From assembly GCA_003693705.1 (NCBI GenBank), contig RBZT01000435.1:124001-188000 (forward strand): DNA of 64,000 bases, in the 5' to 3' direction. The DNA is from Polymyxa betae A26-41. Its lineage: Eukaryota; Protista; Endomyxa: Phytomyxea. Shown here piece by piece: positions 1 through 64,000 of the stretch. The translations under genes were made by a program, and so were the position numbers. Under the pieces are notes generated by a model, which searched no databases, was not told the origin of the DNA, and was given only the letters and a program-made list of their open reading frames with translations. Positions within the stretch are counted from its first letter, which is position 1. The number at the start of each line of letters is the position of its first letter.

Positions 1-2439
1 TTCCATCGGCGTCTTCGACCGCAGATATCTCTGCGATGGACCACGAACACGCCATCATCGGACGCCCGCCACGACCTCTACCACGAGATCGGGACGCTGA
101 CCGCCTCGTTCCACGACTGCCAGAAACAGCTCGCGTCCGTCCAGTATACAGCCCGCCTCAATCCGCACAGCGTTCGCGTTCGAGAGCGCGCTGATCGCAC
201 CCAGCAGGAGATGGAGCGCGTCCATGACCAATTCCAAATGCTACTGCAACGAGAAGCTCATAAGAGCGTGACCGGCGCCGAGATCGTCTTCAACGGCTAC
301 AGGCAGCTATTCCAGGCTCGAACATGGCACTATAACGTCCTCATGGATGCCCTGCTGCGTCATTCGCCGGGCCAGTGCGACGCCATGCTCCAGCGCCTGG
401 ACCAGGACGGGACCGAGCCCGACGTCGAGTTCTTCAATCTGTGGCTGCGGGCGGCGTTGAAGACTCGCGCCAACCTCGACGAAGTCAGGCGCGTCCTGGA
501 CGAAATGCAGCGTCGCGGCGTCGACGCCGATCGCTACACGCAGTCGACGATGCTGGAAATCCTGTCCCATAATCGTCAGCTGGAGCTCGTCAATGAGACC
601 TTGGACAGCATGATCCGCGAGTCGCTGGCGCCGACGCCGGCGGCGCTGGCGCGCGTCCTGTGGCTGTACGGCGAGGTCGGCGATGTGGAGCGCGGCGATG
701 CGATTCGTGATTCGTTGCTGTCGGCGCCGGGACAGACGTATTCGTTGCAGATCTGGACGGCGATTATGCGATACACTATACAGAGAGGGCAGCTGGATGT
801 TGCAGAGAGGATCTGGGACGAAATGGATCAACAAGATACACGACCTGCTCCGGATGTATTCGATTCATATGTTGGCATATTGCTGGATAACAAGCAGCAG
901 AGATTATCGTGGGCGGAAAGGCGTCGCCGGCTGAGAAAGTTGCTGGGTCGGGCTGCGAAAGGATTCGTTCGATTATCGCTGCGTCCGGTTCTGCCGATTC
1001 TGCCACAGATCATACAAGACTATATTCATGATCAGGACGTCCTGACCATGTTATTCGAGGCGGTGGCACAGTCGAATTTCACAGCAAAGGTTGGCGTCCA
1101 GGCGTCGTTCTGCGATTGGTTCCATAAGACTGGCGATCTCGAGACATTGAAGGTTGTGATGGAGACGATGGAGAAGGTCGGACTTAGTGCTCAATCGCTC
1201 GGTCATACAATCGTACGGAAATGTGTTGATACCAAGCCCAGTTTATGCCTGAAAGTAACCCGGTTCATGGCTGGACGAGGTATCCCTGTTTATCGCGAAT
1301 CATTGGCCAGTATCGCGTTCGCCGGTGCCATCCGCGGCGATCTCGAGATCTGTGACCAGGTCCGCCAATTGATCGAGGAACTCGGCATGACGCCAACCGA
1401 ACCGTTGCTGAACGCTCATTTAAACACTGCGATCCAATCAAACTGCATGCAGCGTATCGACGAGCTGTTCGCAGAATCCCGTCAGCTCGGATTCACATTA
1501 CAGCCAGAGAACGCTCAATACTTGTTGGTGGCGCTCTCAAACCGCGGTGACCTCGATGCCTGCACGTACCTCTTCGACATGTTGAAGTGCGACGGGACCC
1601 GCGTCCCGACCGCTGTCGAGTACGACAGCCTGATCGCGGTTATCGTCAAGAGCGGCGATCCGCTGCGCGCTTTGGGGTTGGTTCGCGAGATGTGTTCGCA
1701 TGGGCTTTCGCCGTCTTACTCGCTCCTGCACGATGTCATTAATTCGTTCGTGCAGCGCGGCCTGTTGGATGATGCTTTACATCTTGTCGAGAGCCTGCCC
1801 CGGGGCAAGCTTACCGATTTCGCAACGACCTGCAGCAACTTGATCACGTTGCTGGCGCATCGCGGCGAACTCGAACGCTGCGAACGAGTCTGTGTCCTGC
1901 TGGAAGAGGCTGGCGGGTTCCCGAAAATCAGCGCCATGAATGCCCTCATCATTGCATTCGGCAACAACGGCATGGTGGACATGGCTGAGAAACTCTTTTC
2001 AATGGTCATGCAGAGGCAACCGTCAGCAAAGGCGTCGCAATCGTCGCACAATTCGTTTCTGGCCGTATTGGCGCGAAATGCACTGTTCGACCAATGCGGC
2101 AAGCTGATCGCCGAGATGGTATCTAAGGATATCCCGATCGAGCTGTTCGCTTTCCGGCAGCTGGTGTCGTCGTTCGCGTTCCGAGGGCGATTTGATGAGT
2201 GCGAATCTGCTTATGCTCATTTCAGCGGCGCGTATGATAGCAAGTTGGATAGTGTGTTCAGCTGGTTGGCAACCCCATATGCCCGAGCTAACGCCTTGGA
2301 TCGCCTTCGTTCATTCGCCAAGAAAGTTGCAAGAAGTCAGGACCAGGAACGACTTTTTTTAACGCGCATCGATGAAGTTCAGAGACAAACGAAAGAGAAA
2401 GCAACCGCGTTAAAAAGCAGTCGATCTTCTCGTCTATAA
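1..2439 (+). CDS. Pentatricopeptide-repeat (PPR) protein, probably mitochondrial; probably 5'-truncated by the window
   Basis: Intronless ORF with repeated ~35-aa PPR-like motifs (WHYNVLMDALL, YTQSTMLEIL, YDSLIAVIVKSG, MNALIIAFGNNG). The frame is open from base 1, upstream of the ATG at 211. Confidence 0.88.
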   Translation, partial: FHRRLRPQISLRWTTNTPSSDARHDLYHEIGTLTASFHDCQKQLASVQYTARLNPHSVRVRERADRTQQEMERVHDQFQMLLQREAHKSVTGAEIVFNGYRQLFQARTWHYNVLMDALLRHSPGQCDAMLQRLDQDGTEPDVEFFNLWLRAALKTRANLDEVRRVLDEMQRRGVDADRYTQSTMLEILSHNRQLELVNETLDSMIRESLAPTPAALARVLWLYGEVGDVERGDAIRDSLLSAPGQTYSLQIWTAIMRYTIQRGQLDVAERIWDEMDQQDTRPAPDVFDSYVGILLDNKQQRLSWAERRRRLRKLLGRAAKGFVRLSLRPVLPILPQIIQDYIHDQDVLTMLFEAVAQSNFTAKVGVQASFCDWFHKTGDLETLKVVMETMEKVGLSAQSLGHTIVRKCVDTKPSLCLKVTRFMAGRGIPVYRESLASIAFAGAIRGDLEICDQVRQLIEELGMTPTEPLLNAHLNTAIQSNCMQRIDELFAESRQLGFTLQPENAQYLLVALSNRGDLDACTYLFDMLKCDGTRVPTAVEYDSLIAVIVKSGDPLRALGLVREMCSHGLSPSYSLLHDVINSFVQRGLLDDALHLVESLPRGKLTDFATTCSNLITLLAHRGELERCERVCVLLEEAGGFPKISAMNALIIAFGNNGMVDMAEKLFSMVMQRQPSAKASQSSHNSFLAVLARNALFDQCGKLIAEMVSKDIPIELFAFRQLVSSFAFRGRFDECESAYAHFSGAYDSKLDSVFSWLATPYARANALDRLRSFAKKVARSQDQERLFLTRIDEVQRQTKEKATALKSSRSSRL

Positions 2440-2624
2440 ATATATTTATAATGAATCTATGGTTTGAAACTGCTGTACAGTAAATGAAACTATGAGAATC
2501 TTTTATCTGTTTTGCGACTCCTACCTTCCATGTCTGCTCTTCAACATGACTCAACCAACACGCGTTTCCAGTACGGCAACGAAGGCACGCGGCCCGAGTT
2601 TCGCTTCATTGTTCAACCGTAAAC

Positions 2625-3419
2625 ATGATCGCGGGAGGTGCTACTGATATCCATCAACGAGGGTCTCGTCGCCCTGATGGACCCCCATCCTTTGGTTCCA
2701 GGTCTTTCGAAAGCGACCCGGATAAAGTACACGCACGAACAAGGCGCCCATCTATGTCGATATTCCAGACCGGATCAACGGTTACTTTTGCAGCTATTGG
2801 TGCAGTATTGCTACTGATTCTAATTGGAGCCGTCATAATGATTTCCGATACCCGCGGGGATCAGTACCGAGTCGATGAGCGTACACCACTTGTTCCTGGA
2901 CCAAAAGCTAAAAAAATCGTGGAGGAAGCACTGAAGAAGAAAATAAGCGACGAAAGCGCTGAAGAATACGCACAACGAGTTCGTGAAAGATACTTGAACA
3001 GAATCGCCAAATTACGGGAAGAAGAAATGAAGAAATTAGCAGAAGATGCAGCGAAGAACGAACAACTTGAGCCGGAAGCTGCTCAAGAACCGCCGACTGA
3101 ACAAGTACATCAAGCACAACAAGCACAACCTCCTCAACCGCAGGCAGTACCTGCTGAGCCTGTACCCCAAGCTCAACCGCCCCATAATTCTTTGGAGGAA
3201 AGCTTAAGAGCCATTCATGAACAGCTTGCTAGACTTCAAGCAGGGTTCCTACAGAAACAGGTTGAGCAACAAACGTCACCATCACCTCCTCCAAGCTTAT
3301 CAGCACAGGAGGTACAACGACAGTCTGAACTCCAAGAGCTTGCCAGGAAAATGAATGAGCTGAGAGCACAAAGTGCTGCTCTCGAGGCTATGATCGAAGA
3401 AGCCAAAAACAAGCAATAA
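2625..3419 (+). CDS. Hypothetical single-pass membrane protein with coiled-coil and Pro/Gln-rich tail
   Basis: 264-aa ORF with one hydrophobic segment (FAAIGAVLLLILIGAVIMI), then DERTPLV and Glu/Lys/Gln-rich helices. Alternative start at 2754. Confidence 0.65.
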   Translation: MIAGGATDIHQRGSRRPDGPPSFGSRSFESDPDKVHARTRRPSMSIFQTGSTVTFAAIGAVLLLILIGAVIMISDTRGDQYRVDERTPLVPGPKAKKIVEEALKKKISDESAEEYAQRVRERYLNRIAKLREEEMKKLAEDAAKNEQLEPEAAQEPPTEQVHQAQQAQPPQPQAVPAEPVPQAQPPHNSLEESLRAIHEQLARLQAGFLQKQVEQQTSPSPPPSLSAQEVQRQSELQELARKMNELRAQSAALEAMIEEAKNKQ

Positions 3420-3491
3420 TTGCAAACCGGATATCGTGAGAATAAATTGATATATATCGAAGCATGTCGCTGTATAATCATCAGTTAGCAG

Positions 3492-5884
3492 TCAGATAAA
3501 GTGAGGATATCGTTCATTGAAGATCCAGCTTTTGACAGTACTGTCTTGCGAACAACTGCAAACAGAGACGTTAACAACTGGCTGAGACAGACACTCGCGG
3601 TCTCTACCTAAGTAGAAGCGACTGCGCCTTACACCATCTGGCACTAAAAACTGCACCTTTATGTCCAGGCAACCTTTGAACTAGTTCTCCGCTCTCAACA
3701 TCCCAGATATATACTTTTCCGTCATCTGAACCACCAAACACCAAGGCCTGTGAAAACTTGTCAATTCCATTAATATTATTTCCCATTGGAGCAGTTTACA
3801 TGGTTGGGACCGAAGGCTGCCCTAACAAAATTTTTACTGGTATTTTGATGGCCTTTTAGCCTTTGGAATGGTCTACCAACACGAACATCCCATAAACGGT
3901 TGCTATTATCTTTTGAGCAACTCAATAATTGAGTGCCAGACGCGTTCATCTGAACAGAGGTGACTTCGCCCAACAGCAAGCTGTATGTTTTTACGCAGAC
4001 TCCACTAACAACATCCCAAAACTTAATCGTATTGTCCTATCAATATACTCTGAATGAACTATCTGTCTAATATCCACAGCGAGATACTTTGGAGCCGGTT
4101 ACAACCAAATTGCCCCGTGGATTGAACACGACTGAAGCAACGGATGACTGGTGATCACGAAAGGTAACGACGTTAACTCCTTTCTCAATATCATATAATC
4201 GAGCAAGTTTGTCGTAGCCACCCGTCACTACGTGCGTCTAAACAAGGTTAAAACAGTAAACAGAAGTAAATCACATACGGTACCTGAGCTGGATGAAACT
4301 TGACTGAATAGACATCACCCCCGTGACCTCTCAAAGTAGTTAGGCAACCGATACTAGAAGGTTCATCAGAAGTAACGGCAGTGTCAGAGAGGTCGGTGCT
4401 CCATACCTGATCATCAATGTTAACTCTAAGAATCTGCCGGTTTTATGAACTCAAACCCTGACGCTGGAGTCGCCTGAGCACGACGCAACCATACTGCCAG
4501 AAGTATTGCTTGCAACATCCCATACTCGAGAGGTATGCCCAGTCCAAGTCCTGAGAAAGTATTTAATGACAGAACGAACAGAACGTAAAATGCAGACACA
4601 AGATACCTAAGGCATTGCCCAGAGCCAGTATCCCAAAGCCTAACTGTATTATCGCTCGAACCCGAAACAATTTGTAACCCCTCTTCGCCCACAAATTCAA
4701 CTCCTTTGACATTGTTTGTATGGCCAGAGAAAGTTCTCAGCACAACCTGGTGATAATATCAATGATTGCTGTCACATAAACGAAAGACTAACGTTGGGCA
4801 GGATAAAATTGCAATGATCAGAAAGCAAACTGATAACAGGGGTTTTGAGTTTCGGATGATACCGAGAAAACTCAATTTGGTACGCAACAGCTTGCTGAAT
4901 AACTGTTAAGTAAATGGGAGTTGCCTCAACCAGAGGAAAACCTGAAGCAGTTCTACAAGACGTCCTGATGGAACATCATCGCAACCTGTAATCAATGTAA
5001 GAACTTAACGCTGAAGTAACGCAAGTAATACAATCTACTTCGGATACTGTCAATATCATTCTGCAAAATTGCTTCAAATTGGCTGGCCAATTTCTCTCTG
5101 GAACACGATGAAGATATCTCAGGTATCCATATGTTTCAAACTGACCTTGATGCTGCTACTCCTAGCCAATCTTTGAAAGAAGCAGCTTCTTGGACAGAGC
5201 GGCACGTCAAAAGATAGCATAAGTCCTGGAACTCAGTAGGATCTGCCGTGGCTTCAAACGGTTTTAGATACTTATTTAGAAATGCAAACGCCTAAAAACA
5301 ACGTACTTGATATTTAGCAATAAGAATAAACTGAAATCAACCTTTTGCGTTTCCTGCTTATCTATGAGTTCAAGGTAGCTTTGCTTATATGTAGCATACA
5401 ATAGACATTTATGCAGAGCTAAAGGGATTTTCGAACACAAGTTTTCGACCTCGGCCCCTAATGCTGATTTTCAACGATCAGTATTTTGTGCGGAAATTGA
5501 ATACATTCTCCTGCAGTAATCGCGGCTTGAAGTTTTTTGATCCTGTTGCGACGCTGCAGTCCTTCCGAGATCTTTATATTCGCTTCGTCTTGAACAGTCA
5601 GCATCGATGAAAGGTAACCCTCGTCGCGAAGATACTGAATAATCAGTCGTGTTATATCCTGAATGATATTAATAGCCCAAGCTTCAGAAAACGGCATAGC
5701 TTACTCTTCTTATCCTGACATCCTCAGGATCGAACGTTTCATTTTTCGGATCGATTCGTTTGCGTCGCAAATCGACCTGCACGAGTCCAGCAGCCACCGC
5801 ATCGAACCTAGAAGCTCAGCTCGAAAAGCAGCTCTTTAGAAAGTCGCCTCTAACGTACGATAGCTGCTTCTCAGAATGACTCAT
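3492..5884 (-). CDS. LisH/CTLH-domain WD40-repeat protein (multi-exon)
   Basis: N-terminal LisH-like RLIIQYLRDEGY plus CTLH-like helices; many GH...WD repeats (GHTNNVKGV...SSDNTVRLWD, SKDNSNRLWD, GSDDGKVYIWD). Spliced start MSHSEKQLS at 5884, stop TGA at 3492. Confidence 0.85.
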
Positions 5885-6044
5885 GAAGGCACTCCCGTCA
5901 AAGGGAACCAAACAAAGTGGAGGTGAACGAATGTTGGGGGCAGATCTTTCGCAGTTGCTTGGTAACAAAAACAGCGCTGGGACCTGGACTGATTTCATCC
6001 CATCTCCGTCGTCCGATCTCAGTGTATCAATTTGCCTTCCTGTG

Positions 6045-6635
6045 ATGAATGTCATTGAGCGCAACCTCTATGGAGGTGCCATGAGCGTCTCGGTGCCTTC
6101 GCTATGTGCCGATATTGGCCAGTTCCGTCAGGTACCTGACAACCAGGAGGTATTTGCTGATGCAAATAGTGACCAGAGCGTGATAGTCGAGATCAATGAA
6201 GTCCTCCCGACTGCTGACGCTCAGTGTGCCAGGTTTGTTTTTTAGCGGTCGGTTACGAATTTGTTGTCAATCGATGACAGGGAGCATTTCGAAGAGCTTG
6301 CTGAATGTAACAGTGCATCGGAATCGACAATCTTAGAGCAAGGTGAGATGCATACATGTCAAGGCGAGATTGCATATTTCGTAAACGGCAGACAAAGAAT
6401 CACCAAATTCAGGGATACCGAATCGCAAGCGAATCTAGTCGATATCTGGCTGTTCGTTATACGGCTTCGTGAGCATGAAGCCGATGTTGTTTTGACGCTG
6501 AATTCACCTTTGACAATCGCACCACACAGCTCAAGCAGTCATTGTCTGCCAACTGATTCGGCTCGGAATCGTGAACTTGCCAGCCACATAATCTCCTCGT
6601 TTAAGATTAACAATCTCAGGCTACTTTTCAGCTAA
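6045..6635 (+). CDS. MOG1: Ran guanine-nucleotide release factor Mog1
   Basis: LYGGAM...FRQVPDNQEVFAD...DQSVIVEI is the Mog1 signature. One intron near 6232-6280. Confidence 0.9.
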
Positions 6636-6923
6636 CCTCTGTCTTGACTAAATTATTGGATTTTACTACATGCACGTTACTTATTGATCTCTCCATATGC
6701 TTTCTGGTGACAATTTGTGCATCTATTGAATATAAATACATGCTTTTACACTGTTATATATACCTAAACCTTTGTTAAGAAACGCCCCAAAATATAAAAC
6801 AGTGCAGTGATTGCGGAGTGCGATTGGCTCTTAAATTTCATCAGCTGTTTTCTTCAGCAGGGCACTCTCTTTGCAGAGCGTCTATATCTGTACTGCTTTT
6901 GCAGATAGGTACAGGACGCTGCA

Positions 6924-9900
6924 ATGGATAGCGACCGCGATGTCCGGTCAAGCGACGCCGAGGACGTTCGTCATATCGATTTGCACATCCGGCAATGTCT
7001 GATTGGACTTAGGGCGCCAGCGATGAATCGTTTTCGGACGCTAGCTCCGATGTCAAGATGCCAGCGACAAGGCACAGGCCTATAGCGACCAAACGTCCCG
7101 CTACGACAGCGTCGAAACGACCCCGAGTGACCGCTTCGAAGATGCCTGTCGCTTCAAAGCGACCGGCAGCCTCCAAGCGGCCAGCAATGGCGTCGAAAAG
7201 GCCTGCTAGTAAGAAAATGCCAAGTAAAAGGCCTGTAGCACATGATTCAAGTGATGACGAGGAAGAAGATAAGGTTCGATACGAACTGTTTTCCTTACGC
7301 TCGCATTTACCAGTTGCAGGATTTCTCCGAGGAAGAAGACGAAGAAGAAGAAGAGGAGGAGGAAGAAGAGGACGAAGAATCGGAGGACAGTGGACCTCCC
7401 GCTAAGCGAAAGAAAGGAGGAAGCTCAAGGTGCATTTGTATGTTGTACAGCCGAGCTATTCGTTGACTGATGCCAGGTCGAAATTCATTGACGATGCGGC
7501 CGATGTTGACCTCGATGCCGATGAGGATGATGACGAGGAGGAAGCCGGTGTCAAGCAACTGGAGAGTGAATTGGCGCAGCGAAGGGTAGAAGAGGTTCGG
7601 CAAATTTTCTTCATTTCGAAGCCCTTTTTGCTCATTCTCATCTTGTTGATTGATTACAGAGAGAACGAGAAGCGGCGAAACGACGAAGCGCTTTGCAACT
7701 CGACCCAGATGCCGAGGCCGAAGAAATGCGGCGTCTAGCTAAAGATGTAAGATAACCTTGGATTTTTCCTTTGGTTTTCTGATTTATTTGTAGGTTGCTC
7801 ATCGATATGGAGCGAATGAATACGACGAGGATGATGATGATGATGAAGATTTGGATGAAGAAGATGATGGGGATGACTATCAGGTTGGTGATTTCGAATT
7901 CTTCGTTCCTTTTTTCTTACTGAAGAACTAGCAACAACGGCCTGCTGCCCCAGTTCATCGTCGTCGCGCTAGTGCAAATCAGGTTGTTAATCCTCTCCCC
8001 TCAATTCGGGACCCGAAACTTTGGCTGCTTCGCTGTAAACCGGGAACTGAACAGAACGTTGTCTGCGATCTCATGAATAGGTCCTGCGTGTTCTCGAAAT
8101 TTTCACCGATGTTTATTGTCGCTTCTGACTAGGTCATACATTCGAGCATCCACCCAAGATGCATTGTTCATTAAGACCGCCTTCACCACGAATGTCGGTT
8201 CTGGTTATCTCTATATTGAAGCAGAAAAAGAGGTTCACGTTCAGAAAGCGATTGCCAATGTGCGCTTCGTGAATCAGAAAAAGATCACGTTGGTGCCGAT
8301 CAAAGAGATGGTTCAGGCTATTACCATTCAGAAGAAGAAGGTCGTGTTAGCTCTGATTATGTGTCGCCGTCGCGCCAACTTCGCTGTCAGGTTTCTGTGA
8401 AGCGAGGTGATTGGGTTCGGCTAAAGCGCGGTATCTACAAAGGCGACCTGGCTCAAGTCGTTATGACCGCCGATCAGGGCACACAGATTACGGTGAAGAT
8501 CATACCACGAATCGATTATACCAAATTGGGCAACGAAGACAAGCCAGGTTGGTTTATCCGTCTCATTCCTCGTCTGTAACGTTTATTCCTATCTAGCTCA
8601 TTTCACACCGAAGACCCGGCCGGCTGCTCGACTTCTGAATCCGGCTGAATTACGCGAGATGGGTGAATATCTCGAACGAAGGCAGGAACCTATCACCGGC
8701 GCCAACTGCATTTTATTCAATAACAATTTCTACAAGAACGGCTTTTTGTACAAAACTATGCGGGTTGTTTGCGTTTTTAGCATCATTGTCAACCTCACTG
8801 TTTTTGCAGATCAGTAATGTTGTTGTTGATGGTGTTGGAGCGACTCTTTCAGAAGTGGAAAAATTCCAACAGCGCATCGCCGATAGTGATGACGAGGCAG
8901 ACGACCAAGAGCAGGATTTGGATCTCTTGGAAGCCTGCAGGGTAGTTCTGTTTGTCGCTTGTTACAGATTTGATTGATTGTTTGTCATGCCCAGACGGTG
9001 TCGGCTGCAGCTCAGGAATACGGGCCTCGATTTGCCAAAGGCAACAGCGTCAAGGTGATCCTGGGCGATTTGAAACATTTAACTGGTGTCGTCCTCAGTA
9101 TTGTCGATGACAAAGTGACAATGATGCCGGCCCATGAGGTAGATTGGCTCCTCCTTGGTACCGTTCTTCTTTAAAGCGTATGTCTGTTAGGATTTACATG
9201 AGCCGATTACCTTCCCTCAGTCGGATCTCAGAAAGTATTTTAAACTTGGTGATCACGTCAAGGTAATATCTCTGTGCGAACATTTCTCTTTGTTTACAGC
9301 TGTGAAGGTGATTCGTGGCGAGTACAAAGACGAAACTGGTCTCATTGTCCGTGTTGAAGACGATGAAGACGTTATTGTACGCAAAACGTTCAGTCAATCG
9401 CTGAAACTGTTTCTCATTCTCTAAACCAGGTCGTATTTTCCGATATCAGCGCTCGGGAGATGCGAGTTTTTGCAGTTGATGTGATCGAATCATCCGAAGT
9501 AACGTTCAGTTTAGGTTTAGTGACTGCAGACATTGACAGGCATGTCAGGTTTCTTCTGGAAGAGACACATTAGGGAACTACGAATTGCACGACCTGGTTA
9601 GCGTTCGTGACTCGGTCGGAGTCATCATCAAGATTGATATCGGTTCTGTTCAAGTTCTTGATACGAAGGTGTGTAGGCGATTGTTCTGGGTTTTCCCTGT
9701 TTGATTATGTATTAGGGTGTGATAATGACCGTTCGCCTGCAAGACATCGGCAGACGGCGAAACAATCGTGCTTCCGTTGCTTTGGATGCGAACAGCAGAC
9801 AGATTGCTGCTGGAGATGCAGTCAAAGTCGTCCCCAATGCTGGATCGCATTATTCGGGTGTATCGGGAACTGTACTGCACGTATTCAGGTCGTTTGTGTT

Positions 9901-11295
9901 TGTCCGATCGCGAGAGGTGAGCGTTCCCTGATGTTCAACTGATGCTTACATTTAATCGCTTTAGGTGCCCGATAACGGCGGCATTTTCGTGGTTCGAGCT
10001 CGTTCCATCAGTTTGGTTGGCGAGCATCAGTTCTACGGTGACGGGCACGGACGCTCCAATACCACTTCGACACAAAAACCCGGTAGTGTATTTAAAAGTT
10101 GTGTTCAGCCTCATATAATGGAGTTCATGATCAGGTGCTACTGTATTACCGGCATTTACTCGTGGTCGCCGTCCTCAGTCACATCCGCTGTTAAGCGAAA
10201 CAGTTGTGATCAAGAGCGGTCCGCATAAAGGGTTGCTTGGTATTGTCAAAGACGCCAGCGATTCTTGCGTTCGTGTGGAATTACATTCAGTCTCGAAAAC
10301 CGTCAATGTCCCCATCGGCAACGTGGCGGTCCGAACCAGCACTGCTTATGGTGCCAGGTATTTCGTACTATGCTTTCGTGTTTCGCTTGACACTGATATG
10401 CTCTAAGTCAACCTATGTCGTACTCTGGTGCACAAACGCCGTTGGTCGGTGGAGCTACGCCTGCATGGAATTCCGGTGCGCGAACGCCTATGCATGCTGG
10501 TGCGATGACGCCGATGCATTCGTCGCACACTCCATCAAACGATTCCGCATGGAATGCTAATGCGCCTATGACGCCGATCCACACTGCCACGCCATCCGTC
10601 GTAACTCCATCAGCAGGCGGATGGGACGACAGCAATTCCGGTTGGGGTGATTCCAACTGGGGCCAGACCGCCCAGACGCCGCGAACACCATCAGCTGTCC
10701 CGGTCACTCCATATGACGGCAGTAACTGGGGCGCACCAGGTAATAATAGACCTTCTCCATTCGATCGTAGGACTTAATATTTGAAGCGACACCTGCCGAT
10801 CCGACCACCCCGCATACTCCAGCGACTCCATACACAACCAATGCGATGGTGTATACGCCTGAGCCACATACACCATATACACCGTTGTCGGCTTCATATG
10901 CGACGCCAACGACTCCTAATCCATCGACACCAACTCCATACACACCGAAGTCACCAGCGCCAATGTCAGCTGGTGGCGTTTCCGTTGCCATACCGAAGGA
11001 TTGGGTTGAACCCGGCTTGGAGGTCATCATGTCGAACGGCATAACCGCTGTCGTTCAAGCAGTCAGCAATGGCATGGCGACGCTGTCTTCGAAAACCCAG
11101 ACGTTCGATAATGTTCCAGTACAAGATTTACTGCCGTCGACTCCGGCTAAGAACGATCGGTTAAAGATCATTGCCGGAGAAATCAAAGGACAGACTGGTA
11201 CTTTGTTGGGTGTTGATGGGACAGATGGTATTGTTAAGACAGTTTCGCTTGATATCAACATCATTGAGATGTCGAGTTTATGCCGGCTGCCTTAA
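6924..11295 (+). CDS. SPT5: Transcription elongation factor Spt5 (DSIF large subunit)
   Basis: Acidic N-terminus, LPSIRDPKLWLLRCKPG, NGN domain (GYLYIEAEKE), several KOW motifs (VRLKRGIYKGDLAQV, IKSGPHKGLLGIVKD), Thr-Pro C-terminal repeats and terminal KOW motifs. Confidence 0.96.
7329..7380 (+). repeat. Coding GAA/GAG trinucleotide run (poly-Glu) in Spt5
   Basis: gaggaagaagacgaagaagaagaagaggaggaggaagaagaggacgaagaa encodes an acidic tract. Confidence 0.8.
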
Positions 11296-11320
11296 TTGCT
11301 CATTGATTATTCTTAATTAA

Positions 11321-13755
11321 TTAAAGACCTTCATTAAATCCATTATATTTCAGCGATCGGACTATTGCCCTAAATTGGAATGTGGTAATTGTTGCAGAAA
11401 ACACTAATTCAGAAGTAAATGGGGTCAACCGACACTCGCATGGAAAATGTAACATTTGGATCTGGATGTGTCCCATTTGATATGGTTCTGAAAGTGAAAG
11501 CAATTGAAGGTCTCAGCATTACCAGCAGGTTGAAAGCAGCTGGAGGAATGAATGATGAGACATAGCTTTCAAAGCAGACTCCGTTAGATATCTGCCAGGT
11601 CATTGCATCATCACCGCAGGGCAAATCAGTATTGGCCCAATTAAAGCCCAAGTTTGAGTGGTACCGTACAATAGAATGGCGATAGACATGCTCTGCGTTC
11701 CTGTGTTCTGCGACGTGCCTCAGCCAATTGGGCAGCATGATCTGCAGTCAACTGTGAACTGCTCCATAGCAAGAATTGCTCTTCGATCGCAGATATCGAG
11801 CACTCATCACCGATACAATTTAAGGCAGCCGAGTCAAACACCCGAATATTTCGATCCATTTGCGACGCGGAATTCACAATCCGACGAAGCGCCCTCCAAG
11901 CGTCAGGTTTCGAACTATCAATGATAACAACATCAGCGACCGACAGCTTAGTAACTCTTCTCGCCCCAAGCTTGGCAACCCTACAGCCGATAAGGTCAGT
12001 GCCAAGCGGAACAGAGAGAGAGCAATTGCTAACAGAATGACAGCTTGATGTCGACTTGACGCATCTAATTGGGAATGTAACATGATTGACGAGTCTAAAT
12101 ACGAATCAGTATACCAATAAAGGAATATGGATGGGGTCGCCCCAGGGTCCCAAATTCATAATGTGGCAGCCTCTAATGAACTTAATAGACAGCTCAATAC
12201 CTTTGAAGAATGTCAGACTCGTTATGGGCTCGATAACCGGGATAGCAGCACCCTCTGGGGACTGGATGGAATCGCGACGTTCATTCTCCGGCGAGAATGC
12301 CCGAGCCGGCAGCACCAGCTTTTTGAAGAACTCGTCCTGCCCGCCGGCACATCTTCTATATCGACCACCAACAAGTTTCTCCAAATTCTATTACGAGATT
12401 TAGAGAAAATGGAAATCGACATGATTGCTTGACCTCTTGATGCTGACGATCGCTTGCATTCGGGTCAAAATCAAATGGTAGAGCAGACATGCTGACATCT
12501 TTAGGAATCACCTGACGAACGAACTCTCTAACTACGGCATGCAATTAATAATGAAATACGGATTCTTTTCCTCGATATTCGGCCATACCCTCTGTAAGGC
12601 TGGAGCATATTGAGTTAGAAGAGGAGCAGGCAACGATAGTTTACCTGGAATGCATCGAGTACAAGATTCGGTATATATTCGGTTCTGATTCAATGACTGG
12701 CCGATGGCAGAGCCGCTCTTGGGCGAACCACATCGTCGTCGTTTTGATCAAAAGCGGGCCGATGTTCACACCGGTGTCAAACTACCAACAAAATTTAGCC
12801 GAGGACACGGCAGCCGGCTTGCAAATTTTCAGATACCCTTCGGTCGGTTATTTCTTTGAATCGTTTCGGGCAACAAATACAAAATCGCAGCTCATCATCC
12901 AATGTACAGTATTTTTCGAAGAAAGGAAGTGCAAGAAAGATCTGAACATCTGTACTGTACAGCAATGTCAAGAGGATAACTCGGCAAGCAGGCGAATAAC
13001 GCCACCTTGGAAAATCCAGATGAACTTGACAGCCGAATTTCGAACAAATGGCTTCGATAATCGGCTCAGCACCAAGCGGCTGTAAGCTAATGACGACTTT
13101 CTGCTGTGAAGGCGCTTTTTCGATCAGATCAATGACGGCCTTGGCAGCCCCTTGCTTGGACGGAAACTCTGGACAGCGCTGAGAGCAGAATGTCGCATCC
13201 AGCTAGCAAGCCAGATCAATGACAATCAGCACCTTAGTAATATAAGCCTAACCACGAGATGATCCAGGCGCGAGGTCGACAGGTAAGGCATCATAACTTC
13301 CAGCATGGCCTGGTTATCGAATCGAAAGTCGCCGGTATGAATAATACGCCCGATCTGTGTGCATTCGAACAAGATCATGGCCGAGCCCGAGCAATGTCGT
13401 GCATCAAACATAGTAAAGCATAGATCGAAATGCGATGCACGATGCACCATGGTCTCACAATAATTGCAGCCGACCACAACCTCTTTTAAAGACGGGAATC
13501 TGGCAAGCAGCAGTAATCGTGTATGGTGACTGCAATAGATGGATCGAAAGCGGAAATTAGCGCTCAGACCCTGCATATGATCTGGAGAACTTCAACAAAG
13601 GTGACTGAGAACCATATTTTTCAACAACCTGCATGAAAATGGGTCAGGAAAAAGACGGCTTTGTCAGCGAAATGATCAGGTATAGATGTCCAGGTATCAA
13701 CAAATATTCCATGGCTGTTTAGAAGCTGGCATGAGCGAAGGGAAAACTTTGCCAT
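11321..13755 (-). CDS. SNM1/Artemis-family metallo-beta-lactamase/beta-CASP nuclease; both ends approximate
   Basis: Spliced motif FFLTHFHA|DHMQGL (HxHxDH), DARHCSGSAMILF, IHTGDFRF, LDATFC and YSMHS. Canonical introns carry the frame further 3'; the last exons are uncertain. Confidence 0.8.
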
Positions 13756-14356
13756 AGATAATAGCTAGCTGATAGCGGATTGGACGGACGCGAAAGCACA
13801 GATGACCGAAATGCGCCAACAGTCCATGACTAACGTAGTCAGAATCGTGCAAATGCAGATGTGAGCGAGTTCGGAACTGAATTTACCAAAATTCAATAAT
13901 CGATATGTACAATATTTGTGTTTGGATGGCTTGATTTAGGATTCAACAATCTGTGTTTATTAATGCTGGCGATATAAGGTTGCAAAAAATAGAACCGGAA
14001 TGGCACGGCAATCTTTAAGGCTGCCCATAGGGTGTAAGCGCAGACGATCCGACTCTGATCCTTCAAATTTCCAAAAAACAAATGACGCTGATAGACCAAA
14101 ATGTTCCATGCTGCGACGCTCTAATTCGCTTAAAAAAAAGGCTAAATCCGATTCCAGACATCAGCAGACAAGGCAGAACTGCATACCTGACGGAATTAAG
14201 TGTGTGAAACTTGCATGCCTTGCAACGAAGAACGGTTCAAGGCGGCAATGACTCGCCAACAATTTGGTTGCCGCCTGTCCGGTTGATCAAGTATGGTCAA
14301 TCTTTGTGCGAAAATGCGGGAGCTTTTGAACGTGTTCGCTTTGGCATCCTGTCACT

Positions 14357-15015
14357 ATGAGCGATGATCTTCAGGCGAAGCAGCACGAGCAATGCGAGCA
14401 ATGGAAAGCGCAAGCTCTAAAAAGCCCCTTTGTTCGTTTCATGGTTTCGGCGATGGAAGGGGCCGGCTGCCGCGTCGACGAGCGGTATTTCCGCTGTGTG
14501 CCCTGCAAGGAGACCGGCATCGGTGGCGGCCTGCATTACGATAAGAATGGCAATACATCAGTGGTGCTTTGCGAGAATCGCTTAGAAACCCAAGAGCAGG
14601 CAACCACAGCGACCGTTCATGAGCTCATTCACGCTTTCGATAATTGCCGATCTCATCAAGACCCGGAAAATCTTCTTCACCATGCTTGTACTGAGGTTTG
14701 CATGCAGATCCTCCCCATAATTTATGATTGATTTGTAGCTATAGATTCGGGCCGCTAGTCTTTCAGGTGATTGTCACTGGAAGTTGGAATTCCTTCGTGG
14801 AAATTTCGGAATTGTCAAGTGAGTATTGATAGACAGTATGACGGATGCAATCTGATTCTGATTCAAGACAGCATCAAGCTTGTGTAAGAAGACGTGCCAT
14901 CCTATCGGTGAAAATGAATCCCGCTTGTGGATCAGAAGAGGAAGCCGCGCAAGCTGTCGATCAGGTTTGGAACGTCTGCTTTGCTGATACCGAGCCTTTC
15001 GAACGAATACCATAA
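14357..15015 (+). CDS. ATP23: Mitochondrial inner-membrane metalloprotease Atp23
   Basis: HELIHAFD (HExxH), HHACTE|IRAASLSGDC, C-terminal CFADTEPFERIP; two introns. Confidence 0.95.
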
Positions 15016-15559
15016 GATGTTATTCAAGTCATTGTTAAACCATATCATGCTTAGAATCAAAAGAATATATCATTAAATTTGATTAGGCTAAGAAATTGCA
15101 TTGATTCGTTTGAATAGCGACCTATCAAGCTTCGATATTGGAGATATTGCAAATAGATTCATGTGATTGCTTAACAAGCAACAATGAAATAAGCTCGAGC
15201 CAGACTATAAGAAACCTAAACCCGCTCTAGGTCATTAGCATAGCGAGTAGCAAGCCGCCTCGCTATCAGCCACAGAACGGCGATTCAACCGGACCTTATC
15301 ACTCTTCGAAAAAACCCATGAAGCTGACAGCCGAACCCGCGATCGGCAAGGCACAATCACGAATGACCATTCGCCTGGCTGGAGGGATGAGAATAACCCA
15401 AGCGAGTCTTTTTCTTTCATACAAGAGTGGTGGCGCGGCCACATCTAAGGAGGTCGCGCCTCCTTTATCCCACCCGTAGTACGCCGTCGTAATCAACGAC
15501 CCGCCGCCCGCCGCGTCCAATTCCATCATTGCTGTCTCTCGTCGTCGTCAACCATCCGA

Positions 15560-20399
<4,840 letters not shown>

Positions 20400-20468
20400 T
20401 TTATATATTTGTCTTGTAAATGTATTTATGAGATTATCATTATTTACAGCATGTGCACGTTTTACAGT

Positions 20469-23400
20469 TCATGTTTGTGTTGGCCATGTGCATGAGAAAT
20501 TGCTCTTTGGGTTCCTTTCTTCATTCTCAATATCGGAAACTCCAGCGTGTGAGAACGAGGGAGAAGCCAAATATTGTGATTCTCGATCCACAACAGAAGA
20601 CGGCTCGCTAATCACAGATTCATCTTTAAGTGGAGGAAAGGCTCTACTTGGTAATTCAAAACTGGAAATCTGGTAAACCGTTACAGGCTCGGTGATTCCT
20701 TTATAACGATGCACTCCAAGATTGATAAACATTGCGGGGAATGATGAGCTCAAAGCATTATAGATTGACGAATCGCAAATGATTTGCCCACCGTAGGCAC
20801 TGTTTGCAATTCTTGATGCTCGATTTACAACGCCACCAAAATAATCCATTCGATTTGTCACCGGATTTTTCCGACAAATTGGAAACCCCAAATTAACTCC
20901 CATTTGAATCCTTATTCGAATTAGAACTAGTTTCTTGACATTAGGTGGTTCGAAGCTCTACCTTAGACCACAAAACACCAAACGTCCCGTCTTGTCGATT
21001 TCTTTGGCTGCCGATTGATGACACGATACAAGAGAATCAGGCCAGGCGCAAAACAGCAAAGCATTTTGCACAGCAATGCACCATGATATAGCTGCACTTG
21101 CGGAGGAAAAGGTTACCATGAAAGCGTCTCCTTCAGTCTTAACCTATATGTTTAACATTATTATTTACAGACTCCTCTTTTTCACAATAAATATTACTTC
21201 GTAACCCTTGTACACCTGCAACAGATCCCGCAAGATTTTATCATGGTAATATGATGCAATGTTCATCCCATCGGGCTCCTTTTCCCACAGTATGGATGAA
21301 TCTTGAATATTAGTAAATACACATGTGACCTACTGAACTCTTAGTCAAGACAAGACAATGAAACTGAATCCGACTTCTCCTGTTGGAGCAATTCCAGTGG
21401 GACTGGGGACAAAAGTTGGCGATAATGCTGACACCGTCGAACTGGATGTAATTCTTGACGACAGAGTTGATCCCTCTGCCAATCTGGCTGCTTCTTTCAA
21501 ATATTTAATCCACATATGCATTTGTTGTTCGGTATCTGCAGCAAGGTGGTGTATCTAAATTGGTATCAGAACGAGGCCAGCCATGTTAAATAGAAACATT
21601 ACAGACGTGATTTGAATCGGTTAATTCAAACCGGAATGAAAACTCAGAGTTCGTAGAGAGTCCACCGAAATCTTCTTTCCGTATGGTCTTGTATCGATTC
21701 AAGGAGGCATGAGCCCCAGAGTCGCGATTGATCGATATCGATCCTTTGTAGGACATTTGAAAGTACCAGAGTTTAAATCCATCCAAAACGAAATATCTTG
21801 ACCTCCAGCGCGGAAAATGAGGGCTCTTTTTCTTGAGCCACCCTTCCATACGTGTTTCAGGAGGGTCTAGCTGATGGCTGTAAGCAAAAGCAGCATTATT
21901 CAGAGCCTGATATTCGTTATTGGCAACCGGGATTTAACTGATGTTTTTACCTGCACCCAACGAGCCATTTGCTCTGGAGACGAAGCTGAGAGATAGAGGG
22001 GCTTTGCTCGATTCTTTGCTGCATAACTAAATGCAAAATTGGAGCGAGCATCTGGTGATAGATGGAATTCACACATATCGCAGACTTTTTCGGTAACAGT
22101 CTGCCCAGTGGCATCCTGAGCGAGAAGTTTACACCAGCATATCATGGAGCAAGATAAATACCGAAAATCGGGCATCTTGAGTTATACATTGGTTGCAGAA
22201 AACGTTATTGCAATATCCGCATTGCTTTCGGCTTCTGGTTAAAGAGAACGGTTTTAAACAATTGTTGCATTCTGGCATTAACTCTTGGTTGACTGCAGAA
22301 TTTCTTTTGATTTCTTCTATCAGCATTGGGAGCAAGTCTGTGCGTAAACGCATGGACACTTGGCGAAGTGCCTGATCGAATATGTGTGATGAAACTCGCC
22401 TTCGTTCTTGCCCTAAAGTTAGAGCATCGATTATGTTTTCCCTGGTTTCATGCCATAATTGAACCTGAAATGGAGGCTCAATCGAGAATGGAACTACTGA
22501 TTCAATCTGATTCTTACTTCAGATCCAGCGCCAGTAAAGATGTACTTTCTAGTTATTGATTTAGCCGATTCAAAAGCTTCCACACTTCTAGGAGGCAATT
22601 CCTGAAACGCTTTCACATCTAAACAAAAAGAAATCGATTCTTTTTGGTTTGTGAGACGAGAAAATCCTTTCAGTAAAGATCTCTATCAACGCTTCAAAAT
22701 CTTGTTGAGAAACGCATATCAGTACCAAACCTTAGAGGCATCCGAAAGAAATTCATCAAGGGTATGGTCGTACTGAACTCTTGGAAACTGCTTCACAAGT
22801 CCTTCTTCGATCGCCATTGTGCCTTTAGTGGAGATATCGAAATACTGCAGATTTGGCGGTACAATTCGGTAAAAGAACGGTTTCCAAAACTAGTTGGCAT
22901 CAATACACTATAAAATTCAGCATACAAGAAACTCATGGCTTACAATGCCAGCATTAGATCTATGAGAAAGCCATCCTTCAAGCAGAATTAACTGCTTATG
23001 GTCATTAATGTCGTCTGATACCGAATAGAGTGGACGCATTCTGGGAGCGCAATTTGATTTGTTATTGGGAGCATGCGCCGAGTAGTCATCACTTGAGTAC
23101 GAATCCTGATGATGGGACGAATCTGAATCGATATGTAAAGTTCTCGATGGCGGTGGATAACTGAATGATTGAAACCCAAACTGAGAGGGAGTTTTAGTCA
23201 AGAATCGCCTTTTCTTTGAGGCTAAGGTTTTCAAATTTGGCAAATCGCTTGTTACGACTGCCAGATCAGTGCTTGTCAGATGTTTGAAGCAAACCGCCAC
23301 CACTTTAACGCATTCCGCCCTTCTTACTAAACGAACCCTCAGATCGTTTTTATCTGCGATCTGTGTCGGTCAGACATTTGACAACTGGATTCTTGAAAAC

Positions 23401-23792
23401 TTTGATCGACCTTAAATAGAACTTCGTCAGCGTGATCGCAGAGGATGATGGCACAAATGTTTTTGATGTCGATGTCACGACGAGGTTTTCGGTATCGATC
23501 AGGCAAGAAGTGCAACAAGCTTGTGTTAGTGACAACTAAGTGACGCTGCTGCCACATTCCTCTCGAGTTGACTTTATAAACACTATCGGAGAAGTACAGA
23601 TTTTCTACCAACGTCGGACTCTCATCAAGGATCCCTTTAAAATGATTGAGCGATCCAGCTAGCACACAGGCCAGCATTAGTACGCTTCTCAGCATTGAAG
23701 AATTCCAGCAGCTGCTGATTGCCGGCGATGCGTAGGTAGTCGCCGTTGGCCGGCTGCAGTTCGTGCAGAGCCTGCCTGAAGTCGGTCGTCAT
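20469..23792 (-). CDS. Multidomain class III adenylyl cyclase-like protein: TH1-like, split PH with RGS and FYVE insert, PH, cyclase
   Basis: Spliced translation gives GDYL...[22 protein letters not shown] (TH1), LEGWLSHR (PH N-half), RGS-like helices, four CxxC pairs (FYVE), [14 protein letters not shown] (PH C-half), MEGWLKKK...QMHMWIKYL (PH), and cyclase motifs [38 protein letters not shown]. Confidence 0.85.
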
Positions 23793-24066
23793 CACGACAT
23801 CCCCAGGATAATGAATCTGATGAAAGAGAGTCTGGTGACAGAAGCACGGTATCGTTTCACAAGTATCGTCCAGTCAGTCGAGATTCCAGATAACTGGGAT
23901 GTCAGTCAGCCCCGCAGCACCAAGAGGCTACCTCATGACTCTGGAACACTGCTCTATAATTCATCTCTCGTGTCCTTTAAAGCTTCTAAGGGAGCGGGAC
24001 CTCTTATGCATCTCCATTAAAGTCTTCGACATGCTTTGAGAAGCAGACCCTCCCGAATATGGATCT

Positions 24067-24546
24067 TTAGAAGCTGATCTTTATGCCCATAGATTTACAG
24101 CTGGCGGCTATCGACTTCACAATCGCCTCAAGCGACTTGTCTTGCACGCCAGGGTCCGTTTGCTTAATCTTACCGATTTCATAGAGCTGGCGCACCGAGA
24201 CGGTCCCGGCAGAATCTTTACCTGGGAATTTCGCTCCTGTTTCAATACCAGCTGCTTGCTTCAGAAAATAGCTGGTCGGTGGCGATTTGATTTCCAGCGA
24301 GAAAGTCCGGTCTTCGAAAGCGGTGATCAAAACACGAAGCGGCACCGATTTCTTATAATCGACTGAAGCAGCGTTAAACGTCTAAGGCAACGGTTACTAG
24401 TGATAGCAACACACAAGCCGAATCGGAACCTTGCAGAACTCCATCATATTGAGACCGAGTGAACCAATAGCTTGACCAATAGCTGGAGATGGTGCCGCTT
24501 TACCGGCTGGCAATCTCATACGAACCAAAGCCTTCACAGCCGACAT
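24067..24546 (-). CDS. MRPL11: Mitochondrial ribosomal protein uL11m
   Basis: [28 protein letters not shown]|TFNA...[14 protein letters not shown]...SCKSMGI; one intron. Confidence 0.93.
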
Positions 24547-24781
24547 GACGATAACAAACTGCGCTACGAAGAAACCCTCAAAAAACTAAGTCACCAGAAG
24601 CACGCACCTGACAGTTCCTCAAAGTAAACGATGGCTCGAAATCGATCTATTAACTATAGCGAAGTTTGCTTTTCTGTTCCCTGTAAGGAAACTCTGGTGT
24701 TGAAACCAGTTAGGTTCAATGAGGCATTGTCACTTGGTGATAAAGTTTCAGGTTTCGCAAACTGTACAATGGAAATCTAAT

Positions 24782-26539
24782 TTATGGACATAAAGAGCGG
24801 TACTGGATGAAAGCTTGCAAGTTATCCCGAGCTTCCGCCGCCTCTTCAAACAGATCTTCATCAGCAACTTTCCACCGCCTGTCATCAGCCACAATGGCAC
24901 TCAGCACAGGCAGGAGATTGAGTCGGGCGATGGTCTTCTGATGAACTCCATCGTCAGCAAACATGTCCATCAGGCCGTTAACAGCCTCCAGAAAAACGCG
25001 AACAGAATCGTCTTGGACTCGGCTGAGGACGGCTTCCGCAACCAGATCGGCTCTGGCGGCATCTCCGGATCCGAATCTTACTAAAACCGCGACGAATTCT
25101 TGACGGACAGCTTCTGACGACGACCTGGTCGCTAACGACGTCATCATGTCCAGTTGGTCGTGTCGCAGGTGGCGTGGCGCCGATGCCAGAGAGAGCGACA
25201 GCAGTCGACCGGAAACCTCGAGCAGCGACAGCCGCGCCTTGGTTCGGTGAGATTCGCGTTCAATGACGTCGATCGCCAGATCGGAAACGTCGTGACCTGA
25301 AACGATCTCGCTCAATGCCAAATTGATCATCGCTTCAACGCAGCGTTCAATGGCGCCATAGATAAGATCTAGAACACGACCCCAATCGCCACTATCGAAT
25401 CGTTCGTCGTCGACAACGGTCCTGATGCGATCGGCAAGCACCGGAACGAGCTGAAGGATACCGGACAGATCGACGACTTCTTTCAGCGACCAAGTCGGTT
25501 GGTCTTCGTCGACACAAATGAGATTAGCGACGGTCTCAGCAGCGATCTGAACTGCGACGGCCTGAGCCCGGAACGTTTGTAGCAGATCTTGCCAAGCTTG
25601 GTCAACAGCTTCAGGCGCCAATCTGCCGTCAATGGATTCCTGAAAAATAGTATCGTTGTTATGTGCAGTACGTTGCCTTTCAAGCTCAGCGTTGATCTCA
25701 GCCTGCATGCGCTGGGCGTCCTGAACGAGTTGCCTCTTTGCCGCAGACAAATTGATGCTGGCACAAGCCGCCAGATGCGGTGCGATTTCCGATAACAAAG
25801 CCGGCGCCGAGGTTAGGCGGGCTACCGTCGCAAACAGCGCCGCAGTATGCGCCACGACCAGAATCGACTCGTGGCCGAATAGCGAGCGTAATGTCAGCAG
25901 GGTTTCGCTGAGAAGGACCTGGGCCAGATCCGGGCGGTCATCGACAACGTTTCGATACATCTCCAGTACGGCAATTATGGCATCGGTCGGGCCTGATAAG
26001 AATGACGACAGCTTCCAGATGGCACCGTTGCCGATCGACGCCGATTCGACGTCTTGTTCCGTCAGACAGGCAATCAGCGCAAGGACCTGGGCGTTCCACG
26101 GAGTTGGCGGAGAATTCGCCCGACCCAATAGCAACATAACGATATCGTCGAAGGCGTAGCGTGCGACGGCGGCGAACGCAGCACCGTCCATAACGGCGAG
26201 ATTCCGTAGCAGACCGGCCGCATGCGTCGCGACGTTACTGTCGGCGTCGACGATAAGCGGGAGGACGACCGGGACCAAGCCAGCCCGGATGAGTTCGGTG
26301 GCTGCTTGGCTGTCGCCGCAGACGATGTTAGAGAGCGCCGAGCAGCTTATGGCGCGATGCAGGGCGACGTGGCTGGATAAATTCTCGACAACGTTGCGAT
26401 AACGGGCCGGTATTGATGATGGCACCGAACAAATCGGGAATGGGTTTGTAGAGCCCATGGGAATATCAGCGTCGGCCGATTTGGCACCGGGTTTCGTGCC
26501 CGCACGACGCCGGGCCTGGCGACGTTTCGCTGAACCCAT
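24782..26539 (-). CDS. HEATR3: HEAT/ARM-repeat protein HEATR3/Syo1 (uL5/uL18 import adaptor)
   Basis: Intronless 585 aa with basic NLS-like N-terminus MGSAKRRQARRR, ARM motif AAGLLRNL, and C-terminal EAVNGLMDMFADD...NLQAFIQY typical of Syo1/HEATR3. Confidence 0.78.
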   Translation of the reverse strand: MGSAKRRQARRRAGTKPGAKSADADIPMGSTNPFPICSVPSSIPARYRNVVENLSSHVALHRAISCSALSNIVCGDSQAATELIRAGLVPVVLPLIVDADSNVATHAAGLLRNLAVMDGAAFAAVARYAFDDIVMLLLGRANSPPTPWNAQVLALIACLTEQDVESASIGNGAIWKLSSFLSGPTDAIIAVLEMYRNVVDDRPDLAQVLLSETLLTLRSLFGHESILVVAHTAALFATVARLTSAPALLSEIAPHLAACASINLSAAKRQLVQDAQRMQAEINAELERQRTAHNNDTIFQESIDGRLAPEAVDQAWQDLLQTFRAQAVAVQIAAETVANLICVDEDQPTWSLKEVVDLSGILQLVPVLADRIRTVVDDERFDSGDWGRVLDLIYGAIERCVEAMINLALSEIVSGHDVSDLAIDVIERESHRTKARLSLLEVSGRLLSLSLASAPRHLRHDQLDMMTSLATRSSSEAVRQEFVAVLVRFGSGDAARADLVAEAVLSRVQDDSVRVFLEAVNGLMDMFADDGVHQKTIARLNLLPVLSAIVADDRRWKVADEDLFEEAAEARDNLQAFIQYRSLCP

Positions 26540-26769
26540 GACGCCTAACTTCCTGATAGAAATATCTTTCGGATGTCGTCAAAGACGGACTGCGTGGCGG
26601 ATTTTTTCATGGGAAATTTTTGGAAACACCAGAAAAAATTCGCATACAAAAATTCAAACCATTTTTCTTGTCCAGAGGGCAACTGTTTATCCCGACCGGA
26701 ATACGAAAATCTGTTTGGTATAGCTGTGATCTTTAAGCTTAAATAGAAATCAGTTCAAAAATCTTGTGA

Positions 26770-27130
26770 GCCATTCTCTAGCCCAGTTCATGGTTGCTAA
26801 GTTCACATTGTTCACAACCGATCCTTGAGCAGCGTTCGCTCCTACAATCAAGGCAGTGCTGTGTGCTTTCGCTTTAATGACGCTGGCTGAGAACATGAAT
26901 TTCGGCAGCTGTGCCATGCAAACGTTTCTGGTCCTGATGGCAACAACTCGTCTGATTCTGAGGTGATGCCTGCGACCTGAATGTAGGGCGTTCGTATTCG
27001 TCTTGTTCACAGGATGATTACAAGGTCTACCTCCCAATCAGTTGCATAGATGGAGGGATGGTAGGTCGCAGGCGACATCGTGTCTCGTGACCATGATGGT
27101 TCGAGCATGACGCCATTCAGTCACACAATC
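26770..27130 (+). ncRNA. Possible structured RNA(s), family unassigned
   Basis: 11-bp inverted repeat GCCTGCGACCT/AGGTCGCAGGC enclosing smaller hairpins, other stems nearby, and ACA triplets after three hairpins, inside an unusually long intergenic gap. Confidence 0.25.
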
Positions 27131-27163
27131 CATTAAGTCGCGTTCTCAGAGATCTCGGCGTCA

Positions 27164-27996
27164 ATGCCATCGAATCCTGATAGCTCAGATGATGAAGCCG
27201 ACCTCCAATTGCAATACAAGATAGTCGTCTTAGGTGACGGAGCCGTTGGCAAGACGTCGATTTGCCAGCGGTTCACCAATGATAATTTCGCCCAGACCTA
27301 TAAGCAGACCGTCGGCTTAGATTTCTTCATCAAGCAAATCGTGATAGGTCATACATTGCATAGATCGTGTGGTTGCAAAGCGCTAACAACGTGATGCCTT
27401 CGTTCAGATTCGGTGACCGTGGCGTTGCAGATTTGGGATATTGGAGGTCAATCCATTGGCAGCGAAATGATCAAGAACTACGTGTTTGGAGCACAAGCGG
27501 TTCTATTCGTTTATGATATCACCAATCTCGAAGCCTTCCAAAACGTTGAAGATTGGCTGAGTATCGTAAAATCAACGTTTAACCAGAACATGCCGCTGCT
27601 GTATCTAGTCGCTAACAAGCGTATGGAATGGCTTTAGTGCCTTCCCCTGTTTAACAGTCTTTAACAGAGGACCTCACTCATCTTCGGGTTGTAAAAGCCA
27701 AGTCTCACACGGCCTTTGCAGAAACCAACTATATGGTCGCATTCGAGGTCTCAGCGAAATCAGGAGATCAGGTGAATGCATGTTTCACGAGAATAGCAGC
27801 CGATCTGGCCGGCATCAAGCTTTCCAAAAGCCAGTTAGAGATTGCCACCGTATGACCATCGAAATCTGAAAATTCTCCATGTTGATATCTGCTGCAGAAG
27901 GTCGTTGAAGCCGAGATTGTGAATTATCAACAAAACGACCCGAATGAGAAACCCATCCAGCTAGAAGCGGCGAAAGGCAAATGTCTCGTCCAATAA
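27164..27996 (+). CDS. RAB28: Rab28 small GTPase
   Basis: GDGAVGKT, YKQTVGLDFF, the Rab28-type WDIGGQ, N-terminal SSDDE and C-terminal CAAX CLVQ. Confidence 0.93.
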
Positions 27997-28039
27997 AACC
28001 CGAATCAGTATAATGTCGTTTCAAAGGTCATCGTCACGA

Positions 28040-28776
28040 TCATTGCTCTCGGCCTTGAGACTGAACGAAGACGCCTTGCCATGAACTGACGCCGCCCACC
28101 TCCATAATACTCGATCTATGATGATGATGAATGCGACGGTGAATGTTTTCTCTGGCTGCCTTATCGCTCAAACATGCCAATGCGATTTTCGTTTGCGAAT
28201 ACGTTCGTGAATCGATCCTCAAAACCCAGCTCAAGCAGTCAAATAAGCAGTTGCTCAAATCGAGGAATTGGAAACGAAAGCACAGTAAAATACTGTAAGC
28301 ATTCCTACAGACCGATCTCGAACTGAAGAAAAAGGCCAAATCTTCGTACGAATTTCGATGAGGGTTCACGTGAGCTCATTTACAGCTCCGATTCGCAGCC
28401 ATTTTCATTTCTCTTTGCGTCTTTGATGTCTATTATACCATGACCTACAGTAGGTATTTCGCCACCCTTTCGAGCTCATAACACGAAATCTCAGTTGCCG
28501 TCCCTTCCGGTGGCGGTGGTGATTTATTGCAATCCTACTTGCACACCTGCATAATGTTTTATATACCGAACATCGTATTTTCGGATGAGCTCCGAATGTT
28601 GTTGCTGTCACCGATTTCATCATCGTTGCATCGATTTTCCATCTCATAATGTACAACGTTGTGAGATTGACCTTAGCGCAGTGGATTCATCGTAGTCAGC
28701 AAACCTGATCGTTGTGTACGCGTAGTTGAATCAGAAGGCATCCATCAGCTGAAGAGAACTCCATACACGAGCACAT
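28040..28776 (-). CDS. Possible hypothetical multi-exon protein
   Basis: Short open segments flanked by GT/AG sites fill the gap between Rab28 and SART1. No recognisable motif. Confidence 0.3.
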
Positions 28777-29007
28777 TGCTTCCCCTTCCGGTACGACTAG
28801 GTTGCCGTTCGTAGCGGCGTTCACGTGGCGTCCTTTGTCGACAATCAGCCACCCTTCAACAGGTTACACGTCAATTTTGGAATAAAAAATCAAAAAGTGC
28901 GACAAAGAAGATGCGCGTTTTTACTTCTGCAAAAAAATATTTTTTTTGGACATTGCTAAGGTGCATTAGCAAGTGTTGACGGCGTGGGTTGGCGATTGGC
29001 TGTCTCC

Positions 29008-31517
29008 ATGCCAAACATTATAAGTGCAGATGAGGTTAGGGCACCGCGCGATGATGAAGATCAGGACGAGGTCGCTGCCGTCCAGGCCGCACAAGCTCTA
29101 TCGGCCAAGAAACAGGCGGACCAAGGCCGGAAGCAGGCCGTGCTAAACATTCAGGCCCATCGCGACGAGCGCCTTTACCAGAAGGCGGTTCAGGGCGAAA
29201 GCATCGCCGAACAGAATAAGGACGCCTTAGAATCGTCCGCGTCTGACTGGATTAACAAGCTGAAGGCCAAGGTCTGTATGATGGCCTAGTCTCGATTGCG
29301 ATTAATTTCTTGAAAAGGAACCTGCGAAGCCTGCAGCAACAGCTCAGAGAAAAATCCGGCACGAAGCTGCTGCTGGTACAGCTGCTGGCCCTGATCTCAA
29401 AATCCGTCACGACGCCGATGATATCGCCGAGGGCGAAACCATCATCTTAACACTGAAAGATCGTCGAATTGGTCTTCCACAATTGGATGGCTCCGATCGG
29501 CTTCTGATTGTGCTCAACAGGGGACGTCGACGAAGCAGACGATGATGAAGATGAGCTGGAGAACATCCAGCTGGTCGAGCAAAGGAAACTGGAGCGAAAC
29601 CTCGACAGGAAAGCGAAGAGGAGAAGGAGGACGGAAGATGAAGAGGACGGAGCAGAACCGGAGAGGATCGTCTTGGAGAAGTACGATGAAGTGAAAGACG
29701 AACTCGACGCCAAGAAAGGCGGCCTGGTTATGACCTCGTCTGGTAACGGTGTCTAAACGTTGGTTGAATGCATCGTTAAATCGTATTGAAGGGAGCGTTA
29801 TCGATCGCGCCGCCCAGATTCGGGCGAAGCTCGCGGCGCCCGTTGCTGCAAACAAGATCCGATACGATTTCGGCCCGAGCAGCACGAAACAGCAGGCTGG
29901 CGATTTCTACACCAAAGAAGAGGTCGCTTCTTTCAAGAAACCCACTTTACGAAAGAGCAAGAAAACCAATGTTGCTCGACGAAAAATCGTAGGCGCTTAT
30001 CGAACCTGCTGAGCTCGTTTTCTCATCTTGGCTCAGATTCCAGAAGAGCTCGACCTTCCTCCGGGGCCATCGTCCGATCATGGCAGTCGTGACTCTTCGC
30101 GGGTTTCGATCAAAGCCCGAATCGAGGCAAACAATGCCGAGATGAAATTCAAAAGGCAACGCTTCGACGTCAGTTGCTGTTTGGAGCCGTCGTGAACGCA
30201 TCTGATGCGGCTGTTAGATCGCTGTGGCGAAATCCGATGCGAAATCGCACACATTGCTCGACCACTCGTTCGTGTTCGAAGACGACGCCGAAGACGTGCA
30301 ATTGCAGGAGGCGCTGGCGAGAGCCAACCGAGCTGCACGTTATGCTCAGGAGATGCAGCAGAAGAACGGCGCGAAACCGGCTCCGAAGAAGTCGCAGCCG
30401 ACCGCGAAAATCAGCGCCCTGCCTACCGAAGAGTTGGCGACCGCCGTCTTGTTGCCATTCGCGTTTGTTGATATTGAACGCAGAGAATCGGAACAAATCG
30501 TGTTCTCAACGGCGTCCGAATTCATGACCAACGTTCGTGCGAACGCCACCGAACACAAACCCAATGTTGCAAAGCCGCCGGTTCCTGCTGAGAATGTCGT
30601 CATCATTCAGGAGGCTGTTGAGGAGAGTGATGAAGAAGAAGACGCCATGGATATGGAGACTGACGACGTCCCGCCTGTTGCTATCAAGAAAGAGCAGGAA
30701 GAGCTTCCTGAAGACGATGTGAGGCTCTAATTCCATATTGGTTAATTTTTAATGAAGTTTTTGTTTAGGAGTTGAACTTCATGAACGACGTCATCGACAA
30801 CGGTAAAGGCGTCAGCGGCGCCTTGAAACTGATCAGGAGTCGCGGGTTGGCAGGTGCCAAAGCATTGCCTCCGTTGATTGCTGGTCGAGCTCGGGATGCA
30901 GTGATCCCGGAGCAAAAGGTCGGGTGCTTCTTACTCCCAAAGCTCGTTTCGCTGACCGAACTGTAGGATCCGGCGCCCAATTTGCGCCTCGATCATGTCG
31001 ATGAGTTCGGTCGACCCATGACCATGAAAGAAGCGTTCCGGGAGCTGTCGTACCGGTTCCACGGACACCGACCGGGCGCCAAGAAAACCGAGAAGAAACT
31101 GAAAGAATTGCAGCAACAGCTGAAGCTTCAAGAATCGATCAGTGGCCGATCTGCTACCAGCACACAACGACTCGCGTTCGTACTTCGTTTTTCGTTAATT
31201 TGTTTGAGAATCGAGTTGCATTGGCGTTTTGAGGGATCGGTTCTTGCCAGCGGCTACGTTTTTTACTTTCCAAACGAATGTTCTGTTTAGTTACCGTACT
31301 ATCAACTGACCATCGATTTAGCGATGTCTCGGCGAAAGCCGGCCGTCATTATGTGGTGATGGATTCGAAGACGGGTGCGTTCGGTAGAGTAATGACTCAG
31401 AAACTGGCGATTGGCACGGACGATACCGAGAACGGCGTGCAACAGCCAGATCACGACGAGCGCGCCTATGTGGCCGGCAGCAAGAAGGTCGAATTCGCCA
31501 TCGGTAAAACCGAATAA
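29008..31517 (+). CDS. SART1: U4/U6.U5 tri-snRNP protein SART1/Snu66
   Basis: KIRHDADDIAEGETIILTLKD, DELEN, VLEKYDE, DFYTKEEVASFKKP, DEFGRPMTMKEAFRELSYRFHGHRPG. Confidence 0.93.
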
Positions 31518-31543
31518 ACCGCCGAGCTCCGATCACAATCCAA

Positions 31544-32045
31544 ATGGTGCGTTTCGTTGTCGTGATGGCGTTGGCGATGCTGGCCGCCCTGGCTGTTGCT
31601 CAACAGCAGGGCGCCTGTAACAACGACAACGATATGCCGATCGTCGGCGATCACGATCAGATGCACGCCGCCACGAAGCATTGCGGGCGTAGCTGCCAAG
31701 GGCGCGCGTCCTGCACCGCTCATTGCCTGGCCGATACCCTTCATATAAGCCAGGAGTGTGCTGCATGGTCGGTGTCTTCGCCACGCCGGTCGCCCTGGCC
31801 GTACTGATCTCGCCCCAAACAGCTTCGGCGACGAGGTGTCCTGCACGGCGCTGCATTGCGCTGCGCCCTGCATCGTCAGTTCGGATAGCAAATCGTGCCG
31901 GGCCTGTTCAGAACGGCATTGTGGCGAGGCGGTCCGCAATTGCACGGGTTTAGGCGGCGATGGCCCAGACGACGGCGTCTCGGTCGTGAAGTTTGCCGAG
32001 AGGTTGACAGCCGACGTCCTTGACCTTCTGTGTTCGTTCAAGTGA
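31544..32045 (+). CDS. Small secreted cysteine-rich protein (~148 aa)
   Basis: Signal peptide MVRFVVVMALAMLAALAVA. Intron 31768-31822 joins ECAAC|FGDEVSC. 14 Cys in the core plus one near the C-terminus. Confidence 0.85.
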
Positions 32046-32227
32046 AGTAAATATCAGCGGATCGTTTATCGAGTTCGTTCCATTCAAAATCGCCGCAAAT
32101 CTCTCATAGACTGGATGCTTCTTATTGACAGCTTTATCGAATAGTTCTAATGCAAATCGTGCGTCGTTCTGGTTGAAAATCCGATGACCAAATCGGGCCG
32201 ATATTTTCCAGATATTTCTCCCAACAC

Positions 32228-32866
32228 ATGTCGCTATCGTCGAAAGAACGGGCGCTGCTATTTGCAGCTCGAACCGATAACCAGGCGCTGCTCAACGAGC
32301 TGCTGGCCGACGACGCTCTCGATCGTAACTGTTGCGAAACGAATTTTGTAGGATTTCGGCTTCAGCAATTTTCAGACAGTCTGAATCACTTGTCGGAAAG
32401 CATGGCTACGCGGCGGTTCATTGGGCGGCTTTGAAGGGGTTCTTCGAGATCATCGTGGCTTTAGCCGAGAACGGAGCCCACCTCGATCGCAAAACCCTCG
32501 TAGGCTGAGTGTCACGGCGCCTGCTTCTTGCTACTGATCGGCCGTGGATAGTCGGGATGGACGCCGCTGCAATTATCGAGCCAGGCCGGACATCGCCTAA
32601 TCTGTTCATGGCTGATCGATAACGTCGGCGCCGACGATTGGTTCGAAGACATCCAGCGAGCGATCCAGGTCGTTGCCGATCGAGATCTGGCCCTGGCGAT
32701 GGGTAGGCAGCTCGTTGCCGCAGTGAAGCAGAGGCGCCAGGCGGCGCTGAGCATCTTTGTCCACGACAGAAGCTGCTTGGCGCGAATGCGAGAGCATCAT
32801 TTATTCGATCGGCGTCTGATCGCGACCATACTGGCCCAGGCCAGGCTGGATGACGATCCCGGATGA
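32228..32866 (+). CDS. Ankyrin-repeat protein
   Basis: LLFAARTD, GYAAVHWAALKGFFEIIVALAENGA, GWTPLQLSSQAGHRLICSWL; two introns. Confidence 0.85.
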
Positions 32867-33109
32867 GGACCTGCACCTGCATGCTTGTCAGATCCCAGTT
32901 TGTTAACAGATGGAATCCGATTCGCCCCGGATAGCGGTTGCCTCTAATAAAGTAGCGACAATGTTCCATCGATTGCTCAGAATGAATGCTTCTAAAACAT
33001 TTCAATCTCGATCACACAGATCGTCTGCGTGGTTCTGTCATAGGCCAACATGATCTTGAAGGACTATTGAGATGCTGCCGCTGATTCAAAGTCAAGAGAG
33101 CATAATGAG

Positions 33110-33700
33110 CTATTGGAAAATGTCTGTGAAGCTATGCCGGGGAGACCCGTATCCGCGACATGGAAAAAATGCTTTTTTGACAGTTGTATTATTGGACAAC
33201 AAACGAATCATTTCAGTCGGATAAGCAACCATTAGACATCCCTCAAGCATCACGTAAAAATCAACCTGTGGTCTGCCGACAAGCACCGAGATGGAGCAGT
33301 CGTCATCTAGCACGAGGATTGACCCAGCTGGCTTCTGTATGAGATCCCATGCAGAAATCTCAGCATTAGCCTTTTGAATTACAAAGGGCCGGTAATACTG
33401 TCAAGCATGGCTTTCGACGAATTTAAAGTCACATGCCTCAGACGATACATAAGATCGTGTTCGCGGAAAAGGCTCTCCAATGAAAAGGAAGGATGTTCGC
33501 GAAGTCGTAATGCATTGGAGACATTTTCAACCTTGCCAACGCAGACTTCCGTACGATCGCCGTTTAATCTGTTCACAGCCAATTCTGTAAGATTCGAACA
33601 TGTTCAGATATCGCCTACAATGACTTATGAGAGTCCCTCTGGGTGAAAGCCAAAAGCCCAAGACTGAGGGCAGGTTGCGCTCGCATGAGGGCCACTTCAT
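33110..33700 (-). CDS. Possible hypothetical protein (exon structure unresolved)
   Basis: Protein-like open segments 33379-33582 and 33110-33370 appear joinable by a short intron. Start unclear. Confidence 0.35.
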
Positions 33701-33896
33701 GGTGGAAGCCAGTAGAGGGAAGCAGAGAAACCCTAGCTCATGTGCAATTGTAGCGTAATTGCTGTGAGAAGCGAGCGACTTTACATGAACGGTGCTCTGG
33801 ATTGTCGAAATACATGGGGGATTAGACAATGGCAGCAGCCCATTCTGTTGATGCCTAGCTGTTCGAGGTTCACATTCGTAACCGGGGTGCTAAACG

Positions 33897-35315
33897 ATGC
33901 CAAAGGGGAAGGACATCGAGCTGCGGAACCTGGTTCGCCGCCTGGATCGTCGTGTTCTCGAGTCGATTTTGCTGCAAAAGCATCGGCAGGGCGGGATTTG
34001 CATGATGGATAATTGGGAGCCGGATGAGTTTGAAAATGGCTATTGCGACGCTGGCGATATGTATCGGGTTATTAATGCTTTACCTCTGAGAGAAAGGCTT
34101 ACTGTGATTCCGTTGGTTTGCAAGCTCTGGCGTGACTTAATGCAGTCTCCCATTTACTGGCTTTATCTGGATTTCTATGGGTTCACTTGCACAGGAGGAT
34201 GGCTACAAAGACGTCTAAAATTAGCCCAGGTAGCCACCGGTTTCATTTCCGTTCTGTCCGATCATGGTAGCCATGTCCTCTCGATCGATATTGGGAATGA
34301 ACGATTGCCGATCGATAATCAATTGTCAGTATGCAAAGATAACGCCTTTCTCAAGGCTATCCTACGTTTGTGCCCACATATCATAACTCTTAAGATTGCT
34401 GGAAGATCAGTGACGTCTGCGGTTTTGGAAACAGCAGGACAACGACAGCAATTAAAGAGGCTGTATATATCAGAGACAGCAACCGGGAAATTTACTCCAA
34501 CTGAAGGGTTCTTGAAGTTATTACAGAAGTGTCCGAACTTAGAGGAACTGGGCTTTCCAGCTCGGCTGCTTCGTTGTTTGAAATTAAACAGCGAATCTAT
34601 GAAGTGGATTAGAAATAGCCTTCGAGAATCAAGGGGCTCTTTTACGTCCAAAACACTTCTTACTAAGCTGGAAATTGTAAGTTGATAGGTTATTGGATTG
34701 TATAAGTCAATAACATGTACTTTGCAGAAGACTGAGAAGAACCACTTTGGTGGCATTTTGTATGACGTCTTCAGGTTGCTGGGTAACTGGTTCCCAGAAC
34801 TAACCGAATTCATCACTCCCAATTTGGTAGTGGGCGAAACTGTGAAAGATATTTGTAAATTTTCACGCTTAAGGGCATTAAGCATCAAGCTGACGACAGC
34901 GGTATGGATTCAAGGTGAATCCAAAAAAAATATGCAAGCTAGAGCCTCCAACTGCTTCAGCCAGATTCTCGACGCTTGCCCTATTCTCGAAGATCTTCGA
35001 TTTGGCTACTCTCAAATGTTTGAGTACCCCAACATTCTGAATATTTTTCTGAAGAAAGGTTGTCTAGAGACGATGAAGAGATTGATTCTGCAATCAGCAG
35101 GTCTCGAAACTGAGGACCTCAATTCGATCTCATCATCAGGGAATGTCATTGCACCGAGGTTGGAGAACGTTCAGCTAAATTTTTGCAAAGTCGATGGAAG
35201 CAATATCGAACAAATTGTAAAGTCACTGTCTCCGAATTTGTGCAAGTCTCATGAATCCAAAGACAAGCAACATTGTTTCAAATCGTTGCAGAAATCGGGC
35301 TCTTCCATTAAATAA
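33897..35315 (+). CDS. F-box/LRR protein
   Basis: F-box-like VINALPLRERLTVIPLVCKLWRDL...YWLYLDF and LRR-like CPHIITLKI, CPNLEELGF, CPILEDLRF; one intron near 34677-34728. Confidence 0.8.
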
Positions 35316-35340
35316 TTTCCAACAATGATGACAAGTGACC

Positions 35341-35843
35341 CTACTTTCTGCCTTTCTTGTTCTTTTTGCTCTTTTTAGAAGCCTCTGTTTGAACTGCTGA
35401 CGCTGATTCCAGACGCGATTTTAGCTTCGGGATCTTGGATGCTATTTCTATCAAAAGCTGCTGCCCTTTACCGAATGTCAAATCTCGAGAGTGGTAAAAT
35501 CTTAAGCTCACTGTTTGTGATGGTAGGGATTATTGGAGTCCCATCGTCGTTCTTTATGCAAACACGAATTCGACCAACTTGACAGAAGTCTCGAGAATAA
35601 CATTTATTCTGCCAAAATGTCAGCAACCAAGATGCGAAATTCCTCAACAATATCAACCTCAACGCGGAAAGACAATTTTAGATATCTGCAGAGCTCAACG
35701 ATCTCTTGCAATGTAGGCACGGCGACGGCTTGAGCCAGCGAAATCTTCCGTCCTTCTGAAATCTTCTTCGTGCTATCCATATAGATGGGGTATATGATAT
35801 TCCAGCGCCCTGAGTTCTCGCTCAGCGGCGGCACTGCAGACAT
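35341..35843 (-). CDS. SRP19: Signal recognition particle protein SRP19
   Basis: WNIIYPIYMDSTKKISEGRKI, KCYSRD, GRIRV, Lys-rich tail. Confidence 0.95.
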
Positions 35844-36004
35844 CTCGAGAAGATTGGTTCTACTGAGCGCCTCTGCAGCTAGATAGGTTAGCGCTCACAA
35901 ATATTATGCGCAAGCTGAAGATCCCGAAGCTCTATCATCGGAGATCCTCTACAAGAAAAAACCAGAAGGAATATTTTTCAAATCTGTCAAAATTAATGTT
36001 TTAT

Positions 36005-36564
36005 TCATGACGTCTCTCCTGTAATCGGATCGTGAACCTGTAAAGAGGTTTAACTGCGAAAATTATAGTAAAGGGAAGTTGTACCGCTCTGGAGATGCGA
36101 AGCCATAATGGTAGTGATTCCCGAATGTGCTGATCTGGCTGTAGACTATTGTCAGGACTCCAGAATGTAACTTCTTTGAACTGCTCAGTAGCCTGATCAC
36201 CGCAGCTCAATATAAGGCAAACGAGACGAAGCGTCGGAAACACCTTCCAATCTGCACCGAGCCTATCGACATCCATATTCAAACCGACACAGCCTTCTGG
36301 AAGCTGGATCATCTGACCCGTGAGTTCCCTGCCACGAAACGATGCAGATTTAAGATTGTTTTCTTTTGCAACCGGCTGAAAATAATCCCTAGCCAACTCA
36401 TCAGAATGAAATTCTCCAATCAGGCAACAGAAGAACTTTATCGGTGCTTCTCCATCATAATCAATAGAGAATGGCATCATATGTGCCTCAATCACAGGCA
36501 GTCGACTTGCATCGAAGACGAATGTGCCTTGGCCGATTTCTGAAGAGGATGCCTTCTCATACAT
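36005..36564 (-). CDS. RNASEH2C: Ribonuclease H2 subunit C (start may be 36613 via a short first exon)
   Basis: HMMPFSIDYDGEAPIK|DYF, ASFRGRELTG...LPEG, FKEVTFW, WLRISRA|VH. Confidence 0.88.
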
Positions 36565-36633
36565 TGAAGTAAATAATAATGCGGTACACTAGCAAGGAGG
36601 TCGAGCTCATCATTCCTTTTTACTTCACTTCAG

Positions 36634-37168
36634 ATGCGGCATCTCTTCATATTACTCGCCTTCCTCTTAGCATCATCGCATGCGCAAGCACAAGACGCAT
36701 TGAGCTGTGAAGAGAAAGGTTGGTGATGATCGTCGAGTTGAATAGCAGGCTTTAATGGGGTAGGATTCGATCCGGATCTGGTCCGATGTAAAACGTGTGA
36801 GAAGCTGAAGCCGGTACCTGATGGCGATGCTCTGTATGAAGAATGTATAGGATGCTGTTCAGAGGACAAGGAAAAAGCCATTTATTCGTCTGGAACGATG
36901 ATATACTGCTCATGCAGGTTTCGTTATGATCCAGAGCTCGCTAAGTTAGTAGCATCGATACCTGAGAAATTTCCCAAAATGAAAACAAAGGTTCAGACTC
37001 CATTATTATTGTATTTAGTCACTGAATTGCTAACAGGACATCCATGGAGCCAAATTGCATCTTGAAATGCAGACGCTATCAGGAGAGACAGAAACCGTAT
37101 CGACAGATTCTTGGAGCCATGAGAACGTGATCGATTTCTTGACTCGGAAGCTGGACCACAGCAAATAA
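36634..37168 (+). CDS. SELENOF: Selenoprotein F (Sep15)-like ER redox protein with Cys in place of Sec
   Basis: Three exons, not in the ORF track. Signal peptide, Cys-rich CEEKGF...CKTCEKL...ECIGCC, redox motif YCSCRF, C-terminal WSHENVIDFLTRKL. Confidence 0.88.
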
Positions 37169-37266
37169 ATTAGTACTTGTTTTACTTCGTGACGAACATG
37201 AAAGATGTGCTGCCAAACTCTGTGTAAAGAACGCAGTTTGTTTTGCGAATTGTCTTTGATTGTGAC

Positions 37267-37816
37267 ATGATGGAAAAGCAGCCAAAATGGTCAGGTGGAA
37301 GCTTGGAGGAAATCCGGGCGAGACTTGAGCAGTTCGCAGACGATAGGGATTGGCATCAGTATCATACCCCAAGGAACCTAGTTCTGGCATTGGTCCACTG
37401 ATTTTGTGCTTATATCATATTATTTTCATTAAAGTTATGACAGATGGGTGAAGTTGGAGAGCTTTCCGAAATATTTCAATGGAGGGGCGAATGTTTGCCA
37501 GGATTGCCAAGTATATATTGTCAAGATGATTTAAATTGTTAGTTCTGATTTGCGATCAGATTTCACACAGGAGGATCGAGTGCATCTTGGTGAAGAGCTC
37601 GCTGATGTTCTCCTATATTTAATCCGTTTAGCGGATCGTTGTGGCATAAATCTTCCTGAAGCTGCTGCAGACAAGATTGTCAAAAATGGCGTCAAGTATC
37701 CAGTTGCATTGAGCAAAGGTTCCAATAAAAAATATGACGAGCTCGATTCAGAACGAAATGTTCCGCCAATCACTGAAAGAGACAGCGATATTGTCCAAGA
37801 AGCATCTGAAATATGA
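37267..37816 (+). CDS. DCTPP1: dCTP pyrophosphatase 1 (MazG-like)
   Basis: FADDRDWHQYHTPRNLVLAL|MGEVGELSEIFQW, GEELADVLLYLIRLADRC, KNGVKYP. Confidence 0.95.
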
Positions 37817-37866
37817 ACAGTGTTTGAGTGCTGTACAATTGATTTATAAAATAATTCGTACTTCAA

Positions 37867-39277
37867 CTATATGGAAGGAAACGGTGTCCCATACATCAGA
37901 AAACGCCATAATGTCTCGCGTAAGACTGTTGGCAGATAGTTAATTGCATCTTGACCCGTTCCACCAAGATTAACAAAGGCGGTACGAAGGTCAGCAATGG
38001 GACGTTCTTGTAATGACTGTTCTGTCAGGCCAATTGAAGTCATAAACAGCCTCCAGCATACCGATTTGTACGTCCTGACGCCTTTATCATTATTGAGTTC
38101 GGCTCAACAATGCCACGATTTTAGCAACTCGCTTACCTAGCTGATATATGCGTTCATCCCGTTCTCGCCATGGCTCAAAGACATTGATGAAGCGTAATCC
38201 CTGTTCTTTCGCTTGAATTATGGAGGCTTGCAGCTTTTGGCTACGACGCAACGTATTCGCTTGATAATTTGAGATCTAGCTCAAATTTGGTTAACAAACA
38301 AGATATGACGATTTCCTGTATCATCACCTGCTCTTCTCTTTGCTTGTAATCCTCGAATTCTTGCAACGACAGGCACCTTATGACCTGATTTTTGAGGCTA
38401 AGCGATGGTACAGGGGCTTGATTGATCAAATAACGGCAGACTGGGCCTGATAAAGGGTAGCGAGTAAGCAAAAATATGGGTTTAGATTGATTTGCCTGAC
38501 ATTGACCATTGAGTGCCAGACAAGATTCTAGGCATTGTCTACAGAAGGAATGCGAGCATTGGCATGTTACAGGATCAATATAAGGTTCCAAACAAATGCT
38601 GTACTGAAGTGTTACAACAATAAAAGGCATAAATCTGGGAAATCTACCTGCAGGTTAGCTCGCGAAGGATATCCCTCCGTTTCATACGACCTTGGGCCAT
38701 ATCGTTGGATGGAGAACGGCTACGCCTTCTCTTCTTTCTTTGCGTTGGTGATTTAAGAGCAACATCCTCTTTTTCACAATCGGGCTGTCGCTCGAGACCC
38801 TGCAAGACAAGGAACTGTAAACTTCCAACATTAATACAACAAACAATCAAGTCCAATACATCTGGTTTAGCTTCTGCAGTAGGAAGCTCTTGGAATACGT
38901 ATGCAAACGCTGTAGATTTCTGCATCTTATCACCAAATGAAACTAACTGGGATTCATGCAATGTATAATATCCAAGTTAGGAAAAACGCACCAGTATCAA
39001 AGGTTCTTAAGACGTGTGATTTACATTTAATATTGTTGACATAAATGCCATTAGTGCTACCCGAGTCTTCGATGATCCAGCGCCCATCAACAATTTTGAT
39101 ACAAGCGTGCAATCTGGAGAGTCGGTTCGAGGAACCAAGCACGATATGTGAACGGCCTGAATTTCTGCCCAATGTTATGCCCTTCAAGGCCAAAGCCGGA
39201 TGAAGAACAATCCTGGTCCCTTCATTGCAGACATGTTGCAAACACATTATCGGTGTCTGCTGGCTCAGCTCGTCCAT
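37867..39277 (-). CDS. FHA + RING E3 ubiquitin ligase (RNF8/CHFR-like architecture)
   Basis: FHA motifs LGRN, LSRLHA, DSGSTNGIYVN; C3HC4 RING CSICLE...CSHSFCRQC...CPVCR. Confidence 0.87.
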
Positions 39278-39631
39278 CTGGACGCCCTTGGACAGAGCGC
39301 CCAGGCCCATTTCTGTCGGCGACGTCGCAATAGTGAGACAAATTAGAGAAATGATAGGAAGCAGTGAGACCCGCGTCAGGGTAACGTCAAAGGACTGCTA
39401 TCGTGTCAACATTTAACGAGCTCGAGTCTTGCCCTCCACATTTCAGACACGCAAACTGTGGACCATCCTACAAAATGGTCATGGGGTGGTTGCGCGACCT
39501 TCCAGCTGTCATGATTGGGCTCTTGGGGTTCTCTATTCTCATTTCTCTATAATCTGTTTAATCTCTTTTCATCTTCAATGAGGCTCATGTAGATGGTTGT
39601 TTAGGATCGATTCGTACTGATTTTCGATGAG

Positions 39632-41386
39632 ATGCCACATCGGCGTGATTCGCTCTATTCATCCAACAATGATGAACAGCAAACATTCCTAACGTCATTG
39701 GAACAGCGCCAATCGCTTACAAGCCATAGACAAATATTTCTCCAAGAATCCCATCATCGGCGTAGCTCGTTTAATGACAGCCGTCGCTCATCCATCGCGC
39801 GCCGTCGTTCATCTTCCGCAAAGTCGCACCTCACTGCACTCTCTCAACAGAATGAAGCCTCTGATGAGGCAAATGCAGCTAAAAATACCCATGAATTGCA
39901 AAGTTACGATCGCCCTCGCAAGGATGCAGGGTCTCGTTTTAAACAAACCATCATCGTGCTGGGTGACCTGTCAAAACTGTCTCCCGAATCTGTTTGTAAC
40001 TCTAGGCATGTCTGTGCCATAAGCGCCTTAGGAGAATCTCCAATCCACCCCATTACCAAGATTGTGGTGAGCTCCAGTGGCTGTGTAGCCTTACTGAACG
40101 ATCACAACCAGGTTCACTTGATTGGCAATATCTCTGCTATCGGGTTATCTCCTCATCATACAATGATCGGGACGGGATATCGCGATATCGCCATGCTATA
40201 TTCAGTGTTGATTTTACTGGATTCTAACAGCATTGTCAGTATTCAATCCCAATCGGCCCCTAAGCCTTGCCAGTTTTTCAGCAAAGTTCCTATTCGACAG
40301 ATAGCTAGCTCGGATCGTCATGCTGCCTTAGTCTCAGGTGAGTTGACCATGCGAACAGAATACGAATTTGATGCATGTGTGTAGAATCTGGGGAACTATA
40401 TACGTTTGGATCTTCCCAGGGAGGAGCATTAGGACATGGTAGAGAGTGGCCAGATGAACCTGAGCCTCGTCTAGTACAAGCTTTGCAAGGCCAAAAAGTA
40501 CGATCTTCCTCATGCGGAACAATGTTCACAGTGATTGTCGTCGACGAATATCATGTTGGTAGCGACGACACATTGTTCATCGTTTACAGCTGCGGTAATC
40601 ATCATTGGAGAATACCTTGAAGTTAATCAAGGAAACTCATTGAAAATTCAGGGCTAGGATGTAATGGGCGGTAAGTTGATTTAGATTGTGCTGATACTTA
40701 TCTTACACAGAGCCTTCACAGATTAGGACATGGAGATTTTGACAGTCGATGGGTTCCATCCGTTATTAATGCATTGTCAGATCCGGTATGAACTGTATTG
40801 TTCTGTTTTATTGCTAAGTGTCGCTTAGATTGCAGCAATCTCTTGTGGCGATTGTCATTGCCTAGCGCTCATGAGCTCGGGAATTGTCTACTCATGGGGA
40901 GGAAATTCATACGGGCAGCTTGGATATGAGAGCTCAGATTCAGCTATTCCGAAGGCCATCTCTCTAGAAGATATAACAGTGTCGGCAATTTCAGCGGGAA
41001 ACGCTCATTCGGCTGTTTTGACAACAGGAGGAAAACTATACATGTTTGGATCAAATCGATACGGGCAATTAGCTGTCAATAAGAAGCAAATCTTAGGCGT
41101 AAGCAAAGCTCCCATGGCCTCGACTGAATTAGCACATGTTGAAATCGAGCGTATTTTCTGTGGAGTCAACTTCACAGTAACCGCCGTTCGCGAGTTAATT
41201 CATACGAAGATATGCGACAAGCAATCACGAAGACGGCCATCAGCTGACGAATTTTGCTACCAAAAGCCACAACTCGATGTTGCTGACCGCCATCATGAGA
41301 CAGCCGGATTTAGTTCCCAGAGTGACTATCACAGCTACATCGTCATAGACGAAATGTTTGCACAATCTTCAGTCCTCCATTCATAA
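39632..41386 (+). CDS. RCC1-repeat protein
   Basis: GELYTFGSSQGGALGHG, ISCGDCHCLAL...VYSWGGNSYGQLG, SAGNAHSAVLTTGGKLYMFGSNRYGQL. Confidence 0.88.
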
Positions 41387-41405
41387 TTTAACATAGACAG
41401 GCCAT

Positions 41406-41950
41406 TTACAGAAACTTTGGATTCGATGTTTTTTCCTGCAGCGAGGCCGACCATTTCTTCCAAGTCATTAAGGCATACGAATATGCAATCAGTATCAGCT
41501 GGTCTGTTCGAACATTGAGCCCGTTGCGAAGATCAATCAAAGCATCATCGATCTGATTCCTATAACTTCTGAATAATGGCATGATGAATGCATTGTAGAT
41601 ATAATGTGCTCCCTGCGCCCTAGGGAAAGCCAGCCAGAGTATTATTGCAGTCCTGATGCTCCAATACATAGGAAACCTACGTATATACAATTCGAATGCA
41701 AGCATAAGACAAAGCTATGTCTTACCATGAAGTAATCGGCCGTAAAACCCGGTCAATGACTTTGAATATACAGAACACAACCTTAATCGAATTAGCATCG
41801 CCTTATCAAAGGACATTAAATAAGTACCCAATAAGTCAGCCATTGGTTAGATTCCGTCTTCTTGTCCTCTGTCAGTGACACGATGCTAGCATATGCTGGA
41901 TGTGCAATCCCAACTGTAATCAGAGCACTATGGGATAGAGCAGCACCCAT
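41406..41950 (-). CDS. REEP/HVA22/Yop1-family ER-shaping protein
   Basis: HPAYAS...QWLTYW|VVF...FPMY...LWLAFPRAQGAHYIY...QIDDAL. Confidence 0.9.
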
Positions 41951-42128
41951 AGCAGTACTGATTGCTTAAAAGCAAGAGTGAGCTTGTTAATCGCAACTTT
42001 GGATGAAAAATTTCGAAAAAATTGCCGTCAAACTTCGCAACTTTCTCAATATTTTCAACTTTGTTACCGAATGGCTTCCATTGTTATCCGTTACCGCTGC
42101 AGAGCGCTGTTTTTATCTCGCGATCATC

Positions 42129-46650
<4,522 letters not shown>

Positions 46651-46720
46651 CAACACTAATTTATTCCCAACAAATGTTCAATTCATCACAATGTTTTTGT
46701 TCTCATGTATTTTATTGTGT

Positions 46721-48746
46721 TTAGAGACATGTTCGAATTGATCGGTCGACGATGTGTTCGGCGATCCGTAAGCTAGCGACGAGCGCATCACGAGCCATCA
46801 GCACGGATTTATTGAGCGCTTCTGCAGACACAGTTATGATAGCCACAATAGCGATAATGATGAGTTACCATCTGGCAGATGATCTTTGATGTTCTGCCAG
46901 CTAGATACGATCGATTGTAGGGCGGTCTTCTCCACTTCATTCATTACAGACCCATCCTGATTTGTAAGAGGCTGTCTCCGGAACACAATCAAATGCTGCA
47001 CAAAATACAATCAGCGATCAGACATCGTCATCAACCCGCACCCGCCAACCTGCAGACGCAGCAATGTGGCCAGGTCGTACTGCACCGCCATCTGTTCGCA
47101 TTTCTCATGCAGAGCGGCTTTCTCAACAATCGCAACGAGTCGTTCAATCGGTGTCACGGTCTGAGCTTTATTGGCGTCCTCGACGATCTGAAGGCGTGTA
47201 CAGATCGCCTTCAGGGCCGCCTGCTTGGCCACGGCCGTCCCGAACTTCGTGTGCGGCAACGCCGCCAATATCCGGTACTTATTCGACAGGTTGCGGGCGA
47301 CCCGGTCGTCCAGTACCGCGCGGACGACGGCGGCCACGGTGACGTGATGGGCGGCCGCCACCTCCAACAAACGGAACAGGCAGTGTTCGACACGGCCCGC
47401 GACATCCGACGACTGCGGGTCGATCAGGAATGCGGCCAGGTACGGGAGCAGTACGTCGGTCTGCGCGGCGTACTGGCCCGGGTCCAGGTCGATGCAGCCG
47501 GCCAGCAGTGTCAGCAGCGCACCGACATTGATCGGGATATCGTAACTTTGTTCTGCAGTTTTGTTCGACGCGGACGCCGAGACGGGTTCGGATTGGAGAA
47601 CGTTCCGGGATCCATTGGCGAGGAAGGCGTCCACGAATTTGGCAGGTTTGATGCATAGAGCAGGACGGCGATGATCATGTGTGAGAGGTAGATCGATCTG
47701 ATCTAACGTTACCAATGACATGGGCTCCTGTAACATTAGTTCCATTAACAGATCAACAACATATCGTCAGATCCATCAGAACCAGGACCACGGAATTTGA
47801 ACTTTGAAAAACATTGAAATGAAAGGAATTTTTGGAAACAAAATGACAAAATTCGGCAATAAAATCGTACTCGATCAGTATTTGATGCAGTAGCTAACAT
47901 GAGCATAGCAGCCCGATGTACAACGAATGGATCCGGATGAGTAGCAGCTAGATACCAAAGAAACCGGATCAGATCATTGATGGCGTCGCGCTGGCCCCGG
48001 AACCGCCGACAGAACGCATTCGATTCGAACGGCTGTATGAGCAGGTCGCTGAGCTTCTCGGTCGAGTCTGTTCTCTTCCCAAGTCAGCCCCAAACCCTAA
48101 AACCCTAAAACCCCCAGACCAGCATCGTTGCAGTTCTGGAGCAACTGCGCGAGCTCGGCGATCTTCAGCGCCGGGCGTCGCAACACCGCCGTCGTACTGG
48201 CCGTCGCCGGCCCGACCCAGGTCAGCTCCGAGTCCTTATCCACTTCGAACGTCTGCGCTCGCGTCTCCGCCTGCACAACGCTTCTCTCAGTGATTAGAAC
48301 AGCGGGTGGGCGAGTACGACGTAACGATTTCCTCGCGCGCGATCTCTTCCCGAATTCGTTCGAGCTCGCGCTGCGTGGTCTGCTCGACCTGTAGGCTCTC
48401 GTTCAGCATCGATTCGATTCGTGCCTGCGAGAGAAATCGTTCAGTTTATTTTTCACAAATTAAAAAAATCCCAAAAAATGACAAGAGCTCTGTCAACCTA
48501 CTTTCTGCTCCTGTCGTTCGCGATTTCTGCTCAGAAATAGATCGAATTCGTCATGGGGATCGGCGTTTCTGGAATCGGGCCTACAACGCTGTCAGACAAG
48601 ACGATCGTTTCTGAAGCCGTGCCGGCCCAGCAACACGGCGATCCAACATGGCCGGACTTGGGGGAGGTCCTCTTCCTGCGGATGACACGATCGTCGGGGT
48701 CGTTCTCCAGCACCGACAGGTCGATCTCGTCGTCCGATTGCGTCAT
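46721..48746 (-). CDS. Hypothetical multi-exon protein with helical C-terminal region
   Basis: 244-aa internal open segment (47011-47745) plus flanking exons with canonical splice sites. No family recognised. Confidence 0.6.
48091..48115 (+). repeat. Interstitial telomere-like repeat (CCCTAAAA) x~2.5
   Basis: caaaccctaaaaccctaaaaccccc, apparently within an intron. Confidence 0.6.
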
Positions 48747-49227
48747 TCGGGCTGGGTCGGTTGGCAGGGGGCAAGTACGGCCACGCTTCTGGATCGGGTC
48801 GTGCTGAACCCGGTCGCAGCACGCAATTGAAGCTGTGTCGCACCTCATGAAACCGCCGATTTCCAGATTCCAATTTTCGATGTTTATTCGACGGGTGGAG
48901 ATGATGTTAATTTGTCCATATCTTATATACAGTATAGAGGCAGGAATTTATATCAATACAGGTAACGTTGGGTTGGTCTGACAGGTAGATCATTCGTTAC
49001 TGAATATAATCTGAAAGTGGAATGATGATTCTGGAAGATTCAGGACCAGTCTGGGTCTATACAGTGACACATAGCAGTATAGAGCATAGCTGTATGGAGA
49101 GGAAATATCGATAGGAAGGGGAAATCGGTCATATGGATCACGCACTCTCTATATCTGATAGTATAACAAGAGAGTATCTATTAGAGATCTATCAGCAGAT
49201 AGACACGAAAGGGGACCCGAATAGATC

Positions 49228-50532
49228 ATGGCAACAGATCGTATTAAGACGGGTCTCTTGATGCTAAATATGGGTGGACCGGGCCAGCTCAACCAGGTCA
49301 ATGCGTTCCTGCGTCGTCTATTCACCGACCCCGATATCATTCAGCTGGGCCGATTCCAATCCACACTGGTCCGTCACCGCTTGGCGGCGCCGTCGTACTC
49401 GCCCCCTGACTACGATCTAGGGACGTTTCATAGCGGACCGCAGGACGGGGAAGATCGCGAACCAGTACGCGCGCATTGGCGGCGGCAGCCCGATCCGTCA
49501 TTGGACGGAGCTGCAGGCCCAGGCGCTGGGCCAGTACCTGGATCGGGTATGTCCGGAGTCCGGCCCCCATCGGGCCTATATCGGGTTCCGATATGCGGAT
49601 CCGCTCACAGAAGACGCTCTACAACGTATGAAGGACGATGGCGTGACCCGGGCTGTGGCCTTCAGCCAGTATCCGCAATATTCGTGTACGACCTCCGGAT
49701 CCAGTATCAATCATCTATGGGATACGCTCAGGCGCATGGGCCTGCACGACCGATTCCAATGGTCCCTGATTGATCGCTGGCCCACACATGCGGGGTATAT
49801 AGAGAGGTGAGGAGAAAACCCCAAAACCCTACCTGATGTTGTCTGCTGCTGGTGCTGATGATGATGTTAGTGTGGCGGAGTGCGTACGGCGTGGTCTCGA
49901 TCAGATCCCAGCTGGGCCAGCCCGGGACCAGGCCGTACTCGTGTTCTCATCACATTCGTTACCATTACGTGTCGTAGAACGTGGTGATCCGTATGCACAG
50001 GAGATGGCTGCTACCGTCCAGATGGTCGTACAGGCTCTGGGTCATACCCATGCGTACGTCCACGCCTGGCAATCCAAGGTCGGTCTCCTACCATGGATTG
50101 GTCCGAATACGGCCCACGTACTCCGTGGCCTGGGCCAGCACGGACACCGCCACGTCGTGGTCGTACCGATCGGGTTCACATCCGACCATATCGAAACGCT
50201 ATACGAACTCGATATCGAATACGCCGGTATGTGGGGGGTCCTCCTGTTCCGGGGTGGTCGTACTGGCTCTCGCTTGATGAGTTCTGTTTACAGAGGTGGC
50301 TAAAGAGGCCGGCATTGAAACGTTCGTGCGCGCACCGTCGCTGAATGATTCGCCCCGGTTCTTGACCGCATTGGGGGAGATCGGTGCCGACCATCTACGG
50401 AGCGGGGCGGTCGCCACGCGCCAGTACGCCCTGCAGTGCGCGTACTGTACGAGCCCGCGATGCCGACAGATCCTGAACCCGGTCCGGTCGTACCAAAATC
50501 TGCGCCAGCAGGCCCAGGCGGCCGCCTTATGA
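49228..50532 (+). CDS. FECH: Ferrochelatase
   Basis: KTGLLMLNMGGP, IGGGSPI, QYPQYSCTTSGSS, FSSHSLP, WQSKVG, FTSDHIETLYELD, C-terminal CAYCTSPRC. Confidence 0.96.
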
Positions 50533-50560
50533 CCAATAATAATAATACAGCAACAACAGT

Positions 50561-51419
50561 TTATTCGGGCACCGCCTGCACCTGCAGCAGCTGACAATGA
50601 TCGCAGGCCAGGATCAGGCCGCCGTACTTGTCCGTGCGAAACCGGGGCCGGCACGGCCACGGATGTGATTCGAGCTGGACGGAGAGATGCCGACGTAGCT
50701 GGTGGAGGTCGCCGATCTCCGCCGATTTCTGTTAGGAGACGGATCAGATGGGAGCGAGTCGAGCCTCGGGCGCGTACGACCGACCGGAATTCGCAATGTG
50801 CACGGGCAGGCAAATATGGGGCCAAGATCGTGGACGTTATCGCGCTGACATACCGGGCATAGTCTGATTACAACCATTCATGGTCGGGATAAAGAGAAAT
50901 TGAACTTTTCAAAAAAAGTGAAAAGAAAAATGGAACGTTTCAGAACCAGTGAAAAGAAAATGAAACTATTTAACAAAAGTGAAAAGAAATATGGAACTTT
51001 TAAAAAAAAAGTGACAAATAAAATCGAAATGTTGCTGACACATGAGTCTGTGTAATATCAATTGATGTATCCATCTGTATATCCTGACAGGATGCTTCAT
51101 ATAGCTGCAGATCGGCATCAATCAGATCGACGGCGGCGGCGTCATCATCCTCGGCCAGGAGACGATCGATCTGCTCGGCCGTGAATCCCGTATAGAACAG
51201 CTCGGCGCCGGCCTGTACGACACCCCCCTTCAACACCCAGCGTCATGGCCCAGCATGCCCCGGCCTGACCTGATACGATGGCGATTGACGAAGGCGGTGA
51301 ATCGAGGCCAGCCTCCCGGCCTTGTTCCGCTGCAGGAAGGCGGCCTGCAGCTTCTGGCGCCATTGGCGTTGAGCCAGGATGGCGCCCTCGCTCTTCAAGG
51401 GCGATCGTTTGGGGTTCAT
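50561..51419 (-). CDS. RPAIN: RPA-interacting protein (RPAIN/RIP)
   Basis: N-terminal WRQKLQAAFLQR, acidic middle, C-terminal zinc finger LCPVCQ...FACPC...H...LACDHC. Confidence 0.75.
50889..51032. repeat. Intronic ~30-bp degenerate minisatellite
   Basis: Units starting GTGAAAAGAAA...TG(G/A)AAC at about 50918, 50949 and 50979, a more diverged unit at 51011, and a partial unit before them. Confidence 0.75.
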
Positions 51420-51579
51420 GATGCCGCGCCCATATCAAGATCGAATTCGCACACGAACTAGAAAGTGCGTTGCTGCTTTTGGAAGATTTATTTTACGGAT
51501 ATTTTTATGATACGTAGTTATTGAAGATGTCCGCGACGGTAATTCCCTAAAACGCAACAAGAAGCAGAGGTTTCCTCAG

Positions 51580-51870
51580 GTTTTTTTCCGCAAACTGAGT
51601 TGGGGCAAGTGCCAACCTAATTGATATTCAGTTTTACGAAAGAGCATCCCGAATTGATTTGGATGTCTTCGATAAGCCCCATTAAGTAGGTTGGGACTTG
51701 CAGTGCCCGTTGTCTAAACCCTCCTGAAACGACACCGAGCTGTCAAGTGTGTTTCCTAAATCCACAACGCACCTCGATTCTAAACTTCACCACAACATAC
51801 TGAAAGTCTCAGTTTAACTTAGACCCTGACCACAGTCTGATAGTTCTGGGTTTAGCAGGAACGCAAGAAA
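51580..51870 (+). ncRNA. Candidate structured ncRNA (RNase P/MRP-like topology or telomerase-RNA-like)
   Basis: Several long nested and crossing helices in an ORF-free gap; G-U pairs favour the + strand; contains CTAAACCCT. Confidence 0.4.
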
Positions 51871-51958
51871 TGGCGTAAAACGTGACAGAGTCGCAAGTCA
51901 ATTATCATCGACGAACTAGACGATTCCATTCTATTCCAGTTTCAGTACAATTATTACT

Positions 51959-52978
51959 TTATTGAATGGCTAAAGACTTTAAGTGCAATCCTGACTCGCA
52001 ATCAGAATGCGAGCTAATCGCGTTTTGATGGTCCGATGCGAATCCGGAATCAGAAGCGTCCTCAGATAGGTTAGCAGCATCATCATCCTCGTCGTCATGA
52101 GAGGACACAGGCAGGTCATAAGGATCACGAGCGTTGTTATCTTCATCGTCCGAACTCGACTGGCTAATCATGAGCATATCACGACGAGGTCCATTAGCAC
52201 TAGCCAGCCATTCATTCTGAACCTGAACGATTTCCTGGCTAGTTTCACAACCATCATACAGATCAAACAACTCCCTACAATGTGATCAGAGATGAAGAGA
52301 CATCCAGAACGAATCGTCACCTATTAACTTCTATGAACCCGGGACCCCATTTGAACTTCTCTAACAGCTGTTCAGCATGAGAGCGAAAACCAGTCAGTAT
52401 CAATGTCGCTGCTATAGCTTCAACGCAGCTCAGCTTCATAGGACGTCCATAATTGACAGGATTGCCAGCCACCATAAACGGCACTGATCTTTACAATCAG
52501 CATAGCAATAACAGAATCTCACCATAACTTACATAAGCGATTCGAACCGCTTTTCAGCTTCTGAAAAGGAACAGAATCGAGCTCATTCCAAGAGCAGTCG
52601 ATAACACCAATGCCGGATTCTATGACAAGATCTCGATCCTCTTTCGAGATCGATTTCTGACCTTTCGGGCTTAGAACGACTCCGGACCACCTCTGCTGGA
52701 TTCGTAGCTCTCGCAGAAACCCTAAACGCTTGTCAATCGATGCTTGGTCACGATCATCTGAATCCCAGACCCATTCGCGATAGTTTCTTTCCAGTGCATC
52801 GTTTCGAATCGCATTGACCGAAATCCCACATGGCCAATTTAAAGGGAAAAGGTTGGCGAATCGGATCGTCTTCGTCATCATCGCTTGCTATATCCCGCCT
52901 CCGCTGAATATGATGGCCAGATTTGACCTGGGTTCGATTCTTCACTTTTGACCGATTGGATCCATCACGACGTCCCAT
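51959..52978 (-). CDS. TSR3: 18S rRNA aminocarboxypropyltransferase Tsr3
   Basis: [53 protein letters not shown], acidic tail. Confidence 0.96.
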
Positions 52979-53277
52979 TTCGTGTTGTAATGTCCAACGG
53001 GTCCTCTCTCACCGATTCGCTGAATCGGCATTGGAAAGCGCGCGACTGCGCACTTTATTCTTCTTGCGCGCAACAAATATCAACATCTACACTTTTTGAG
53101 GCTTTGATTATTTTTCGAAGTTCGCCACCAATTTGGATTCGCTTTGAGATGTAGTTTGAGTGATTTACGTTGTAATCATATGGTCGAATCCATTTACATA
53201 CGAGTTACGTTACGGTGTGTAACTGAACAGGCAAGGCGACAGCAATCGATCTGGGCGGGTACTACGGTTCTGTTGTG

Positions 53278-54726
53278 ATGAGCATGAACGAGGCCGATCA
53301 TGCGGCCGCTGTGATCCAACGCCGAGCTCGAGGCCATAAACGTCGCCACCGTTATGCCAGACAGTTGGAGCGATTGATGATGATTGAGATGGAGGCCGAA
53401 CACGGCGAGCGGTATCGGGTACAGCAATGGTGTAATGTCCTTCCCGTCCAGAATCATGACAGTCTGCGACCCGAATTACGTCCCGTCCTGAATAAGTTCG
53501 CCATATCTCACCGGAACAAGACCGGCGATCGATTATACTATAATTATTCGGCCCATCTGTCAAACGTTGCTGAAGTCGTCGGGCGAGAATTGCGTCGATG
53601 TCGACGTTTAAACGGTATCCCGGGTTTGATTCACGTCCGGGACGAAGTCGTGCAAATCAAAGATGAAATTGTAGTCACAATCGAAGCGCATGTTAATGAC
53701 AAACCTCTGCTCGAGCACATAGTCGGTTTAGATCCCGATCGCTACAATGGATTCTATGTCCGGACTATAATCGCATCGGTAGTGCAGATAGTCGGTTCGA
53801 TGCATGATCGCGACATCGTCTGCGGTCATTTAATGCCATCAAAATTATATCACGACGGCACTAGCTTGAAGCTGATGCCGTTCGGCCTGGGGAAGTACAT
53901 GCCCATCGCGGACCAGCATTACTTCATTCCTGACCTAGAATGCTTTATAGCCCCTGACATTGTTCACAACCACGGTGCCTATCGTCCATGGTCCGATGTG
54001 TATTCGATCGGGGCCTTGATGTATCTCCTAATGACCGGAACTTACTTCACCGGCGACGATCTGGCGGCTGCGCCGTTGTCGGACGACGCTCGTGACCTGA
54101 TGAGTTTGCTGCTGGACAGGAGGCAATTCTACCGGCTGAAGATTTCCGAAATCTTGCAACATCGGTGGTTTAGTAATGACGGCAGCGATAACAAGAACAA
54201 CTGGGGTGAAATTCAATCGAATATCTCTCAGCTGGTCAACGAAAGAGCGTTATATGATCGAGTTCTAAGGCGATTTGCGAATAGCGAAAATCGACGTTTG
54301 TTGACGCTGAGGTTTTGTCGATTACTGGATTATGATGCCTGCCCTGGGTTCGGGAGACTATCATCGGATCTACCAGAAGTCAATGAAGCTCTGAAGCACG
54401 CAATCGAGAAGCTCAGCTCCCTGTATCTGTCGCAGGATGAACCAGAACGATCGCATATAAACCCGCTGGAAGTGTTGGCTGGTATCGTCAAAGGCATCGC
54501 ATCCGATCAGAAGCCATCGCAAATCCAGACACGAGCTCGCTCATCGAAACTCGATCTGCACTTCGCCAAGTCGCAGGAGGGTGGTGCGATGTCGCCGGAG
54601 GACAGAATCGGCGCCCAGGTAGAAACAAAAGTTCAATCTGACGGTCAACCATCGAAAATTACAAATGAGCCTACAGAGGGCTCCTCTTCAGATCAACAAC
54701 AGCAGCTGGCGCAGCCCAACTCGTAA
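53278..54726 (+). CDS. IQ-motif CAMK-like pseudokinase
   Basis: IQRRARGHKRR; kinase C-lobe motifs FIAPD, SDVYSIGALMYLLMTG, LSDDARDLM, ILQHRWF; catalytic motifs degenerate. Confidence 0.8.
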   Translation: MSMNEADHAAAVIQRRARGHKRRHRYARQLERLMMIEMEAEHGERYRVQQWCNVLPVQNHDSLRPELRPVLNKFAISHRNKTGDRLYYNYSAHLSNVAEVVGRELRRCRRLNGIPGLIHVRDEVVQIKDEIVVTIEAHVNDKPLLEHIVGLDPDRYNGFYVRTIIASVVQIVGSMHDRDIVCGHLMPSKLYHDGTSLKLMPFGLGKYMPIADQHYFIPDLECFIAPDIVHNHGAYRPWSDVYSIGALMYLLMTGTYFTGDDLAAAPLSDDARDLMSLLLDRRQFYRLKISEILQHRWFSNDGSDNKNNWGEIQSNISQLVNERALYDRVLRRFANSENRRLLTLRFCRLLDYDACPGFGRLSSDLPEVNEALKHAIEKLSSLYLSQDEPERSHINPLEVLAGIVKGIASDQKPSQIQTRARSSKLDLHFAKSQEGGAMSPEDRIGAQVETKVQSDGQPSKITNEPTEGSSSDQQQQLAQPNS

Positions 54727-54860
54727 TTTTCCAAATGAAACGTTTCTGGCGCGGCCACATGAGTGGCACTGCTAAAATTTTCATTGAAAACAAGTTGAGA
54801 AATAGGAAATATCTGAGTAGCGGCACGAGTGCATATGGGGCCATTTGGTAGTGGCGCCGA

Positions 54861-56011
54861 ATGACAATGGTGAAGCACGAGGTCCCATGGCGGAACTCGA
54901 GCCCGAAACCGGCTTCGTCCCAGGACGGGATCGGGAACGCAGGCGAGACGCGGCGTTTCCGAAGCGATAAGCTTCAGGAACTGGATCGGCAGCATGCTGC
55001 AACGGCCGCCTTCCATCTGCCGGCTGTTCTCCCGAAACCTGACAAAGAGCTGGAGAAGGCCACCGAAATCGCCTTGTTTCGGCAGAACTTCCCAGAGATC
55101 GGTCTCGATGAGATTCTGAACACTTGGTCGCCTGGCACAGATCTGACGAATGCTGCATGGGGCTATTATCGTCAACGAAAACAAGCACGAGAGGATCGAG
55201 CCTGGGATCGAGCTGATGAATGGACCATGATTTTGCGCGAAAGCGAGCAATGGAATGCGACAAGCCGCGCTGGGATGTTCAAATTCTCTGGTAACGCCAA
55301 TGTCAAAGATTACCCGCCCTCGCCTGTTTGGTATAAGCTGTCGGATACACCCAAGACAGCGCGATGGGCGAAGAACGCTTTGTGCGTCGGCAACTTGCTT
55401 GGACAGGATTTTCTGGACCAGATGAGCGCTGCAGAACATCGCCGAAGACTGCACGATCACATCAGGCATCGCGAAAGTTTGCATCGACAAGAGAACCTCG
55501 TTCGTGAACGTCGCATTAAGACTGTTTTTCGGCGGAAATTGAAGCGGCAGCCTCACCAAGAAAAAGGAAGGGAGAACAACGAGCAGCCAGATGTGTATGA
55601 GAGGCTGCTCGATCTGACTTCAAACAAAGTGAAGCCAGATTTCACTCCGGAGAATGACATCACGACGATCGTTCAGTCATTCCAAACTGCCGTTCGACGA
55701 GTCGTTCCTCATCTTAACCTTCACTTGCTGCAGACGTACCCTTTACCGGAACATATCGCCAGAACCGCAAAAAATCAAGTTTTGAGCTCTCGACGCCAGA
55801 AAAGTAATACGTGTTTTTTTATCGCTGCAGCTCACTGAATTGCTCAACAGAGCGGGAATTAAATGACAAAGCAACAGCTCGATCTGTTGCGGTACAAATT
55901 GAGCACTTTGAAAGAATGCTGAATGCACGCAGATTACAGACGCAAATGTCGGCGGCGGCCGAAGACAGTGCTGCTATTGCGAATAATGAGCTTCTAGAAA
56001 AAACATATTAA
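54861..56011 (+). CDS. Hypothetical protein
   Basis: 325-aa open segment plus a final exon after an intron near 55804-55850; charged and helical, no family recognised. Confidence 0.65.
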
Positions 56012-56072
56012 AGAACCAAATCAGTGAGCAACAATGAAGCGTTTTTATTCACTCTGTATTTGGAACTGTCAA

Positions 56073-59000
56073 TTAAAGTTTTGGCTTCGTTTGCACCTGC
56101 AGCCCTGTAGCTACTTGCCGTCTTCGGATGCCGAACAAAGCGAATGCAATCAAAGATCCTGCAGCCACCAGACTGGCAACAGTTATCACAACAATACCTG
56201 TAGCAGATGATGCGAATTTTGCATCGACCAGATTACTATCCTCTCCCTGAATAATGGCAGAGCTAACGCCAATATGAGTTATAGATACGATCAGCGCTCA
56301 GTATCATTTACTCTGGAAGATGATTAGAGGGTGATGGGGACGTGAGAGTTGGCGCCTGTGGTAGAAAGCTTAGATACATTTTAACGTGGATTTAACTCGT
56401 TCTATACCGAAGAGCTAGCTAACTGAGCTGAACTCGAGGTAACGGGTTGATCCTGTTTGAATGTCAGATAACAGTTCGAAAATGCCTCAAAAGCTGACAG
56501 AATTCAGAAAAGATGCAGGTGGAGTCGGGAGAGGAACAGGAGCAGTGCGGACAACATCAAAATCAGTATTGTCCAATGAGCAGAAGTGTGCATTATTCTG
56601 GCTGACCGTGCAACTGGATTCAATCACGATTTTATAGTTACTGGGAGACACTAATGTGATTCCTTTACGAGTAAAAGAGCGTTTCGGCGCCTGAAAAGGA
56701 TCCCAAAACCCTCCCCCCAGACTATCTTCATTTTGCTGAACAACTTGGACGTAAAGAACATTGATTTCTGGATCGAAATAATATCCATCGGCAGTTGGTA
56801 CGGCCTTTAGAGATGCCAGCGATGGCATTTGTTGATACTGGTGCGAGCATAGTGTCCACTGGGATGGCCAACACCATGACGCTGCCATTCCCATAACTGT
56901 AAAACTTGAACCTGTTGGGTAAGGCGCAGCTAATAACATTGTAGCACCAGGTGCTCCGTCATAATTCATTAATTGAATGTTAGAAATTGTTAGAGTTTTT
57001 GGAGCTCCGCTCTGATAGCGAATGTACCAACCGTCGCCTAATTCGTGATCCACTCGACCGGTTACTTTTGGATTAGCAGTCATTGCGAGTCCATTTTTCA
57101 GACTGGAGCGGTATATGTGATTTGCATAGCCTATGGCAGGGCATGGAAGTCCCCAACCGTTGCTGCACTGGGTTGATCCAACAGTCGATGTCAATGTCGG
57201 GTCAGCTTCTATAGTCATCGAAGCCGTTGCTGTAGGAGGATCACATTCCCACATGTCCATATTGCCTGGGGCAGAAACACAGCTACGGTTGTCGAGCTTC
57301 CACCAATCCAGTGCCAGGCTTGATCCCATCACGGTTGGCACATTCCGAAGAGAGGCACTTCCGTCTACATCGCGCCAATTCTGGGAACGCCCAGAGACTG
57401 TGGTTCCCAGATCTCGGGTGGCATAGTTCCATAACCGGCTGGTGTCGCAATTCTGGTAAACAACTCCAGAAGTTGCCTGCATCTGATGAGCTGTCAAACG
57501 AAGTCAAGAAATCAATAATCACGTCAAGCCATACGATTTCAGGGATAAATTGATCGGAATGCGAAAGTAAAGACCATGGAGCAGCAGTGCATTCGCCATT
57601 CAAACACTGACTCCATTTACTATGGCAATTACGGAAAGTAACATTTGTAACAATATGCTTCTGCCCTAAAAATCCAGTATGAGCATTGCTGATTCAACAA
57701 CGGTTCGCTTTGATTGGTTGTCCATTACCTACATCATACCACTCGAAGCCCAAATAGGCCTGCAAAGTCATTTCAACATAACACGACCCTATAGCAAGAT
57801 AGCGTTACCATCCAAAAATACCAATCACGTGAGGCGCAATTCCACCACGTTGAAGATGTTGGACAACCGTTAACAAATTTTGGAATGTTGCTTGTTCGGC
57901 AGATAGCCAGCATCTGGTCAACCCAAACAGTTCCGAAAGCATTTGCTGCCTTGCCGCAGTCATGGCCTTCGAATTTCACCAGTTCAACTCTGGAACCCCA
58001 ATGCATAAGACCGCGATTGGCTATGTTTCAATAAGGCACTTGATTGAAGACACGACTTTAATCTAACCAAGAAAGGCTTTCGTGTTAGTGAACCTCATCC
58101 ATGAGTGATCAGAAATCTGACATCCCCAAGGTTGTAATTCCTGATTGCATGTATCCCGCCCTGCCACGAATCTTCCCGGATTATAATGAAGGACACCGTT
58201 GTTGCTCAGATCGTGCTCGAAATAGCCTCCGATGTAAAATGCAGCGCCATTTCCCCACCAGTATCCCGTTGAATGAGCGCTGTTCCCATCGAAACGTTTC
58301 AATGGTCGATCCATCGGAGGGGTCATGACAACATCGCGATGTTGTAAAATAGGTTTGGGAAGCCCAGGAAATGAGAATCCACTCCAACCTCCACTTGCAG
58401 CGTTGCCAATGAAGGTATTATATGCGTTAGTAATGTAGAATGCACTAGCTGCTAAATCTGTGGGAACCAACAGACTGGGGCTCGCAACAGTCCAGTCTAA
58501 TACTTGTTGCCAAAAATAGTCTTGGTTAGTTAACGCCATCGAATGTATAAATGCTCCTAAATTGTACTCAAAAACGTTATTCTCTTCGACTCCGTCTTCT
58601 ATATAGTAACAGTTTCCAGTGACATCATAAGCAACATCTGTATTGGACAGGGTCATTTCGAAATAACAAGCCGCATGATTCGAATGGCTTACTGTTTGAG
58701 ACCAAACTATAATGGCTTCCGTGAATTGAAACACAGCGATAAAAGCTGCTATGAATTGAAGAATAACGAATCCAGCTGCTAGCTGCGCCACTTCCCAGCA
58801 TATGTAAATGGAATGGATATCTCGCCATCACGTTCGTTTGGCCTGCAGCCTCTTAAACGCAATCACAGCTGATAACGGAAATATCCAGACCCATATGATA
58901 GAATTCAACAGCAGTTACTCTCCCAATGCCCGTTGTATCGATCATGACATGACCTCCATATCCAGAAGGAAAATAACAGGGATGCGTACTTGTTGAAGTT

Positions 59001-59962
59001 GCATCTGTGCAAACTGCACTTCCCGAATGTGGATCTATACTATTATCGTCGCCCATTATGACCATTCTGCGGGAGAGCATGGCGACTTCAGCTTGATATT
59101 CCTTATCAGCAAAATGAATCCATTTCAAAGCGGTCACCAACTTGATAACGGAAATATTTGGGCCCAAATGTGGCGCCGTGTTTACAGCTGCGATAGTAGC
59201 GACGTCATTTCGGTTAAAGTCGAGGCTGTCTTTCACGTTGGTCGTTGTAATCATGACAGTTTGACCAGGCTCCCAATTCACATTATCCTGGATGTAGATA
59301 AGCGTGTCTCCAGCAGAAGCTGTTCTTGCCAATCTGGTCCAAGATGGAGCATATATAACGCTATGCATGTCCAATGTTCCAGTGACATGGATTCCTTTAA
59401 CAGTTGGAGATACAGGCAGCGATGATGGGCGACTACCATGGAGAACGATATTAATGTAGCTTGATAATGGGCACGATTCGGTCCCTATAATTAAGGAACC
59501 AGCGACTTTAATACCCATAGTATGAAGGGTGGTGTTTGCATCTGCGAAGATCAAGGAGGATCCTAAAGGGATTGTGATGTATCCATAAACTGAAGAAGCA
59601 AGGGCGCCGCTGTTAATTAGCACAGAAGCATTGCTTGGGATAGTAATTGGCACCGACGGATTAGCTATTGGAACAGACAAGCCCGGCCAAGTATTGGGAT
59701 TGGACCAATGCAACAGACCTTGTGCAGAATAAGGACAGTTATGTCTCTGGGAGTTATTGAAGTCGGTTCGGGATACATCTGGTCGTGGAAGGGTGACGAC
59801 TTCACTCCAATGGTTTTGAACGTAGACAGACGAGACTGTATTGGATGGGTTAATGGGCGTATTAGCAAATGAAGGTAATGGAGAGGCCGCAGACAGACTG
59901 CATGGCGTCAATTGCAGTAACGATAATACTGACAGGCTGATGACTGCGCTGATGGCATTCAT
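56073..59962 (-). CDS. G8-domain, beta-helix-repeat type I membrane protein (TMEM2/CEMIP/fibrocystin-like superfamily)
   Basis: Signal peptide, G8 domain (HWSNPNTWP...ITIPLGSSLIF...GSLIIGTESCP), GGHVM, GQTNVMARYPFHLH, FYRCVSIHG, YIEDGVEENN, GNAASGG, C-terminal TM followed by RRR. Confidence 0.9.
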
Positions 59963-60593
59963 GAGGGGATTCTCAATCAGTGCAACTGATGGAGCTCGTT
60001 CGTACACGATTGATTGAGCCGATCGTGCACTTCCCCAAATTATGGTCATGATGCCGCCTTTTCAGCAAACGGGTACCTTTTGAGTTTTGACTGATGTACG
60101 CTGTGTCATCAATTGGTATGCAACATGTCTGAACAATCTCGACAACGCCGATCACGATCGAAAGTAATCTCCGTTTAATTCTATTAGGATGTATTCGCTC
60201 TTGACTAAATAACCTGAATCGTTTGTGGAAGCATTATTCAAATGGGATTGCGTAGAAGAATGGCACGAACGAATCGCAAACGATTCTGTTACTCAAACCC
60301 ATCGTGATTTGAAACGTTTCTTTTCGCATCGTGTCAATTTAATGGCTTGAATAGTTCAATCATAATAAATTTTTATGTATGTCCGACCAAGCTGAGCTGT
60401 TCATATCGCAATGACTATCTATCTCTAATAAAAGGTCAAACTAAACATGATGTGAAGTTGTCAAAAAGTGGCGCGAAGCAGCGCCGGGCGCCGGGGTTCC
60501 CCCCTTGGGGCCATTATGTGCCCCATCTCATGATAACCTACGGTGATCTTCTCCATTAGTCAGATTAGGACAGCTTAGCCAAGGGTCAAATCA

Positions 60594-60848
60594 ATGCCGC
60601 AAGAAGAGCGTGTCGGGGATGATGCCGATGACCCCGATCGTGAATACGAAATCGACCGGATCGTCGACTCGAAACTCGTGAAGGGATCGCTGTATTATCT
60701 GGTGCATTGGCAGGGATATGCTGAGGCAGATCGCACATGGGAGCCAGCAGAGAACATCGCACATGTCATGTGCGTTATCGAGGAATATCAAGATCGAGTC
60801 AAAGAGCGAATCATCACACGAATCAACTCCAATCAGATCGCTACATGA
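60594..60848 (+). CDS. Stand-alone chromodomain protein (84 aa)
   Basis: EYEIDRIVDSK...YYLVHWQGY...RTWEPAENI. Confidence 0.8.
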   Translation: MPQEERVGDDADDPDREYEIDRIVDSKLVKGSLYYLVHWQGYAEADRTWEPAENIAHVMCVIEEYQDRVKERIITRINSNQIAT

Positions 60849-60879
60849 TCTTTCTAATTCAGTTTACAATATGTTAAAT

Positions 60880-63021
60880 TTATACAATCTTCTGACGAGA
60901 AGGTTTCTCTTCAGTGCTTGCTGAGCCTAAAGACCTTTTGATGCCGAGCTTAGGCGCCACCTCAGGAAGCCAGACACGCTCGATCTCGGTCAGCGTCCTC
61001 ATATAAGTCTTGGTCGTGTACACCAATTCGGTGAAGATTACGGCTGCTGGACGAGGCTTTCTGGGGAACAACGATGAGGTCGGATGTAAATAGACAATGT
61101 TGTTGTTGTGTGTCTTATAGGAGCCGTCAGGCTGTAAAACAGCCGAATTCAGAAACAGACCACTGCATAAACATCGTCGAATTCGTTCATGTAAATCGCC
61201 GGCTTCATCCGGGTCGACATCATCGCCCACATTCAAATTAAGCTGCTTGATTGCGATTACCAATTGCTTCCGAATCGAAAGCGCCTTCTGTACAGAACGA
61301 TGGTTGACGAAGTTGTTTGAGCACCACCGCGAATCGAATGATGCCTCTCTAGCGGCATTGAACACGTTTAAGAGCATGATATGATCGCCAGATCCCGAAG
61401 AGAAGCGAATTCGGGCGGCATCAGCGACTTCTCGCTCCGACTGTTTCGGTTGAAAGAACACCGCATCACTCGACAACATCGCCACGATCGTCAGGATCGA
61501 CGACGTGCACGAGAAGGACGCCGAAGCGAGCAAGACTTTAGCAAACACAGGCTCGAGTGGCAGGCGAGACATCTTCCGTCCAATCGCCGTTAGTCGACCT
61601 GCTTTGTCGACAGCGTTAAGCTCATACAGGTGCATAAGCGCCTGGACCAAGGTTTCGGTATCCGGGCGGTCCATGAAATCGAATCCCAAAATATCATCGA
61701 TGCCAAGCACTTTCAGCTGGAGAACGACGGCAGCCAGATTACATCGGCGGATCTCAGGCACACCGACATCGGACAAACCCTCGTATGACTCTTCGGTATA
61801 CAATCGGTAGCAGAATCCGGCCTGCTGTCGTCCAGCACGACCGGCACGCTGACACGCCTCGCTCTTGGCAATCGGACTTGGAACCAGCGATTCAATTCCG
61901 GTCGCCGAATGGAACGTCTTCTTTTTCGCCAGGCCACAATCAATTACATATCTGAAAGAAATTAGAATATGAATGAAAGGATCTGTTCAAGATTCTTACT
62001 TGACGCCATCGATAGTTAGCGAGGTTTCAGCGATATTGGTCGCCAGAATAATTTTGCGAACTCCTGGAGGCGTTGGCTCGAAGACGGCCAGCTGCTGCTG
62101 TTGTGGCAGAGCGGCATAGATCGGACAGACGATGACAGGGCGATCGGCGCCCAGCAGTTTCGCATGAGATACGACCTGCTCACGCAGCAATTCGATCTCT
62201 TCCTGGCCGGTTAGGAAGCATAAGATATCGCCATCGATGGGATGATCCATATGAGTTTGAAGAATAGCAATCAAAGATGCATCAAGAAAATCGGGTTCAG
62301 GTTCTCGAAGATATCGAATCGAAACCGGGAACGTTCGCCCTTTGACGACCTCGATCGGGCAGCCGCCAAGAAAATGCGAGAATTTCGACGCTTCGATCGT
62401 GGCCGACATGCAGATTACTTTCAGCGGATGAGCGGTCGACACCCGATGCGCCTGAGCTCGTTTCACCAACGCCAGCAGAACATCGGTGTGTACGGTTCGT
62501 TCGTGGGCCTCGTCGATGATAACGACCGAATATCGTTTGAGGCGTGGATCGGCGATGCATTCCTGCAAAAGGATACCATCGGTAGCGAACTTCAGCTTGG
62601 TTTGACGGCTGCACTTATCATCGAATCGAATCTGATAGCCGACCAGGTTGCCGAGTTTCGTTCCGATTTCGTTGGCAACGCGCTGGGCCACTGTAATAGC
62701 AGCGACTCGCCGTGGCTGAGTGACGACCACCATCTTGCCGTTCGGCACCAGACCGGCTTCAACGACATACTGTGGAAGCTGCGTCGTCTTACCAGAACCC
62801 GTCTCACCAACTAAAACCAGGCTGTTGTTCGCCTGAATCAATTCAATGAGCTTATCTCGGCTCTGGAAAATCGGCAGTTTTCGTCGTTGCTGATCGAGCT
62901 GTTGCCGGGAGAACTTCGAAGCCGGTTTATTCGTCTTCGACGAGTCATGATTGAATTCGACGACCTTGTTGTTGCGATCGTCGGCGATTCTGGGTGGAGC
63001 GTCGGCGACGGGCATCCCCAT
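60880..63021 (-). CDS. DHX33: DEAH-box RNA helicase, DHX33/Dhr2-like (start may lie in an upstream exon)
   Basis: [71 protein letters not shown]2/OB-fold C-terminus; no S1 domain. Confidence 0.8.
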
Positions 63022-64000
63022 TGAGGGATGCTTTTCCAGAATCACTTCAGGTCAGAAAAGGATTTCGTCTTGATGGCTGCGGACTCCGTACGCATTCGAC
63101 CTACGTTTGGATCCAGCTGTCGACATCCAGAGCCCGGATCAAAATCGAACATGACGAACACCGCCCTACAGCCAATACAACGAAACATACAGGCAACTAA
63201 GCGTGCAAGTTCAAGAGTCGATTCCGCCATAAAATCCCACGGCTTTCGGATTCGGAACGACATATGGGCCGGCGATCTCTACCTGCATGGCAAGCCGAGC
63301 ACCTTGGCAGTCTGCCGATTTCACCGATCAGGACGCCGTCTCGCAGACGTCGACGATAGAGAGAGAGATCGACTTTGTGCCACTCCAAAGCCAGACCAAC
63401 AGTGCAGTGGAAAAGTTGTGCGTTAGTGGGCTCAGCCTCTTCCCCTTCTGACCCCCCTTTGGCCCTTTCCCTTCAACAATCTTCATTTCTGTATAGCTGC
63501 TGGCTCTAGATTCTTGAACTAGACCGGCACAGGAAGTCCCGAACCTCGGCCCGACGACTGCCTGCACAGCAGGGGCCAGCGCGCGTCAATTCGTCATTGT
63601 CGGTCCCGGGCGACGATGGGCGAAAGGTACCAGCAGCAGGCCCATGTTCTGCAGCAGCAGCCGGTGCCGCCCAGGGCCGGTTTCCGTGCGCCGACGTAAT
63701 TCTTGCTTGGGGTTGGTTTCCGGATAAATTAAGCGTTCGTTAGGAGCTCGTCTGCGGCTGCTAATGTCTATCAACAGCAACCGGTGATCTCGCAGCCGAG
63801 CCCTATTCGTAAATCCTGAAACGCTTTCTCTTCTTCTCAACTAACCATGCTTAGGAGGCGCTGCATTTGGGCAAATGGATATTCAGCCGCCTCTTCGTAC
63901 GCGATCGACGCCGCCGTCGGCTGACACGTTTCAACAGCCGCGATTCACACCGCATAAATCGACCGGACCGACGTTAGTCCCAACGGCGCCGGTCTATAAT

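What the first reader, a model, noticed from the sequence alone, without database searches (positions are those of the whole stretch)
20469..23792. One-protein signalling module: TH1-like + split PH + RGS + FYVE + PH + adenylyl cyclase
Seen: joining the short minus-strand exons at canonical GT-AG sites gives one frame with a myosin-I TH1-like domain (~23270-23750), PH N-half (~22800-22990), RGS-like domain (~22310-22760), FYVE-type finger (~22065-22275), PH C-half (~21945-22045), complete PH (~21490-21850) and a fungal/kinetoplastid-type class III cyclase (~20630-21390). No TM segment is evident. Known: RGS domains bind activated G-alpha; PH, FYVE and TH1 bind anionic lipids; class III cyclases make cAMP. 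Inference: a soluble, membrane-recruited cyclase that reads G-alpha state and phosphoinositides directly. I do not recognise this architecture from any characterised protein, and the ORF track shows only fragments of it.
Basis: partly seen in the sequence, partly recalled or inferred. Interest (0 to 1): 0.82.

Follow-up and report, generated by a model that had tools for sequence, protein, structure and literature searches.

The report
RGS-bearing soluble adenylyl cyclase, Polymyxa
This is a real, expressed 12-exon gene of a plasmodiophorid plant-root parasite that joins lipid-binding domains, a G-protein-docking (RGS) domain and a cAMP-making cyclase in one soluble protein. The same design is already deposited, unstudied, from two sister species, and this copy alone has lost a catalytic aspartate.

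Summary
On the minus strand at 20469-23792, 12 exons and 11 GT-AG introns (44-54 nt) give one 925-codon frame. Spliced contigs from three independent studies show all 11 joints, and one 2,933-nt contig spans the whole frame.

The domain order is TH1-like, then a PH domain split by a nested RGS plus an eight-Cys FYVE-like finger, then a second PH, then a trypanosome-type class III adenylyl cyclase. There is no TM segment.

It is not unique. Identical architectures are deposited as unstudied 'Adenylate cyclase' entries from Spongospora subterranea and Plasmodiophora brassicae, and variants occur in other Cercozoa. The assembly statistics match the Polymyxa betae draft genome. I found no paper describing the family.

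The functional reading needs tempering:
- The finger lacks the PI3P motif.
- The RGS lacks both GAP asparagines.
- The split PH has lost its basic motif.
- The first metal-binding Asp of the cyclase is Asn here (Asp in 17/17 relatives).

A paralogue on contig C621 has the opposite single defect (Asn to His). That suggests, but does not prove, a C1/C2-like heterodimer.

Earlier notes of this scan flagged the nested domains and the Asn on this same stretch, not on other DNA. Exons were never joined; whole-protein tests used public orthologues.

The parts
20469..23792 (-). Whole coding region: 12 exons, 11 GT-AG introns, 925 codons plus TGA stop (20471-20469). The transcript runs at least from 23838 to 20360.
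   Evidence: Phase and stop check. All 11 joints and a spanning 2,933-nt contig.
23211..23792 (-). TH1-like domain (exons 1, 2 and the first ~50 codons of exon 3): a PH-like core with myosin-I-tail flanks and no motor.
   Evidence: Exon 2 alone scores 23.1 bits for Myosin_TH1. Orthologues score 36.4-76.9 bits, above the 31.1 cut-off. In the orthologue model the Myo1c tail 4r8g aligns at Z 12.7 over 133 residues.
22998..23210 (-). Ser/Asp/His-rich low-complexity linker inside exon 3.
   Evidence: Translation of exon 3. Poorly aligned and variable in length among relatives.
22773..22997 (-). N-terminal half of split PH domain PH1 (strands 1-5), crossing intron 22943-22890. Its basic motif is degraded: WKPFFY here against WRPRY/FY in the orthologues.
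   Evidence: Alignment A1. It cross-matches the N-half of PH2. Orthologue model strands 14-62.
22297..22772 (-). RGS domain, cut by two introns (22730-22683 and 22517-22465). It has Ser at the RGS4-Asn88 position, Gln at Asn128, Asp at Asp163 and Met at Arg167.
   Evidence: Exon 5 hits RGS at 15.7-18.4 bits. Orthologues score 34.3-70.2 bits. Orthologue model against RGS3/RGS4: Z 18.0/17.8, rmsd 1.6-1.8; Foldseek target TM-score 0.78-0.89. Residue mapping.
22056..22287 (-). FYVE-like zinc finger with four CxxC pairs, crossing intron 22161-22116. It lacks WxxD and R(R/K)HHCR, and has KVC in place of RVC.
   Evidence: Pfam FYVE 33.8-34.1 bits, above the 27.8 cut-off. Alignment A1.
21951..22055 (-). 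C-terminal half of split PH domain PH1 (two strands plus the C-terminal helix).
   Evidence: Exon 7 matches Pfam PH profile positions 61-98 and the C-half of PH2. In the orthologue model, whole PH domains (TAPP1, 97 of 103 residues, Z 13.8; split PH of PLC-gamma1, Z 13.6) align across both halves.
21483..21852 (-). Complete PH domain PH2, crossing intron 21606-21555. It carries the K...W-R-S-R-Y-F basic motif typical of phosphoinositide-binding PH domains.
   Evidence: Pfam PH 30.3 bits, above the 25.1 cut-off. Exon 8 and 9 translations. Assigning the motif to a lipid-binding type rests on my own knowledge.
20661..21389 (-). Class III cyclase catalytic domain (exons 10-12, three introns). Lys, the second metal Asp, the substrate Asp, Asn and Arg are all present.
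   Evidence: 46.1 bits in the six-frame search and 29.2 bits for exon 12 alone. The orthologue domain matches T. brucei GRESAG4.3/4.1 at E 1.5e-28. Residue table.
21309..21311 (-). Codon 681, AAT: Asn at the position of the first metal-binding Asp (motif FTNI instead of FTD[IV]).
   Evidence: Asp in 17 of 17 family proteins. No differing base at this place in contigs of three studies. Codon number.
20472..20660 (-). C-terminal tail with no recognised domain.
   Evidence: No Pfam hit beyond the cyclase. Weakly conserved among orthologues.

Best explanation
Shown: this is one expressed gene of a plasmodiophorid (the assembly statistics equal the Polymyxa betae draft genome). It encodes a 925-residue soluble protein with this domain order: TH1-like, PH1 N-half, RGS, eight-Cys FYVE-like finger, PH1 C-half, PH2, then a trypanosome-type class III adenylyl cyclase domain. 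It is the orthologue of the unstudied 'Adenylate cyclase' entries of Spongospora subterranea and Plasmodiophora brassicae. It belongs to a wider cercozoan/environmental family of TH1-PH-cyclase proteins in which the first PH domain may or may not carry an inserted signalling module (RGS plus finger in some; one relative carries a DEP domain whose position I did not map).

Inferred: the three PH-like modules hold the protein at an anionic membrane. PH2 is the best candidate because it keeps the basic motif. The RGS bundle docks on a GTP-bound G-alpha, more as an effector-type contact than as an efficient GAP. Membrane and G-alpha recruitment bring two cyclase domains together, and class III catalysis needs such a dimer.

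In this species the first metal-binding Asp is Asn, so a homodimer would have two crippled sites. I think the most likely arrangement (about 35-40%) is a heterodimer with the TH1-PH-PH-cyclase paralogue on contig C621. That paralogue keeps both metal Asp residues but has His at the ribose-orienting Asn. The pair would have one canonical site and one dead site, as in mammalian C1/C2, and the window's protein would be the G-alpha-sensing half.
For: Gene and transcript.

Orthology: all 12 exons are colinear with P0027 residues 1-909 at 32-78% identity, and with P0002.

Architecture over Pfam cut-offs in P0002, P0027 and P0031.

Nested RGS and finger inside one PH fold.

RGS fold. TH1-like fold.

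Cyclase class. Adenine-specifying Lys/Asp and the Asn/Arg pair intact; Asp1 changed to Asn only here (17/17 relatives have Asp).

The Asn is not an assembly error, and all five differences between isolates in this gene are synonymous.

Paralogue with intact Asp/Asp/Lys/Asp/Arg but Asn changed to His (15/15 relatives have Asn).

In class III cyclases the metal Asp residues come from one monomer and the Asn/Arg from the other. Mammalian C1/C2 has one live site and one dead site: PMC2576301.

G-alpha genes are abundant in this genome. Organism: 1,001 contigs and 27.09 Mb, matching PMC6328671.
Against: No biochemical data exist for any family member.

The complementary pattern is weak statistically. 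If each paralogue took one random hit among the six catalytic residues, the hits would fall in opposite classes 44% of the time (my own calculation, noted).

The two sister species' orthologues keep the Asp, and no copy of the C621-type gene was found for them. A heterodimer is therefore not an ancestral requirement.

Asn can still ligate a metal, so some homodimer activity is possible.

The RGS lacks both asparagines that classical GAPs use, and also Arg167, so even G-alpha binding is unproven.

Whole-protein profile and fold tests were done on orthologues, not on the window's own joined product.
Confidence: 0.6

Rival explanations
1. It is a weakly active or metal-shifted homodimer. The protein dimerises with itself as its orthologues presumably do, and Asn681 still helps hold a metal (perhaps Mn2+), giving a low-output cyclase that membrane and G-alpha recruitment still regulate.
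For: Five of six catalytic residues are intact. Polymorphism is synonymous only, which suggests a constrained, working gene. The orthologues carry a fully canonical site and no known partner.
Against: The Asp is invariant in 17 of 17 relatives and is one of the two metal ligands of all class III cyclases (PMC2576301). From my own knowledge, substitutions there cost orders of magnitude in activity.
Confidence: 0.25
2. It is a pseudo-cyclase. In this species the protein has become a non-catalytic scaffold or regulator: a membrane and G-alpha adaptor, or a subunit that poisons other cyclases by pairing with them. Several ligand-contact residues are decaying together.
For: In this species alone, key residues have changed in several domains: cyclase Asp to Asn, the PH1 basic Arg to Phe, and RGS Arg167 to Met where Spongospora and Plasmodiophora keep Arg.
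Against: The other five catalytic residues, including the Asn/Arg pair and the adenine-specifying Lys/Asp, are kept. A dead domain would not be expected to keep them. The gene is expressed and shows only synonymous variation.
Confidence: 0.15
3. It is a gene-model artefact: two or more neighbouring genes (for example a TH1/PH/RGS/FYVE gene and a PH-cyclase gene) joined wrongly by reading across introns.
For: None after testing. The ORF list shows only fragments.
Against: A single 2,933-nt contig carries all 11 joints and both UTRs. The same joints appear in three studies. Three full-length orthologues have the same order and length.
Confidence: 0.01

Closest known systems
Spongospora subterranea A0A0H5RBL9 (969 aa) and Plasmodiophora brassicae A0A3P3YK01 / SPR00522.1 (950 aa), auto-named 'Adenylate cyclase'
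   Same: Orthologues. All 12 exons are colinear, the five Pfam families occur in the same order, length is similar, and RGS plus finger are nested in the same split PH.
   Different: Both keep Asp at the first metal site (FTDI/FTDV), the WRPR basic motif in PH1 and Arg at the RGS4-Arg167 position. The window's protein has Asn, Phe and Met there. Neither has been studied, as far as my searches show.
Trypanosoma brucei receptor-type adenylyl cyclases GRESAG4.1 and 4.3 (PDB 1fx2, 1fx4)
   Same: Closest solved catalytic domains (E 1.5e-28, aligned over about 195 residues, including the insertion between the two halves of the fold). They are also adenine-specific class III enzymes that need dimerisation.
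   Different: The trypanosome enzymes are single-pass membrane receptors with an extracellular domain. This protein is soluble and has an intracellular TH1/PH/RGS/finger/PH regulatory region instead.
Mammalian membrane adenylyl cyclase C1/C2 pair and soluble guanylyl cyclase alpha/beta
   Same: This is the logic of the proposed heterodimer: metal Asp residues from one half, Asn/Arg and base-specifying residues from the other, giving one live and one dead site (PMC2576301). Control by G-alpha.
   Different: In mammals the two halves sit in one chain, or are long-diverged subunits with many losses. Here each paralogue has a single substitution, and the pairing is only inferred. G-alpha would dock on a fused RGS domain, not on the catalytic core.
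Split PH domains of PLC-gamma1 (2fjl), PIKE (2rlo) and syntrophin
   Same: One PH fold is assembled from two sequence halves with other domains inserted in a loop. PLC-gamma1's split PH aligns at Z 13.6 across both halves of the orthologue model.
   Different: The inserts differ: SH2-SH2-SH3 in PLC-gamma1 and PDZ in syntrophin (my own knowledge), against RGS plus a zinc finger here. I found no report of such an insert.
RGS-domain effectors and adaptors: SNX13/14/25 (RGS-PX), Entamoeba RGS-RhoGEF, p115/PDZ-RhoGEF
   Same: An RGS or RGS-like bundle is combined with lipid-binding modules and an output enzyme, so that an activated G-alpha acts on the enzyme directly. SNX13, SNX25 and EhRGS-RhoGEF appear among the structural matches (Z 14-15).
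   Different: The output here is a nucleotide cyclase, not a RhoGEF or a sorting nexin. The best structural matches are classical R4 RGS domains (Z 18), yet the GAP asparagines are missing.

Membership tests
Class III nucleotide cyclase (Pfam PF00211) | Profile match over the curated cut-off (21.9 bits) | tested here: met
   46.1 bits in the six-frame search. Exon 12 alone scores 29.2 bits.
Class III nucleotide cyclase (Pfam PF00211) | Two metal-binding Asp residues | tested here: not met
   The first is Asn (FTNI, codon 681). The second is present (KTEGD). Relatives have Asp in 17 of 17.
Class III nucleotide cyclase (Pfam PF00211) | Ribose-orienting Asn and transition-state Arg four residues later | tested here: met
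   VNRASR in exon 12 aligns without gaps to the family.
Class III nucleotide cyclase (Pfam PF00211) | Adenine-specifying Lys and Asp (adenylyl rather than guanylyl cyclase) | tested here: met
   The Lys of KTEGD and the Asp of MDYFG are present. Assigning their roles rests on my own knowledge of class III enzymes.
Class III nucleotide cyclase (Pfam PF00211) | Dimerisation and cAMP synthesis | not testable with these tools
   Needs enzyme assays.
RGS domain (Pfam PF00615) | Profile match over the cut-off (23.9 bits) | tested here: inconclusive
   The window's exon pieces score 15.7-18.4 bits because two introns cut the domain. Colinear orthologues score 34.3, 47.1 and 70.2 bits.
RGS domain (Pfam PF00615) | Nine-helix RGS bundle | tested here: met
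   Orthologue model (pLDDT 80-96 in this part) against RGS3 (Z 18.0) and RGS4 (Z 17.8). Foldseek gives RGS1/8/16 at rmsd 1.3 over 115 residues. The window's exons 5 and 6 are 70% and 49% identical to the modelled protein.
RGS domain (Pfam PF00615) | GAP residues equivalent to RGS4 Asn88 and Asn128 | tested here: not met
   Ser and Gln in the window. Thr/Phe in both plasmodiophorid orthologues. The non-plasmodiophorid relatives P0031 and P0020 keep Asn at the first position and Ser at the second. RGS4 numbering is from my own knowledge.
RGS domain (Pfam PF00615) | Binding to activated G-alpha | not testable with these tools
   G-alpha genes exist in the genome. Binding needs a pull-down.
FYVE finger (Pfam PF01363) | Profile match over the cut-off (27.8 bits) and eight zinc-binding Cys | tested here: met
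   33.8-34.1 bits. Four CxxC pairs across exons 6 and 7, conserved in the family.
FYVE finger (Pfam PF01363) | PI3P-binding signature: WxxD, R(R/K)HHCR, RVC | tested here: not met
   SRKQCG stands in place of RRHHCR, there is no WxxD, and KVC replaces RVC. All family members lack the His pair. The motif definition is from my own knowledge.
PH domain (Pfam PF00169) | PH2: profile match over the cut-off (25.1 bits) and a basic K..(K/R)xR motif | tested here: met
   30.3 bits for exon 8. KKK...WRSRYF is visible in exon 8.
PH domain (Pfam PF00169) | PH1: two sequence halves forming one PH fold around the insert | tested here: met
   Exon 7 matches profile positions 61-98. The halves cross-match the halves of PH2. 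Whole PH domains align over residues 13-303 of the orthologue model with 92-100 residues, Z 12-14.
PH domain (Pfam PF00169) | PH1: basic lipid-binding motif | tested here: not met
   WKPFFY in the window against WRPRYY/WRPRFY in P0002/P0027.
Myosin TH1 (Pfam PF06017) | Profile match over the cut-off (31.1 bits) | tested here: inconclusive
   Exon 2 alone scores 23.1 bits, E 6.6e-5. Orthologues and relatives score 36.4-76.9 bits.
Myosin TH1 (Pfam PF06017) | TH1 fold (PH-like core plus flanks, as in the myosin-1c tail) | tested here: met
   Orthologue model core pLDDT 88-95. 4r8g aligns at Z 12.7 over 133 residues (model 9-162), longer than plain PH domains (about 93 residues). It ranks fourth in Foldseek.
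Myosin TH1 (Pfam PF06017) | Attachment to a myosin-I motor and neck | tested here: not met
   The domain starts at residue 1 of the protein. No motor is present in any family member.
Plasmodiophorid TH1-PH[RGS-finger]-PH-cyclase orthogroup | End-to-end colinearity and the same domain order | tested here: met
   Exons 1-12 map in order to P0027 residues 1-909 and to P0002 residues 7-913.

The most novel reading that the evidence does not exclude
In Polymyxa betae two paralogous TH1-PH-cyclase proteins have each taken one complementary hit. The RGS-bearing one lost a metal Asp; the RGS-less one lost the ribose-orienting Asn. They now work only as a heterodimer with a single active site. This would be a recent, independent re-invention of the C1/C2 arrangement, caught at the one-substitution-each stage, in which the RGS-bearing subunit brings G-alpha input straight to the cyclase.
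Probability: 0.3. Interest if true: 0.75.

Novelty: new variant of a known kind. Interest (0 to 1): 0.55.

Why it matters
In animals, G-alpha subunits act on adenylyl cyclase by touching the catalytic core, and RGS proteins are separate. Here, in a small rhizarian lineage, an RGS domain is built into the cyclase polypeptide, nested together with a zinc finger inside a PH domain. No member of this family has been studied, so it offers a compact, soluble model for how G-protein state and membrane lipids could be wired to cAMP synthesis.

The family also shows that one PH-domain loop can accept an inserted signalling module (the RGS plus finger).

The P. betae copy and its paralogue are a natural test case for how homodimeric cyclases turn into asymmetric heterodimers.

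Plasmodiophorids are uncultivable crop-root parasites and virus vectors with greatly expanded RGS and G-alpha gene sets, so their cAMP signalling is of practical interest too.

Tried and rejected
- Exact-sequence look-up of the neighbouring 585-aa ORF, hoping for a public annotation: nothing on record.
- Raw-read metatranscriptome X23: no reads on the locus, so it is no test.
- Pfam on single exons leaves TH1 and RGS below cut-off.
- Sequence search of the orthologue's RGS against PDB gives only E 0.2-0.8. The fold search was needed to settle it.
- Literature: five searches on Plasmodiophora, cyclase, RGS, FYVE and Rhizaria found no description of the architecture. The Acrasis and Naegleria papers were checked and are irrelevant to it.
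- Search for Plasmodiophora or Spongospora copies of the C621-type paralogue, using P0033: only environmental sequences came back. Whether the Asn-to-His change is species-specific within plasmodiophorids stays open.
- I considered treating the complementary defects as statistically telling and rejected that: the chance expectation is 0.44.
- I considered a guanylyl cyclase and rejected it, because the Lys/Asp pair specifies adenine.
- I considered a TM anchor and rejected it.
Full report
**Method note.** Each exon was searched by reference on its own. Every whole-protein step (full-length Pfam scans, structure prediction, fold searches) was done on public orthologues returned by the search tools. 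The reads tool was given 3,651 letters.

**1. The observation.**

The ORF list for 19500-25000 shows only fragments on the minus strand. Three-frame translation shows class III cyclase motifs spread over several open stretches. Reading the minus strand gave 12 exons joined by 11 GT..AG introns of 44-54 nt. A phase-only check found no internal stop, and 2,778 coding bases give 925 codons plus TGA at 20471-20469.

Public runs that hold 70-74% of the locus's words were laid on it; the exons make up 76% of the stretch. Contigs from three studies (X3, X8, X12) carry all 11 joints at exactly the predicted bases. One X8 contig of 2,933 nt runs from 20360 to about 23838 with every intron removed, covering the 3' UTR, the whole frame and 46 nt of 5' UTR. 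DNA-type runs X1 and X2 hold 93-100% of the words, which is the intron-containing form. So this is one gene and one transcript.

**2. The domains.**

On single exons, FYVE (33.8-34.1 bits), PH (30.3) and the cyclase (29.2) pass Pfam's cut-offs. TH1 (23.1) and RGS (15.7-18.4) stay below them because introns cut those domains.

A search of 1.84 billion representative proteins with exon 6, which spans the RGS-FYVE junction, found a 950-aa protein aligned over the whole exon. Scanned as a whole, that protein has TH1 36.4, RGS 47.1, FYVE 29.5, PH 79.4 (three stretches) and cyclase 72.1 bits, all over the cut-offs. It is Plasmodiophora brassicae A0A3P3YK01 / SPR00522.1, auto-named 'Adenylate cyclase'.

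A word-based search added three kinds of relative:
- Spongospora subterranea A0A0H5RBL9 (969 aa) and an unnamed EukProt protein, both with the same five families.
- Relatives in which RGS falls below cut-off or is not detected, or which lack both RGS and the finger, one of them from a Cercozoa MAG.
- A 528-aa protein with the TH1-PH[RGS-finger] cassette and no cyclase.

All 12 exons map in order onto the Spongospora protein (residues 1-909, 32-78% identity) and onto the Plasmodiophora protein. The gene is therefore their orthologue.

The assembly (1,001 contigs, 27,085,814 bases) matches the published Polymyxa betae draft genome (1,001 contigs, 27,085,946 bp, GC 45.1%; PMC6328671).

**3. The nested domains.**

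The family alignment shows PH strands 1-4, then the RGS, then an eight-Cys finger, then the remaining PH strands and C-terminal helix. An AlphaFold2 model of the Spongospora segment gave five strands, a confident helical bundle (pLDDT 80-96), a poorly modelled finger (no zinc was present), then two strands and a long helix.

The bundle matches classical R4 RGS domains: Foldseek target TM-score 0.78-0.89 at rmsd about 1.3 Å, with RGS3 at Z 18.0 and RGS4 at Z 17.8. Complete PH domains superpose using both halves: TAPP1 aligns 97 of 103 residues at Z 13.8, and the known split PH of PLC-gamma1 reaches Z 13.6, both spanning model residues about 13-303.

The N-terminal domain folds as a PH-like sandwich. 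The myosin-1c tail gives the longest superposition of any hit (133 residues, Z 12.7) and ranks fourth in Foldseek. No TM segment exists.

**4. What the residues say.**

*Cyclase.* The nearest solved structures are the T. brucei GRESAG4.3 and 4.1 domains (E 1.5e-28), so 'kinetoplastid-type' is right. Lys and Asp specify adenine. Of the six canonical residues, five are present. In 17 of 17 family proteins that residue is Asp. Contigs of three studies show no other base there, and all five differences between isolates elsewhere in the gene are synonymous. The change is therefore real, and the gene still looks constrained.

*Finger.* All eight Cys are present, but SRKQCG stands where PI3P-binding FYVE domains have R(R/K)HHCR, and there is no WxxD. 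The whole family shares this. By my own knowledge of the motif, it should be called FYVE-like and is not expected to bind PI3P.

*RGS.* Ser and Gln stand at the positions of RGS4 Asn88 and Asn128, and Met at Arg167. The two sister species have Thr and Phe at the first two. The non-plasmodiophorid relatives keep SEEN-type motifs with Ser at the second position. Efficient GAP activity is doubtful, and binding is untested.

*PH domains.* PH2 keeps a K...WRSRYF basic motif. PH1 has WKPFFY where the sister species have WRPRY/FY.

**5. A paralogue with the opposite defect.**

Six-frame searches of the genome found a cyclase hit and a TH1 hit (33.6 bits) 2 kb apart on the same strand of contig C621. 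Read through by eye, it is a TH1-PH-PH-cyclase gene without RGS or finger.

Aligned without gaps, its cyclase keeps both metal Asp residues, Lys, Asp and Arg, but has His at the ribose-orienting Asn. That residue is Asn in all 15 family proteins that cover it.

In class III cyclases the metal Asp residues of one monomer face the Asn/Arg of the other, and mammalian C1/C2 has one live and one dead site (PMC2576301). A heterodimer of the two P. betae proteins would likewise have one fully canonical site and one doubly defective site.

This is an inference with several limits:
- Two random single hits would be complementary 44% of the time.
- The paralogue's transcript was not checked.
- No sister-species copy of the paralogue was found.

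**6. How it most likely works.**

Shown: a soluble, expressed, multi-domain class III cyclase subunit with three PH-like modules and an RGS fold, in a genome with many G-alpha loci and at least 37 RGS loci over cut-off.

Inferred:
- Recruitment to anionic membranes, with PH2 as the best candidate.
- Docking of the RGS on an activated G-alpha as an effector-type contact.
- Catalysis only on pairing of cyclase domains, which in this species most likely means pairing with the C621 paralogue (about 35-40%).

The alternatives are a weak homodimer (about 25%) and a non-catalytic scaffold (about 15%).

**7. Novelty.**

The architecture is not new to the databases, because two sister species have it under an automatic name. 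However, I found no characterised member and no paper on it in seven library searches, and most subscription journals are not covered by that library. I rate it a new variant of a known kind: a class III adenylyl cyclase with an unstudied built-in RGS and lipid-binding regulatory region.

What this analysis adds:
- Transcript proof of the gene model.
- The fold-level demonstration of the nested insert.
- The degraded binding motifs.
- The species-specific Asp-to-Asn change with its complementary paralogue.

Earlier notes of this scan (s1-674135, s1-674254) had flagged the nesting and the Asn on this same stretch, not on other DNA.

Noticed in passing
L026 (= G000:C621:165500-174500), minus strand, about 3230-5830: Paralogous TH1-PH-PH-cyclase gene without RGS or finger. 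Its cyclase has His at the otherwise invariant ribose-orienting Asn and keeps the other five catalytic residues. A G-alpha gene lies about 12 kb away on the same contig (C621:182961-184232).
   Followed up: partly
window 20360-20399: This gene's 3' UTR (the X8 contig reaches 20360) overlaps the last codons of the convergent plus-strand SNF2/Ino80-like gene, whose open frame ends at 20399. The 6,461-nt X3 contig runs on from one gene into the other.
   Followed up: no
window 23792-23800: A three-codon upstream ORF (ATG TCG TGA) overlaps the main start codon in the arrangement TGATG, inside the transcribed 5' UTR.
   Followed up: no
G000, many contigs (for example C355:38660-95893, C620:15942-39423, C931:16184-87735): Very large RGS gene set for a 27-Mb genome: 37 six-frame matches over Pfam's cut-off, several in clusters. 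There are also at least eight to ten G-alpha loci.
   Followed up: no
P0020 (528 aa) and P0149 (1,232 aa), environmental sequences: The TH1-PH[RGS-finger] cassette also exists without any cyclase (P0020). One TH1-PH-cyclase relative (P0149) carries a DEP domain; its position relative to the PH domains was not mapped.
   Followed up: partly
runs X3-X12: Spliced transcripts of this parasite gene turn up in runs filed under three other organism labels (coded B, C, D). These are presumably infected host-root samples. Such runs could serve as an expression resource for this unannotated genome.
   Followed up: no
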